From contig OY970368.1 of assembly GCA_963718615.1 (NCBI GenBank), positions 2,656,001-2,720,000 on the forward strand: a stretch of 64,000 nt of DNA. The letters are read 5' to 3'. Shown piece after piece: positions 1 through 64,000 of the stretch. The DNA is from an uncultured cyanobacterium (GTDB lineage: Bacteria > Cyanobacteriota > Cyanobacteriia > PCC-9006 > JAAUQQ01). The notes beneath the pieces are model-generated. The model was not told the origin of the DNA. It saw nothing but the letters and a program-made list of their open reading frames with translations, and did no database searches. The number at the start of each line of letters is the position of its first letter. Position 1 is the stretch's first letter. A program made the translations under genes and the position numbers.

Positions 1-91
1 GAGCGGTTTTTTATGCCGTTTTTTGTACGGTATTTTGTGCGTTGCCTTGTTCACCCTCAGTCTCCCCTAGAATAGAAAGCTGCTGTTTTCC

Positions 92-835
92 ATGCTAGAG
101 AGGCTCAAGCCGGTGCCAACCTTAGGGGTCAATATCGATCACGTCGCAACCATTCGCCAAGCCCGCCGCACCGTCGAACCCGACCCAGTTGCCGCCGCTG
201 CCCTGGTGGAACTCGCCGGAGCCGATGGCATTACCGTGCACCTGCGGGAAGACCGTCGCCATATCCAAGACCGGGACGTGCGCATCCTGCGGGAAACCGT
301 CCGCACCCACCTCAACCTCGAAATGGCCGCTACCGATGAAATGGTTGCCATTGCCCTCCAGATCCAACCCGACTACGTCACCCTCGTCCCCGAACGCCGC
401 GAAGAAGTCACCACCGAAGGTGGCCTCGACATTGCCGGACAGCAGGAGCGGATGAATCGCGTTGTGGATCAGCTCCAGAGCACCGGAATTCCAGTCAGCC
501 TGTTCATCGACCCCGACTCCGCCCAAATTCAAGCCTCCGCCAAGGTTCAAGCTCAGTTCATCGAGCTCCATACCGGACGCTATGCGGAAGCCAAGGGCGA
601 AGCAGCGGTGCAGCAGGAATTGGAATTTTTGCGGCAAGGGTGTGAGGAGGCGATCGCCGCCGGTCTCCGGGTCAACGCCGGTCACGGCCTCACCTACTGG
701 AACACCTACCCCGTAGCAACTCTCCCCGGCATGGAAGAACTCAACATTGGCCACTCGATCATCAGTCGTGCCGTGTTGGTGGGAATTGAGCGCGCCGTGC
801 GTGAAATGAAAGACCTCATCCAGGGACGTCTTTAA
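92..835 (+). CDS. pdxJ: pyridoxine 5'-phosphate synthase
   Basis: [26 protein letters not shown] and ELNIGHSII motifs; the true start may be GTG at 113. Confidence 0.97.
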
Positions 836-954
836 GGATCCCAGGCCAATCTGCGCAGGAAGTCCATAGAGACCCCCCGCAGGCGATAAGATCATCTATG
901 GTTTGAAGCTTGTACGGTTTGAACCTTGCCGTTTGATTTATAGCTCTTTTAATC

Positions 955-1284
955 ATGCAGACTTACCATTTCGTTCTCGCCAGCCAAAAATTCCTGTGTG
1001 AAGAGGAACCCCTCGAAGAAGTCCTGCGCGAGCGCCAGAGACATTACCAATCCCAGGAAAAAGCAATTGATTTTTGGCTCGTCACTGAGCCCGCCTTCCT
1101 AGAGGCTCCTGAACTCGCTGAATTCAAAGCCAAATGTCCTCAACCCGCCGCCGCCGTGGTCTCCACCAACGAGCAGTTCATTACCTGGCTCAAGCTTCGC
1201 CTAGAGTTTGTCCTCACGGGTCAGTTCCAAGCGCCCTCCAGTGCCATTAGTGATCCCCTCGCCTCCCTAGCCACCGCCGCCTAA
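955..1284 (+). CDS. ycf54: Ycf54, MgPME oxidative cyclase accessory protein
   Basis: YHFVLASQKFL..EEP.EEVLRER, DFWLV.EPAFLE and FITWLKLRLEFV. Confidence 0.93.
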   Translation: MQTYHFVLASQKFLCEEEPLEEVLRERQRHYQSQEKAIDFWLVTEPAFLEAPELAEFKAKCPQPAAAVVSTNEQFITWLKLRLEFVLTGQFQAPSSAISDPLASLATAA

Positions 1285-1397
1285 ATCGACTATAAAATCC
1301 AGCAAAACAAATTTTCCTGGTAACATCAGCAACGCCAGGAGAATAAGGGTGTTTGTTGTCGTCGGTTGTTGTTGTTGGTTTTTACCAAAGCGGTTCT

Positions 1398-2345
1398 ATG
1401 TTTCCCCCCATCTTGCGTCACGGTATCGCTCATCTGAGTCAGAGGGTTGGCTTCAGCGCAGTCCTGCTCTGCGGTGGCCTGAGCAGTCTGGGGGGAGCGG
1501 CCCTCGCCCAATCCGTCGAGATGCTGGCGGCCTGCGAGCCGCCCCGCGCCGAAGAATATTTGCTTCTAGTTGTCGTCTCGACTCCGGCGGACCAAGACAA
1601 GCTCAAACAAACCTTGCCCCCCAGCGTCAAGGCTCCGAGCTGCAATTATTTGGGTAGTCATGTCGCGCGCATGGGAGGCTTCCGCAAACCCGAAGATGCA
1701 GATGCTTGGGCCTCTTATCTGCGGGAAGTTGCGGCCCTACCGGCCTTCATCGCCCAACCCGCCGGGGCCAAGGCCAATGCCGTCACCCCCACAACTGCGC
1801 CGACCGTCTCGCTATCTCCGGCATCTCCGGCATCTCCGGCGTCTTCGGTATCTTCTCCGGCACAACCTATTCCTCCACGACCTATTCCTCCCAGCTCTCC
1901 AGGGGCAACGGTGGCGGTGCCAGGTTCGCTTCCGTCTGCTGCGCCGGTTGCCCCATTGCCGCCTGCCAATACCGGTGCGCTTCCTGCTCCCCCGGTGCCA
2001 AGCAGTCCTCCTGGGATCGTCGTTCCCGCCTCGCTTCCCCCGGCGGCGTCCCCGGCCAATGCGAATTTGGCTCCGAGTTTGGCCTATGTTCCGCGATCGC
2101 TCCCCTCGGGTTACGGGGTCTTAGTCGACTACGGCAACCGCCCCGAAACCGCTCAGCAGGTGCAAACTATTCTCGGTCGTGCCGTTGGACTCGCCGCCTA
2201 TGGTCAACGACCCTATGTGCTGGCTCAGTTTTCGCCGGATAGCGCAGTGGCGATCGCCGTCCTCCGCACCCTCACCCAGCAAGGCTTCAGCAGCATGATC
2301 GTCGACAGCAACGGCATCACCCTCCTCACCGACCGCATCCAGTAG
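1398..2345 (+). CDS. exported Pro-rich protein with SPOR-like ends (cyanobacterial hypothetical)
   Basis: signal-like N-terminus, ACEPP..EYLLLV domain, Pro/Ser/Ala linker, C-terminal GYGVLVDYGNRPE domain. Confidence 0.65.
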   Translation: MFPPILRHGIAHLSQRVGFSAVLLCGGLSSLGGAALAQSVEMLAACEPPRAEEYLLLVVVSTPADQDKLKQTLPPSVKAPSCNYLGSHVARMGGFRKPEDADAWASYLREVAALPAFIAQPAGAKANAVTPTTAPTVSLSPASPASPASSVSSPAQPIPPRPIPPSSPGATVAVPGSLPSAAPVAPLPPANTGALPAPPVPSSPPGIVVPASLPPAASPANANLAPSLAYVPRSLPSGYGVLVDYGNRPETAQQVQTILGRAVGLAAYGQRPYVLAQFSPDSAVAIAVLRTLTQQGFSSMIVDSNGITLLTDRIQ

Positions 2346-2348
2346 GGA

Positions 2349-2377
2349 CACCAGGACAAACCGCGTTTATCCTGGTG
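2349..2377. terminator. hairpin between convergent genes
   Basis: CACCAGGA-c-AAAC/GTTT-a-TCCTGGTG inverted repeat. Confidence 0.55.
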
Positions 2378-2410
2378 TATTGCCTAGACTCTGATGGACC
2401 TCTGTTCCCC

Positions 2411-2863
2411 TCACCGCAGCGTCGCCACCCAAGCCACCGCAATTCCCAGGGCACAACCCGCAAACACCTGAACCGGCGTGTGCCCCAGCAGTTCCTTTAG
2501 CTTTTCCTCATTGAAGTGATGATCTTCCTGGAAAAGCTCATCAATCATCTGATTGAGGATTCGCGCCTGCTTCCCCGCCGCTTGCCGAACCCCCGTCGCG
2601 TCATACATGACAATGACCGCAAACACCGTCGCCATGGCAAACTCAATGCTCTGCCACCCCCCCGTTTGCCCGACCCCTGCCGCCAGCGCCGTCACCAGCG
2701 CCGAGTGAGAGCTGGGCATCCCGCCGGACCCTAGAATGACCCGAAAATCTAACTTTCCATGGCGAACTAGACCCACCAACCCCTTAATGCCCTGGGCCAA
2801 AAAACAGGCTAAAAATGCATTTAACAGGACCTGGTTCTGAAAAATCTCTCCCACATTCTGCAT
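2411..2863 (-). CDS. divergent PAP2 family protein (DUF212)
   Basis: GGMPSSHSA, VMYDA.GVR..AG.QA..LN and LKELLGHTP.QV. Confidence 0.92.
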   Translation of the reverse strand: MQNVGEIFQNQVLLNAFLACFLAQGIKGLVGLVRHGKLDFRVILGSGGMPSSHSALVTALAAGVGQTGGWQSIEFAMATVFAVIVMYDATGVRQAAGKQARILNQMIDELFQEDHHFNEEKLKELLGHTPVQVFAGCALGIAVAWVATLR

Positions 2864-2971
2864 AACGGATCCCGCTCACTCCTGCTGCATCCCAACATGG
2901 GCAAAGCGTATCACCGGATGGACCTCAATTGGTTACTCTCAAGGAGCTACTGTTGGCTACATGACGGGTGA

Positions 2972-3970
2972 CTAATGGGTGCGGGCCGTGATGAACTCGG
3001 CGATCGCCATCAGCGGTAGCGCTTTCTCGCCCCAGCCAGCCACCTCTCCCTTCGCCGCCTCCACCAGTTGCTGAGCCTGACGACGGGATTCTTCAATGCC
3101 CCAAAGACTGGGATAGGTTACCTTCTGGGCGGTGAGATCCTTCCCGGCACTTTTACCTAGCTCTTCGGATGTCGCGGTAATATCCAGGACATCATCGACG
3201 ATTTGGAACGCCAAGCCAATGTTTTGGGCGTAGCGCAGCAACCGCGCCTGATCCGCAGCATCGGCTCCTGCCAAAATTGCACCGGAAACTACCGATACTT
3301 CCAAGAGCGCCGAGGTTTTGTGCGTGTGAATAAAATTGAGGGTTTCGAGGGACACATCAGTTTTGCCCTCGGATTCTAGATCCACGACCTGACCGCCGAC
3401 CAAACCCTCCGCCCCGACAGCTCGGCCCAGTTGAGAAATGACTTTGAGAATGCGATCGGGCGCGACGTTTTGCGTATTTTCGACAATGTATTCAAAGGCA
3501 TAGGCCAACAGCCCATCTCCTGCCAAAATCGCAATATCTTCGCCGTAAATCTTGTGATTCGTCGGTTTGCCCCGACGGAAATCGTCATTGTCCATGGCCG
3601 GTAAATCGTCATGGATCAGCGACATCGTATGCACCATCTCTAGAGCGCAGGCCGTGGGGATAGACATCTCGGTTGTCCCCCCCATCAGCTCACAGGTCGC
3701 CAAACAGAGAATCGGACGCAGCCGTTTGCCACCCGCCAGCAGCGAATAGCGCATCGACTCATAGATCGTCTTGGGATCTGCCATCGGCAAGGCACGATCG
3801 AGGGCTGTTTCCACAAAGGTTTGCTTTTCGGCCAAATACCGCTTCAGATCAAAAGCGGCGAGACTGGTCGATGCAGGTGCCGAGACATCAGAAGGATTGG
3901 GGCGAGCGCCCGCCGTTGCGGTACCGCTGAGGGTGCCGCTGACTGTACCGCCCTGGAGAGGACTCATCAT
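2972..3970 (-). CDS. crtE: geranylgeranyl diphosphate synthase
   Basis: [26 protein letters not shown] and FQIVDDVLD; ATGA overlap with the folD stop. Confidence 0.95.
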
Positions 3971-4860
3971 AGGTCTTGAGCCGATGGTGAACAACGCTGG
4001 CAATAACTCCAGACTGTATTATGCAACAGCATGGCGACGGTCATCGGACCAACTCCGCCAGGGACGGGGGTAATGTAGCTGGCGATCGCCGCCACACCAT
4101 CATAATCAACATCACCCACCAATCGAGACTTTCCCTCGGGCAGATCTACCCGATTGATCCCCACATCCACCACCACCGCACCGGGTTTGACCCTGTCGGC
4201 AGTCACCAAACCGGGTCGTCCCACGGCGGGGATCAAAATATCTGCCGAGCGGGCTACAGCGGCTAAGTCGGGGGTGCGAGAATGGGCGATCGTGACGGTC
4301 GCGTTGGCGTCTAGGAGCATCAGCGCCAAGGGTTTGCCCACCAGGATGCTGCGGCCAATGACAACGGCTGTTTTTCCCGCCGGATCAATGTCATATTCCT
4401 CCAGCAACCGCATCACCCCAGCGGGGGTACAGCTCCGTAACCCGGCTTCCCCCCGCACCAAATGACCTAGATTGACGGGGTGGAGGCCATCGGCGTCTTT
4501 TTCTGGCGCGATCTGGTGGAGCAAGGCGACGGAATCGAGTCCACTGGGCAGGGGCAATTGCACGAGAATGCCGTCCACTCGTTCATCTTGATTAAGATCC
4601 TGAATGATGCCGCTGAGGGTTGCAAAGCTGGCATCGGCGGGTAAATGCTGACCAAAAGACGTTATTCCTACGGTTTCGCAGGATCGTTCTTTGTTGCGAA
4701 CGTAGGCCGCACTGGCGGGATTGTCGCCCACCATCAAAACCGCAAGGCCGGGGGGTCGCCCAATTTGGGGCTGAAGGGCTTGGACGCGATCGCGCAAGTC
4801 CTGCTGAATTTTTGCCGCAAGGGCTTTCCCGTTCAAAATACGGGCTGGGGAGGCGGTCAT
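3967..4860 (-). CDS. folD: methylene-THF dehydrogenase/cyclohydrolase
   Basis: [23 protein letters not shown] and [12 protein letters not shown]. Confidence 0.97.
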
Positions 4861-5005
4861 GGGCACCTAGGTCTTCGTCTGTTTTTTCAGTTTCTCATAG
4901 CTCCGAAAAATCCCACCCATCCTCGGCAGTCCGGATTAAAATTGACACAATTGGTTGCGAAACCATGGTTGCGAAACTAGGTTGTAAAGGTTACAAAAAT
5001 TTCCT

Positions 5006-5491
5006 ATGGCTGCTGATACCGCCCAACGGCACCCGCATGGCAAAAAATCTTCCTTTGGGGCGATCGCGATCGCGACGGGTTTAGGCTTAACACTGTTCGG
5101 TGTGGGTTGTGCGGCCACGCGTTCGGGGGAGCGCTCCTACATTACTTTTGTTGGGTTTCAGACGCCTTGGGGGGGTCGGGCACTGCCGATTGAGCGGTTG
5201 CTGGCCCAAAGAGATTTGATCCGAGGGAACCAGAAAAATCTTGAGACCTCGGTCAAAATTCAAGGCCAGATTGTGCAGCGATCGCCCCTGCTCAACGGTG
5301 TAGCCTACCGTATCCAAGACTCAACGGGATCAATTTGGGTCTATAGCGACAACCCCAAAATAAAGTTAGAGGTGGGCCAGTTTGTTACGGTTCATGGACA
5401 ACCGATGTATCAAGAGGCGAAGGTAGACAACCAGGATTTTGGCTCGTTGTACATCAAGGAAGAGCGGCGATCCCTGGCGAGTTCGGTTTAG
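5006..5491 (+). CDS. putative OB-fold lipoprotein
   Basis: hydrophobic segment ending GVGC (lipobox-like), then V.IQGQIV..SPLL...YRIQDSTGSIWV. Confidence 0.65.
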   Translation: MAADTAQRHPHGKKSSFGAIAIATGLGLTLFGVGCAATRSGERSYITFVGFQTPWGGRALPIERLLAQRDLIRGNQKNLETSVKIQGQIVQRSPLLNGVAYRIQDSTGSIWVYSDNPKIKLEVGQFVTVHGQPMYQEAKVDNQDFGSLYIKEERRSLASSV

Positions 5492-5585
5492 GGGATGGGT
5501 TTAGGCTAGAGTGGTGACTGGTCCGATTGCGGTCGGAATCCGGGCCTAGATCGAGGGCTTACTCTAGCCTTTGAGCGGAGTCGTT

Positions 5586-5619
5586 TGCTAGAATGGAAAA
5601 CCAGTGAAAGAAAAAGGAG
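5586..5619 (+). promoter_or_regulatory. extended -10 (TGcTAGAAT) and Shine-Dalgarno AAGGAG of rpsU
   Basis: TGCTAGAAT at 5586-5594; AAGGAG about 12 nt upstream of the ATG. Confidence 0.5.
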
Positions 5620-5631
5620 ATTCTCAAGTTT

Positions 5632-5805
5632 ATGGCACAGGTGACCGTTGGGGAGAACGAAGGAATTGAATCAGCACTGCGACGCTTTAAGCGTCAGGTC
5701 TCGAAAGCAGGCATCTTTGCGGATCTGAAGCGGCTACGTCACTTCGAGACCCCCATGGAGAAAAAGAAGCGGAAAGCTCAGGCCAAGCGCCGTCGCCGCA
5801 ACTAA
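5632..5805 (+). CDS. rpsU: 30S ribosomal protein S21 (57 aa, below the ORF-track cutoff)
   Basis: own translation: [57 protein letters not shown]. Confidence 0.96.
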
Positions 5806-5884
5806 TTGCAAGACATTGCAAAGGCTGGCTGGGCAGTTCCTGGCTAAATGAAGGTCAAAACTTAGTGTTTGATAGCTCTAAATC

Positions 5885-5921
5885 AAGGGTCGCCATCCAA
5901 GCTGGATCGCGGCCTTTGTTT
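5885..5921 (+). terminator. intrinsic terminator after rpsU
   Basis: GGGTCGC-C-ATCCA agc TGGAT-C-GCGGCCT followed by TTGTTT. Confidence 0.6.
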
Positions 5922-6350
5922 GTAGGATTTTTAGCGCATCGCTACCGAATAACTGTAACAAATAACTGTTAATTGATGGGGTGGGTTGGGGAGAGGAATT
6001 TAATTTCTGTTCCCTTAATCTGTTTTGGAGTCAATCCGAACTTTTATTCCAGACTCTAGATAATGACCTAAGGCTTTCCCCAAGGCTTCTTCAGGACTAG
6101 GCTTAGGCTCTGTCTTAAAGAGTTTCTGTAAAAACTGAGCTGTGACAAATAGAACCACAGCAGTAAGACCTACAATATGCATGGCTTATCCCTCCACGAT
6201 GTTCTTCTTGCCTTAGGATTCATCTTTCTTGTGCGTCAATCTTGATGCTTTTAAGAAATTTATCTTCGCACTATGCTAGACATGGCTAGTTTGTAAACTT
6301 TAGATAAAAATCCAGTTAGGACCTCTCAACTCATCAAAAACCTACTCATC

Positions 6351-6391
6351 AAAAAACGGATATGGCTTCAAGTGAAAAACCATATCCGTTT
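6351..6391 (-). terminator. intrinsic terminator of the TED/SdrD-B/SPM gene
   Basis: AAACGGATATGG...CCATATCCGTTT inverted repeat with a T-run on the minus strand. Confidence 0.7.
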
Positions 6392-6430
6392 GCCTATTCA
6401 ACACGACTGAAGGCTTGGCCCTGCCTCCTA

Positions 6431-9400
6431 TTAATGAGCGACTAGGGAAGGAGAGTTATTCATCAGTCCACCCACTTGGAAATAAACATCAACCATTGCC
6501 ATCTCATGGCCCACTGTTGAACGAGCGCTACTGCGTTCACCGAGCAGATTGCCCTGGGCATCGAGGTTGAACTGGCTGGTGTAGTCCACTTTGAGGGATT
6601 CGATGCCTGCTTCAGCCAAGGACTTCAGTTCGCCGGATTCAGTCAGGGCATTTTCATTGAGATCTTGCCAGACCCGCAGTTGGCTAAAGTTGGTATCAGA
6701 AGCATTGACCCAACCATCGCCGTTGCTATCAAAACTGGCCAGTTTGGCAAATCCTTCGCCCACGCTGCCACCGAAGAGCTCGGAACGATCGTCGATTTGA
6801 CCATTGCCATTGTTGTCGATTGCCAGGAAACCATCTTGACCCGAAAGCCAACCGGTTTGAACTTTCTCGCCCGTATTCAGCAGGTCGAAGGTAATGCCCC
6901 GCTCCAAGCTGAGGGTTTGAATACCATCACCGTTGAGGTCGAGGGCGATCGGGCTGACAAATCCATAGGAGGTTTTGTCGTAGATTGAGACATCTAGATG
7001 ATCATTGCAGACCTTGTCCGAATCTGCTGAAACCACTTTCATCGAAAAGGTTTCGGTACCTTCAAAGTAGCCTGCACTATTGCCCGCATCGCGATCGACC
7101 GTGACTCGTTCTTTCCAGGTTTGGACTTGGAACGAATTGGATACGGACTGACCGGCTGCTACTTTGACGGTGACTGTATTGTCCGAAGCAATTTTACCGT
7201 TTTGGTAGAGGGTGAAATCCCAGCTGGCATCGGATGGGCCGACCATGGGGCGATCGGAACCCACCGTTCCATTGGAGACTCGGTTATAAACGTTGTAAAG
7301 CCATCTACCACCAACGCCTTGGCGAACGTCGTAATAGCCGCCCCACATGATGTTCTGGTTGCCTGCCCATTGATCAACCCGTTTGGCGGAACCGTTGTCT
7401 ACTTGGATGGTGAAGTAGCGATCGCGATCGCTCACCTCATCCAATTGAATATAATAGTTGCCTTGGCTCCCTTCATTAATCCCACTGGTTCCCACCAGCT
7501 TGGCGCAGACGGGTTCGCGTACAATGCCCGCATCCAGCGTCGAATTGTATTCACCGGGAGCCAGCACTACGGTTTGGGTCATGCCGGTGCTGGGGTGAAC
7601 ATCGGAGTCGAGGGTGTCGTCGTTACTACCGGAAAAGGCGACTAGCTTAATGTCATCCAGATGCGCACCGCGACCATAGGCCAGGGCTGTGCCGGTGGAC
7701 AGGAATTCGAGTTGTTTGGTAGAACCATCGCCTTCGAAGCTAACCGTATAGGTTTTCCAGTTGTAGCCGGAATTGTCGGAACCATCCTCATGAACGGCAA
7801 GCAGCGTTGACCCATCTAGGCGCACTTCCATGGCATTGACATCCGCATCGTAGCCGGGACGCGGTGCATATTGGAAGGTGAGAGTATATTGCTTGCCAGC
7901 TTCGGTGGCCACATCGCGATAGATTTGACTGGCGTCGTTGTAGTAGTCGATGGCGTCATCGTTGAGTTCGATGTGGTTGCGGCCATCGGCGGAGTCGCTG
8001 GTGCGAATTTCGAGATAACCATCTTTGGATTTCCAACCTTCTAGGGGAGCAGCAACAAAACCGTTAGTATTGGTTGTTTCAAAGCTCGATTCAAAGATGA
8101 CTGTGGAAGAACTTTCAGCGGCGTTGGCTTGGGTAAACTGGTAACCGTTAGGGAGGTTGGTGAAAGTAACTTTGTATTCTTCACCGGCATTGAGATGATC
8201 AAAGCGGTAGTTGCCATTGGCATCGGTCACCGTAGTTGCTGTGGTGTCATCGCTATTGCCAATTACACCATCAGCACCGCCCCCAGTCAGGATGACCTTA
8301 ACCCCTTGAACGCCTTGCTCGCCAGTATCCTGAATTCCGTCTTTGTCGGTGTCATACCAGACGCGATCGCCTAAACTCGCAGGCTTCGCCACAATTCCCG
8401 CATCCAGCGTCGGATTATGCTCACCGGATAAGAGGGTCACAATTTGAGTTTTCCCATTGACCGGATTGGCATCAGAATCTAATCCATCGTTGCTGCCCGC
8501 ATCCGCTTGGGTAAATCCATAACCACTCGGTAAGTGATCAAACTGAACCTGATATTCTTCACCAACATTAAGCTGCTCAAATTTGTAGTAACCGTTGGTA
8601 TCGGTCGTTGTGGTCGCAACGGTATCATCCGCATTGCCAATGATGCCATCTGCACCGCCACCGACCAGTGTGACTTGAATGTCGGCAACCCCTTTTTCGT
8701 TGTCATCTTGGATGCCGTCTTGGTCGGTGTCGTACCAAACGCGATCGCCCAAACTCGCCTTCCGATAAAACCCTGAATCAATCGTGGTATTATTTTCACC
8801 CGGTGCTAGGGTCACAACCTCGGACAACAACCCATCCGAATCAATCGCATCATTACCGCCTTGATCCACCGGACTTGCGAAATCAAATCCCTCAGGGGTT
8901 TCAACCTGAACTTTGTAATTGCCTGCAATCACAGTAAATGAATAATTGCCATTCGAGTCAGTCGTTGTAGAAGCAATAATTTCGTTAGGTGCGATCGCGC
9001 CATCCCCATTGATGTCCGCCAGCAGATTTACCGTTGTGCCAGCGATACCGGTTTCTCCAGCCTCTTGAATTCCGTTGGCATTGCGATCTTCAAAGACGCG
9101 ATCGCCCAACTTCGAAAGCGCCACCGCTGCAAACATAATCTGGGCGTCCGGCAGACCATCGCCGCTCATCTCCGGCACGATCAAAACCCCCATTTTTTGC
9201 CCAAACCCCGGAACAAAACCTTCTCCATGAACTTTTGCCGCGTTGACAATTTCATCCACACGGTTTTGTTTCCACAGCGTCCCCTCAGAACCAACACCGA
9301 CCGTCGAATTTGTATCGTCAATCAGTGTCCAAATTGCTCGCTGTACATCAGCGAATGTATAGTTGCCATAACCACCAAGAGAAGCTTGGCCAGCAAAATC

Positions 9401-9751
9401 CTGGTTAATAATCCAGTTGAGCAAATCTAGATTTTCGGACTTTTCGATCAGGCCCGGACCCATCAGTTCTGTGGGAAGTGGCTCATAGCTTGAATAGACT
9501 TTAGCTGTATAGCTATCACCTACTTCGTCGGGATCAACGACACCATTGCGATTGTTGTCGAGTTCAAAATCAATGGGGCGATCGGTATCAATACAATAGC
9601 CATCAAATGTACCATTCAGAATTCCACCATTAGTAATGACCAGATCCACATAGCTTTCTAAGCCAGAAGCCTGAGGATGAGCGTAGGAGTAAATAACTTT
9701 CTGGAGAGTAACTTGATTGGGCAATGCGGCACTGAGTTGTTCAATAGTCAT
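6431..9751 (-). CDS. large surface protein: putative thioester domain + 3 SdrD-B + DUF642-like + Calx-beta-like + FrpC-type self-processing module
   Basis: GYCID / DVQRAIW / DAQIMF; three LGDRV(W/F)xD...LDAG-type repeats; C-terminal SPIALDLNGDGIQT...ELFG...LRVWQDLN. Confidence 0.8.
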   Translation of the reverse strand: MTIEQLSAALPNQVTLQKVIYSYAHPQASGLESYVDLVITNGGILNGTFDGYCIDTDRPIDFELDNNRNGVVDPDEVGDSYTAKVYSSYEPLPTELMGPGLIEKSENLDLLNWIINQDFAGQASLGGYGNYTFADVQRAIWTLIDDTNSTVGVGSEGTLWKQNRVDEIVNAAKVHGEGFVPGFGQKMGVLIVPEMSGDGLPDAQIMFAAVALSKLGDRVFEDRNANGIQEAGETGIAGTTVNLLADINGDGAIAPNEIIASTTTDSNGNYSFTVIAGNYKVQVETPEGFDFASPVDQGGNDAIDSDGLLSEVVTLAPGENNTTIDSGFYRKASLGDRVWYDTDQDGIQDDNEKGVADIQVTLVGGGADGIIGNADDTVATTTTDTNGYYKFEQLNVGEEYQVQFDHLPSGYGFTQADAGSNDGLDSDANPVNGKTQIVTLLSGEHNPTLDAGIVAKPASLGDRVWYDTDKDGIQDTGEQGVQGVKVILTGGGADGVIGNSDDTTATTVTDANGNYRFDHLNAGEEYKVTFTNLPNGYQFTQANAAESSSTVIFESSFETTNTNGFVAAPLEGWKSKDGYLEIRTSDSADGRNHIELNDDAIDYYNDASQIYRDVATEAGKQYTLTFQYAPRPGYDADVNAMEVRLDGSTLLAVHEDGSDNSGYNWKTYTVSFEGDGSTKQLEFLSTGTALAYGRGAHLDDIKLVAFSGSNDDTLDSDVHPSTGMTQTVVLAPGEYNSTLDAGIVREPVCAKLVGTSGINEGSQGNYYIQLDEVSDRDRYFTIQVDNGSAKRVDQWAGNQNIMWGGYYDVRQGVGGRWLYNVYNRVSNGTVGSDRPMVGPSDASWDFTLYQNGKIASDNTVTVKVAAGQSVSNSFQVQTWKERVTVDRDAGNSAGYFEGTETFSMKVVSADSDKVCNDHLDVSIYDKTSYGFVSPIALDLNGDGIQTLSLERGITFDLLNTGEKVQTGWLSGQDGFLAIDNNGNGQIDDRSELFGGSVGEGFAKLASFDSNGDGWVNASDTNFSQLRVWQDLNENALTESGELKSLAEAGIESLKVDYTSQFNLDAQGNLLGERSSARSTVGHEMAMVDVYFQVGGLMNNSPSLVAH

Positions 9752-9972
9752 GGGAAGCTGCTAGTCAAAAACTAAGCGTTAATGTTGAATAAGCATCTGA
9801 GTGATCGATGAAGCGACTTTCTAAGTTTTGAAAGGGCGATCGCTCAGAGCCAGCGAAAAAGACCGGAATTTCTTCTTTCAATTCAAAGGAATTGCCTATA
9901 GAGAAGCATCTTGTGCATTGGCCGGATGGAATAACTGAGAAGCAATGCACAAGCGGCTTCCAAGTGAAGGTT

Positions 9973-10194
9973 TTAACCTTTGCGTTGGCGAGCGCGAATT
10001 ACCTTCTGGGCAACAAATCCACCACCCAAAATCAAACCTGCCATTGCAGAGGGCTCCGGTACAGACTGAGGCATAGGAGTTGTAGGCTCACATCCTGGCA
10101 ATCCGACTTCACAGGTACCATTTGCCGAAGCACTGGGAGCGATAGAAGCGATTGCACTCACAACAACAGTAGCCAAAACAATTTTCTTCAACAT
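9973..10194 (-). CDS. minimal PEP-CTERM sorting-domain protein (73 aa)
   Basis: Sec signal ending ASA, then VPEPSAMAGLILGGGFV and a basic tail KVIRARQRKG. Confidence 0.85.
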   Translation of the reverse strand: MLKKIVLATVVVSAIASIAPSASANGTCEVGLPGCEPTTPMPQSVPEPSAMAGLILGGGFVAQKVIRARQRKG

Positions 10195-10500
10195 GATGGG
10201 AACTCCAGTAATTTAGAACTTAGCTCCCTGACTCTCATGCTTAATTTATAACACCTACGTATATGAACTGCCGTAAATCTGCGATGAAAATAGGTGGTGT
10301 TTCTAGTCGTATAAACTCGGTATTTTTCCGTGATTCTACGAACTTTTTAGAGGGATAAAAAGAGTCTACGCATTTTGGAGATTTGGTCGCTGTCGAAGAA
10401 TTTCTAAAGCCAGCAGAATGGCGGTTGATGCTGTTTTCTTTGTTGGGAGCAAGTTGCATCCTAAGTTTCGAGACGATGCTTCTGACAGAGATTTTGAAGG

Positions 10501-10582
10501 GCCAAAGCAGTGCTATCTAGCACTGCTTTGGCTCAACGAAGTAGGATCCGCTAGGGGCCTATGCCGAGCAATCGCGGATCCT
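10501..10582. terminator. tandem hairpins downstream of the RTX adhesin gene
   Basis: perfect 15-bp IR GCCAAAGCAGTGCTA-tc-TAGCACTGCTTTGGC (10501-10532) and AGGATCCGC...GCGGATCCT (10543-10582). Confidence 0.6.
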
Positions 10583-10615
10583 TATACTCACTGGCGCTTA
10601 AAATCCAGCTAGAAT

Positions 10616-13600
10616 CTAACCGATAAACTCAAAGCTAGGGCTAGAGAGACTGAGGTTAGTATTGCCCTTGAAGACGGCGATCGCATCCCGACTCTTGTCG
10701 GCATCATTCCCCAGGCAATAGAGGATACTAGAACCTTGAGCCAGATCGGTCTCTATCACATACTGGTTGGCAGGACCATGGAGCACCACAACATCCTCAC
10801 CGACCGTGAAGTCATTGAGAATCGCAAAGTCGCCCCATGCCCCCCCAAAGTAGTAGGAGGTGTCCGTATTGGCGAGGACAAAGCGATCGCGTCCTGCCCC
10901 ACCCGTTAAATTGTCCACTTCCCACTTGCCGAGGGCAACATCGTCGGTCCCATTGAGAATATCGTTGCCGTTGCCGCCATAGAGATGATCGTTGCCTACA
11001 CCCCCTGTCAAACAGTCATCGCCATCCAGGGCTTTGATCTGGTCATTGCCGCCCAGGCCAAAGATATCGTCAGCCCCGTTAGTACCGGTCAGCGGCCAGT
11101 CGGCTTGTTCAGTTCCTAGAATTTTGGTTTTACCCCCCGCCTGAAGTTTGACGATCCCTGCATCCACAGTGCTGTTGAATTCTCCGATGGCAAGGGAAAT
11201 AATCCCCGTCATGCCTGAGACCGGATTAGCATCGGAGTCCAGGGCCTCGTTGCTGCCCACATTGGCCGTGGTCAGGCCAAAGCCATTCGCGACATTGCTA
11301 AAGGTGACTTTATAATTGCCAGCAGCGAGCTGATCAAAACCATAGTAGCCACTGTCTCCCACAACTTGGCTGCGGCTAAGGTCATCCGCTGTGCCAAAGG
11401 TAGCGTCTTGGCCTGCCCCGGTTAGGGTCACGCGCACCCCCCCGAAACCGCCTTCACCGTGGTCGTGGAGACCATTGCCATTCTCGTCGAGAAAGACACG
11501 GTTGCCGATGAAACCGGTTTTCGGATCAACGGGAGCCTGACGAACAACCCCAGCATCCACATTGGAGAGGAACTGCCCCAGTGTTAAGTTGATAACATCC
11601 GTAATCCCAGTGCTGGGATTGGCATCGGAATCGATATTCTCGTTAATCCCAACATTGGCAGACGTAAAGCTTAAACCGTCGGGCAGTTTGCTAAAGGCGA
11701 CCTTGTATTGACCCGCTGCTAAATTACTGAAACCGTAGTAACCACCATTACCGGTGACTTGACTGCGGATCACGTCATCAGCCGTGCCAAAGGTGCCGTC
11801 TTGACCGGCCCCAGCAAGCGTTACATGGATGCCATCTACACCGCCTTCGCTGCCATCGAGCACGCCGTTTTGGTTCGCATCTAGGAACACTCGGTTGCCG
11901 ATAAAACCGGTTTTGGGATCCACTGTGGTCGATTTGATGACCCCAGCATCGACATTCACTAAGGACTGACCCGGAGCCAGGTTAATCCCTGCCGTCATTC
12001 CTGTTGTCGGGTCAGCATCGGAGTCCAGATTTTCATCCCCACCAACATTCGGTGCGGTAAAGGCCAGACCATTCGGCAGGTCGCTAAAGGTCACCTTATA
12101 GTTGCCGGCTGCGAGCTCACCAAAGCCATAATAGCCGCCTGTCGCGGTCACTTGACTGCCCACAGTGACATCATCAAAGGTGCCAAAAGTACCGTCTTGG
12201 CCTGCACTGCTCAAGGTAACCCGAACCCCAGCCGCACCGCCTTCGGTGCTGTCGAGGCGACCATTAGCGTTTTCATCAAAGAATACACGGTTGCCGATAA
12301 AACCCGTTTTAGGATCTACAGGGGTAGTTTCCTTCACGGTTACGGATACTGTGGCATCGCTAATTTCGCCGTTGCCATCGGTGATGTGATAAGCAAAGAC
12401 ATCATTGCCCACAAAACCAGCATTAGGCGTATAGGAAACGGTGCCATCGTCATTGAGAATCACCGTACCGTTGACAGGTTGTCCCAGGGAGGAAACGGTC
12501 AAGGCATCGCCATCGGGGTCACTGTCATTGCTGAGCACGTTGATGCTGATACGTTCGCCTTTGTTGGTAGAAGCCGTGTCGTTTTTGGCGATCGGTGCAC
12601 GATTTCCCTGGGTGACATTGATCGTGATCTGGGCAATATCAGTCCCACCATTGCCATCACTAATTTGATAGGCCAGGGTGTCATTGCCAACAAATCCCGC
12701 ATTGGCGGTATATTTGATTTGATTATCAATCACCGCAGCAGTACCATTCACCGGACCCGTACCCATGATTTCAATAATGCTGAGGGGATCATTATCAGGG
12801 TCGATGTCATTCCCCAAAGCATCAATTGTGACTATTCCGCCCGATTCTACGGAAGCAAAGTCATCGATCGCATCTGGACGACCATTCACATTGAAAACAT
12901 CAACGGTAACCGTCGCATCATTGGTCACGCCATTGCTATCAATGATGTGATAGCTGAAGGTATCGGTTCCTACGAAGCCTTCATTGGGCGTATAAGAAAC
13001 CGTTCCATCATTGTTGAGATTGACAAAGCCATTGGCACCGTCGGCGAGAGAAGAAAGAAAGATTTCATCGCCATCAGGATCACTATCATTGGCTAATACG
13101 TCGATCGTGACGGTCTGACCTTGATTGGTTCCGGCAAAGTCATCTTGGGCATCAGGCGCACGGTTGGGTTGGCCCTGTCCCGTTACATGAATTCTTGCCG
13201 TTGCGGTATCGACGCCGCCTTTACCGTCAGAAATTCCATAGGAAAAAGAGACCTCTTGAACTTCACCATCATTGAGATAATCAAACTCTCCTTTTGCATC
13301 AAAGTCAATGCGTCCATCGGCGCTCACAAAAACTGCACCTTGGGACAATTTCACCCACTGCCCCGAACCCATGCTTGTTCCATTGACCTGGATGACACTG
13401 AGGGAATTCCCATCGGGATCACTATCGTTGCTCAGCAAATTAACGCCGTCAAAAACGCCACCCGTTTCCGTCTCACTGAACGTAAATTTATCATCATTGG
13501 CATTTGGTGCACGGTTTTCGGCAATATCTTTAACCGTGACATGGAGCAGTTGCGTATCCGTGTAGCCCGCTACATCTTTGACTTGTACCTTCACGTCATA

Positions 13601-13906
13601 GACGTTGTTTTTGCCGTAGTCTAGCGGATTTTCGTAGTCTGGGGCAGTCTTAAAATAGAGTTTGCCATTGCGAGCGTCAATTTCAAATAGGTGGGCATCT
13701 GAGCCGCCAATGATGCTATAGGTCAAGCGGCCATTAGATTCAGTGCTAACCGTATCGTAGGTTTCAACATCGGTGACCAGACGATTATTTTCATTGATAT
13801 GAACGCTAGCTTCACTGCCGCCACCGTTACTTGTAATTTGAGGTTTATCACTGCCGAAAAAGCTTCCGAAAGTCATGAGTGTGTTTGTCATTAGATTAGA
13901 GAACAC
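10616..13906 (-). CDS. RTX-type Ca-binding adhesin: cadherin + 4 Ig-like repeats + 3 SdrD-B + RTX nonapeptides
   Basis: FKTAPDYENP.D...NNVYDV cadherin; N(R/G)(A/R)PxAxDD repeats; TGFIGNRVFxD x3; GGVGNDHLYGGNGNDIL. Confidence 0.88.
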   Translation of the reverse strand: MFSNLMTNTLMTFGSFFGSDKPQITSNGGGSEASVHINENNRLVTDVETYDTVSTESNGRLTYSIIGGSDAHLFEIDARNGKLYFKTAPDYENPLDYGKNNVYDVKVQVKDVAGYTDTQLLHVTVKDIAENRAPNANDDKFTFSETETGGVFDGVNLLSNDSDPDGNSLSVIQVNGTSMGSGQWVKLSQGAVFVSADGRIDFDAKGEFDYLNDGEVQEVSFSYGISDGKGGVDTATARIHVTGQGQPNRAPDAQDDFAGTNQGQTVTIDVLANDSDPDGDEIFLSSLADGANGFVNLNNDGTVSYTPNEGFVGTDTFSYHIIDSNGVTNDATVTVDVFNVNGRPDAIDDFASVESGGIVTIDALGNDIDPDNDPLSIIEIMGTGPVNGTAAVIDNQIKYTANAGFVGNDTLAYQISDGNGGTDIAQITINVTQGNRAPIAKNDTASTNKGERISINVLSNDSDPDGDALTVSSLGQPVNGTVILNDDGTVSYTPNAGFVGNDVFAYHITDGNGEISDATVSVTVKETTPVDPKTGFIGNRVFFDENANGRLDSTEGGAAGVRVTLSSAGQDGTFGTFDDVTVGSQVTATGGYYGFGELAAGNYKVTFSDLPNGLAFTAPNVGGDENLDSDADPTTGMTAGINLAPGQSLVNVDAGVIKSTTVDPKTGFIGNRVFLDANQNGVLDGSEGGVDGIHVTLAGAGQDGTFGTADDVIRSQVTGNGGYYGFSNLAAGQYKVAFSKLPDGLSFTSANVGINENIDSDANPSTGITDVINLTLGQFLSNVDAGVVRQAPVDPKTGFIGNRVFLDENGNGLHDHGEGGFGGVRVTLTGAGQDATFGTADDLSRSQVVGDSGYYGFDQLAAGNYKVTFSNVANGFGLTTANVGSNEALDSDANPVSGMTGIISLAIGEFNSTVDAGIVKLQAGGKTKILGTEQADWPLTGTNGADDIFGLGGNDQIKALDGDDCLTGGVGNDHLYGGNGNDILNGTDDVALGKWEVDNLTGGAGRDRFVLANTDTSYYFGGAWGDFAILNDFTVGEDVVVLHGPANQYVIETDLAQGSSILYCLGNDADKSRDAIAVFKGNTNLSLSSPSFEFIG

Positions 13907-14456
13907 GGTTGATGCACCAACCTTTTATGAAAACCCCAACCCATGTTTGACGATTTGACGATTTGCGATCGCCAAATCAAGCACCCTCTTGCGTACCCTC
14001 TTGCATTGACATATAAGCCATCAAACTCACCCAATTCACAGCAATAAGGAGATGGTTTTAGGCTGAAATTGTCTGCCTCTTCAATGCGAAGGCTTACTGA
14101 TGTAACACTGAAATAGTATCAGCTTTAGCCAAATTCGGTAAAATCTCTAACACTTTTCCATAATATGCTTATTCTATCGAAATCAGTTTATAGACTCCTT
14201 GTTCTGCAAGCTTTTTGGGCTTCTGATGTAATATTTTTTATGGACAACAATTGTCGATCTCAAAATTACTTTGAAACACTTAAATAGAACTTTAAACTAC
14301 ACAGGCTTTGAATGAAGTCTCTTGCAATTTCTCATGATTTAACAGGAGCAGTGATGGTGAATTTACGCGAAAGAGCCAAAGGCCGTACTCCAAGAAATTG
14401 CCTTCGGCCTTAAAACAAAGAATTCTAGCGAGGCACAAGACGTTTGCAGATTTCAG

Positions 14457-14690
14457 TTACGTCAGATCGGCCCAAGCAGCAACGACCAACTCACTCAACC
14501 AGGCTCGTTCTTGAGGATCCAAGAGCGTATCTTCCTCAAGCAACTCAGCTTTCAGCTCTTCGAGGGTCCTGCCCTGGGATTGCGCCAGACGAATGACCCC
14601 AGCGATCGCGCTAGCCACCACTTCAGCATCGATAGGACCCTGCCGGAGGGCCAGAATTTCTTGGGACGTTGCAGGGATTGAAGGGTCCAT
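14457..14690 (-). CDS. small cyanobacterial hypothetical protein
   Basis: AIAGVI..AQSQG.TLEEL.AELL.ED.LLD...R.WLS pattern; isolated ATG ORF. Confidence 0.7.
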   Translation of the reverse strand: MDPSIPATSQEILALRQGPIDAEVVASAIAGVIRLAQSQGRTLEELKAELLEEDTLLDPQERAWLSELVVAAWADLT

Positions 14691-14988
14691 TAGACGTTGA
14701 TCACACCAACCTAAAGTGAAAGAATCTAGCTCGCTACAATTATGAGAGGCTGCAACGTTTGTTCATACATCGAGTGATTGACAGATTACCGTAATCTTGA
14801 CGGCTGTCAAGAATTTAACTCAGAAAATCTCCTCTTGGGTCTAAGTGGGTGAGGCTTGCTTCCAGTGACTGGCTTCCAGTGTGCTCCCAAGGCAAAGGCG
14901 TCTGGTCTCCCAAACGCCCCGCGAAATCCAGCAAAGTTTGTAGGTTGGGTTGAGCCTTGCGAAACTCAACAGATTAAATTCACAATCC

Positions 14989-15936
14989 TTAGCCTCCCGC
15001 CAAAGTGTCGATCACCTGTTGAGGCGCAATATCGGCGACGTTTTGAGTCGCAGCCGAAAGGCCAACGAACTTATCGCTATCCGGCAGGATATTTTTAGGA
15101 TTGATCCCGCCCAGCAAACCAATCGTGAAGGTTTGCACGGCAACGGCGAGCTGCATGGCCGCTTGATTGGTGCTGATCAGAACATTGGCTCCGGCAATCA
15201 GCGCAGCCAATTTGCCCAGGTCTTCGGGCTCTGAAACCTTAATCTCCAAGCCAGCCTCTCGCAACTCTGCGGCAAAGGAGCTTTCTTCGTCTTGAACGAC
15301 CAGCAGCGGCACATCCGGTTGCCGATTCCGAATTTCGCGTAGCATCAAACGCCAGCTATTGGTGGGATAGGCGGCGGCTTGGGCGGCCTCGGTCTTTTCC
15401 ATCCTGGCATCCACCAAAACATAGCCGCTGCCCGCCACGCCAAGACGAGCTTGTTCCGCTTCGGCCCATTCAATATCCTTACGGGGAACACTAATGGCCA
15501 CATCGGGGCAGGACCCCTGGATGTCTAGCGCCTGAAGTAGTGCATGGTAGGCTGCGGCTCTGTATTGTTCCTTAATAGCTAAGGGTTGGGTCAAAAATAG
15601 ATTAGCCGGACCGCTGGGTCCAATCCGATTGGGAATGCCGGTCAGCCACAGCAACAATCCTAGCCCCCAGCCACAGCTCACCGTGAGGACAGCGTCGTAT
15701 TCGCGATCGCGCATCAATCCCAACAAATTGCCCCAATCCGCCAAACTGTTACGGTCTGTAAAGTCAAAGGGGATGGCCTGATGAACGGTTTGACACACCC
15801 GATAGGCTCCAACGGCTCTAGGATTGGTGATCACGTCCACCTGAGCGTTGGGATAATAGCGGTGGATATCGCTCAGAGTCGGGAAAAAGAGAAATTGGTC
15901 GCTAATTCCGCCCGAAACGAGGGCCAGTATGCGCAT
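14989..15936 (-). CDS. glycosyltransferase family 9 (heptosyltransferase-like)
   Basis: MRILALVSGGISDQ.LFFPTL, FDF.DRNSLADWGNLLG and GKLAALIAGAN. Confidence 0.85.
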   Translation of the reverse strand: MRILALVSGGISDQFLFFPTLSDIHRYYPNAQVDVITNPRAVGAYRVCQTVHQAIPFDFTDRNSLADWGNLLGLMRDREYDAVLTVSCGWGLGLLLWLTGIPNRIGPSGPANLFLTQPLAIKEQYRAAAYHALLQALDIQGSCPDVAISVPRKDIEWAEAEQARLGVAGSGYVLVDARMEKTEAAQAAAYPTNSWRLMLREIRNRQPDVPLLVVQDEESSFAAELREAGLEIKVSEPEDLGKLAALIAGANVLISTNQAAMQLAVAVQTFTIGLLGGINPKNILPDSDKFVGLSAATQNVADIAPQQVIDTLAGG

Positions 15937-16027
15937 GGGATTAGAGCGTGTATTTTGCAATATCGCTCAATATTCTACTATCGACTACTGGATCAGGTTG
16001 AGCGATTGTAACGAGGAGACCAAGCCA

Positions 16028-16756
16028 GTGCATCTATTGATTCCGGCGGCGGGGATGGGAAAACGCATGGGGAGCGAGTGGCAGCGCCAAGGGCAAGGCC
16101 CGCGCAATAAGCTGCTTTTGACGCTGCTGGAGCAGCCACTCCTGGCCTGGACGCTGCGGGCAGCGGCGGCGGCGGCCAGCATCGAATGGATTGGGATCGT
16201 GGGCCAGCCCTTGGATTGGCCGGACTTTAAGGAGATTTTAGCGAGTCTCTCTCTTTCCAAACCCGTTGCGCTGATCCTAGGAGGCGAAACCCGCCAAGAC
16301 TCGGTTTACAACGGGCTGCAAGCTTTGCCACCGGAGGCTACTCAGGTCTTGATTCACGATGGGGCTCGCTGCTTGGCGACGCCGGAGTTATTTGATCGCT
16401 GTGCGGCGGCGCTGGAAACCTGTGAGGGCTTGATTGCAGCAGTTCCGGTCAAGGACACGATCAAGATCGTCAGCGCAGCCTCAGTCGGTGCAGCAGCCAT
16501 GATTGAGTCCACGCCCGATCGCGATCGCCTCTGGGCGGCTCAAACCCCCCAAGGCTTCTCCGTCCCTCAGCTCAAGCAATGTCACGAACAGGGGCGTCAA
16601 CAGGGCTTAGCGGTCACTGATGATGCGGCACTGTTTGAACATTTGGGGTTGCCGGTCCAGATTGTCCTGGGAGAAGAAACGAATTTGAAGGTGACGACGC
16701 CGGTTGATCTGGCGATCGCCGAGTTTATCCTGCGACAGCGGTTTCGCAATCTTTAG
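16028..16756 (+). CDS. ispD: 2-C-methyl-D-erythritol 4-phosphate cytidylyltransferase
   Basis: LIPAAGMGKRMG, GGETRQDSV, LIHDGARC, AQTPQGF and NLKVTTP.DL; GTG start inferred. Confidence 0.95.
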   Translation: MHLLIPAAGMGKRMGSEWQRQGQGPRNKLLLTLLEQPLLAWTLRAAAAAASIEWIGIVGQPLDWPDFKEILASLSLSKPVALILGGETRQDSVYNGLQALPPEATQVLIHDGARCLATPELFDRCAAALETCEGLIAAVPVKDTIKIVSAASVGAAAMIESTPDRDRLWAAQTPQGFSVPQLKQCHEQGRQQGLAVTDDAALFEHLGLPVQIVLGEETNLKVTTPVDLAIAEFILRQRFRNL

Positions 16757-17040
16757 CTTTGCAATCTTTAGCAATGGGGAGGGAAGTGGGCGATCGCCGT
16801 TAGCTCTCGATCCGTAACGCCAGTTCAAGGAATGTAAGGCTTCTAGACAATTTATCTTGATCCTGATCCCCCACGGGCGGTGCTCCTCATAATGGGAGCT
16901 AGATCCCCAGATGGCCGAACCCTCAAGCGCTCGAAGGTTGCTTCAAGCAGACTGCTGATTGTTGCAAGTTATTGCAGATGGATGCGATCGCCTTCTTCGC
17001 TTGGTCGTCAGGGGATCCTACTCTTCCAGGAGCTTTCGAT

Positions 17041-17178
17041 ATGAAAACGATGCAGCAATTGACCTATGCCCTTCAGTTTTTATTTGAGGCATTTATGGAG
17101 ATTTTCTCGGACACCGATAATTATCCTGCCGTCGGTTTTCAGCCCTATGACGGGGAGGTGTTCTCTCGGTGGGATTGA
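17041..17178 (+). CDS. atpT: 45-aa micro-protein, probable ATP synthase inhibitor AtpTheta (Norf1) family
   Basis: amphipathic N-helix plus EAFMEIFSDTDNYPAVGFQPYDGE; AGGAG RBS upstream; family recalled from memory. Confidence 0.55.
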   Translation: MKTMQQLTYALQFLFEAFMEIFSDTDNYPAVGFQPYDGEVFSRWD

Positions 17179-17210
17179 ACGATATCTTGGGCAAAAACCA
17201 TGATTTAGAA

Positions 17211-17243
17211 AAAAGCGGGACAAGGTTTGCTAGTCCCGCTTTT
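17211..17243. terminator. bidirectional intrinsic terminator
   Basis: AAAAGCGGGAC...GTCCCGCTTTT between convergent genes. Confidence 0.8.
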
Positions 17244-17296
17244 AGGTTTTAAGGCATCTTTGCCATCATCTGGAGGTGGTCCTTTGAAGCGTGGAT

Positions 17297-18442
17297 CTAG
17301 GTCGCAGCCACAACAGACTCAAAGACCGGATGGAAATAAAACGCCAAGCCCAAAATCACATAGGCCGCCAGCAGCAGGATTCCCTCTAGCCAATTGGATT
17401 TGCCATCCCCGCTAATGGAATTGGTAATCAGCACAGCCACAGCCACGGCCACCAGCTCAAAGGGGTTAAAGTCCAGATCCATGGGCTGACCGATCAACCA
17501 GCCAACAATCACCAAAACCGGGGCGACAAACAGAGCGATCTGCATGCTAGACCCCACCGCCACCGAGAGCGACAGGTCCATCTTGTCTTTCATGGCAACG
17601 GTCACAGCTGTAGCATGTTCAGCCGCATTGCCAATGATGGGCAGCAAAATTACACCCGTAAACAGTTCCGTGAACCCTAGGCTTTCGGTGGCAGATTCGA
17701 GCGATCCCACCAATAGCTCCGATTCCAGCGCCACCAACAGCGTTGCCCCCAGCAAAACGCCAGACCAGAGCTTTAAATTGGGTTTGTGAGGTTCCTCTGG
17801 GACGCTGCTAGAGCTAAGGCCCAGATCGGCGGCATGCTGTTCCGCTTCCGCTTCGATCTCAACGGTGCCCACCTCGTAAAGGTAGCTGTGGGTCTTCATG
17901 GAAAACAGCAGCGTTAGGGCATAGACCACAATCAGGACGATCGCCACCGCCACGGACAGCGTCTGGAGCGTCGCCTCACCAATGCCGCTGGAGGTGTACT
18001 GAACTGCTGTGGGGATCAAAATGGCAATCACCGCGAGATTCATCGCCGAAGCATTCATCCGAGCGGCAGTGGGCAAGAACTCTTGCTCCTTAAACCGGAT
18101 GCCACCCAGGAGCATGGCCAGCCCCATTACCAAGAGTAAATTGCCGATAATTGAGCCCGTAATACTGGCTTTGACCACATCCACCAGCCCAGCCCGCAGG
18201 GCAATGATGGCAATAATTAATTCCGTGGCATTGCCGAAGGTGGCATTGAGGAGTCCCCCCAGCGATGGCCCGACCACCACGGCGATTTCTTCCGTCGCGG
18301 CTCCCATCCAGGCCGCAAGCGGTAAAATGGCTAGAGCTGCCGTGATAAAGACCGTGATTTCTCCCCAGCCCAGGACATGTGCAGCCACAGAGACCGGGAT
18401 AAAGAGCAAGAGTCCTAAGAAAAATGGATTTTTGACCAGCAT
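17297..18442 (-). CDS. cax: Ca2+/H+ antiporter
   Basis: GGLLNATFGNATELI and GNAAEH alpha-repeat motifs. Confidence 0.94.
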   Translation of the reverse strand: MLVKNPFFLGLLLFIPVSVAAHVLGWGEITVFITAALAILPLAAWMGAATEEIAVVVGPSLGGLLNATFGNATELIIAIIALRAGLVDVVKASITGSIIGNLLLVMGLAMLLGGIRFKEQEFLPTAARMNASAMNLAVIAILIPTAVQYTSSGIGEATLQTLSVAVAIVLIVVYALTLLFSMKTHSYLYEVGTVEIEAEAEQHAADLGLSSSSVPEEPHKPNLKLWSGVLLGATLLVALESELLVGSLESATESLGFTELFTGVILLPIIGNAAEHATAVTVAMKDKMDLSLSVAVGSSMQIALFVAPVLVIVGWLIGQPMDLDFNPFELVAVAVAVLITNSISGDGKSNWLEGILLLAAYVILGLAFYFHPVFESVVAAT

Positions 18443-18697
18443 GCTTGAGAAAATCGATAAGCTAGGGAGTATATAAAAGTTTGGGGCGAATCATGCGGAT
18501 TTCGCTTTAACTTTTCTGAGATTTAATTATGCGTCAGGCATGATTGCAAGCGCACTACCGCTGTTCCCCCCTTCAAACGGATATCTTCAAGCGGACACTT
18601 ACAAGCGGATAGATGATTGGTTCTAGCATTCCCTGAGGTACTGCCTGTCGTGCGATCGCGCTCGTTCTTCTAAGAAATATTCCTTCAATCAATCTCT

Positions 18698-21307
18698 ATG
18701 GTTATTTCCACCAGCTCTTTTCGTCTTGACTCGACTGAAACCAGACCAGGGGACTCGACGAACTCAGCGTCTGATCATTCTTCACTCCAGGGAGCCGATC
18801 CCCAAGAAGATTTGGAGCGGTCGGCCCAACCCATTGCGATCGCCCAAGGGGTTTACATCACGGTTCACGGCCATTTCTATCAGCCCCCTCGGGATAATCC
18901 CTATCTCGATGCCATTGAATGTCAGCCCAGTGCCGCTCCCTACCACGACTGGAATGAACGAATTTACTGGGAGTCCTATCGCCCCAATGCCTTTGCGCGA
19001 GTGCTGAATGACCGGGAAGAGGTGGTTGAAATTGTCAACAATTTCGAATATTTCAGTTTTAATATTGGCCCGACGCTGATGGGCTGGTTAGAGGAGCATG
19101 GGCAAGAAGTCTATGCACGGATTTTGGAGGCCGATCGCAAAAGTCTGGCGCGGTTAGGTCATGGCAATGCGATCGCCCAAGTCTACAACCACATCATCAT
19201 GCCCCTCGCCAACGAGCGGGATAAGCGCACCCAAATTCGCTGGGGCAAGGCCGATTTTCGCCGACATTTTGGCCGGGAGCCCGAGGGCATGTGGCTGGCG
19301 GAGACCGCTGTGGATCTGCCGACGGTCTCGGCGTTGATTGATGAGGGCATTCGCTACATTATCTTGGCCCCTTCCCAGGCGGAGCGCTGTCGACCCTTGC
19401 CCCGAGCCGATCATCCGGATCCCGAATGGCAAAAGGTCAGCTCTGGGGATATTGATCCCACCCGGCCCTACCGCTGCTGGGTGGGTCATCGCTTTTTGGA
19501 TATCTTTTTTTACGATGGTCCGATTTCAGCGGCCATCGGGTTTGAAGATTTACTCGCCAGTTCGTTTAATTTTGCGGAGCGGCTGGGTTCAGCGGTCAGA
19601 CATGACGGACGTCCAGCCCAGTTGATTTCGGTGGCGACCGATGGAGAAACCTTTGGTCACCACAAAATGGGAACAGAAAAATGTCTGGCCTATGCCTTTA
19701 CGCGGGAATTTCCCCAGCGTGGCTGGCAGGTGACCAACTATGGCGACTATTTGCACCGCTGTCCGCCCACCTGGGAAGTGGTGCTGAAACCTGTGACGGC
19801 TTGGAGCTGCTCCCATGGGGTTAATCGCTGGCAAGATGACTGCGGTTGTGCCCGCTCTGACCAGCATCACCAGAAATGGCGCAAACCCTTGCGTCAGGCA
19901 TTGGATTGGCTCCGGGATCAGCTCATCCCTGTCTATGAAGCTGAATTGGGCCAGATGCTGCATGCCCCTTGGCAAGCACGGGATGAATATATTGAAGTCG
20001 TGGCCAATCGAGATCCGGCAGCGGTGACGGCCTTTTTGAAACGGCACCAGCGTCATCCCCTGTTGCTACAAGAGCAGGTGCGATCGCTCCAACTCCTCGA
20101 AATGGCACGGCACACGCTGCTGATGTACACCAGTTGCGGTTGGTTCTTTGAGGAAATTTCACGACCTGAGGGGGTGCAGATTCTCCGCTATGCCAGTCGA
20201 GCTTTGGATTTGGCCGAGCGGGTAACCGGACTTGCCCTAGAAGCCAAATTTTTGGAACGGCTGGCCCAGGCACCCAGCAATGATTCCCAGTATCGTACCG
20301 GGGCCGAGGTCTATCAGCAGCTCATTCAACCCACGCAGTTTTCCCTGGGCCAAATCGCCATCCACTACATTTTCGAGACGCTGGTTCAGCCTCGGGCAGA
20401 AGTCCCTGTTCTATTTTTTGGGTATCGCATCCAGGTTCTCGATGAGCAGCGCTACAGTTTTGGGCCGCTAACGCTAACCATTGGCAAACTGCAACTCACC
20501 TCGGGCGCAAACTGGGACAGTGAACGGCTGGCTTTTGTTCTGTTCCATGGGGGGGGCTGGGAGTTCCATGGACGGCTGTTGTGGGGCAACCGCTGTGAAG
20601 CTCCCAAAGCCTATGAGGCGCTTAAACAAGGGTTGGGTCAAGCCCTGCTGGAAGGTGGGGTGGCCCATTTTGTCACGGCGCTGGATCACTATTGCGGCAC
20701 GGATGATGCCTTTGGATTGTCAGATTTGCGAGCGGAAGAACGCCATCTGCTGATGGCAAAGCTCACCGAGGGGACGCTGATCCAGCTCGACCAGCTCTAT
20801 GCCCAGGTTTACCGGGAAAACTATGGGATTCTGATGACCTTTCGCCAGGAAGGTTTAGCCTTGCCCCCAGCCCTACGGGTTGCGGCCCAGGTCACCCTCA
20901 ATCATCGCGCCCAGAGCATTGCCCAGCACCTGGAGACTTCGCTCCTGCGTGCGGAGGACAGTTGGCCTGCGGCGGGGATGAGTTTGCTGAAGAGCTTGGA
21001 GGCGATCGCCACCGAAGCCCAAGCCCTCGACTGCACCCTGATGCTAGAGGACGTGACCCAAACCCTAGAACACCTCATCGAAACCTTAATGGATCGGATT
21101 TTGGGATCTTTGACCCCCCAACAACGAACGCGGGAAATTCAGGTTTTGATTCGATTAGTCTTGGTGGGTTGTCGAACCCTGAATCTACCGATTTTCCTAG
21201 AGCGAGTCCAAGAACGCTTTTGGGTAGCCCAGCAGCAGCTCACCGCCACCCAAACGGCTGATGTGCGAGCGCTGGCACAGGTCTTGCAGATACATCTGGC
21301 CGACTAG
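18698..21307 (+). CDS. GH57 family glycoside hydrolase with DUF3536
   Basis: HGHFYQPPR, GMWLAETAV, ATDGETFGHH and MYTSCGWFF. Confidence 0.9.
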   Translation: MVISTSSFRLDSTETRPGDSTNSASDHSSLQGADPQEDLERSAQPIAIAQGVYITVHGHFYQPPRDNPYLDAIECQPSAAPYHDWNERIYWESYRPNAFARVLNDREEVVEIVNNFEYFSFNIGPTLMGWLEEHGQEVYARILEADRKSLARLGHGNAIAQVYNHIIMPLANERDKRTQIRWGKADFRRHFGREPEGMWLAETAVDLPTVSALIDEGIRYIILAPSQAERCRPLPRADHPDPEWQKVSSGDIDPTRPYRCWVGHRFLDIFFYDGPISAAIGFEDLLASSFNFAERLGSAVRHDGRPAQLISVATDGETFGHHKMGTEKCLAYAFTREFPQRGWQVTNYGDYLHRCPPTWEVVLKPVTAWSCSHGVNRWQDDCGCARSDQHHQKWRKPLRQALDWLRDQLIPVYEAELGQMLHAPWQARDEYIEVVANRDPAAVTAFLKRHQRHPLLLQEQVRSLQLLEMARHTLLMYTSCGWFFEEISRPEGVQILRYASRALDLAERVTGLALEAKFLERLAQAPSNDSQYRTGAEVYQQLIQPTQFSLGQIAIHYIFETLVQPRAEVPVLFFGYRIQVLDEQRYSFGPLTLTIGKLQLTSGANWDSERLAFVLFHGGGWEFHGRLLWGNRCEAPKAYEALKQGLGQALLEGGVAHFVTALDHYCGTDDAFGLSDLRAEERHLLMAKLTEGTLIQLDQLYAQVYRENYGILMTFRQEGLALPPALRVAAQVTLNHRAQSIAQHLETSLLRAEDSWPAAGMSLLKSLEAIATEAQALDCTLMLEDVTQTLEHLIETLMDRILGSLTPQQRTREIQVLIRLVLVGCRTLNLPIFLERVQERFWVAQQQLTATQTADVRALAQVLQIHLAD

Positions 21308-21340
21308 CCTTGAGCCACCGGATGGTGAGCCGACTGACCG

Positions 21341-22432
21341 TTAGAAACCGTGGCGCATTTGCGTCACCGGGCTGACGTGGCCTTCGAGAGCCTGCTCCCA
21401 CCCCAGAAGCACCGTTGAATCCGTTGAATCCGTTGAATGATCAGTCTGGGTTATTCGTCCACATTCGGGACCCAGTTTAATCAAATCCTCTAGATTCTGA
21501 CGAATTGCGGTGCAGATGGCATTCAGGGGCAAGTCGTTGGGGTCATGGCCAAAGGGGTTTTCAATTTCAATCCCGATGGCCTCAATGCCTAGCAACGTGA
21601 AGCTCACCAACGCCACCGTGGGGCCAGTTAGCCAGCCCAATCCTTCTAGGAGCGTTAGCGGTAGCGTCAAACAATAAATCACTAGCAGTTGCCGCAAATG
21701 TACTGAATAGGCCAAGGGCATCGGTGTTTTCAAAATTCGTTCGCAGGCTCCTAAAGCATCGACCAGTTGGCCGAGTAACTGCATCATGCCCGTGAGCTGA
21801 TAGGAATCAAGCCGTCCCTGATGACGTTGCCGTTGCAGATAGTCGTCAATCCAGACCGCAATTTCTAAGCTGGGGTGGTTCACGGCTTGCAGCAGCTCAT
21901 ACTGATGCGGCGTCAGGAGTCCCTCCATTTCGACCCAATTTAGGGGTTCCTGGCGGAGATGCTGCTTCATGGCGATCGCAAAGGCCGGGATCAACCGCAA
22001 TGCCGCTCGTTTTTGCGTCAAGTCAACTTCAGTCTCGACCTGAACCGCCACCAAAATTTGCCGAATTAGATTGCGGCTGTGGTTCACCGTTGCCCCCCAA
22101 CTCTTACGGCCTTCCCAAAAACGCTCGTAGGCAGTATTCGTCCGAAAAACCAAGAGCAATCCCAACACCACACTGGGCACAATGCTGCCAAACAGCGGCT
22201 GGGCTAGGCCACGCCAGCCCTGCTCGTAAAACCACGACAGCACCGTCGCAAACAGCCCACAAAAAACAATTCGGCCCCAAATATCGGGCAGAACTGATCC
22301 CCGTAGGGTTAGCAATGTCCTGGTCCAGACGAATCCACTGCCAGGAGATGAGCGGGAAGAAGAGCGCGATCGCCCAAGCTTCAGCCGCGATCGATAACGG
22401 GCCCAAAACGTTCTAGCGAAGGTCATAACCAA
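21341..22432 (-). CDS. bestrophin-family anion channel
   Basis: LLLVFRTNTAYERFWEGRK, CERILKTPMP.AY and EIENPFG.DPNDLPL. Confidence 0.92.
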   Translation of the reverse strand: MVMTFARTFWARYRSRLKLGRSRSSSRSSPGSGFVWTRTLLTLRGSVLPDIWGRIVFCGLFATVLSWFYEQGWRGLAQPLFGSIVPSVVLGLLLVFRTNTAYERFWEGRKSWGATVNHSRNLIRQILVAVQVETEVDLTQKRAALRLIPAFAIAMKQHLRQEPLNWVEMEGLLTPHQYELLQAVNHPSLEIAVWIDDYLQRQRHQGRLDSYQLTGMMQLLGQLVDALGACERILKTPMPLAYSVHLRQLLVIYCLTLPLTLLEGLGWLTGPTVALVSFTLLGIEAIGIEIENPFGHDPNDLPLNAICTAIRQNLEDLIKLGPECGRITQTDHSTDSTDSTVLLGWEQALEGHVSPVTQMRHGF

Positions 22433-23927
22433 ATAAGTTCGGATCTACAGCACGGTTTAAATCGATGTCCCCGAGTCCGTACTCTGCCCAGCGGCGATCC
22501 ACCTGGGCGGCGATCCCTGGGTCTGAAACCAAGGGTTCTCCCCAATCGCGATCGCGTTCCGGCGGAATCTTGGTTGTGGCGTCGATGCCCATACGGCTGC
22601 CCAACCCCTCCTTCTCCGTCGCAAAATCCAACGTATCGAAGGGGGTATCCGGCAAAATAAACACATCCCGCGCCGGATCCACCTTGGACGACAAGGCCCA
22701 AACGACCTGGCGAGGATCCCGAATATTCACCGATTGGTCCACCACAATCACAAATTTCGTGTAGGTAAACTGCGGCAGCGCGCTCCAAAAGGCCAACGCT
22801 GCCCGCCGCGCTTGACCCGGATAAGCCTTGTCAATGGAAATAATCGCAGCCTTGTAGCTTAGCGCCTCCATCGGCAGAAAGAAATCAACGATTTCCGGCA
22901 CCTGCTGCCGCAGGATGGGGGTGTAGATGCGGTTGAGGGCAATGGCAATCATCGCCTCTTCCTTGGGGGGCCGTCCACTAAACGTCGTCAGATAAATCGG
23001 ATCCTTGCGATGGGTGACGCAGTGAAACCGCACCAGCGGAGCCTCCGGATTCTCCGGTCCGTAATACCCCATATGGTCGCCAAAGGGTCCATCGGTCGCG
23101 GTTTCGCCAGAAGTAATCGTCCCCTCTAGAATCATTTCTGCATCGGCAGGCACTTCCAGGTCTAGGGTTTTGCACTTGGCCAGTCGAACACCCGAACCGC
23201 CGTAAAGCCCTGCAAATAGCCATTCAGATAAATCAACCGGGATGGGGGTGGCAGCGGCCATGATTAGGAGCGGATCGATGCCGAGGGCGATCGCAATCTC
23301 CAGTTTTTTCCCCTGAGCCGCCGCTTTACGCAAATGTCGTGCACCGCCCCGCACCGAAAGCCACTGCACCGTCATTGTATTTTTCGACTGTAGCTGCAGC
23401 CGATAGACCCCCACATTGGGAATCCCTGTCTCGCAATCCTTGGTAATCACCAAACCCAGGGTCACAATTCTGCCGCCATCACCGGGATAGGGCCGAATCA
23501 TCGGAATCTGGTCGAGATCAACCGCTGCGTCCTTCAGCACCACCTGATGACAGGGCGGCAAAAAATCCCGCATGGGCTTGGCCTTAACCACATCAAACAG
23601 AACCTTGCCAAAATCCACGGCCTGGGAAAGCTTCTTCGGTGGCTTGGGCTGCTGCAACATCCCCAGCTTTTGACCCAAGGTTTCTAACTCTTCAGGTCGT
23701 TCCATCTTCATCGCCCAGCAGACCCGCTCCACCGTCCCCAGCAGATTGACCGCCACCGGACTCGACGACCCCTTCACCCGTTCAAACAGCAGCGCCGGTC
23801 CCCCGGCTTGAAGCATCCGGTTGGAGATTTCTGCAATTTCGAGCTCTGGATCGACTTCCACAAAGATCCGTCGGAGCTGCCCCCGCTCTTCCAGTTGCTT
23901 GAGAAATCCCCGCAGGTCCCTGGCCAT
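22413..23927 (-). CDS. ubiD: UbiD family decarboxylase (plastoquinone pathway)
   Basis: NVGVYRLQ, DGPFGDHMGYY, GRPPKEE and MGIDATTK. Confidence 0.93.
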   Translation of the reverse strand: MARDLRGFLKQLEERGQLRRIFVEVDPELEIAEISNRMLQAGGPALLFERVKGSSSPVAVNLLGTVERVCWAMKMERPEELETLGQKLGMLQQPKPPKKLSQAVDFGKVLFDVVKAKPMRDFLPPCHQVVLKDAAVDLDQIPMIRPYPGDGGRIVTLGLVITKDCETGIPNVGVYRLQLQSKNTMTVQWLSVRGGARHLRKAAAQGKKLEIAIALGIDPLLIMAAATPIPVDLSEWLFAGLYGGSGVRLAKCKTLDLEVPADAEMILEGTITSGETATDGPFGDHMGYYGPENPEAPLVRFHCVTHRKDPIYLTTFSGRPPKEEAMIAIALNRIYTPILRQQVPEIVDFFLPMEALSYKAAIISIDKAYPGQARRAALAFWSALPQFTYTKFVIVVDQSVNIRDPRQVVWALSSKVDPARDVFILPDTPFDTLDFATEKEGLGSRMGIDATTKIPPERDRDWGEPLVSDPGIAAQVDRRWAEYGLGDIDLNRAVDPNLFGYDLR

Positions 23928-24500
23928 AAATCAAAATGTTGCGTTCTGTAACGTTGATTAGATTCATTATGCGTTGCCTAGGGAAAAGCGACAATTCCTG
24001 AAGGAACTTTATTTGCTTTTGAAAAAGTGAACGAAGATTTTTTAATCCTAATCTTATTGACTTTCAAAAATCAAAATTTTCTTGAAAAGAACCTCCTCAA
24101 AAATATCAGAGCGGAAGACTTAAAAAATCATCCCCTAAACGAAATTACTCTTTGGAGTCACAAAATTTTGCCGTAAAAATTTTGTCATCAAAAAAGCAGG
24201 AAACCTATGCAATTTCAGGGACATAAATGGCAATTTCACTGAATCAGCATTTCAGGACAACGGCTTTTACACTGATGTTACTCTCCTCAAGAAGTCTAAA
24301 ATAACAAACAATGAAGTTCCCATCAACCCATTCAAAAAGCAATTCAAACGCTGTAAATCAACCCTAAGATTTGGGATTAATGGATTAGGTCTTCTCCAAG
24401 ACTGACAATCCTTTCAATAATCATCCAAGGCAATCAATTTGTGTCGAATTGACTTGGGTGCCGATCCCTTTGGTTCCCCACTCGTTGACAGCCACAATCC

Positions 24501-25640
24501 ATGACTGCATTTGCAATCGATTACCCTGAAACCACCGCAACCGGCTCCCCACCGCAACTTTCTCCTACGATAGGGTATTACGTACGTAAGCTCTTGCGCC
24601 AGCGTGGGGTGGCTGCCCCGATTGACCCAACGGCGGATTTGGGGATCGTTCTTCGGCAGCAATATCCTGAGGTGGAGGACTGTAAAGGGGCGATCGCCAC
24701 CCTCGAACGGCTTGTTAGGTATCACCAAGCTCTTGCTTCACAGGGCAGCCAACATCACCAAGAGCTGGCAAAAACCGAAAGTGATATTTTTAAGCTCCTA
24801 GAAGGTCCAGGGGTAGAAGGTCCAGGGGCAGCTACAGCAGCGTCGAGCCTGCCCAGTATCCAGCAGGGACTCATCCTACGCATTGATGAGCGAGGAGAAG
24901 ATTCCGACCCCCTGAGCAGCTTGCTCCGACAGCGGGGTTATCACCTCCACCTCTTGCCCAATCAACTGACGAGCGTCATGGAAGCTCGACGGCTCTTGCC
25001 GGATGTAATCGTCATCGAAATCAAAATGCTAGAAGGAGGGCTAGAACTTTGTCGCCAGCTCCGCACGGCCCTTGAACTCAAGCAGGTGCCGATTTTGATG
25101 GTCAGCACCCTCCACAGCGTTTCCGATCGCCTCAAGGCCCTACGGCTGGGGGTAACGGACTATCTCCCACAACCGGTACAGCCCGATGAGCTCTTGGCCC
25201 GGATCGAAAATCATTGGAAATTTCAGCAATATCGCAAGCAGCTCGAAGCCACCAATCAACAGCTCCAGGCCCAGCTCGAAGCCCAATCCGGGCATCGCAT
25301 TGAGCCTTTGCTGCTCGCTCAAGCCGTACTCAACCAAAACAGCGACTACATGCTCTTTGTGGACGCTCAAAATCAGATCGTGCATGTCAACCAAGCCGCC
25401 TGTGAACGGCTGGAGTACAACCAAGGCGAGCTTTTGGCTATGAGCCTCGACACCCTTGATGTGCGCCTTGCTCCCCAAGACTGGCAAACCATTTGGCAAC
25501 ATTTGCGCGCCCATGCCACGATGAACCTCAAATCGGTCCACGTCACCAAATCAGGTACGCCCCTGGATGTACAGCTAGATTTTCAATACCTACGGCTAGA
25601 AGATTCAGAATATAGCTACATTGCGGCCAAACAAGACTGA
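24501..25640 (+). CDS. atypical receiver + coiled coil + PAS protein
   Basis: REC-like PDVIVIEIKM...GLELCRQLR...VPILMVS...GVTDYLPQP; PAS IVHVNQAACERLEY...ELL.M. Confidence 0.8.
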   Translation: MTAFAIDYPETTATGSPPQLSPTIGYYVRKLLRQRGVAAPIDPTADLGIVLRQQYPEVEDCKGAIATLERLVRYHQALASQGSQHHQELAKTESDIFKLLEGPGVEGPGAATAASSLPSIQQGLILRIDERGEDSDPLSSLLRQRGYHLHLLPNQLTSVMEARRLLPDVIVIEIKMLEGGLELCRQLRTALELKQVPILMVSTLHSVSDRLKALRLGVTDYLPQPVQPDELLARIENHWKFQQYRKQLEATNQQLQAQLEAQSGHRIEPLLLAQAVLNQNSDYMLFVDAQNQIVHVNQAACERLEYNQGELLAMSLDTLDVRLAPQDWQTIWQHLRAHATMNLKSVHVTKSGTPLDVQLDFQYLRLEDSEYSYIAAKQD

Positions 25641-25723
25641 CAGAAATCCGTTTTTGGTCTAGCGTTATCAGGGTTCGCCAATTTCTGCTGGCCGTTTAGC
25701 ACGAACCTTTGTACTAGCTTGTT

Positions 25724-26005
25724 TTGCCAACTGTGCCAAAATCTCGATATCCCCACCTCCTGGGCTCCAAATGGACAGCCCAACAGCCCACATTGGGATG
25801 GCGACATTTTCAGGTGGTGAATCGAAAAAATGAAGGCAGTTGGATTTTCGCCGAACTCGTGGCATCCTGCGATGAATCCGCTCGGCTTTGGGTCAATGCA
25901 AAGCTACTCAAGGACCGAGACCTCTGGTTACCAGGCTGGCGTTCCTTAGAAGAAATAAGAGCAGTTCATCTCCAGGGTATGTCTGCTTCCATCGAAGAAA
26001 ATTAG
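25724..26005 (+). CDS. TIGR02450-family Trp-rich protein
   Basis: LLGSKWTA....GWRHFQVVNR...W.PGW. Confidence 0.85.
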   Translation: MPTVPKSRYPHLLGSKWTAQQPTLGWRHFQVVNRKNEGSWIFAELVASCDESARLWVNAKLLKDRDLWLPGWRSLEEIRAVHLQGMSASIEEN

Positions 26006-26283
26006 TCATATCAGCTTGCAAAAGCAAACCTATCTAAATCGACAGTTTTCGTCATCTTTTGTAATAGGCGCAGCAAGACTTACCTCGGCATTGCTCTGGA
26101 TCGCAAGACTCCTTTCTGTAGGGGCTTCTAGCGTTTGCGACCGCGCTTGAGCCGATCTTTTTTAGGACTCAAGATCCTACAAAACCTATTTTTTTTGCCT
26201 TTCCATCGCTATAGTTCGTCAAGGCTCGATTTCTGCTGGTAGCCTAGATCTCATACGACTTGCGCATCTTGTAGGACGAGCCC

Positions 26284-27057
26284 ATGGAAGTTATCCCTGC
26301 CATCGATCTGCTCAATGGACAATGCGTCCGACTTTATCAGGGTGATTATGAGCAGGCACAGGTTTTTGGCGAAGACCCCCTCGCCATGGCTCAGCATTGG
26401 GTCAAACAAGGTGCAACCCGTCTACATTTGGTGGACTTGGATGGGGCGAAGGATGGGCATCCCGTCAATCATGCTGTGATTGAAGCGATCGCCCGTAAAT
26501 TACCGATTCCGGTTCAAGTCGGTGGTGGACTGCGCGATCGCGCAGGGGTCGCTAAACTCCTGGCTTGCGGCGTTGAACGCGCCATTCTCGGCACCGTAGC
26601 TGTTGAGCAGCCCGAGCTGGTCCGACAGCTCTGCCAAGAATTCCCCCAGCAAATCGTTGTCGGAATTGATGCTAGAAATGGGCGAGTTGCCACCCGTGGC
26701 TGGCTCGAAACCTCCGAGGTGTCCGCCATCGACCTCGCTCAAACGATGGCCGCCAGTGGGGCTGCTGCCATTATCTATACCGACATCCAAAGGGACGGAA
26801 CGCTGCAAGGTCCTAACTTACCAGCCCTACGGGATATGGCTGAAGCCCTCTCCATTCCCGTCATTGCGTCCGGTGGCGTCAGTTCGCTAACGGATTTACT
26901 CAGTCTGTTGGCTCTGGAATCCGTTGGCATTCAGGGTGTCATCGTCGGACGTGCCCTCTATGACGGAGAGGTTCAACTGAAAGAAGCGATCGCTGCCGTG
27001 GGCAATGGTCGTCTCCAGGATGTTCCCTCCGAAATTAGCTCTTCTCAATTTGCCTAG
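26284..27057 (+). CDS. hisA: ProFAR isomerase
   Basis: [25 protein letters not shown] and [13 protein letters not shown]. Confidence 0.96.
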
Positions 27058-27076
27058 GAGACATTAAAGATAATCC

Positions 27077-27424
27077 ATGGACAGTCAGTCAAAAGTTGAC
27101 AAAAGCGAATTACTAGACCTCGAAGCCGTTCAGCGGGCGCTTAACCGCTCTCGGGCCTCGATTTATCGCTACGCTAACACCGACCCGAAGGAACTCAACA
27201 AAGCGTTTGACCCCCAGCGCCTCAATCCAGAATATCGTTCAGACCCCCGTGAACCGCTGCTGTTCCATCCCAATGAAGTCGCTCGGTTTGCCCGCGATAT
27301 TCTCAAAATCAAGGATGTCACTGTCGAAGTGCTGTCTTCTCCCCACACGGTGACCCAAGAATTGCTGGAATCCATCCTGGAGGAAATCAAAGCCATTCGA
27401 CTGGTCATCGAGGAACGCGGCTAA
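27077..27424 (+). CDS. cyanobacterial HTH DNA-binding protein
   Basis: VQRALNRSRASIYRYANTD HTH-like segment. Confidence 0.7.
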   Translation: MDSQSKVDKSELLDLEAVQRALNRSRASIYRYANTDPKELNKAFDPQRLNPEYRSDPREPLLFHPNEVARFARDILKIKDVTVEVLSSPHTVTQELLESILEEIKAIRLVIEERG

Positions 27425-27463
27425 AAACACAGCCAAAAACACGGCTAAAAACACAGCTAAAAA
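27420..27463 (+). repeat. 12-bp tandem repeat GC(T/C)AAAAACAC(A/G), about 3.5 copies
   Basis: seen directly at the stop codon. Confidence 0.85.
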
Positions 27464-27476
27464 GGCGAAACGCCCA

Positions 27477-27520
27477 CGAAGAGACGGCGAAGCTCGGTTA
27501 TGGCCGTAGTCGTCTCTTCG
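27477..27520. terminator. hairpin
   Basis: CGAAGAGACG...CGTCTCTTCG. Confidence 0.5.
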
Positions 27521-27538
27521 GGGCTCCCAGAAAAGATT

Positions 27539-27596
27539 AATCCGGCAAATTCAATCCGGCAAATTCAATCCGGCAAATTCAATCCGGCAAACTCAA
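27539..27596 (+). repeat. 14-bp tandem repeat AATCCGGCAAATTC x4
   Basis: three exact copies and one with a single mismatch; no spacers. Confidence 0.92.
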
Positions 27597-27929
27597 CTTC
27601 AGGTCAGCCCAGTTCTAGCCATCTCTCAAGCTCTCCATCAGCCGATCGGAATAATTGGTAATCCCCCCCTCCTCGCTCCCAGGGAAATCCTGCTACGATA
27701 GGGGCATAAGGCTCTGATGGTACCAAAAGCACCTGAGGCAAGGCTTTTTCGCCCTGCGGATTTCTGCGGAGGAAAAGATTCTTCGTTTCGGTGGGTTTTG
27801 GGACTTAGGGTACGCTTTGTTTCCCTGGCGGCCTTGAATCTGGCCTCTCGGTTAAAGCTTGTTGAAAGTTGCGTCAGCGACTGAACAAGCGTTGGGCTTG
27901 ATTCACTTATTGAGTTTGCTAACTAACGT

Positions 27930-28127
27930 ATGGATTCCAGTGGCCATCCGGCTGAACAAGAAGGTAACCCACACTCTAGAATTGTTGATTTTCTAGGGGT
28001 TACGATTGCAATTTTGACTTTGACCTTGCCACTTGGCGTTGTCTTTGTCTACTCCTCCGATAGCACTCCGTCTCTTCCAACCATGCTTTCTCGGAGGCCA
28101 GACACGGCGAAAAGCGTTCGTCCCTAG
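27930..28127 (+). CDS. small single-TM hypothetical protein
   Basis: GVTIAILTLTLPLGVVFVYS TM segment. Confidence 0.6.
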   Translation: MDSSGHPAEQEGNPHSRIVDFLGVTIAILTLTLPLGVVFVYSSDSTPSLPTMLSRRPDTAKSVRP

Positions 28128-28322
28128 CGGCCTGTCAGATTTCTCCCTAGGATTCAGCCTAACCGCTGTAAAATGCTTACTCGGAACTGATTAATCACCA
28201 CGCTCTTGGCGTCGTCGTGCCGCGAATTGGGTTTGAACTTGTGTTTGAACTTGGTCTTTTGGGCGTTGATGCTTTGGGTAGGGTTCCGCAATAAAAATTT
28301 GTAAGCTGTTTGGAGAATCTTA

Positions 28323-28832
28323 GTGGATCTTTCTCGTATTCCTGCCCAGCCAAAGCCGGGTATCGTCAACGTGCTGGTCGAAATTCCTGCGGGCAGCAAG
28401 AATAAGTATGAATTTGACAAAGATCTGAATGCCCTCGCACTCGATCGCGTGCTTTCGGCCTCAGTGGCTTATCCCTTCGACTATGGGTTTATTCCCAATA
28501 CCCTGGCAGATGATGGCGATCCCCTCGATGGCATGGTGATTATGGACCAACCCACCTTTCCGGGTTGTGTGATTGCGGCTCGGCCCATCGGCATGCTGGA
28601 GATGATTGATGGGGGCGATCGCGACGAGAAACTCCTCTGTGTACCCGTCAAAGATCCCCGCTATGCAGAAGTTCACACCCTCAAGGACATTGCGCCCCAC
28701 CGCCTGGAAGAAATCGCTGAGTTTTTCCGGACCTATAAGAACTTAGAAAAGAAAGTGACTGAAATTCTAGGTTGGAAAGATGCGGACCAAGTAGCGGCCC
28801 TGGTCGACACTTGCATTAAAGCGCACCAGTAA
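28323..28832 (+). CDS. ppa: inorganic pyrophosphatase
   Basis: [27 protein letters not shown] and FFRTYKNLE. Confidence 0.97.
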
Positions 28833-28949
28833 ACGCATAAGTTAGGCGCACAAGTCAGTGCACAAGTCAGCGGTTCAGCCCTCTAGACTCAACTGACCGC
28901 ATCGGGTTAGTTCTGGGGAAATGCGGGGTATCGAAGGAATCTCAAGCAC

Positions 28950-29903
28950 ATGTCGGAACGGGAAGCGGCATTGAGCGGTGTGGATTGCCCCGCATTTTCG
29001 GAACCTTTATTGTCTCGTCATAATATTTCGACAGAACTCTTGCAAATCCAGTTTTGGGGTGTGCGAGGGGAGTTATCGTCGCCGATGGGGTCCTATGGGG
29101 GCCATACGGGTTGTGTGTCGGTTGCGGTGGGACCGCAGCAGCTCGTTTTTGATGCGGGGACGGGACTTGCCGCCCTAGGCCAGCGGTGGAGCGCAGGGGA
29201 GGATCCTGTTCAAGCGCATTTATTTTTAACCCAGACCCAGTGGGATCGCACCCAGGGATTTTCCTGTTTTCAGCCTGCCTTTGGCCAAAGGAATCAGCTT
29301 TGGGTCTATGGTCCCGTGGCGATTACGGGAGCCTCGATTAAACAGCAAATTATGGATCAACTGCGGTTGCCCTATTCTGCGATCGCGCTGCGACAGATGC
29401 AGGCAACGATCCAGTTTCAAGACTTGCAGCCGGGAACGGTAGTGACAGTCGATCCCCAGATTCAAATCGAAACGCGGTTGCTGGAGCGGGCAACCTCTCC
29501 GGGATCGATCGCCCTAGGGTATCGACTCACTTGGCAAGGACGAACCTTAATCTATGCCACGGCCCTGAATATGGCACAGCTTAAGGCTCAGGCACTCAAA
29601 TCTTTTTTGGCCTGGGTTGAGGGGGCAGATGTGGTGATTTGTGGGGAGGCGGATGTGGGAGAACATTTGCGATCGCCCGAGTTTCATCCGGATCAAGATT
29701 GGCTACTCGCCCTCGATACGGCTCGTCTTCTGATCCAGCGGGCGGGGGTTCAGCGTCTGATTTTTGCCCGTCACCGTCCCCTCTTTCCAGATTGGCAGTT
29801 GCACGAATTAGAGAGCAGACTGCAAAAACTTTACCCCCAAGCGGAGCTGGCCTTTGAAGGGATGCGGGTTCAGGTTCCGCCCCGACCTCAAAACCATGAT
29901 TAA
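28950..29903 (+). CDS. MBL-fold protein with degenerate metal-binding motifs
   Basis: FWGVRG, YGGHTGCV and FDAGTG retained; HxHxDH replaced by QTQWDR. Confidence 0.8.
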   Translation: MSEREAALSGVDCPAFSEPLLSRHNISTELLQIQFWGVRGELSSPMGSYGGHTGCVSVAVGPQQLVFDAGTGLAALGQRWSAGEDPVQAHLFLTQTQWDRTQGFSCFQPAFGQRNQLWVYGPVAITGASIKQQIMDQLRLPYSAIALRQMQATIQFQDLQPGTVVTVDPQIQIETRLLERATSPGSIALGYRLTWQGRTLIYATALNMAQLKAQALKSFLAWVEGADVVICGEADVGEHLRSPEFHPDQDWLLALDTARLLIQRAGVQRLIFARHRPLFPDWQLHELESRLQKLYPQAELAFEGMRVQVPPRPQNHD

Positions 29904-30041
29904 TCGTTCACACCGGGGATTGACGTTGGATTCAGGCTCGCCGTCGCGGCATCGGGCTGGCTTTGTGCGAACATGCTCAAGGGCTAATGCTTTAACGGCC
30001 CAATTTAGATTCAATCCCAGTCATTCCCGCTTGTGCTTGCC

Positions 30042-30554
30042 ATGGATCTCAAAGCCCTCATCCGCGATATCCCCGATTTTCCCAGGCCCGGCATTCTCTT
30101 TCGCGACATCACGACGCTCCTGCAAAATCCGGAGGGACTGCGCTACGCCGTCGATCGCATGACGGAATATTGCGCCGAGCTCCAGCCAGACTATATTGTC
30201 GGCATCGAATCCCGTGGATTTATTTTTGGTATGCCTGTGGCCCACCAGCTTAATGCCGGATTTATTCCCGTGCGGAAACCGGGCAAGCTGCCTGCGGCGA
30301 CCCATGGGGCGGAATATGCTTTGGAATATGGGAGCGATCGCATCGAAATCCACCAGGATGCCCTGCCCCAGGGCAGTCGCGTGGTGATTATTGATGATTT
30401 ATTGGCAACGGGCGGAACCGCAGCGGCAGCGGCTCAGCTGATTGACCAAACCGAAGCAGAATTAGCAGGGTTTGCGTTTTTGATTGAGCTCTTAGCCCTA
30501 GAAGGGCGCAAAAAGCTGCCCGAGGTGCCGATGGTGTCTTTGGTGGAGTATTGA
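30042..30554 (+). CDS. apt: adenine phosphoribosyltransferase
   Basis: [22 protein letters not shown] and [10 protein letters not shown]. Confidence 0.97.
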
Positions 30555-30565
30555 GGCTAAAAAGC

Positions 30566-31402
30566 ATGGTTCAGACTGTTTTGATTACGGGGGCTTCGAC
30601 CGGAATTGGCGAAGCCACGGCGCGCTTGTTTCAAGCCCAGGGGTGGAATGTGGCGGCAACGATGCGATCGCCCGAAAACCACCCCACACTGGCCCAGTTG
30701 CCTCGGGTTATCTGTCCTCGACTGGATGTGACGGAGGGGGAATCGATTGCGGGGGCGATCGCCCAAACCCTCGAAACCTTTGGCCGAATTGATGTAGTGG
30801 TGAATAACGCAGGCTATGGGCTCGTGGGAGCCTTTGAGGCGATCGACCCCGCCCAAATCCAAAAGCAGTTTGACACCAATGTCTTTGGTCTCATGGCGGT
30901 AGTTCGGGCAGTTTTACCCCAGATGCGGGCGCAACGCTCGGGGACGATTTTGAACGTCACGTCGATTGGCGGCAAGATGGCATTTCCGCTCTATAGCGTT
31001 TACCACGCAACCAAGTGGGGCGTAGAAGGCTTTTCGGAGTCGCTGCAGTATGAGCTTGCACCGTTTAATATTCAGGTCAAAATTATTGAGCCAGGGCTGA
31101 TTAAGACGGATTTCTATGGGCGATCGGAGGAGCTGGTTCGCAAGTCGGCGCTGACGGCCTATGATGCCTTCCTGGACAAGGTCGTTCCCAATCTGAAAAA
31201 GTCAGGAGCCCTGGGGTCCACCCCGGAAGCGACCGCCAAGGTGATCTATCGTGCCGCGACCGATGGCAAAACCCGCCTGCGCTATCCGGCGGCAGGCTAT
31301 GCGGGATTGTTACTGTTCCTACGCCAATTTTCTCGGGACCGGGCCTGGAGTGCCGGGGTTCGAGCCCTGACGATGCGGTCCAATCGCCGCCCTGGGGCAT
31401 AA
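30566..31402 (+). CDS. SDR family oxidoreductase
   Basis: TGASTGIG, NNAGYG and YHATK. Confidence 0.93.
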   Translation: MVQTVLITGASTGIGEATARLFQAQGWNVAATMRSPENHPTLAQLPRVICPRLDVTEGESIAGAIAQTLETFGRIDVVVNNAGYGLVGAFEAIDPAQIQKQFDTNVFGLMAVVRAVLPQMRAQRSGTILNVTSIGGKMAFPLYSVYHATKWGVEGFSESLQYELAPFNIQVKIIEPGLIKTDFYGRSEELVRKSALTAYDAFLDKVVPNLKKSGALGSTPEATAKVIYRAATDGKTRLRYPAAGYAGLLLFLRQFSRDRAWSAGVRALTMRSNRRPGA

Positions 31403-31405
31403 CCG

Positions 31406-31990
31406 CTAGGCAGGATAAAGCGCCCGCAAACGGGGCAAAATCTGGGCAAACGCACGGCCCCGGTGGCTCAAGACATGCTTTTGCTCCGGGCTCATTTCGG
31501 CGTAGGTGCGGTTGGCTTCCGGCACGAAGAAAATGGGGTCGTAGCCAAACCCGCCTTTGCCTCGGGGCTCAGGCAAAATCTCTCCGGGGCAAATCCCTTC
31601 TTCAGCTAGGGCAACGGAGCCATCAGGCCGAGCCACCACGACAGCACAGATAAACTCAGCGGAGCGATCGGGGTGAGGGCCTAGCTCCCGCAAGACACGG
31701 GCGATGCGATCGCCATCATCCTGACCATACCGAGCGGAGTAAAGCCCCGGTGCCCCATTCAGCGCAGTCACGGCTAAACCAGAATCATCGGCGATCGACC
31801 ATTTCCCCGTTGCCTTCGCCACTTGAACCGCCTTTAGTTCTGCATTCTCCAGAAACGTGGTTCCCGTTTCCTCAACCTCCAGGGCCTGGGGCTTCAGCTC
31901 CAGGCTCCAATCTGTTTTCAGGAGATACTGCTGCATTTCCTTGAGCTTTCCTGGATTTCCGGTGGCGACGACCAGTGTTTGAGTAGGCAT
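31406..31990 (-). CDS. rdgB: dITP/XTP pyrophosphatase
   Basis: ATGNPGK, ADDSGL, GFGYDPIF and SHRGRA. Confidence 0.95.
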   Translation of the reverse strand: MPTQTLVVATGNPGKLKEMQQYLLKTDWSLELKPQALEVEETGTTFLENAELKAVQVAKATGKWSIADDSGLAVTALNGAPGLYSARYGQDDGDRIARVLRELGPHPDRSAEFICAVVVARPDGSVALAEEGICPGEILPEPRGKGGFGYDPIFFVPEANRTYAEMSPEQKHVLSHRGRAFAQILPRLRALYPA

Positions 31991-32028
31991 TGAGAAGTCA
32001 TTCCGCAAACAAACCCGTTTCTCAGGGG

Positions 32029-32781
32029 CTAGCGACCCCCTTGAAACCCTGTCCAGCAGATTAGCAGGTAAGCGGCTGCAATCATCAAGCCCCCAAAGCC
32101 AACCCGCAGACGAGATTTATTAAATTCAGTGGCAATTTGATTGCGCTTACTCTGGTTTTGCTCGTTGATTGTGGCCAGCGCCTGGTTCCGGGCGGTTTCT
32201 TGCTGCTTTTCCAGGGCGGTGGGATCCTTCTTGAAGCGATCGAGGTTTTCCTTTATCGACCGCAAGCGGGTTTTGTCAGCTTCGCTCAGTCCCTCTTGTT
32301 GAAGGAGCGCATCGAGCTGGCTAATCTGATCGGGATTTTCGAGCACTTGGTTAATTTGTGCCCGTTCTTGCTGCAGTCGCGCGTCCAGTTGAGCTTCGAC
32401 TTGGGTGGTTTGGGTGTTGAGTTCACGGGTTGCCGTGGCGCTGGCTTTGCCGGCATCGGCAATGTGCAGCGGAGCCATCAACAAAAACAGCAGTCCTAAA
32501 ATCCCAGAAATGGCAAGCGCCACGGGCTTGAGAGGGCCGCCAGAGGCTTGGCGATCGCCAAAACTTCCCATCCACAGCCCCAGCATAATCAGTCCCACAC
32601 CAATCAGCGGCACAATCCCACGGTCAATCAACTGGGTCGTGAACTGAAAGCGCCACTGGGGATCCGTAAAATTGGGCTGGATCAACAGAATGATGTAGTC
32701 AATCAGAGAAGCCGCCAGCAAAACGCTCCCAACAACCTTGAGGGCGAAGCTGATGGGAGCGGGATTGGAATTGGAACGCAT
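32029..32781 (-). CDS. hpsJ: HpsJ-family membrane protein
   Basis: TTQLIDRGIVPLIG motif; 3 TM + coiled coil + C-terminal TM. Confidence 0.7.
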   Translation of the reverse strand: MRSNSNPAPISFALKVVGSVLLAASLIDYIILLIQPNFTDPQWRFQFTTQLIDRGIVPLIGVGLIMLGLWMGSFGDRQASGGPLKPVALAISGILGLLFLLMAPLHIADAGKASATATRELNTQTTQVEAQLDARLQQERAQINQVLENPDQISQLDALLQQEGLSEADKTRLRSIKENLDRFKKDPTALEKQQETARNQALATINEQNQSKRNQIATEFNKSRLRVGFGGLMIAAAYLLICWTGFQGGR

Positions 32782-32872
32782 ATTTCAATGAAGTTTCAAT
32801 GAAGGAGAAAGAGGGATTGAAGGACCGCGAGGGATCGCGTCAAGGGATCGCGGCATCAGAATTTGCAGGACG

Positions 32873-34333
32873 CTAAAATTGGCTGGCCCAGTCCTTGGCC
32901 CAGGCTAGGGTTTCCTGGACCTGGTCTAGGGTAGCGGCTTCACAGTAAAGCCGCAGCAGGGGCTCGGTCCCGCTAAAGCGAATCATCAGCCAACGGCCAT
33001 CGGCCAGACGGAATTTGTAGCCGTCGATGGTAATGCAATCCGTTACGAGTTGTCCCGCAATTTCGCTGGGGCGATGGGTTTGGAGGGCATTGAGGACGCG
33101 ATCGCGCACATCCATGCTCGCCAAGGGCAAATCAATCCGGTCGTACTCCGCAAAGAACTGGGTGCGTTCCTGGAGACTCTCATAGAGCGCCGCTAGCCCA
33201 GAACCAGACTGGACAATGGCTTCCAGCACATACAGCGCCGCCAACAGCCCATCCCGCTCGGGAATGTGGCTGCCGTAGCCAATGCCGCCGGATTCTTCGC
33301 CACCGATGAGCACCGGAGTCGTCAGCATGCGATCGGCAATGTACTTGTATCCCACCGCCGTTTCATGGACCGATAGACCAAACAGTTCAGCAACCTTAGG
33401 CATCAGGTCCGAACCGCTGACGGTTTTGATCACCTCGCCGGTCATGCCGCGCCGTTGGGATAAATGCTCGATCAGGACGGGGATCAACACCTGGGAGCTG
33501 CGAAACTCGCCGGCTTCATCCACGGCTCCAATGCGATCGGCATCGCCATCAAACACCATGCCTACGGCTAAGGAGCGATCGGGGCGATCGCGCATCGCCG
33601 TCATAATGTCCGACAAATTGCGTGGTAGGGGTTCCGGGGCACCGCCGCCGAAGAGGGGGTCGCGATCGCCATGAAATTCCGTCACAGGCACCTCTAAAAT
33701 CCGCGCCAATCCAGTCGCTGCTGCCCCATGCATGACATCGGCAAAGACTTGCAGCTCCCCCGCCTTAACCGCTGCCTGGATCGCTCCAATATCGACTTTT
33801 TTACCCAGGGCCTCACAGTAGGGACCCCAGGGCTCGAAGGTCTCGAAGGCTGTCGCTGTCATCGAGGCCGCTGGCGGCATATCGCCTGTAGCCAGAATCG
33901 CTTCCACCTTCTGGGTGACTTCGGGGGGCACAGACCCGCCAAACGCGCCTTTGATCTTCAAACCGGAATAGCTACCGGGATTGTGGCTAGCGGTAATCAC
34001 CAGGGCACCGAGGGCGTTTTGATCCTTGGCGGCGAGACTGAAGGCTGGGGTCGGCGCGTAGCCTTCCGAGAGGAGAACCTCTAGACCCGCCGCTTGAGCT
34101 GCTTGGGCCGTGGTATAGGCAAATTCTTCGGAGAGGAAGCGGCGATCGTAGCCGACAATCACGCGGTTACTGCCGGTGGTTTCGCCGTAGACTTCGCGCA
34201 AAACCAAAGACGCCGCAAAGGCCGCGCGATAAAGCCGTTCAAACGTAAAATCCTCGGCAATGATACCCCGCCAACCATCGGTGCCGAATCGGATGGGGCC
34301 AGGGGATTGATAGCTGGGGGGAACGTGAGCCAT
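32873..34333 (-). CDS. phosphoglucomutase/phosphomannomutase
   Basis: FGTDGWRG, TASHNP, DGDADR, GGEESGG and RFSGTEP. Confidence 0.94.
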   Translation of the reverse strand: MAHVPPSYQSPGPIRFGTDGWRGIIAEDFTFERLYRAAFAASLVLREVYGETTGSNRVIVGYDRRFLSEEFAYTTAQAAQAAGLEVLLSEGYAPTPAFSLAAKDQNALGALVITASHNPGSYSGLKIKGAFGGSVPPEVTQKVEAILATGDMPPAASMTATAFETFEPWGPYCEALGKKVDIGAIQAAVKAGELQVFADVMHGAAATGLARILEVPVTEFHGDRDPLFGGGAPEPLPRNLSDIMTAMRDRPDRSLAVGMVFDGDADRIGAVDEAGEFRSSQVLIPVLIEHLSQRRGMTGEVIKTVSGSDLMPKVAELFGLSVHETAVGYKYIADRMLTTPVLIGGEESGGIGYGSHIPERDGLLAALYVLEAIVQSGSGLAALYESLQERTQFFAEYDRIDLPLASMDVRDRVLNALQTHRPSEIAGQLVTDCITIDGYKFRLADGRWLMIRFSGTEPLLRLYCEAATLDQVQETLAWAKDWASQF

Positions 34334-34490
34334 GGTGGTGAGATGAAGGAGAAATCTAATTTTTCTTTAAAAAAGGTGCTGCATAAAATATTACAGTCAC
34401 CCCGCAATCAAACCGGAAGCCAGACCAAGCAGTAGCCCGTAGCCCGTGGGTTGGCTTGAGGCACAAAACCCCACAGCCTCAGCGTTCCCG

Positions 34491-35447
34491 CTAAATCGCC
34501 TTGGCAATCAGCGTGCGGTGTCGAGGGGTATTGGACGTTAAGGAAGGCCGCTCAAACCCAGCGTCTTCAAAGGCTTGGAACAGATCAAAACTGAAATAAT
34601 CGTCGAGGTAAGGTTCAGTGCTCTTGAGCAACGTCAGGATGTAGGGCGGCATTGAGGCATAAATCGGCGAGGCCGGATTCATATCCATCAGCGTGAAATG
34701 GCCACCGGGTTTCAGTAGGCGTCGGCCTTCTCTCAAAATCTCGCGGGCAGCGGTGCGGGGGAGTTCGTGAAAGACCAAGCAGGCGGAAACCAGGTCGTAG
34801 GCGGCGGCGGGGAGTCCCGTGTTTTCGGCGGCGGCGTGTTTCCATTGGATGGTGGCGTGGCGCTGTTGGCCTCGGTATTGGGCGATCGCCACAAAATAAG
34901 GCGACAGATCAATGCCCGTAATTTGCGCCTCAGGAAAGGTCTGTTGCAACGAAAACGTGCTCAGTCCCACGCTACAGCCCAGATCCACAATCGTCGCCGG
35001 AGCCTCAGCCAGGTTCGCCTTGACCACATCGTGATAGCTCTTGCGCAGGCGGATATCCCCCTGGGCATCTTCTTCGGGCCAAATTCGAGCATGCACTGCT
35101 TTTGCTGCCACTTCCGCTTCCATGGCAGGGTCCCAGCCCAGATTGCCTTCGGCGTAGGCATGGAAGGGTTTGAGGTAGTAATCGGGATAGGCGAGGTCGT
35201 CGTTGCGCAACTGGGCCAGGTCTGCTTCCCACTCGGGTGCAAAGTCCGTGGGTTGGTTGCGCGATCGCAAAGCCTGCGCTTCTTTGTGCCAATAGACCCC
35301 AATCCCCTCGGCCCGCTGAATCATCATGCGTCTGGCCCGCTGTTTAGCAAATTGGTAGAGCGGCTGGATATTCAACAACCCGCTCACGAAGCGGGAAGTC
35401 AGCGTTGGCGGGGGTAGCTCAGCGGTCGGGCTCGCAAAAGAACTCAT
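34491..35447 (-). CDS. class I SAM-dependent methyltransferase
   Basis: FHAY.EGNL.W, IVDLGCSVG and FHELP. Confidence 0.88.
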   Translation of the reverse strand: MSSFASPTAELPPPTLTSRFVSGLLNIQPLYQFAKQRARRMMIQRAEGIGVYWHKEAQALRSRNQPTDFAPEWEADLAQLRNDDLAYPDYYLKPFHAYAEGNLGWDPAMEAEVAAKAVHARIWPEEDAQGDIRLRKSYHDVVKANLAEAPATIVDLGCSVGLSTFSLQQTFPEAQITGIDLSPYFVAIAQYRGQQRHATIQWKHAAAENTGLPAAAYDLVSACLVFHELPRTAAREILREGRRLLKPGGHFTLMDMNPASPIYASMPPYILTLLKSTEPYLDDYFSFDLFQAFEDAGFERPSLTSNTPRHRTLIAKAI

Positions 35448-35581
35448 GGACAATCGCCTGAAAAACGTCAAAGAAAGAATTTTTTAATCGCTTTTATTAT
35501 CGCTCAAGTCGCTTTGACCCATCTGCCTCAAACTTGCGTAACAATTAAGCCAGCGAATGACAATGACCTGTTCTGAGATCC

Positions 35582-36925
35582 ATGACTTTAGCGGCGCGAT
35601 CGCCCCATTTTTCTCCCTCGGCTCAACCCTCTCCCCAGAGCTCTAAGCTAGACAGCCCTGACCTAGATAGCCCTAATCGAGATGCCGATCTGATTATTGT
35701 TGGGGCTGGCATTGTGGGAGCGACCCTGGCCTGTGCGCTTTTGCCCAGCGGTTTGCGGATTGCCCTGGTGGATGCCCAGCTCCCCGCTGTGGGGCTCCAG
35801 CGGCGTCGAGCCTACGCCTTTTCGCTGCTCTCCAGTGAGATCTTCCAGACCCTAGGCGTTTGGGAACAGATTCGCCCCCAGATCACAGCCTGCTCCCGCA
35901 TTCGGCTATCCGATGGGGCCTATCCCCGATTTGTTTGGCTTTCGCCCGAAGATTTACCTGGGGCACAGAAACGAGAGGCAGCGGTTTATGTGGCGGAACA
36001 TGATGTGTTGCTCAGGCCGCTCTACGCGATTTTGCAGCAAGCGCCCCAGGTGGATTGGTATTGTCCGATGACGGTTGCAGCGGTGGACTATGGACCGGAG
36101 CGGGCGATCGCCCACCTCACCGATGCCACGGGCCAAACCTGCCAGATCACAAGCCGCCTGATCATCGCCGCCGATGGTCCCCAGTCCTCCCTGCGTCAAG
36201 CCGCTCAAATTTCGACCCGAGGCTGGAACTATTGGCAGTCCTGTATTGGCTTTACGGTGCGGACCGAAAAACCCCATGGGAATACCGCCTACGAACGCTT
36301 TTGGCCCAGCGGACCCTTTGCCATCTTGCCCTTGCCCGATCAGCGCGCCCAGGTGGTCTGGACCGCCCCCCATGCCGAAGCCCAGCGGATTGCGGCCTTG
36401 CCGGAAGCTGAATTTTTACAATTGTTGGAAACTCGCTATGGCACCCACATGGGTCGGTTGACCCTGGACGATGCGCGTCAGGTTTTTCCCGTGCGACTGA
36501 TGCAGAGCGATCGCTATAGTCAGCACAGACTCGCCCTCGTCGGCGACGCCGCCCACAACTGTCACCCCGTGGGCGGACAGGGCTTAAATATGGGCATCCG
36601 CGATGCCGCAGCCCTGGCCCAAATCCTGACCCAAGCTCACCAACACCAGCAGGACATTGGCCAAGCCCGACTCCTGCGACGCTATGAGCACTGGCGGAAG
36701 CGCGAAAACTGGGTCATTTTAGCTTTTACTGATTTGCTCGATCGCCTCTTTTCCAGTCCCTGGCCAGCGGTGATTGTAGTCCGCCGCTGGGGACTGTGGT
36801 TATTGCGATCGCTCCCCTTCGCCCGAACCCTAGCCCTGGGCCTGATGGCCGGTCAACTGGGCCGCAAACCCCTTCGAATCATTGACGAGGGGATGCAAAC
36901 CCAATTCCAACCGAAAGAGGATTAA
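35582..36925 (+). CDS. ubiH: FAD-dependent hydroxylase, UbiH/COQ6 family
   Basis: IVGAGIVG, AADG..S.LR and LVGDAAHNCHPVGGQGLNMG. Confidence 0.85.
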   Translation: MTLAARSPHFSPSAQPSPQSSKLDSPDLDSPNRDADLIIVGAGIVGATLACALLPSGLRIALVDAQLPAVGLQRRRAYAFSLLSSEIFQTLGVWEQIRPQITACSRIRLSDGAYPRFVWLSPEDLPGAQKREAAVYVAEHDVLLRPLYAILQQAPQVDWYCPMTVAAVDYGPERAIAHLTDATGQTCQITSRLIIAADGPQSSLRQAAQISTRGWNYWQSCIGFTVRTEKPHGNTAYERFWPSGPFAILPLPDQRAQVVWTAPHAEAQRIAALPEAEFLQLLETRYGTHMGRLTLDDARQVFPVRLMQSDRYSQHRLALVGDAAHNCHPVGGQGLNMGIRDAAALAQILTQAHQHQQDIGQARLLRRYEHWRKRENWVILAFTDLLDRLFSSPWPAVIVVRRWGLWLLRSLPFARTLALGLMAGQLGRKPLRIIDEGMQTQFQPKED

Positions 36926-36936
36926 GCCTGAGCGGA

Positions 36937-37665
36937 TTAAGCCTGATCAGCGGTTTCCTTGGCCTCGCTAGTGCGGGCAACCGCTTCAAATTTATAGCCA
37001 ACCCCCCGTACGGTCTGAATCAGCGAGGGCTGACTCGTGTCGATTTCGATCTTCTTGCGAATCTGGCCAATGTGGACATCAACGACCCGCTGGTCGCCTA
37101 CATAGTCGTAGTCCCAGACCTCCTGAATCAGCTCCGCCCGCCGCCAAACCCGACCGGGATGACTGGCGAGGAAATGCAGCAGGTCAAACTCTAGGGCGGT
37201 CAACGGCACCGTATCGTTATTGAGGCTGACCTCCCGACGGATCGGATCAATACTCAGACCTTCGTATTGCAGACATTGCTGTTCTGCGACCGTCACCGTG
37301 CGCTGGCGCTTCAAAATCGCGCCGACCCTGGCCCCCAATTCGCTGAGACCAAAGGGTTTCGTAATGTAGTCGTCAGCCCCCTGCTTAAAGCCTTCAATTT
37401 TGTCCGCTTCGTCATCTCGGCTCGTGAGCATGAGCACAAACACCCCAGTTCGCCCCTGCATCTCTTGGCAGAGGGTATAGCCGGTTGTATCTGGCAAATT
37501 GACATCCAGAATCACGAGATCGGGTTTAAACTTTTCGAAAAGGGACATGCCGCTCTTGCCGTCTTCCGCCGCCTCGACTTGGTAGCCTTGCTTAGACAGA
37601 AAACGGAAGATGAGTGTGCGGACTGCTGTCTCGTCTTCGACAATGAGAATTTTGGCCGGTGCCAT
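36937..37665 (-). CDS. OmpR-family response regulator
   Basis: DLVILDVNLPD, DDYITKPF, VDVHIGQIRKKIE and TVRGVGY. Confidence 0.95.
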   Translation of the reverse strand: MAPAKILIVEDETAVRTLIFRFLSKQGYQVEAAEDGKSGMSLFEKFKPDLVILDVNLPDTTGYTLCQEMQGRTGVFVLMLTSRDDEADKIEGFKQGADDYITKPFGLSELGARVGAILKRQRTVTVAEQQCLQYEGLSIDPIRREVSLNNDTVPLTALEFDLLHFLASHPGRVWRRAELIQEVWDYDYVGDQRVVDVHIGQIRKKIEIDTSQPSLIQTVRGVGYKFEAVARTSEAKETADQA

Positions 37666-38059
37666 AGGCGAAATCTCTTGAAATATGGGCAGACAAAAGC
37701 AAGGAGCCGCTAACCCTGGCGACACGCAGATGCGGGTGTTGAGGCCAGTGAGCCTTGAACAAGCTTTGAACTAACAGTTAATCTTTCCGGGGCCAAGAAA
37801 GATTTCAGAACGATTTACCCATGGGCGTCGAGAAATCGCAAGTAATGGAGAATCGCCCCAAAACCTGCGGCCTATGGGGCATGGCCTACGGGCGCATATA
37901 ACGCATACCATATAGGGCATACAGAGGGCGGCGCATACAGAGGGCGGTGTGTATATAGGTTACCCAAAATTTCATCATTCTGCGCAGGTTTTATGAAGTC
38001 TTGTACGAGGACCAGAGCACGATAGAGTGAACAGGGACTGATTTGCGGGTGAAAGAACC

Positions 38060-38977
38060 ATGAAGATTGCGATCGCAGGGGCAACGGGATTTGTCGGTCA
38101 ACGGTTGGTGGAACGGCTCATGGAGCTTGGCCACACCTGTGTCGTTTTAACCCGCAACGCTGCGACGGCACAGCGCCTCTTTTCTTTGAGCGCATTTCCT
38201 CAGATTGCAATCGTTTCCTATGGACCAACCCAGGCCGGAGATTGGCAAGGGGCGATCGCAGGCTGCGACGGGGTCGTCAACTTGGCCGGGGAGCCCATTG
38301 CGGAAAAGCGCTGGAGCCCTGAGCAAAAGCAAGAAATTCTCGACAGTCGAGTACAGGCAACCGAGCGGATCGTCGAGGCGATCGCCCAGGCCACCCCCAG
38401 TCCCAGCGTTCTCGTCAATGCGTCAGCCATCGGCTATTACGGTACCAGCGAAACAGAGCTATTTACCGAGGCGAGTTCCTCCGGTCAGGACTTTTTGGCA
38501 GAAGTCTGCCGCCGTTGGGAGGCTGCCGCCGCTGCGGCCACGGCCCAGGGAACTCGGCTGGTCATTTTGCGGCTGGGCATTGTGGTGGGGGAGGGTGGGG
38601 CCATTGGCAAGATGCTGCCGGCGTTTCGCGCCTTTGCGGGCGGGCCAATTGGCACAGGAGAACAGTGGTTTTCCTGGATTGCCCGTGAGGATGTGGTGAA
38701 CCTGATCATCAAGGCCCTCACGGATAGCCAAATGCAGGGGACCTATAACGCCACTAGTCCCAATCCCCTCAGAATGAAAGAGGTGACTGAAATTCTGGGA
38801 GAGGTCCTGGGTCGCCCGTCCTGGCTGCCGGTACCAGGGTTTGCGTTGGAACTCCTCCTGGGGGAAGGGGCAACGGTGGTGCTCCAAGGCCAGCGGGTTT
38901 TGCCCCAGCGCACCCAGGCGTCGGGGTTTGAATACCAATATCCCGATCTAGAGTCCGCCCTGAGAACGTTTATATAG
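38060..38977 (+). CDS. TIGR01777 family epimerase/oxidoreductase (ThyD-like)
   Basis: GATGFVG, VNLAGEPIA..RW, ASAIGYYG and G.QWFSWI. Confidence 0.9.
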   Translation: MKIAIAGATGFVGQRLVERLMELGHTCVVLTRNAATAQRLFSLSAFPQIAIVSYGPTQAGDWQGAIAGCDGVVNLAGEPIAEKRWSPEQKQEILDSRVQATERIVEAIAQATPSPSVLVNASAIGYYGTSETELFTEASSSGQDFLAEVCRRWEAAAAAATAQGTRLVILRLGIVVGEGGAIGKMLPAFRAFAGGPIGTGEQWFSWIAREDVVNLIIKALTDSQMQGTYNATSPNPLRMKEVTEILGEVLGRPSWLPVPGFALELLLGEGATVVLQGQRVLPQRTQASGFEYQYPDLESALRTFI

Positions 38978-39011
38978 ACCGGTTTATATAGGCCGGTTTA
39001 TAGGCCGAATT

Positions 39012-39275
39012 TTATGGCACAGAGCCGTTGCTCTTCAGGGCATCGATTTTTTTCAAAACCCAGCCACTGACGCCGCTGACGATCGCCCCCGCCATCAGCA
39101 GGCCAATGGCAGGCATAAACAGGGGCTCCCAGAGGCTATACCAAAGATCAAAGCCAAGGGAAAGCTCAAAACTGCGGCCTAGGAGGGCGATCGCAAACCA
39201 AAAAAAGCTCGCGAGGACAAAGAAAAAATCCGCCGTGAGCAAGAGATTGAAACCGCTCAAGAGTTTGTCTCTCAT
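39012..39275 (-). CDS. small 2-TM cyanobacterial membrane protein
   Basis: ADFFFVL..F.WF and LW..LW.PLF.PAIG.LM.GA; ATGA-coupled to the TPR gene. Confidence 0.75.
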   Translation of the reverse strand: MRDKLLSGFNLLLTADFFFVLASFFWFAIALLGRSFELSLGFDLWYSLWEPLFMPAIGLLMAGAIVSGVSGWVLKKIDALKSNGSVP

Positions 39276-39691
39276 TCTTTTAACCAGCTCTGCACGCGCT
39301 GAAGACTTTTCCACTCGGGTTTGCGGCTCAGGCCATCGGCAATGCTTTCGTCGACTTCCTGTCGGAGTTCATCGGAAATCGAGATAAGCTGCTGAACAAT
39401 CGCCACATGGTCCCGTACGCCTTTCTTGCCGGTTTCTAGCATGGCGACGGACAAATTGACCCTAGCTTGGGGATCCTGGGGATTGAGCTTAACCGCTTTG
39501 TTCGCCGCTTTATAGGCCGGTTCGGGCTTATCAGATAGCAAATACAGCCAGGAGAGGCAAGTCCAGGCAGGGCTGCTTTTAGGGGCGCGATCGCACAGCC
39601 CCTTAAACAACGGAATTAACTCCGCCACGGGCTCGCCGTTTTTATAGCGCTCAATGCCTTCCGTAAAGAGATCTTCGGCGGTCTGAACCAT
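39272..39691 (-). CDS. TPR protein
   Basis: AWTCLSWLYLL...AYKAA.KAVKLNPQDPQARVNL. Confidence 0.85.
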   Translation of the reverse strand: MVQTAEDLFTEGIERYKNGEPVAELIPLFKGLCDRAPKSSPAWTCLSWLYLLSDKPEPAYKAANKAVKLNPQDPQARVNLSVAMLETGKKGVRDHVAIVQQLISISDELRQEVDESIADGLSRKPEWKSLQRVQSWLKE

Positions 39692-39761
39692 AGCAAAAAA
39701 CATTACTTCACATTAGAAAGGGCGCAATCACTGCGCCCTTTGTCATCTTGCCACGCTTTGG

Positions 39762-40118
39762 CTACGCCGAGAATGACTTGCCGCAACCGCAGGTTTGGGT
39801 GGCGTTGGGATTGGTGAACTGAAAGCCACCGCCAATCAGGGAATTGCTGTAGTCCAACTGCATGCCGTAGATATAGAGCAAGCTTTTGGGATCGCAAACC
39901 ACTTGAAATCCGTCGTAGTCATAGACTTCGTCGTCTTCACGAATACTATCTGGGGTCGCAAAATCCATCTTGTAGGACATGCCTGAGCACCCTCCCTGGC
40001 TTACGCCCACCCGCAGAAGCAGGTCGGTGTTTTGTTGCTCCCGCAGCGCTTTGAGCTGGGCAAGTGCCGTCTCACTAATCAAAATTCCTTTTTGTAGAGG
40101 CTGAGCAGTTTGTGTCAT
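39762..40118 (-). CDS. iscA: HesB/IscA A-type Fe-S carrier
   Basis: GGCSGMSY and [12 protein letters not shown]. Confidence 0.93.
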
Positions 40119-40312
40119 AGCAAATTAATTCCGGCAACAACTCGCACGGCTAGCTTGGATGGCTTAAACAAGCTTTTCTCAAGCTTTTCTGAACTGGCTT
40201 TATTGTAGCGAGGATACGCCGCCTCGGCAGGACCGGATCGTTAGGATATTTAACAGAAGACAACGTTTTCGCATCGGGACCCGAGCCTATTGCTAGGCTA
40301 CAGAGGAGTTCC

Positions 40313-42076
40313 ATGCACAAGCCTATGAATCGTTTGCCGCCCTCAACCTTGCGCCGCCTGAAGCAACTTCCCCAAATCCCCAACAGCATTTGGGAGGGCG
40401 ATCGCCTGGATCTAAATGCCAAGGTGCGGGATGCTAGTTCGCCGGAAGGATTTCATCGGGCCAATTGTATTCTCTGGGTCGATGGTATTGAGCAGACTGT
40501 GCGCTCCATCGAAGCGGTCCCGGTCTCCGATGGTCCTGAAGCCTTTGTACGGGCACTGCTCAAGGCAATGGAGTCTCCCCTCGACATGCCCCAAGCCCCC
40601 ATGCCCCAAATGCGCCCGGAGAAGGTGGTGGTGCGCGATCGCGAACTCCACTTTTTCCTGCGGGGGGTTTTACAGGACCTCGACATCACGGTGGAATATC
40701 ACCACCAATTGCCCCTGCTTGATGAAATGATTCCTGGTCTCCAGCATTTAATGGGGCTAGAGGAAGACGATCTGTCCGACGAACTGTGTGACCTGATCGA
40801 AGAGAAGGCCATGCAGCTTTGGGAAACAGCCCCTTGGAAAGAACTACAAGACCACCAAATTTTGTCGGTGACCATTCAAGCCTTTGATTTAGAGCCCTTT
40901 TATCTCTCTGTCATGGGCAATCTGGGGATGGAATACGGAGTTTTGCTCTATCGCTCGGTCGAGTCGCTCAAGCAGTTTCGAGCTGCGATCTTGCGTAACC
41001 AAGGCGAAAACATGGTGCAGATGCAGGAGGCGTTTCTGCAACAGGACTGTTTATTTCTCAACTATGAACTGGAAGAGGACAACGCTTGGTTAGATGCCCC
41101 CTTTCCCCTGCGGGCCTTACGTCCTGAGGAACCCCTCGATCGCGATATTGATCTGGAGGTGGGCTCGATTAATCCCCTTGAAGGGGTGCGGGAGCAACTC
41201 GATGAGGAAGAGGCGATCGCCCTCGTTGCAGCCCTCGAAGCCATTCATCGGTTCTTCCGCAAGCATCGGCGCAGCCTCCGCGATGGAGACTTTCCAGAAT
41301 GCGCCAGCAAATTCCGTATTACGATTCCAGAAGCCGTGCGTCTTTCCGGCATGGGAGCCACGGTATCCGTTCAGATTGCCACCCTTCCCGATCTCACCGA
41401 TGATTTGTGGGCCATGGTTGAGCAAGTCGAGTCTGAGGCCAGTCCGCTCTCCTTGGTTAATTTTCCGGGTGCAGCCCTGTCATCCCACGAGCCTTGGGGG
41501 ACCGTACCGAACCCGATGGTCATCCCCCCTAGTTCTAACCCTAAAGCCATCATCCAATTCAAGGACGATTTGGTCCCAGTCAACTCCATGACATTTATTG
41601 GCCGCATGGACTGGGAAACCTACGAGTTACTCCAGGTGCTGCCCGGTAAACTTCAGCAAAAAGCCAAGGGTAAGATTGCGCGTAAGGGCGATGGCTTCCC
41701 GGTGTTTGTCATTCAAACCAGCCGCCCTAAGGCCAAAGCCATTATCGAGCAGGTCAACGCCGCTGGCGGAGTTCAGGGGATTGGCTTTTGTCCTTTGCAC
41801 GATGCGGAGGGGCTACAAATGATAGAGCTCACCTTCGTCAAAACTCAAAATGGCGAGCTGAATATCATCAACGACTATGAGCCCGACGATCCAGACCATC
41901 AAGACCTCAAGTCACGCTGGGCCAGATACATCAAAGCTAGCCAAGGACATTGTGGTTTTGTTGTGGCGATTGGGGTGACTGGCGCGACCAAAGGACAGCT
42001 TGATTCTCAAACCATGATTGCTCTCTATGAAACACAAGTTTTGACGCCCCAAGAGATTGGCATTGTCATCGAATAG
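40313..42076 (+). CDS. conserved cyanobacterial hypothetical protein (DUF6930-like)
   Basis: TLRRLKQLPQ...WEGDR, CILWVDG, SVMG.LGMEYG.LLYRS and IQTSRPKAK. Confidence 0.75.
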   Translation: MHKPMNRLPPSTLRRLKQLPQIPNSIWEGDRLDLNAKVRDASSPEGFHRANCILWVDGIEQTVRSIEAVPVSDGPEAFVRALLKAMESPLDMPQAPMPQMRPEKVVVRDRELHFFLRGVLQDLDITVEYHHQLPLLDEMIPGLQHLMGLEEDDLSDELCDLIEEKAMQLWETAPWKELQDHQILSVTIQAFDLEPFYLSVMGNLGMEYGVLLYRSVESLKQFRAAILRNQGENMVQMQEAFLQQDCLFLNYELEEDNAWLDAPFPLRALRPEEPLDRDIDLEVGSINPLEGVREQLDEEEAIALVAALEAIHRFFRKHRRSLRDGDFPECASKFRITIPEAVRLSGMGATVSVQIATLPDLTDDLWAMVEQVESEASPLSLVNFPGAALSSHEPWGTVPNPMVIPPSSNPKAIIQFKDDLVPVNSMTFIGRMDWETYELLQVLPGKLQQKAKGKIARKGDGFPVFVIQTSRPKAKAIIEQVNAAGGVQGIGFCPLHDAEGLQMIELTFVKTQNGELNIINDYEPDDPDHQDLKSRWARYIKASQGHCGFVVAIGVTGATKGQLDSQTMIALYETQVLTPQEIGIVIE

Positions 42077-42141
42077 GGCAACTTTAAAAATGGGTTAAAG
42101 GTGCAGACCAAGCGCATACAAACCCATAGAAAAAGCAAAAT

Positions 42142-42169
42142 CTGGACCCAGTTCAATCAGTGGGTCCAG
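42142..42169 (-). terminator. terminator downstream of the PatX-like gene
   Basis: CTGGACCCA...TGGGTCCAG with a T-rich tail on the minus strand. Confidence 0.6.
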
Positions 42170-42281
42170 TTACACCTCTTGTGAAGGCAAAAAATAAAGA
42201 ATTACAAATAGAAAAAGCGTTGGTTTAGCTTAGATTCGACTTCTAGATTCGGCTTAGAAATTTACAGGCTAGGGTACTGGA

Positions 42282-42704
42282 TTAACCGACCCAACCAGAC
42301 TCCAAACCGCGCTCGCTACCCCGATAGGCTACGATATTGTCTTGCGATTCGCGCAGGCCGTTACTGAACCGACCGCTGGCCCGATAGGCGATCGCCTCAA
42401 CGCCTCGCTCACTACCGCGATAGCCCATGGTATCGATGCTGCCCTCAAACCGACCACTGGCCCGATAGGCAATCGTGTTTTCAACATCATGATTAAACCG
42501 ACCACTAGCTCTGTAAGCCACTGCATTACCAGTATCAATTCGGCCTGTAGCTCGATAGGCAACGGACGCAGCTGAATCGGTATTAGGTTTGATTAGAGAC
42601 AGGTTATTGAGGTTTTCCCAAGCCGGAGCTGTGATCACGGTAAGGGCTACTGCGCCAAGCAAGGGGAGGGAAAGAATGCTTTTTGTTGTGCACATAAGGG
42701 ACAT
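42282..42704 (-). CDS. secreted PatX-like precursor with six RG(S/T)GR-variant cores
   Basis: hydrophobic signal-like N-terminus; cores YRATGR, YRASGR, YRASGR, YRGSER, YRASGR, YRGSER. Confidence 0.75.
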   Translation of the reverse strand: MSLMCTTKSILSLPLLGAVALTVITAPAWENLNNLSLIKPNTDSAASVAYRATGRIDTGNAVAYRASGRFNHDVENTIAYRASGRFEGSIDTMGYRGSERGVEAIAYRASGRFSNGLRESQDNIVAYRGSERGLESGWVG

Positions 42705-42741
42705 TGGATACCGCGCCAGTAATTGTTCTCAACTACCCCTA

Positions 42742-42769
42742 TCTACAAGGCATCTCAGTAATGTCCGGA
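42742..42769 (-). promoter_or_regulatory. DIF1-type promoter TCCGGA-N17-GTAGA
   Basis: TCCGGA at 42769-42764 and GTAGA at 42746-42742; TCCGGA lies about 60 nt upstream of the ATG. Confidence 0.65.
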
Positions 42770-42870
42770 ATGGAAAGTATTTTTTGTGCCAATCAAGAGA
42801 GCATCGCACTTAAGCTATTTTCTAGGCTATCTGTGTTATATTTTTACGCCTACCTCAAGGAAACCCCATC

Positions 42871-42899
42871 AAAAAGCGGACTCCGTTTCCGGAATCCGC
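42871..42899 (-). terminator. chlN intrinsic terminator
   Basis: minus strand GCGGATTCCG-GAAA-CGGAGTCCGC-TTTTT. Confidence 0.85.
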
Positions 42900-42950
42900 G
42901 ATCGTCGTCTGGCTGGACAGAATCCAGCAACAAGAGGAGAGAGGCAGAGG

Positions 42951-44501
<1,551 letters not shown>

Positions 44502-44507
44502 CTAGAA

Positions 44508-44549
44508 CAAAAGTTGGAGCAAAAAGTTGGAGCAAAAAGTTGGAGCAAA
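44508..44549 (+). repeat. 13-bp tandem repeat AAAAAGTTGGAGC x3
   Basis: seen in the chlL-chlN spacer. Confidence 0.9.
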
Positions 44550-44634
44550 GTTTGGCCCTAAATTTGTATCGACTGAGTTCAATAGAGGAGGCCCAATCGA
44601 GCCTAGAGCCAAACTGCTATTGCCGAGCTTTAAT

Positions 44635-45501
44635 TTAGACCATCATCAAATCTAGTTCTTCTGCGGCTGGGGCTTTTTTCTCGCTGGGGGGATTGAGATA
44701 GAAATCAGACAGCAAACTAAAGAGATCGCGGTCGGCAGCATCCTGGGGGACGACCCCTTCAGGCTGAGCTAAAATTTGGTCCGCGATGCTGAGGTAATAG
44801 TCGCAAACGTAATCCAACGAAGGATCCGTCTCTGCCATTTCAAACACCGTTTTCCCCTTGACGCGAGAGACGCGGATATCTTCAATCAGGGGCAAAACTT
44901 CTAGGACCGGCATCGGAACGGCTTCAATATATTTATCAATCAGGTCCCGTTTTGAAGTGCGGTTGCCGATCAAACCAGCTAGCCGTAGCGGATGGGTCCG
45001 GGCCTTTTCGCGCACGGAGGCGGCAATGCGGTTAGCGGCGAAGAGGGCATCAAAACCATTGTCCGTCACGATCATGCAATAGTCGGAATAATTGAGCGGG
45101 GCTGCGAAACCGCCACAGACCACATCACCGAGGACATCAAACAAGATGATGTCGTATTCATCAAAAGCGTTGAGTTCCTTCAGCAACTTGACCGTTTCAC
45201 CGACAACATAGCCGCCACAGCCTGCCCCAGCCGGGGGGCCACCCGCTTCAACGCAGCTCACGCCCCCATAGCCGGGGTAAATCACATCTTCGGGCCAGAT
45301 GTCCTCGTAGTGAAAGTTTTTCTCCTGCAAGGTGTCGATAATCGTCGGAATCAAAAAGCCGGTCAGCGTAAAGGTGCTGTCGTGTTTGGGGTCACAGCCA
45401 ATCTGAAGAACCTTCTTGCCCCGCTTGGCGAGGGCTACGGAGATGTTGCAACTGGTGGTGGATTTGCCGATGCCGCCTTTACCGTAAACCGAAAGTTTCA
45501 T
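44635..45501 (-). CDS. chlL: DPOR iron-sulfur ATP-binding subunit L
   Basis: [21 protein letters not shown] and [14 protein letters not shown]. Confidence 0.97.
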
Positions 45502-46125
45502 AGGGTCTCCGAAGTCTTCAATACAGATTGCGATCGCGTTGTCCCCAGCGCCGACTGACCCAGATTCAACAGGCCAAAATTTTGAAAGTGCCGCTCTGCC
45601 AAAGCGACACCTAAATTGCAACTCATTTGCCGGGTTGGTTGCTGATGCCAATTATTGGTCAGATGGCCGGGTCTGGGAAGGCGATCGAAAAACGGACAAG
45701 GTCCTCAAGCGTTGAAAAAAGCACTCAAAAACTTTAATTGGAACTTTCAGGGCTTTGATAACGGCTTAAGCCTTAATTTGATTTTTTTTAAAGTTTTATT
45801 CAACGGATTTATAAAAATCGGATCAATAAGCAAAAAATGGATCAGCGATCGAGGATCCTCGCGATCGCCCCCTATCCCAGCCCTAATCCCAGCTCTAAAC
45901 AACGACTCCGATGGGGGAGAAAGCCACGAAAGCCAATGGGGCCAAAGCGATCGCTTCAGCCCCCTGGGGTTCTATGGATTCCTCATTAACCCGTCAAGCT
46001 CTTGGGACCCCTAGCAAACGCTGATCCCCAAGCCAGCCACAAGCTCTTAGAGGTTATGAGGTTAAAAAAAGTTAAGTTTTAAATTTTGGCTGTATTTGAA
46101 CCTGATTTTGTCGCAGAACTTAAAG

Positions 46126-47340
46126 CTAGGGCTCGTCAAACTCACGCCGGAGCGTTAGCGCAAAGCCTGCTGTCAAAATCGTTAATACCCCCGTAATCCA
46201 AAAGGGAGCCCGATAGCTCAAGCTCACCAATAGTCCACCCGTAGCAGGACCAATGGCATTGGCAATGCTTAAGTAGGACGCATTCAGACCCAGCACTTCG
46301 CCCTGTTGCTTCTGACTGCTCCGCAGCGACAGCAACGTATCCACCAGCGGCATCGGAAAGGAATTGATCGCACCAAAGATTGCCAGGAGAACCCAAAACA
46401 CCGGCAACAGCGGAAACGTTGGCATCAATAAAAAGATCACCCCCCGCAACAGCAGCGCCCCGGCCAGAATATGAACGAGGTCAAATCTGCGCCGTAACGG
46501 TTCGAGGCCCAACACCTGGGCAATAAATCCGAGCATGCCAACGATGGCGAAGGCGATCGCCAAGGTTTTGGCGTTTTGTCCTAAGACATTGAGAAAAAAG
46601 GGCTGGAAGGCAAAGGTAAAAATCGTAAACGTCGCTCCGCTGAGAAACGTCAAGAGAAAGAGGCGACCAAATTTTTTGTCCGTTATCGAGCGAGCCAGCC
46701 GCCCAAAGCCAAAATCGCTCCAGTGCAGCCTGAACACGGGATCGCATTGAACGTGGGTTTCGGGCAGAGCAAAGAGGCAGAGGAGGATGGCGATCGCCGC
46801 AAACCCCGCCGATAGTAAAAAGCCCATCCCCAAGGAAGACACCCCCGGCACGGGTGGGAGCTGCTGGGCCAGATAGCTCAGGGCTGGACCCGCCACAAAC
46901 CCCAGCCGAAAGACCGCCCCAAAAATCCCAAAGGCCTTCGGTCGTTGCTCCAGATCCGTCGTGTCGCTAATTACCGCTCGGGCGATCGAGGTATTGCCCC
47001 CCGTCAGCCCATCCACCACCCGAGCGCAGTAGACCAGCCAGGCGACCGTGGCCAGACTAGCGGTGACATTGGCTAGAACGGTTCCGAGCAAACTGAGGAT
47101 CAGCAACGGTTTTCGACCTAGGCGATCGGAGAGACGACCCAAAACCGGCGTACCGATAAACTGAGAGGCCGCATAGGCCGTCGTCAGCAGGCTGGCTTGA
47201 AAGTCGCTCAGACCAAATTGCTTGGCGAAAGGATAAAGAATCGGAATAATGATTGTGAAACTAACGGAATTGATAAAAGCAATTAGCGTCACAATCCAAA
47301 ACTTGAGCGGAAGGCTCAGGAAACCAGCTTTTGTGTTCAT
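46126..47340 (-). CDS. MFS transporter (TetA/DHA1-like)
   Basis: GRLSDRLGRKP motif A; about 12 TM. Confidence 0.9.
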   Translation of the reverse strand: MNTKAGFLSLPLKFWIVTLIAFINSVSFTIIIPILYPFAKQFGLSDFQASLLTTAYAASQFIGTPVLGRLSDRLGRKPLLILSLLGTVLANVTASLATVAWLVYCARVVDGLTGGNTSIARAVISDTTDLEQRPKAFGIFGAVFRLGFVAGPALSYLAQQLPPVPGVSSLGMGFLLSAGFAAIAILLCLFALPETHVQCDPVFRLHWSDFGFGRLARSITDKKFGRLFLLTFLSGATFTIFTFAFQPFFLNVLGQNAKTLAIAFAIVGMLGFIAQVLGLEPLRRRFDLVHILAGALLLRGVIFLLMPTFPLLPVFWVLLAIFGAINSFPMPLVDTLLSLRSSQKQQGEVLGLNASYLSIANAIGPATGGLLVSLSYRAPFWITGVLTILTAGFALTLRREFDEP

Positions 47341-47410
47341 GCTACCTGCGGTCAGGCGGTGCGCCCTATACTATTTGAAGCTTGCCGTGGTGTTATTTGT
47401 AACTTGATAT

Positions 47411-48892
47411 ATGTCAGATTCTAATGATCGCCCTGAATCAGAGCAGGATTCAGCGCAAAATTCAGAACAGGATTCAGCGCAGAATAACGATAAAGATTTG
47501 AAGGACAAGATTCTCAAGGGAGGACTGTCCTTAGCCGTGCGTCAGATCGTGACCTCAGGGCTATCGTTGGTCAGTATTTTGGTGGTTGCGAGGGTCCTAG
47601 GGCCAGAGCAGTACGGCATTGTAGCCTTTGGCATGGGGATTTTTTACTTCCTCGTTTGGATCAACAAGCTGGGGATTGGCGTCTATGTGACTCGGGTCTC
47701 CGAGCTGTCCGCCGATGCGCCGCGCCAAATCCTAGCGCTATTTAATCAGATTAGCTTGGTTACAGCGGTGGTGTTGTGGGTCTCCGCTCCGGCGATCGCC
47801 GCCTGGACCAAACAGCCCGAAACCCTCTGGGTGGTTCGCTGCCTCGCGCTACCCCTTTGGTTTGAGATGGTGGGAGATGCCTCCATCATGTTGATGTTCC
47901 GGGAGTTGCAGTTTGCCGAGGTGGGGGTCGCGGAGGCGATCGGCCAATTAGCCAACTACGGCTTGGCTATTCCTTTAGTTCTAACCGGCAAAGGCTATTG
48001 GGGACCGATTTGGGGACTCACCTTGCAACAACTCGTCGTCATGGTCATGGTCTGGCGTCATCGACCGATTCCCTGGGGATGGCGCTGGACCAAGGGCTGC
48101 ATTTTTCCGGCCCTACAAGGCGGTCTTGCCTATACGGGGTCTGCATCTCTTCTGTCTTTAAAAGCACTGACGGTCCCCTTACTGGTGACACGCTTAGCCG
48201 GAGTCGAAGCCGCAGGCATCGTCAGTATTGCCGTTCGCTTTGCGGATCAGCTCGCGATTTTGCGCCAAGTCCTGAATCAAATGTCCATTAGCGTATTGTC
48301 CAAATTTATGGGACAACCAGAAAGAATTCGGGCGGCCTTAAGCCAAGGCATGGTCTATCAGGTTTTGCTCGTTGCACCAGCCTGTGCCGTCTTCTCCTGC
48401 TGTGCAGCTTGGCTCATTCCGCTGCTATTTGGGGACGAATGGCTCAGAAGCACTCAAATTTTCCCGATGATCGCAGCGGGTGTGATTCTCTCGACGTTGT
48501 TTGAGTTACACACCAGCACACTCTATGCAGCGGCAAAAAATCGTGAGGTTGCTATTTTTAATGCAACCTATATCAGCCTTCAATGGATTACTGCGTTGAT
48601 TGTCCTTCCCATCGTTGGTATTTGGGGCTATGGCTTTGCTGAGTTAGCGACGATCCCGAGCTACGGTGTCATCCATCGAAGCTTAACAAAGCTTTTTGGT
48701 TCTCCAGACTATAAAAATGCGTTTCTCCTCGTAGCCGCAACCTTTCCTGCACTTTTCGCAGGCCCTTGGATTCCAGTGCCATTGGGCCTGTTGTTGCTCG
48801 CGGTCAGTTATGGCCTTGTATTGCTCATTAGCCCTGAGCTGAAAGCCTTGCCCATGGAGATTCTGAAGATTTGGAAGAGTCGGCACACCTGA
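47411..48892 (+). CDS. Wzx-type oligosaccharide flippase
   Basis: VARVLGPEQYG, RELQF and multiple TM segments. Confidence 0.85.
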   Translation: MSDSNDRPESEQDSAQNSEQDSAQNNDKDLKDKILKGGLSLAVRQIVTSGLSLVSILVVARVLGPEQYGIVAFGMGIFYFLVWINKLGIGVYVTRVSELSADAPRQILALFNQISLVTAVVLWVSAPAIAAWTKQPETLWVVRCLALPLWFEMVGDASIMLMFRELQFAEVGVAEAIGQLANYGLAIPLVLTGKGYWGPIWGLTLQQLVVMVMVWRHRPIPWGWRWTKGCIFPALQGGLAYTGSASLLSLKALTVPLLVTRLAGVEAAGIVSIAVRFADQLAILRQVLNQMSISVLSKFMGQPERIRAALSQGMVYQVLLVAPACAVFSCCAAWLIPLLFGDEWLRSTQIFPMIAAGVILSTLFELHTSTLYAAAKNREVAIFNATYISLQWITALIVLPIVGIWGYGFAELATIPSYGVIHRSLTKLFGSPDYKNAFLLVAATFPALFAGPWIPVPLGLLLLAVSYGLVLLISPELKALPMEILKIWKSRHT

Positions 48893-49323
48893 TGCCTTTG
48901 TCTAAAGCTCAAGCTTCAGAAAAGATGTTGATTTATTAAGCTACAGAGGCAGCAAGTTGAGAGGGAAATTCTAATTTTTACAAAGGTTTGAGGACTGTAC
49001 CCATTTCATCCTGCATAGTTATCATTGTTACTCTTGCTTCAATAGAACTTTATTTTCCAGTAAAGATCGAGATTGCCTGAGACAGGTCCTATGGGCGGCT
49101 TCTAGTTGACAGTGCTAAATTAAATATCTCAGGTCTCGTATTAGAAAACCTAAAGAGGAAGGACTTAAAACTGCCGAGTTATTGCAGCATTAGCCACTGA
49201 TTCAATAAGTTCAGTGATTGTTTCTGCTGTCTGAAATAGTACTACTTCAAAAATTTAATGTGTGCCTATTAAGTACTGCTTTAGTGAGGGCAATTCTTGC
49301 TGTCTTAATTTTTTTGATCAGCC

Positions 49324-50607
49324 ATGAAACTTACTCATATTAATATTGGTCCATCAGCTCGCGAGGGTGGAGGAACCGCAGTAGCCGCAATGCGCTTGCA
49401 CCAGCAATTGCGCAAGTATCAAATAGATTCAAGAATGTTAGTAGGATACATAAACCAATCCTACCCCCAAGTATCGCAGATTTCAAGGCCGAAATGGCTG
49501 CGACCCTTCGAAGGATTAGCACGGCGAGTATTACCCTCACTGGGCTTTAATGAACTGCATAACTTCAGTTCATTTTTTCTGAACCATAATCCGACCATTC
49601 GGCATGCAGATCTCCTTCATTTACACTGTATGCACGAAGGGTATTTTAATACGCTTGCATTGCCTCTATTAACCGCCGAAAAGCCTGCCGTTTATACGAT
49701 GCATGATATTTGGGCATTTACTGGCCATTGCTCTATGGATTTGGGTTGCGATCGCTGGAAAAGAGGGTGTGGAAACTGCCCAGACCTAAGCATTGCTCCA
49801 GCGGTTCGACGGGACACCACCCGACTGGAATGGCGGATGAAACAGTGGGCCTATGAAAATTCTCGTTTATCTATCATTAGTCCAAGCACCTGGATGACCC
49901 AGCAGCTTCAACAAAGCACCTTAAAACATCTACCGATTTATCAAATTCCCCATGGCGTTGACCTCAACTTACTTCAGCCTTACGATCCTCTTTTTTGTCG
50001 GGCGGCATTGAATATTCCAGATCATAAGAAAGTTTTAATGTTTGCGGGTTCTGGCCCTCGAACAAGTTTTTATAAGGGAGGTGATCTCCTCATGAAGGCC
50101 CTGGAACTGCTCCCAAAATCCTTAAAAAACGAACTGGTTTTATTGGTCATGGGGGATGTGGAGCCCTCCTTTGCCAAGGTGCTCGACATCGAGATCTGTC
50201 TGACGGGGACAATTGAGCAAGATAGCCACAAGGCGATCGCCTATTCTGCGGCGGATCTCTTCCTGTTTCCCAGTCGAGCCGAGTCCTTTGGTCTAGTTGC
50301 CCTAGAAAGCCTAGCCTGTATGACCCCTGTGGTCGCCTTTGCCGTAGGTGGGATTCCGGACCTTGTTAGATCTGAACAAACCGGCTATCTCGCCCAACCG
50401 GAAAATCCCAGGGATTTTAAACAGGGAATCCTAGAACTGCTGGAAGATTCTCAATTACGTCACAGGATGGCTCAACAAGCCCGCCGGATGGCAGTCGAAG
50501 AATTTTCGATTGAATTATCCACCCAAAGACATTTGCGGGTCTATGAACAGATTTTGGGGATAAGACCAGAAATAAAGACCCAGCCGACGCCTGTCCCCCA
50601 ATGCTGA
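49324..50607 (+). CDS. GT4 glycosyltransferase (WcaC-like)
   Basis: TMHDIWAFTGHC..C.RW..GCGNCP and ESFGLVALESLAC.TPVV. Confidence 0.9.
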   Translation: MKLTHINIGPSAREGGGTAVAAMRLHQQLRKYQIDSRMLVGYINQSYPQVSQISRPKWLRPFEGLARRVLPSLGFNELHNFSSFFLNHNPTIRHADLLHLHCMHEGYFNTLALPLLTAEKPAVYTMHDIWAFTGHCSMDLGCDRWKRGCGNCPDLSIAPAVRRDTTRLEWRMKQWAYENSRLSIISPSTWMTQQLQQSTLKHLPIYQIPHGVDLNLLQPYDPLFCRAALNIPDHKKVLMFAGSGPRTSFYKGGDLLMKALELLPKSLKNELVLLVMGDVEPSFAKVLDIEICLTGTIEQDSHKAIAYSAADLFLFPSRAESFGLVALESLACMTPVVAFAVGGIPDLVRSEQTGYLAQPENPRDFKQGILELLEDSQLRHRMAQQARRMAVEEFSIELSTQRHLRVYEQILGIRPEIKTQPTPVPQC

Positions 50608-50689
50608 AGATAGCTTTTGGCAGGGACTTTTAGCCTAGATTTTAACTTTGATGATCGTCCACATTGAATGATTGAGGAGCACACGTCTG

Positions 50690-51475
50690 ATGATCATTAA
50701 CAGAGTCCTAGGACGTCTGAAAAGGGATGTGTTCAATCTTTTAGAAAGCGTCAGATTCTATCTATTGCGAATGCGGCTGTTTCGGACCAGTCAGAGACTG
50801 ACTCCTTCCCTCGGAACAGCCTTGGTCGTCGCTCCCCACCAGGATGATGAAAGTTTCGGCTGTGGCGGCTTAATTGCGCTCAAACGCCAGTCTGGCACAG
50901 CGGTAAAGGTCGTGTTTCTGACCGATGGGCAAAAATCCTATGGTTGCGATCGCATTCCCTCATCAGACCTCATCGCTAAACGTCAGCAGGAAGCTTTACA
51001 GGCCCTTGAAACCTTGGGCGTTGACTCGGAGAATGTTGACTTTTTCAATTATCCCGATGGGGAATTGCAGTGTTTAAACCCACTAGCTCGTCAAACCTTA
51101 GTCACATCTCTAACGCAACTGCTGAGGCGTTTTGAGCCCGAAGAAGTCTACGTGACCTATCGTCGCGATGGCCATTCAGACCATGAAGCCGCAGCGCTCT
51201 TGGTGCGGGAGGCGATCGCCCAAGCAACTATCTCTCCCTTGTTATTGGAGTACCCGGTTTGGTCGCTCTATCAACCTACCCAGTTTAAGTTTGATTTACC
51301 CGAGTTTAAGCAGTTGTACCATGTACCGATTCAGGCTGTCCGAGCTCGGAAACAGGCTGCCATTGCTTGCCATCGTTCTCAGTATGTTCCTATTCCACCG
51401 GATACAACAGGAGGATTGCCACGGGGATTTCTACGCCGTTTATCGTCATCCCAGGAGTTTTTTTTCAAAGGCTAG
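50690..51475 (+). CDS. PIG-L family deacetylase
   Basis: APHQDDESFGCGG, R.QEA..A, H.DH and H.SQ. Confidence 0.9.
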   Translation: MIINRVLGRLKRDVFNLLESVRFYLLRMRLFRTSQRLTPSLGTALVVAPHQDDESFGCGGLIALKRQSGTAVKVVFLTDGQKSYGCDRIPSSDLIAKRQQEALQALETLGVDSENVDFFNYPDGELQCLNPLARQTLVTSLTQLLRRFEPEEVYVTYRRDGHSDHEAAALLVREAIAQATISPLLLEYPVWSLYQPTQFKFDLPEFKQLYHVPIQAVRARKQAAIACHRSQYVPIPPDTTGGLPRGFLRRLSSSQEFFFKG

Positions 51476-51528
51476 GATTAAACGGATTAAACGAGCCTAT
51501 TCAAAGAATAGGATTTGATCAGTCCATA

Positions 51529-52656
51529 TCAGTCAATGTAAGATCTTAGTAGCCGAATCACCGCATCAATCGAAGCAAACGAAGCTGTTTCTTGAGTCGT
51601 GTGATACCCCGTGGTGGGAATTTGTAGGGTCGTCCCACTAATTTTTCCATCGGTGGCCGCAACCAATCGACCTAACTCCGTACGACCAAAGGAGAGGGGC
51701 TTTTTGCGTTCCAGATTTTTAGCCTCAATGTAGGCATCCTTAAAGCTAAAGGTGATGCCCATCTGTTCACATTTTTCAGCAATTTCGTGAGTAATAGGCT
51801 GGGCAAAGACTGCACTAGCGTCCTTACGACGGAGAACAATCTGTTGTTCATCGGCAACCTCGCGACTGGGGTAGGGGCTTGTATCCAACACTAGCAACCG
51901 CTGAGTTTCCAGATTTTGGCGCTGAAACCAAGCCAGGGCGTAGCGCCAACTGCGACCGGCTTCTTCTTGAGCGGTAAAGAGGGCCGTCCCCTGAAAGCCG
52001 CAGCGAAATAGATAAATGAGAATCGCCGCACTCAGAACATTGTCGAGCTGCGCGGAAACGTAGCCATTTTCGAAGTGGAGGCGATCGAGAAATGAAACCG
52101 GCGTACCAGGCTGCAAGAAATCAAGTCCCTCGACTTCAAAAATTAAATTGTTTCGGGCCGGACAGATATAAGTATTTGTGATGCATCCCTGCCCTAAATA
52201 GGTCCCTGTATAGGGTAAATGGGCTTGGACTCGCTGTCCTTGAAAGCGATGTTTGATAGTATGCATCATCTGCTCAGACACCGAATCACCGGTCAATTCT
52301 GACTGATTACTGGCAATAAAAGCGGCGTATTGAAACTCATTCGGTCCGGTACAGAGCAAACCATGGCGATCGATATGGGCCGAAAGAATCAAATCATGGG
52401 GTCGCTCTCCCTGAGCCACCAGCAGTCCTTGATAATGGTTGACCTGAGCTCCGACCTCTTCTAATTCACGCTTGAGCACTCGAAAAAAAGAATCTTCAGT
52501 ACCAACGACCGAGGGTTCTCGAACCAGCAGTTGCAGAATATTGAAGAACTCTTCTATGTCGATAGGCTCGTTTTTTTCATCCTTTGATCTGAGCAGTGGC
52601 TCAGATATTGTTTTTTCTACAACCGTTTGGGCGATCGCAACATCTAAAGGGCTCAT
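51529..52656 (-). CDS. M42/M28-family metallopeptidase-like protein
   Basis: SAHIDRHG, AQLDN, FTAQEEAG, LDTS and GYHT. Confidence 0.8.
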   Translation of the reverse strand: MSPLDVAIAQTVVEKTISEPLLRSKDEKNEPIDIEEFFNILQLLVREPSVVGTEDSFFRVLKRELEEVGAQVNHYQGLLVAQGERPHDLILSAHIDRHGLLCTGPNEFQYAAFIASNQSELTGDSVSEQMMHTIKHRFQGQRVQAHLPYTGTYLGQGCITNTYICPARNNLIFEVEGLDFLQPGTPVSFLDRLHFENGYVSAQLDNVLSAAILIYLFRCGFQGTALFTAQEEAGRSWRYALAWFQRQNLETQRLLVLDTSPYPSREVADEQQIVLRRKDASAVFAQPITHEIAEKCEQMGITFSFKDAYIEAKNLERKKPLSFGRTELGRLVAATDGKISGTTLQIPTTGYHTTQETASFASIDAVIRLLRSYID

Positions 52657-52867
52657 AGAGTAAACCTTTGGGTGGAAAGGAAAGACCAATACAACAGCAA
52701 TTCACGCATCAAAGTCATCCTTCCGTCAGGCTACCGTGCCACGCAGTCCCTTGCGGTGTGTCCCGATACAGGCGGGAAATCAGTCTTGCATTAAATTTTT
52801 TCCATGGCCTTTTCCGAGGTGAGTACCAAAGCGGAAGGCTACCCACAAGATTGCACTGAAGGTTGCG

Positions 52868-53890
52868 CTAACCGTTACCAAACCCCGCTGGATCAATTTC
52901 ACCCTGACGACAGCCCTGGGCCGCACGGGGGGCAGCCCGCAACAGCGTTTGAATGGGGGTATTAGGTTCGATCTTGCCCCGGAGATTCAGCCATAGCTCA
53001 ACCACCATGATCTCCTTATCTTCATCAATATCCTGGGCACATTTCACTTCGACTTTCTCACCGCTTCCTACACCAAAGGCTTGATCAAATTGGCTGCGAA
53101 TTTCGGTATTTGTGAGTAAGAAATTGATATTATTGGTCAGGAGTTGTTGAACTTCAGAACGATTGATTTGGTCGAGCAGGGCGATCGCCTCTTGAAAGTA
53201 TTCTTCCGGTGTATTGCTATAGCAAGTACCATGCTTATACCATTCATGGCGATGCAAATTTGACGCCACACCAGGCATGCGTTCCGCTAAGGCCGTACGG
53301 GTTTGACGAGAAAGATCCAGTTCGGGAAGCTCAGACCAACGACTCGCCTTGTCCAACTGAATGAGCTTTTGACTGACACCACAATAGGTATTAGTTTCGG
53401 GTTGGGGCCAAAGACCATGCAAAACCAGATGGGAGGCATCGAAGCGATCGCCCGTCTGACTTTGGCATTCGGGTTTATTGGGTTTGGTTTCACAAAAGGA
53501 AGGTTGCCAACTCAGCGCCAGCAGAAAGTCAGCGTTCTTGGAGGTTTGGCCACTGGTTTGGACACTGGTTTGGCCGATGACAGAACTCGCATCAGCCCCT
53601 AACTGACCGCAACTGACGGGTACCCAACGCTCGCTAGGTTTGGCCGCAGCAATGTGCAGGAGATAGTGGGAGGCGTTGTCACGATTTTTGCCCAGCACGG
53701 TATAGCTCATGCCGGACTGAAGCCGAATATTCCCCGGATTCGTCCGCTTTTTAATTGACTGGACCGCCTCACAGGTCTGCTTCGCGACGAATTGGCCCTC
53801 CATCGGCACCAAAGCCTGGGCGGGGGCGGGCCACAGCCATAACGGCCCCAGCAAAATTGCGATTAACAGAACGGATTTTAGTGAATTCAT
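52868..53890 (-). CDS. secreted ribonuclease T2
   Basis: signal peptide, LALSWQPSFC, LHGLWP (CAS I) and HEWYKHGTC (CAS II). Confidence 0.93.
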   Translation of the reverse strand: MNSLKSVLLIAILLGPLWLWPAPAQALVPMEGQFVAKQTCEAVQSIKKRTNPGNIRLQSGMSYTVLGKNRDNASHYLLHIAAAKPSERWVPVSCGQLGADASSVIGQTSVQTSGQTSKNADFLLALSWQPSFCETKPNKPECQSQTGDRFDASHLVLHGLWPQPETNTYCGVSQKLIQLDKASRWSELPELDLSRQTRTALAERMPGVASNLHRHEWYKHGTCYSNTPEEYFQEAIALLDQINRSEVQQLLTNNINFLLTNTEIRSQFDQAFGVGSGEKVEVKCAQDIDEDKEIMVVELWLNLRGKIEPNTPIQTLLRAAPRAAQGCRQGEIDPAGFGNG

Positions 53891-53982
53891 GAACGATTAA
53901 CTGAGCCGTCTGCTCAACCCGAAGGATTGTCTCAATTCTGTCTAGGGCATAGAACCGCAGGCGTCACCCGCGCGGGCCATTC

Positions 53983-55479
53983 CTAGCCCACCAGGTGAGA
54001 TTCCACCAGATCAGCCAAACGTGCCGTCCAGGTTTCGACGAGCACTGCATCCGCTGCTTCGACCATGACCCGGATGAGGGGTTCGGTGCCTGAAGCCCGC
54101 ACGAGGACGCGGCCCCGATCGCCCATCGCCGTTTCAGCTTGGGCGATCGCCGCCATCAAGGGTTCACAGGTTTGCCACTGCATCCGCTTTTCCCGGTCTT
54201 CAACACGCACATTGCGCAGGAGCTGGGGATAGGTTTGGAAGCTTTGGCCCACGAGCTCGGCCAGGGAGGTTTGTGTCTCTTGCACCAAGGCCGTGAGGTG
54301 CAGCGCCGTCAGCAAACCGTCACCGGTTAGCCCATGGTGACGACAGAGGATATGACCCGACTGCTCGCCCCCCAGCATCGCCCCCAGGATTTCCATCTCT
54401 GCTTGCACATGCTGATCGCCCACGGCGGTGCGGATGAAGGTGCCACCGACTTCCTGCCAAGCCCGTTCAAACCCGAGATTGGCCATGACTGTCGTGACAA
54501 TTGTGTCGCCGGGAAGTTTGCCCTGCCGCCGCAGGTGAGTTCCCCACAGATAGAGAATATAGTCGCCGTCCACCGCTTGACCCTGGTGATCAACCGCGAG
54601 AACCCGATCGGCATCCCCATCAAAGGCAAACCCCAGGTGAGCGCCCTGGTCCCGCACGGCCTGCTGTAGCCGGTGCAGGTGGGTAGAGCCGCAGTTAACA
54701 TTGATGCGATCGCCATCGGGCTGATCATGGAGACAAATCAGCTCGGTCCCCAGGGCACGGAAAACCATCGGGGCCATCTGAGCCGCCGCGCCCCAGGCCA
54801 AATCCAGGACGACCTTAAGACCCTCAAAGGACTCGACACCGAGGGAATCCCGCAGAGAAAGCACATAGCGATCGAGCAAGTCGGGGGTAGATTGGTAACG
54901 ACCGTGGGGGCGATCGCCCAGCCGTTCCGGCCACTGGCCTCGCATCCCTTGCTCAATTCGACCTTGCAGCACCTTAGATAATTTTGTCCCAGCCGCACCA
55001 AATACCTTAATGCCATTGTCTGCTGGGGGGTTGTGGCTTGCAGAAATCATCACGCCGCCGATCGCCGCCGTCGTACTGGTAAGATAGGCCACCGCAGGGG
55101 TAGGACAGAGCCCCAAATGCCAAACCTCTAAGCCCGCAGACGTCAGACCCGCCGCCAAGGCCATGGCGAGGCTATGGCTAGAATTGCGAGAATCCTGGCC
55201 GACGAGAATAGGGCCGCTGGGCAACCCCACTTGCTGAGCTTCAGCCTGGAGAACTTGCCCCGTCCAAAAGCCAATTTGCAACGCCAAGGGCACCGTTAAG
55301 ATCTCACCCACTTTGCCCCGAATCCCATCTGTCCCAAACAACGGACTTTGGGGAAGGGTCAGCGTACACCACTGGGCAAGTTGCTCAGGGGTCAGCCCTT
55401 CCAACACCGGAGCCATGGACCGGAGCGACTGAGCCCCCAACGTCTGAGACGCGAAAGAAATCATCTTCAAACTCCACAC
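53983..55479 (-). CDS. glmM: phosphoglucosamine mutase
   Basis: [32 protein letters not shown] and GGEQSGH; start uncertain. Confidence 0.93.
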
Positions 55480-55715
55480 AGAAATAGCGCAATTGCACAG
55501 GTATAGTGAGCCATGACATCCATGCGGTAATGCGGCAACGTGGCCATAAGGGGCCTATACCCGAGGCTCCCACCTAACGTTCTTCGGGGGCAAGGTCAGG
55601 ATATCAGAATAAATGCCTGTGTCGGAGCATAGCATTATTGCCTCAGTCCTGCGAGTCGTCCATTTTACTCGGACTTTACCCGGACATCCCTGTTGGCCTC
55701 CTGGAGCCATCTGTC

Positions 55716-56711
55716 ATGATTGATTTTTTGACCTTTCTCCGTTGTCTCACCTGGAAAACCTGGGTGCAGGCCATTCGCAGCGCGGGCCAGCAGCGGCTCA
55801 TGGGGTTGGCCTCGGAGATGGCCTACAATGCGACGCTCTCTCTTTTTCCGGCAATTTTGGCGCTGTTAACGGCAATCGGTCTCTTTGATGCCCCGCGCAC
55901 AGCGGCCCGGCGGCTGGCGGATCAGGTGGAAGCCGTGGCCCCGCTCCAGGTAGTCAATCTGGTGCAGGATTTCGTGGCGGACATTACCAATCGCAATCAG
56001 GGCCTGTTCTCCCTCAGTACGGTGGGAGCACTCTGGGCGATGTCGAGCGCGATTGGGGCTGCGATGGTCGCCATGGACCAGATCCATCAAATTCCCCCCA
56101 AACAACGGCGTCCGTTTTGGAAGCACCGGATTTTGGCGCTGTTTATTGCCATAGGCAGTATTGCGATGCTGCTAGGGGCAATTTTCTTGATTTTTGTCAG
56201 CGATTTTGCGGTACGGCTCCTGGCGAGTCAGAGTGGCGCATTTGAAATTTTTCTGCTGCGGCTGTGGCAGTGGTTGAGTTTGCCCATTGCCTTGGGGTTG
56301 GTGGCGATCGCCTTCTCCGTCATCTACCGTTGGGGACCGAGTCAATGGCGATCGGGAACGCCGATTTTGCCAGGAGCAGTCTTGGCCGCGATTTGCTGGG
56401 CGGGGCTATCGCTCCTTTTCCGCAATTATGTTCTGCAAATCGTGGACTACAATCGCACCTATGGCACCCTAGGCACGGTAATTGTTTTATTGCTCTGGCT
56501 GTACCTGGGCTGTTTGGTCATGCTCATGGGCAACCAGCTCAACATTACCGTGGGTAGCCTAGCGGGTACGATTCGTAACGGTAGCAATCGCGCTGGGGGC
56601 CGCAACCCGCAACGAAATAACTCAGGGTTCCGTCTAGGAGGATCGTCGCGGTCGCGTCGTCGCCAAGATCCCTACGGCAATCGTGAAGAAGAGGAGGACC
56701 CAGAGGACTAG
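55716..56711 (+). CDS. YihY/BrkB family membrane protein
   Basis: LASEMAYN..LSLFP and YNRTYGTLG.VIVLLLWLY. Confidence 0.9.
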   Translation: MIDFLTFLRCLTWKTWVQAIRSAGQQRLMGLASEMAYNATLSLFPAILALLTAIGLFDAPRTAARRLADQVEAVAPLQVVNLVQDFVADITNRNQGLFSLSTVGALWAMSSAIGAAMVAMDQIHQIPPKQRRPFWKHRILALFIAIGSIAMLLGAIFLIFVSDFAVRLLASQSGAFEIFLLRLWQWLSLPIALGLVAIAFSVIYRWGPSQWRSGTPILPGAVLAAICWAGLSLLFRNYVLQIVDYNRTYGTLGTVIVLLLWLYLGCLVMLMGNQLNITVGSLAGTIRNGSNRAGGRNPQRNNSGFRLGGSSRSRRRQDPYGNREEEEDPED

Positions 56712-57074
56712 ACCCTGTACAAAAGAGAGGACACCCAACCCTCGCAAAACCCAGAAAGATAGGGTTACAACCAGGCTAGTTAAAAATAGAACCAGACGAG
56801 GAGACATACAAAAATCCGCTTTTTGACTAAAAACTCAAGTTTTGGCTAAAGCCCTCTGCAAACATCCTTGCCCCCAAGATAGCTGGAAAAATAGCCGGAA
56901 CCATAACTGGAAAATTTGATTGCACCGAATTTCCATTGGCGCGTTATCGTAGTCATCAATTTGTGATTGTTTGTGATTGTCTGATCGATCCCTTCGCTCT
57001 GCCGCTTCGACGTTTTCGTCCAACACCGCCAACGCTCTCCAACCGCCAATTGCCCCCAACCGCCCCCCAACACC

Positions 57075-59258
57075 ATGATGAAGCCCTTTAAATTAATGGT
57101 GAAGCAACCCAAGCTGAATTTTATTCTGTTGGCCAGTGCGGTCACAGCCCTGGCCTTAGGGGCGGCGGCGGGATTGTTGATCCCAACCTTGAGCACGCTC
57201 AAATCAGCCCAGACGGGCAGCGAACAACGCTCTAGCCATCAACCCGATAGTCAGGGATTGAATGCCCTCAGCAATTTGCAGCTAGAACTGATTGCCAATC
57301 GTCCGGACGCAGATCTAGCCCGCAGTCGGGCTCGCTATATTTTGGCGTCGCGATCGCTCTTGGATCGCCCAGAGGACAGTCTGAAATGGCTCACAGGCTT
57401 AGAAAAGGACTACGCCCTGCTCGCGCCCCACATCCTCAGTTTGCGTGCCCAGGCCCAGAGCAAGCAGGGCCATGAGAACCAGGCAGAAGCCACCTGGAAA
57501 ACCCTGGCCCAGACCTATGAAAAAAGTCCAGTCGTGGTCGAAGCTTGGGTGGCGCTGGGCAAGAAGGATCAGAGCTATGGGGACCGGGCGATCGCCCAAT
57601 ATCCCGCCCATCCCGCCACGGTTCAATTAGCGCTCGATCGCCTCAAAACCGACCCCGAGAATGTACCGCTGATGCTGATCGTGGCCCGCTATGGTCATCA
57701 TCTGCCGGAATTGCCCAGTATTTTGTCGAAGCTGATCGAAAAACACGCCGCCCAACTCACACCGGAGCATTGGGAAGAAATTGCCTTTGCCTACTGGGAA
57801 AAACTGGACTTTGTCGGTGCGGCCAAAGCCTACGCCAAAGCACCCCCCACGGCCCTGCATCTCTATCGCACCGCCCGCAGTTTGCAGCTCAGCGAACAGC
57901 AAACTAAATCAAAACCGATTTATCAGCAGATTCCCCAAACTTTTCCAGAGAGCGACGAAGCCGGTTTAGCACTGAAACGCTTGGCCGAGATGGAAACGGG
58001 GCAGAAAGCGATTCCATTGTGGGACCAGCTCATTGCCCGCTATCCAAACTACGCCGCTGAGGCATTACTGCAAAAGTCACGCATTCTCGACAAACTGAAC
58101 AGTCAGGCTTCGGCCTCACAAATCCGTCAGTTGCTGTTGGAAAAATACAGCAGTTCTGATGCGGCGGCGGAATTACGCTGGGAACTGGCGGAGAAATACG
58201 CAGCGGCGCGAAAACTGCCTGAAGCCATCCAGCTCGCGACCCGCATTACAGAAAACAATCCAGACCATGAAATTGCGCCCAAGGCAGGATTCTGGGCGGC
58301 TCGCTGGCTCCAAGCCCAGGGCCAGGATCGGCAAGCTGCAAAAACCTTTGAAACCGTCCTCAAACAACATCCAGAGTCCTACTACGCCTGGCGCTCCGCA
58401 GGGGTTTTGGGATTGCCTGTGGGGGATTTTCTCTCGGTGCGCCAGAGCAAACCCACCATGACCCAGCACCCTCAGCGGACAACTTTACCTACGGCATCTG
58501 ATCTCACCCGTGAGCTGTATTCCCTCGGTGAAGATCAGGCCGCCTGGCGGCTCTGGCAGGTGGAATATGTCCACCGCAAGGATCCGTCGGTGGCGGAACA
58601 GTTTACGGATGGCCTCTTGCGTTTGGGGGTAGGCGATCATTTGGATGGCATCTACATGGTGGGCAGTTTGGCCAATCGAGAAAAACCCGACGACAAAAAA
58701 GCCTACGCAGACCTCCGGCGTCAGGTGGGCTATTGGTATGCCCTGTACCCCCTGCCGTTCTTTAACGAAATTCAGCAAGCAGCCCAAGCCCAGCAGTTAA
58801 ATCCGCTGTTGGTAACGGCGCTCATCCGTCAAGAGTCGCGGTTTATGCCAGGGATTGAGTCGGTCGTAGGGGCAACGGGCCTGATGCAGGTTATGCCAGA
58901 GACGGCTGATTGGGTAGCTCCGAACGTGGGACTAAAGAGTTTTAAGCTCAACAATCCGCTGGACAATCTCAAGCTGGGTACCTGGTATCTCAAGTACACC
59001 CACGAGGAATGGGAGGGCAACTCGATGTTGGCAGTGGCGAGCTATAACGCTGGACCGGGCAATGTACAGGACTGGGTAACTCGGTTCCAAAATTCAGATG
59101 TGGATACATTTGTGGAGAAAATTCCGTTCCCAGAAACGCGCGGCTACGTGGAGTCGGTTTTTGAAAATTACTGGAATTACCTGCGGCTCTATAATCCAGA
59201 AACTTCGGCGTTACTAGCACAATATTCTGAGGAGCATGGTGCCTTGGCCAAACGCTAG
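57075..59258 (+). CDS. slt: soluble lytic transglycosylase with TPR-like repeats
   Basis: ALIRQESRF, GA.GLMQVMP.TA, ASYNAGPG and IPFPETRGYV. Confidence 0.92.
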   Translation: MMKPFKLMVKQPKLNFILLASAVTALALGAAAGLLIPTLSTLKSAQTGSEQRSSHQPDSQGLNALSNLQLELIANRPDADLARSRARYILASRSLLDRPEDSLKWLTGLEKDYALLAPHILSLRAQAQSKQGHENQAEATWKTLAQTYEKSPVVVEAWVALGKKDQSYGDRAIAQYPAHPATVQLALDRLKTDPENVPLMLIVARYGHHLPELPSILSKLIEKHAAQLTPEHWEEIAFAYWEKLDFVGAAKAYAKAPPTALHLYRTARSLQLSEQQTKSKPIYQQIPQTFPESDEAGLALKRLAEMETGQKAIPLWDQLIARYPNYAAEALLQKSRILDKLNSQASASQIRQLLLEKYSSSDAAAELRWELAEKYAAARKLPEAIQLATRITENNPDHEIAPKAGFWAARWLQAQGQDRQAAKTFETVLKQHPESYYAWRSAGVLGLPVGDFLSVRQSKPTMTQHPQRTTLPTASDLTRELYSLGEDQAAWRLWQVEYVHRKDPSVAEQFTDGLLRLGVGDHLDGIYMVGSLANREKPDDKKAYADLRRQVGYWYALYPLPFFNEIQQAAQAQQLNPLLVTALIRQESRFMPGIESVVGATGLMQVMPETADWVAPNVGLKSFKLNNPLDNLKLGTWYLKYTHEEWEGNSMLAVASYNAGPGNVQDWVTRFQNSDVDTFVEKIPFPETRGYVESVFENYWNYLRLYNPETSALLAQYSEEHGALAKR

Positions 59259-59508
59259 AGGAGCAACCATTTTTCGAGGAATCTATGGGTTTTCTCTCCC
59301 GATTTTCGACTCCCTCTCTTTTCCTGTTCCTGGGTTTTCTCTTGACGACATTGATTGGGGTGGCCAAAAATTCATTTGGGTATGAGCCAAGGCATGCTTC
59401 TGGCGCGGGTAGCTGACCAAGTTGCGTCTGAATCTGGTGAGCTATCAGTGGATGCAGGAAAGCCGAGAACGGTTGCTGCATTTGCCGAAAAGTCTTTAGA
59501 GTTAATAC

Positions 59509-60129
59509 TCACCACTCCCCCGCCAACTGCATCAATTCTGCTATCGCCCGAGCCAAAGCCTGATCGCGAACCGCCTCTTGAGCCAACTCATCCGCCACTA
59601 TGATCGTTACATCAATCACGCCAATCACGCCTAAAATTGCCTTTAAGTAAGGTTCCAGAAAATTTCGAGCGGCAGCATCTGTTCCTGATCGATAGTTAAA
59701 CTTACGGGTCGTAATAATTAACGCTTTTTTATTTTTAAGTGCACCGCTTGGTTTGCCCATTTCATCAAAGGTCAATGTGCGATCGCGTCGAATCACCTGA
59801 TCCAGATAAGCCTTAAACACCGAGGGCACCGTCAAGTTATACATCGGCATCGCAAACACATAGCGATCCGCAGCAAAGAGTTCATCAATTAAAATATCGG
59901 AAAGAGCAATAGCTTGATTCATTTGGGGCGATCGCGCCTCTGGCTGAGTTTCGTAAGCCTCTACCCAAATCTCATCCAGATGGGGAATCGGATCCCGAGC
60001 TAAATTGCGGTAAATGACCCGAGCCTCGGGGTTAAAAACCTGCCAAGACTCGATAAACTGTCGACTCAAACTTCGGGACTGAGAACCTTGGATCCGGGCA
60101 CTGGCATCAACCTGAAGAATCGTGGTCAT
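59509..60129 (-). CDS. azoR: FMN-dependent NADH-azoreductase
   Basis: ASAR...S.SR.L and PMYN..VPS..KAYLDQV; ATGA-coupled to the upstream gene. Confidence 0.85.
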   Translation of the reverse strand: MTTILQVDASARIQGSQSRSLSRQFIESWQVFNPEARVIYRNLARDPIPHLDEIWVEAYETQPEARSPQMNQAIALSDILIDELFAADRYVFAMPMYNLTVPSVFKAYLDQVIRRDRTLTFDEMGKPSGALKNKKALIITTRKFNYRSGTDAAARNFLEPYLKAILGVIGVIDVTIIVADELAQEAVRDQALARAIAELMQLAGEW

Positions 60130-61076
60130 TGTGCTACCACCGCCTTTAAGATATTCATCGGACCGATCGCCTTAAGTTGCGCAAGCTGTTCAGCATCTTT
60201 TACAAACAGTGACCCTGCGAACCCCAAGGAATTAATCGAAATCCCCGCAGAAGCTTCGGCCCGACGAGGAATGATCAAGAGCCAATCGCGGGTGGCTAAC
60301 AGATTGTAGGGGCGGGGCTGAAGGCGATCGCCTTCAGGACTAGACTCGGACCGTAAGTCTTCTGACCATAAGTCTTCTGACCGTAAGTCTTCTGACCATA
60401 AGTCCAAGGCTTTTAACATTGTTTTGTATAGATTCAAAGTCCCCTGGGCCGCCGCCGTTAGATCCTGATTCCAATCGAAATTGAGGGGGGCGATCGCATG
60501 GTGAAAGGGCAACGCGCTTTGATTCAGCCCTGCTCGAAATTCTCTTGGGTTAAAAACCGCTTCCATCGGCAACGCCGGTCCCTCGGGCACCATGGGCAAG
60601 GGAACTAATTGCAAATGCTTATGACGCTGACTGGCTCCAGCCAGTTTGCCCCCGTTATAGAACGCTAATCCATCTATTTCCCGCAACGTTAACCCCATCG
60701 CTTCAAAATCCTGAACCGTTAGCAAACTGTCTTGGGATTCAAAGGCTCGGGTAATCATCAACAAATGATGATCCACGACATTAAATTTATTGAGAATACA
60801 AACATGGGTCGGGGAGAGATCAGCCACAAACAGATCTGGATCGTAGGGCAAAAACGGATTGAACGCTTCGCCTTGCAATAGCTTACGCTCGGCCCCTGCT
60901 CGCGCTTTCCGTAGAATGTTAGCGGCAATTCGCACCACAAAGGGAATGCCTGCATCTACGACGAGCTCACTGTCCGTTGCGATCGGCTGCAGTGCGCCAC
61001 AGGCCAAACCATGCTGGGTCGCTGCGAGGGTACGGGACCAGAGAGTATTGGGTGTCAGCAATGGATCCGTCATCAT
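60126..61076 (-). CDS. ATP adenylyltransferase / Ap4A phosphorylase
   Basis: FNPFLPY, LNKFNV..HHLL, FYNGG..AGASQ.HKHLQ and INSLGFAG. Confidence 0.9.
   Translation of the reverse strand: MMTDPLLTPNTLWSRTLAATQHGLACGALQPIATDSELVVDAGIPFVVRIAANILRKARAGAERKLLQGEAFNPFLPYDPDLFVADLSPTHVCILNKFNVVDHHLLMITRAFESQDSLLTVQDFEAMGLTLREIDGLAFYNGGKLAGASQRHKHLQLVPLPMVPEGPALPMEAVFNPREFRAGLNQSALPFHHAIAPLNFDWNQDLTAAAQGTLNLYKTMLKALDLWSEDLRSEDLWSEDLRSESSPEGDRLQPRPYNLLATRDWLLIIPRRAEASAGISINSLGFAGSLFVKDAEQLAQLKAIGPMNILKAVVAQ
60349..60404 (-). repeat. in-frame 15-bp repeat encoding DL(W/R)SE x about 4
   Basis: protein reads DLWSEDLRSEDLWSEDLRSE. Confidence 0.9.
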
Positions 61077-61213
61077 CAAGTTCGTGATCATTTTACCGCG
61101 TTCTCTCGCTCAGGGGGATTGAGAGCGTTTCAAAAATGGCAACCCAGGCTTGGCCGCCGTTGAGACCCCCTAATCTGAAGCCATAGACAAGCTTTCCCAC
61201 ACCATAAAGCCTT

Positions 61214-62734
61214 ATGAAGCCTAACGTTTCTCTGGGCCTGTTGACCCTTTTGCTCGCCGCCATGGTGGGGCCGGAGGGGGCGATCGCAACCCCCGCCATC
61301 GGTAACCCAACAATGCCTTTGACAGCCATGCCCTTGGCCCAAACCTGGGGAATTCTAGACTCAGAGCCAGCCCCTCCGGCTCCAACCGCAGCGCCCTCAG
61401 AGACGGTCTCCCCCAATCTAGAAGAGCCGAAGACGATGCCCAGTCCCAGTGAGCAGCTTCGAGCGGCGCAAGATCGCTACCGCACCGTCATCGACCAAAC
61501 CGTGGCCATGGTCAATAATCCCGAAGCCCAACGCCTCGCCCAGCGCTTCGGTCTCAACATTCTCAACATCACTTGGGAGGATACAGGCCGATACAAAGGC
61601 TCCTCGGTGGGTCCCAACATCAGCGATATGACCATTCAGGTGCAGCAGCGTGATCTTCGTAGTGGCCAATACAACCTCAGCCTAATGCCTGTGATTCGGC
61701 ATCCAAATTTTTCCGATGAAACCGCCGATGTCGATCTCGACAAATTCTTTGTCCTCGTTGGCAACGAAAAGGGAAAAGACCTCCAGCGGGTGTCCGTGCG
61801 TGAACTCCTGGGCAATTTACGTCAATATCTCCATGAACCGGAGTCTTGGAAAGGTCGACAACTGTCCCTGCTTGCGCCCCGTGATAGCCATGCGTTGGTC
61901 AGCGCTCAAGCCGCATTTTTGCCAATTCCCCAAACGGGCGAAGCTCAATTTAATCCCGTTTTATTTAACTATCAATCCTATCCAGACAATCCAGCGGTTT
62001 TGACGATTTTGGCTACCCGTGAGGGAACCAGCGTTACGGTGATTGATAATACCCGAGATGGCTTCGAGGCCGGAGCAACCTGGGGGCAGCGGCTCTTTTT
62101 TAACAAAAATGGTGAACGGGCCAGTCTGACTGGAAAACGGCTCAGCGATTTTAACCGCGAGGGCGACAGCAATGCCGGTGACTCCTCAGCGATTGCAACC
62201 GCTCCTAACGTGACCGAAGCAGATGGCGTCAACATGGTGTTGCTCATCCAAGTCCCGCTCAAGCAAAAGGAACAGCCTCGCCAAGTCACAGGCAACCTCG
62301 CTGATGGGGCAAACCTGCCCATGGCTGCTGCTCCCACTGCGGCGATGGAGGCGGCTAAGAGTGATGTGGAAGCGGCAGTGGTGGGCCATGGCGCAGTGGA
62401 AGGCCCGTTTACGGAAATTGACAATTTGGCGATCGAGCGGGATCCACGCTTCCCGATACGGGCCACCGTGCAGTTTTACAAGGCCACGAGCAATGGCATC
62501 GTCTCTGAGTCAGATCTGCAACAGATTCATCAACAAATTAGCCGAGTCTATGCAGGGGGAGACTACGTGGGCAGCTTGGTGACGGAAGGTGCAACCCAGC
62601 GGCCTACGGAATACGACGGTCCGAAGCAAGAACCCCCTGATTGGTGGAGTAACTTTTGGCAACGTCATGAGCAAAACACCGGACAATCTCGCGGGGTGGT
62701 TTGGGATTTGTGGCAGCGGTTGCTGGGACAATAA
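61214..62734 (+). CDS. exported hypothetical protein
   Basis: signal peptide; globular blocks WEDTGRYKGSSVGPNISDMTIQV and FNPVLFNYQS. Confidence 0.75.
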   Translation: MKPNVSLGLLTLLLAAMVGPEGAIATPAIGNPTMPLTAMPLAQTWGILDSEPAPPAPTAAPSETVSPNLEEPKTMPSPSEQLRAAQDRYRTVIDQTVAMVNNPEAQRLAQRFGLNILNITWEDTGRYKGSSVGPNISDMTIQVQQRDLRSGQYNLSLMPVIRHPNFSDETADVDLDKFFVLVGNEKGKDLQRVSVRELLGNLRQYLHEPESWKGRQLSLLAPRDSHALVSAQAAFLPIPQTGEAQFNPVLFNYQSYPDNPAVLTILATREGTSVTVIDNTRDGFEAGATWGQRLFFNKNGERASLTGKRLSDFNREGDSNAGDSSAIATAPNVTEADGVNMVLLIQVPLKQKEQPRQVTGNLADGANLPMAAAPTAAMEAAKSDVEAAVVGHGAVEGPFTEIDNLAIERDPRFPIRATVQFYKATSNGIVSESDLQQIHQQISRVYAGGDYVGSLVTEGATQRPTEYDGPKQEPPDWWSNFWQRHEQNTGQSRGVVWDLWQRLLGQ

Positions 62735-62910
62735 CGCAAGCCATCCTCGTAAACACCCACACCAGCGGGCTAAAGATGTTGCCCAATATTAAGTGACCAA
62801 GGGCTTAAAAAACTGCCGATTTGGCAACCTTTTTTAGATCTCCTGTGGAATATTGGCGGTGAGACTCAGATCGCGATCGCCCCCTCTAACCTCACCCGGA
62901 GATAATCCCC

Positions 62911-64000
62911 ATGGCCCAGACGATTAGTCCGCTTCCCCCCCTCGAACAATTCGGTTCGGAGCAACAGCTTAAATCGTACTTCCTAGAAACGGCCCTCAAG
63001 CAATATTCGTCGCTCTTTGGCCAAGAGGCTTATCCCTACTATCCCTATCTTTATACGAAAGGCGGAGGGGCTTTAGCGGATTTCCCAGTCGCCTCAGATG
63101 TAGGTTTTCAAGCCTCGAATGGCTCGGCCACTAGCACGACGGTCAGCAATCCGAGCTATTCCCAAACCAACACCCAAGAGCAAGGGGTGGATGAAGCGGA
63201 TCTCGTCGAAACCAACGGTAAGTTTATCTATCAAGTCGATAATCAGAAGCTGACCGTTATTGATGCTCGTAATCCTACCCATTTAGCCATTACCTTTCAA
63301 AAGGATCTGTCGGACCTTGGCAATATCCAGGGTATGTATCTGTATAACAATCAGCTTACGGTGGTTTCGACGCAGGCGTTTTGGCCCTTAGCCTATCGGA
63401 GTACAGGGGCGATCGCCAGCATCTTCCCACCTTATAATTACGAACCCACGGTTAAAATTAGCGTTTTTGATGTTTCCAATCCCCGCTCGATCAAACTCCA
63501 GGAAAGCTCAACCCTGGATGGAACGCTGCTGTCATCCCGTGCGGTCGGTGACAAGGTTTATGTGGTGACCCAGGACAGCTTTGGCTTGCCCGCCCCTGAG
63601 ACGGTTTATAAACCTAGACTAGTTCTAGATAGGGCCACCGCTCAAACGGTTGCGCCCGCCGATGACCTATCCATCAGTGCCAAAGCCTCTACCCTCTTGT
63701 TTCCCCCCTCCTATCCCCAGGGCTATCGCTACGAAACGAAGGCAGAATACCTAAAACGGATCCAAGGAAAAGAACTAGCGCTCGCATTACCTGAATATAC
63801 GACGGTGGATGGTCGCGGTAAAACCGTCAGCGAAGGGCTGCTAAACCAGGCTCAGGATATCTATAAACCGCTGACGGCACAGCCCTACAACATGGCATCG
63901 GTTTCGATGTTTGATGTGGATGATCGGCATCTAGGACCCGATGCTTCCATTGGCGTACCGACCAACAATTTGAGCGAGGTTTACATGTCCCAAGAGAACC
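62911..64000 (+). CDS. secreted-type beta-propeller domain protein, runs off the window end
   Basis: own translation MAQTISPLPPLEQF...YSQTNTQEQGVDEADLVETNGKFIY...FDVSNP...LDGTLLSSRAVGDKVYVV; GGAG RBS. Confidence 0.85.
   Translation, partial: MAQTISPLPPLEQFGSEQQLKSYFLETALKQYSSLFGQEAYPYYPYLYTKGGGALADFPVASDVGFQASNGSATSTTVSNPSYSQTNTQEQGVDEADLVETNGKFIYQVDNQKLTVIDARNPTHLAITFQKDLSDLGNIQGMYLYNNQLTVVSTQAFWPLAYRSTGAIASIFPPYNYEPTVKISVFDVSNPRSIKLQESSTLDGTLLSSRAVGDKVYVVTQDSFGLPAPETVYKPRLVLDRATAQTVAPADDLSISAKASTLLFPPSYPQGYRYETKAEYLKRIQGKELALALPEYTTVDGRGKTVSEGLLNQAQDIYKPLTAQPYNMASVSMFDVDDRHLGPDASIGVPTNNLSEVYMSQEN

Follow-up and report, generated by a model that had tools for sequence, protein, structure and literature searches.

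A probable multi-copy precursor of variant PatX-type signalling peptides next to chlN in a hetR-bearing cyanobacterium

In the 64,000-nucleotide stretch of DNA from a filamentous cyanobacterium analysed here (the window), a small gene downstream of a chlN-like gene probably encodes a multi-copy precursor of variant signalling peptides. The protein combines a signal-like N-terminus with six short units that resemble the inhibitory motif of PatX, and the gene stands behind a conserved DIF1-type promoter in a genome that carries hetR. That the gene belongs to the wider PatX-type superfamily and has the corresponding promoter class is, taken alone, quite likely. The whole chain, in which a divergent multi-core PatX-type precursor would be exported and would act on HetR through the peptides released from it, is the reading that we favour on balance.

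The gene, its six units and its homologs

The open reading frame lies on the minus strand at positions 42282-42704 of the window, starts with ATG and encodes 140 aa, the stop codon being included in these coordinates. Its features are as follows.

42282-42704, minus strand: coding sequence of the multi-core protein, from the open-reading-frame list and its translation; the layout is common to 29 homologs.
42624-42704, minus strand: signal-like N-terminus, aa 1-27 (MSLMCTTKSILSLPLLGAVALTVITAPA), with a putative cleavage site after A-P-A, from inspection of the translation.
42540-42557, minus strand: unit 1, YRATGR, aa 50-55, from motif positions in the translation.
42498-42515, minus strand: unit 2, YRASGR, aa 64-69; Y64-F70 are invariant in a 16-sequence alignment (A1).
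42450-42467, minus strand: unit 3, YRASGR, aa 80-85, from motif positions and the alignment.
42405-42422, minus strand: unit 4, YRGSER, aa 95-100, from motif positions in the translation.
42369-42386, minus strand: unit 5, YRASGR, aa 107-112, from motif positions and the alignment.
42309-42326, minus strand: unit 6, YRGSER followed by G, aa 127-133; Y127-G133 are invariant in A1.

Judged by inspection, the segment M1-A27 contains one Lys and a hydrophobic stretch, with A-P-A ahead of W28, and the homologs have the same kind of N-terminus; in its small size and its N-terminal hydrophobic segment of the Sec type the protein thus looks like PatX. A linker of about 20 residues separates this segment from the first unit. 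Read with their flanks, the units are, in order, VAYRATGRI, VAYRASGRF, IAYRASGRF, MGYRGSERG, IAYRASGRF and VAYRGSERG, and the spacers between them measure 6-14 aa. The cores are RATGR once, RASGR three times and RGSER twice; each is one substitution away from a canonical core, and the canonical RG[ST]GR pentapeptide is absent from all six cores of the 140-aa protein. A preliminary description of this DNA, made from the letters of the window, had placed a 140-aa frame with six units at exactly these residues and had remarked that no core was canonical, and our analysis agrees with it on both points.

The units are not a product of chance. A six-frame translation of the 6.10-Mb genome yields 12.19 million residues, and in these the pattern YR[AG][ST][GE]R occurs nine times, six times in this frame and three times in one paralog, and so rare a motif excludes a chance origin of the six units. 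The nine-residue units at residues 78 and 105 are identical at 9/9 residues and differ in three codons, and Tandem Repeats Finder detected no DNA repeat within the frame; that units of the same sequence are written in different codons indicates that the repeats are maintained at the protein level and do not stem from a recent DNA duplication. The 140-aa protein has no match at E 10 in either Pfam or NCBIfam, and in a search of a protein-cluster atlas the best score, 0.85, fell below the meaningful level and pointed to unrelated clusters named 'phage infection protein'.

A word-indexed search of 5.8 billion proteins returned 29 homologs of 89-172 aa that carry neither a Pfam domain nor a name. 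Multi-core homologs, for which the preliminary description had proposed a search, therefore exist, and all 29 share one layout, a hydrophobic N-terminus followed by three to eight units of the types AYRASGRF and (A/S)YRGSERG. In the alignment of 16 sequences, 23 of the 24 invariant columns fall inside units, and the spacers vary in both length and sequence, which is the pattern expected of a multi-core precursor. The non-canonical residues A66, A82 and E131 are invariant in the same alignment, which argues for selection for the variant residues rather than decay. Unit 1 differs among the orthologs: some genomes have RGSGR there, others have RASGR, and the window's gene has RATGR; Gly and Ala thus interchange at position 2 within one and the same unit. 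The other variant has a preferred place: R[GA]SER is the last unit in 14 of 17 distinct multi-core proteins from the loci of the genome's own order (L003-L029). Two of these loci, L026 and L027, have a degenerate copy in place of the terminal R[GA]SER unit, and the protein of L004, whose third unit is RASER, has RGSER at its end.

Within the GTDB order of the window's genome, the family is present in seven of eight genomes (G000 included), mostly with several matches each. When the family profile was run over 401 genomes of the class, 20 genomes were matched, namely six of seven in the genome's own family, eight of 39 in family f9, five of 39 in family f15 and the window's own genome; the other families sampled among the 401 gave no match. 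A profile search of 1.84 billion representatives, of any length, yielded 53 matches at E 0.001 or better. Pooling these with the results of the word-indexed search gave 69 proteins, 62 of which are small and have two or more units; among these 62, 24 have canonical units only, 34 have RA[ST]GR and 35 have R[GA]SER. All seven matches of at least 261 aa have one unit only or none. Of the 289 units in the pooled proteins, 248 have Y or H immediately ahead of the first Arg. The more distant members of the family have a signal peptide and 2-8 canonical [HY]RG[ST]GR units (for example, AYRGSGRVE and AHRGSGRIE), and mixed proteins bridge the canonical and non-canonical core types. Two of the canonical multi-RGSGR relatives match DUF2807 at 28.3 and 28.8 bits (cut-off 24.2). 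DUF2807 is a repeat domain of putative adhesins.

The promoter and the genomic setting

The gene is flanked by the following elements.

42951-44498, minus strand: chlN-like gene (nitrogenase component 1-type oxidoreductase; Pfam PF00148), the conserved upstream neighbour.
42866-42899, minus strand: intrinsic-terminator-like hairpin (42876-42899) and T run after chlN, from the terminator scan; -21 kcal/mol, z -3.8.
42764-42769, minus strand: -35 element TCCGGA (DIF1 motif), starting 65 nt before the ATG; invariant at -65 in 7/7 unique orthologs.
42744-42747, minus strand: -10 element TGTA (TGNA class), 16 nt after TCCGGA; consensus from PMC13342950, in excerpt.
42129-42169, minus strand: terminator-like hairpin (42142-42169) and T run after the frame; -20 kcal/mol, z -3.76.

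The excerpted text of PMC13342950 gives the sigma-HetZ consensus as TCCGGA-N16-17-TGNA-N7-9-T, with A allowed at -13 and alternatives at -32, and places hetR, patS and patX of Anabaena under this sigma-HetZ (DIF1) promoter class. The preliminary description had reported TCCGGA-N17-GTAGA just upstream of the gene; the TCCGGA is indeed there, and the same letters, read as TCCGGA-N16-TGTA, form an exact consensus match at 42744-42769 on the minus strand. Its conservation, which that description had singled out for checking, is pronounced: in all seven unique orthologs, which come from three genera, TCCGGA lies exactly 65 nt before the ATG and is followed by N16 and then TGTA, in agreement with the sigma-HetZ consensus (PMC13342950, in excerpt), one of the seven having AGTA for TGTA, an allowed variant. 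The 16-nt spacer itself varies between genera, and upstream of about -90 the orthologs cannot be aligned. Because four genomes of one genus are near-identical in the promoter region, the seven orthologs stand for about three or four independent lineages.

It is this conservation only that gives the promoter evidence its weight, since a single exact match is no more than chance would give: the window has one match to the exact consensus against 1.05 expected, and the genome has 94 against roughly 75 (an estimate), 16 of the 94 lying outside long open reading frames and ahead of an open reading frame. Ten proteins encoded behind exact DIF1-consensus sites include a diguanylate cyclase, a mechanosensitive channel, an HpsJ-like protein, a ParA-like ATPase, a glycosyltransferase and unknowns; neither these genes nor HetR-type palindromes led to hetZ or patU. 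No GGG-N5-CCC palindrome of the HetR type was found within 320 nt upstream of the gene or its orthologs.

Relatives of the gene have similar boxes. A one-mismatch version, TCCTGA-N16/17-(T/A)GNA, stands at a similar distance ahead of hetR-adjacent patX-type genes, at -62 to -65 in eight of 11 canonical multi-core loci and at -53 to -69 in nine of 21 hetR-adjacent open reading frames, with that of the genome's own patX at -66. Two RASGR-bearing genes of family f15 that are unlinked to hetR have TCCGGA-N17-CGTA. The gene would thus form a transcription unit by itself, driven by a sigma-HetZ (DIF1)-type promoter, with the transcription start predicted near 42734-42736. The two terminators, one behind the gene and the other behind chlN, had been part of the preliminary description and are supported by the folds of -20 and -21 kcal/mol; the downstream hairpin lies 113 nt past the stop codon and was missed by the terminator scan because its loop exceeds 8 nt.

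By Pfam, the neighbours in the window are chlN, chlL, a convergent gene for a DUF6930/DUF7309 protein, and genes for an Fe-S assembly protein and a TPR protein. In six of seven genomes chlL-chlN is directly upstream of the ortholog, and the seventh contig ends 350 nt upstream of the gene. The genes near two further family loci (ortholog/paralog) encode a PP-loop ATPase, DapB, a kinase and an RND transporter. Within the genome the gene lies at 2.698 Mb and the hetR copies at 6.007 and 0.369 Mb, so that it is not adjacent to hetR.

Relation to PatX and to the HetR circuit

At all 11 canonical-only loci examined, hetR is directly downstream of the multi-core gene on the same strand, which is the position of patX, whereas hetR is absent from all examined loci that hold RASGR- or RGSER-bearing genes. 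In Leptolyngbya BL0902, patX likewise stands directly upstream of hetR (PMC11298460, in excerpt). Of 30 hetR loci in a 61-genome sample, 22 have an adjoining small motif-bearing open reading frame, 21 of these being single-core and one four-core. At the level of genomes the association with hetR is close: hetR is present in 19 of the 20 genomes with a family match, compared with 211 of 401 in the whole sample, and the only exception is a metagenome-assembled genome that is 62% complete.

The preliminary description had taken a single motif as established for PatX. This does not hold in general, because proteins with 2-8 canonical RGSGR/RGTGR units occupy the patX position in other cyanobacteria, and the existence of such natural multi-core proteins upstream of hetR means that the multi-core layout is not unique to the window's gene. 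Distinctive here are the cores, which are non-canonical (RASGR, RGSER) yet conserved, and a perfect DIF1 box at a place not next to hetR. By three tests the gene is not PatX proper, as it lacks a canonical core, a score with the NCBIfam PatX model and adjacency to hetR. That model, NF047413 (cut-off 30 bits), has no match to the protein at E 10 and none genome-wide at E 1; the canonical multi-core relatives reach 24-28 bits with it and so fall below the cut-off as well.

Comparison with characterized systems makes the kinship and its limits clearer. PatX of Nostoc/Anabaena PCC 7120 (NF047413) is also small and has a signal-like N-terminus, and it shares with the window's protein the unit form [HY]-R-x-[ST]-x-R (the active Nostoc hexapeptide is HRGTGR; PMC12756182, in excerpt), a promoter of the DIF1/sigma-HetZ type and occurrence in hetR-bearing filamentous cyanobacteria. 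PatX, however, has one unit and the window's protein six, in which Gly2 is replaced by Ala in four and Gly4 by Glu in two; moreover, export, cleavage by PatP and inhibition of HetR have been demonstrated for Nostoc PatX (PMC12756182, in excerpt), whereas the window's protein is known from its sequence alone. A second group for comparison is formed by the hetR-adjacent multi-RGSGR proteins (for example, those of loci L031, L034, L035 and L037), which have the same signal-like N-terminus, repeated [AH][YH]R-G-[ST]-G-R units with variable spacers and a -35-type box about 62-65 nt before the ATG, and which the profile of the window's family detects; they differ in having canonical cores, TCCTGA rather than TCCGGA, hetR as the next gene and no terminal YRGSERG. 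The R-x-S-x-R core logic is also that of PatS and HetN of Anabaena, and PatS has a DIF1 promoter too, but PatS is a 17-aa cytoplasmic peptide with one motif and HetN a reductase-like protein with one internal motif, and neither is a multi-core secreted protein. Eukaryotic prohormones and cyanobactin PatE-type multi-core RiPP precursors likewise carry several conserved peptide units with variable spacers in one product. Unlike these, the window's protein has no dibasic cleavage site anywhere in its 140 aa and no adjacent maturases, and its N-terminus resembles a Sec-type signal rather than a RiPP leader.

The genome contains the components with which such peptides could interact. It carries two hetR genes; copy 1 encodes a HetR of 301 aa that aligns without gaps to solved HetR structures, and the product of copy 2 is 60% identical to it. 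Just upstream of hetR copy 1 is a 46-aa patX-like open reading frame that ends in HRGSGRK, so that both hetR and a canonical patX, which the preliminary description had proposed to look for, are present. A 96-aa multi-core paralog has YRGTGR twice, HRGTGR once and a terminal YRGSERG. Three HetZ-family genes were recognized, one by NF037965 at 577 bits (over the cut-off) and two by NF037964 at 607 and 532 bits, both below the cut-off of 612, the former just under it; an NCBIfam model also identified one HetP-family gene. A 320-aa open reading frame downstream of one hetZ-like gene is not called patU here because it has no NCBIfam match.

In the crystal structure of the HetR hood domain with PatS6, the bound hexapeptide extends the hood by one beta-strand. 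E253, D270' and D278' are bound by the side chains of its two Arg, and E253 also by its Ser; its free N-terminus is held by E254 and D256, and longer peptides bind less well (PMC4649674, in excerpt). Among the PatS6 contact residues named in the excerpts of that source (R223, E253, E254, D256, D270 and D278), R223, E253, D256, D270 and D278 are kept in both HetR copies of the window's genome, and copy 2 has E254A. On the side of the peptide, both Arg residues and the Ser/Thr are kept in all six units, and the changes are confined to the two Gly positions, which, judging from strand geometry, would face the other side of the strand. A complex prediction with two hood domains of HetR copy 1 (residues 216-301) and residues 44-140 of the protein gave a score of 0.01 and a mark of 0.32, which speaks neither for nor against binding.

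In the mechanism that we favour, a HetZ-type sigma factor would transcribe the gene separately, from the DIF1-type promoter, and the protein, to judge by its N-terminus, would be exported by means of a Sec-type signal peptide. PatP cleaves Nostoc PatX on both sides of HRGTGR (PMC12756182, in excerpt), and by analogy each unit of the window's protein may be cut out in the periplasm by cleavage on both of its sides, each molecule then yielding four hexapeptides of the YRA(S/T)GR type and two of the YRGSER type. Once released, the peptides would be taken up by cells again and target the HetR/HetZ circuit; the acidic PatS pocket, in one HetR paralog or in both, would be the most likely site, given that both Arg and the Ser/Thr contact residues are kept in every unit. 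The preliminary description had suggested decoy or inter-filament roles as well, which are conjectural.

In support of the precursor reading we counted, from sequence comparison, what appear to be its hallmarks, namely the shared layout of the homologs, the canonical hetR-adjacent relatives, the co-occurrence with hetR and the conserved promoter, and also the presence of the circuit genes, the retention of the PatS6 contact residues and the lack of a confident AlphaFold2 fold. Counted against it were the lack of a canonical unit, the lack of an NF047413 score and the fact that the conserved neighbour is chlL-chlN and not hetR. Glu at position 4 also weighs against it, as it puts a negative charge on the ligand of an acidic pocket; the literature searched yielded no data on the tolerance of HetR for Ala at position 2 or Glu at position 4. 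A further point against comes from Leptolyngbya BL0902, which is non-heterocystous and in which the transcriptome effects of patX deletion are largely hetR-independent (PMC11298460, in excerpt); even canonical PatX may thus act otherwise in such organisms.

Alternative readings and significance

In the most probable of the alternatives, the gene belongs to the same precursor family but has been neofunctionalized, so that the RASGR and RGSER peptides would have left the PatS pocket for another receptor or purpose. Examples would be a HetR-independent PatX pathway, or a terminal YRGSERG that serves as a processing or sorting signal rather than as a ligand. Besides the BL0902 result, as excerpted from PMC11298460, the invariance of A66, A82 and E131 speaks for this reading, as it indicates selection for the variant and not decay; so do the linkage data, RASGR-bearing genes never being linked to hetR in the loci examined and canonical-only genes being linked in 11 of 11, and the fact that the genome already has a canonical patX and a paralog with YRGTGR/HRGTGR cores. 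It is opposed by the retention in all six units of the two Arg and the Ser/Thr that contact HetR, by a promoter class that is also that of Anabaena hetR, patS and patX (PMC13342950, in excerpt) and by the presence of hetR in 19 of the 20 genomes with the family. We regard neofunctionalization as unlikely, though far from negligible.

An unprocessed periplasmic or envelope repeat protein, the units of which would be beta-strands of a structural or binding module with no part in peptide signalling, is improbable. The AlphaFold2 model places weak beta-strands on five of the six units, and the DUF2807 matches of the two canonical relatives point in the same direction; however, confidence in the model is low over its whole length (mean pLDDT 49.3, every residue below 70), no confident fold is seen, and the window's own protein is without a Pfam match at E 10. 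Close relatives differ freely in how many units they have (2-8) and in how long their spacers are, which a folded repeat domain would not usually show, and a repeat protein would leave the hetR adjacency and the DIF1-type promoters of the relatives unexplained. Very improbable, finally, is the alternative, raised in the preliminary description, that the protein is a multi-core RiPP precursor whose cores tailoring enzymes would modify ahead of export: conserved cores with variable spacers are typical of multi-core precursors in several RiPP classes, and one canonical relative has a non-significant match to a cyclophane RiPP precursor (E 0.061, 13.6 bits, cut-off 55), but by Pfam no RiPP maturase or tailoring gene adjoins the gene in the window, where the neighbours are those named above, or its relatives at the ortholog and paralog loci inspected, and the N-terminus is of the Sec kind.

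The precursor reading can be carried one step further, into a speculation that we consider rather improbable as a whole. The polyprotein may act as part of a multi-ligand morphogen code, in which one sigma-HetZ-driven gene would deliver a fixed 4:2 mix of YRA(S/T)GR and YRGSER peptides that discriminate between the two HetR paralogs or act as agonist and antagonist. Canonical RGSGR/RGTGR peptides would be contributed by the hetR-linked patX and the further paralog, and together these ligands would form a graded, combinatorial patterning signal in a non-heterocystous, nifH-bearing filament.

In the literature searched PatX is throughout presented as having a single motif, and we found no description of a multi-motif PatX or of the hetR-adjacent multi-RGSGR proteins; the founding paper on PatX (Elhai and Khudyakov 2018) lay outside that search and may contain one. 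To our knowledge, the conserved RASGR/RGSER class with its perfect DIF1 box and its linkage to chlLN is undescribed. Surveys based on HMMs miss such genes: because the NCBIfam PatX model finds nothing in the window's genome, such a survey would enter similar genomes as hetR-positive but patX-negative.

The gene points to a diversity of inhibitors in the HetR circuit far greater than a single-motif picture would imply: some precursors are multi-core, one genome can hold several paralogs, and RASGR and RGSER form a class of cores that is non-canonical but conserved. The three hexapeptides, the two HetR paralogs and the one clean promoter constitute testable reagents for asking how HetR is tuned by the sequence of a peptide, and whether a polyprotein can be the form in which a bacterial morphogen is made. 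With the conserved TCCGGA box, the concept of the sigma-HetZ regulon would, in addition, reach beyond the heterocyst formers.

Multi-core proteins and their terminal unit

The genome carries a second multi-core gene outside the window:

G000:C1 (the contig of the window's own genome) 4039391-4039750, locus L025:1486-1776; minus strand; multi-core protein of 96 aa

This protein has a signal-like N-terminus, followed by the cores YRGTGR, YRGTGR and HRGTGR and, at its end, YRGSERG; no DIF1-type box was found at one mismatch or fewer in the 320 nt upstream of the gene. A single YR[GA]SER[GD] unit with a tail of 4-8 residues closes nearly every multi-core protein of the window's order (loci L003-L029), and it is present whatever the remaining cores, as in the patterns TTTe, STe, aSae and Saeaae (S, RGSGR; T, RGTGR; a, RASGR; e, the R[GA]SER-type unit). 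The canonical hetR-adjacent proteins of other families lack this terminal unit.

RASGR cores are also found beyond the window's order, intermixed with RGSGR in two loci of another sampled cyanobacterial family, f15 (L033 and L039; patterns aaSSSa and aSa); these genes are not linked to hetR and have TCCGGA-N17-CGTA upstream. Two proteins with seven and eight canonical RGSGR cores (loci L031 and L034) score slightly above the cut-off of the Pfam family DUF2807, a putative adhesin head GIN domain; these scores are likely caused by the repeated GSG-x-[VI]-E pattern.

Surroundings of the main gene in the window

The chlN-like neighbour (window 42951-44498, minus strand) encodes 515 aa with a low-complexity Ala/Ser/Glu insert at roughly residues 165-235, which is conserved, because its relatives align across the same length. 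Between the stop codon of the main gene and the downstream hairpin lies a 13-bp tandem repeat, TAGATTCGACTTC, in 1.9 copies (window 42231-42255).

The two hetR copies, HetZ-family genes and nifH

The following features are located elsewhere on the same contig:

G000:C1 6006297-6006437 (from L044:1105 onward); patX-like ORF of 46 aa, upstream of hetR copy 1
G000:C1 368807; palindrome GAGGGGGGTCATCCCCCTC, upstream of hetR copy 2 (which starts at 369117) by about 310 nt
G000:C1 159571-163822 and 4265698-4266834; three HetZ-family genes
G000:C1 4071397-4072212; nifH, 473 bits, above the TIGR01287 cut-off

The patX-like ORF ends in HRGSGRK and has TCCTGA-N17-TGAA 66 nt ahead of its start codon, ATG. 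It is not matched by NF047413, the PatX model of NCBIfam, and patX would therefore be scored as absent from the genome in HMM-based surveys. The palindrome upstream of hetR copy 2 matches GGG-N5-CCC, the core sequence at which HetR binds; this candidate site could place the copy under HetR control.

Two of the three HetZ-family genes share a strand and are separated by 2 kb. An exact TCCGGA-N16-TGAA occurs at 162686, at the 3' terminus of one of the hetZ-like genes and either before or within the ORF that follows; a patU identity cannot be assigned to that ORF because it has no NCBIfam match.

The nifH gene is a true nifH. Records of related genomes carry the title Pseudanabaenaceae, and the organism is probably a non-heterocystous diazotroph. 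If so, this lifestyle bears on the possible patterning role of HetR and its peptides.
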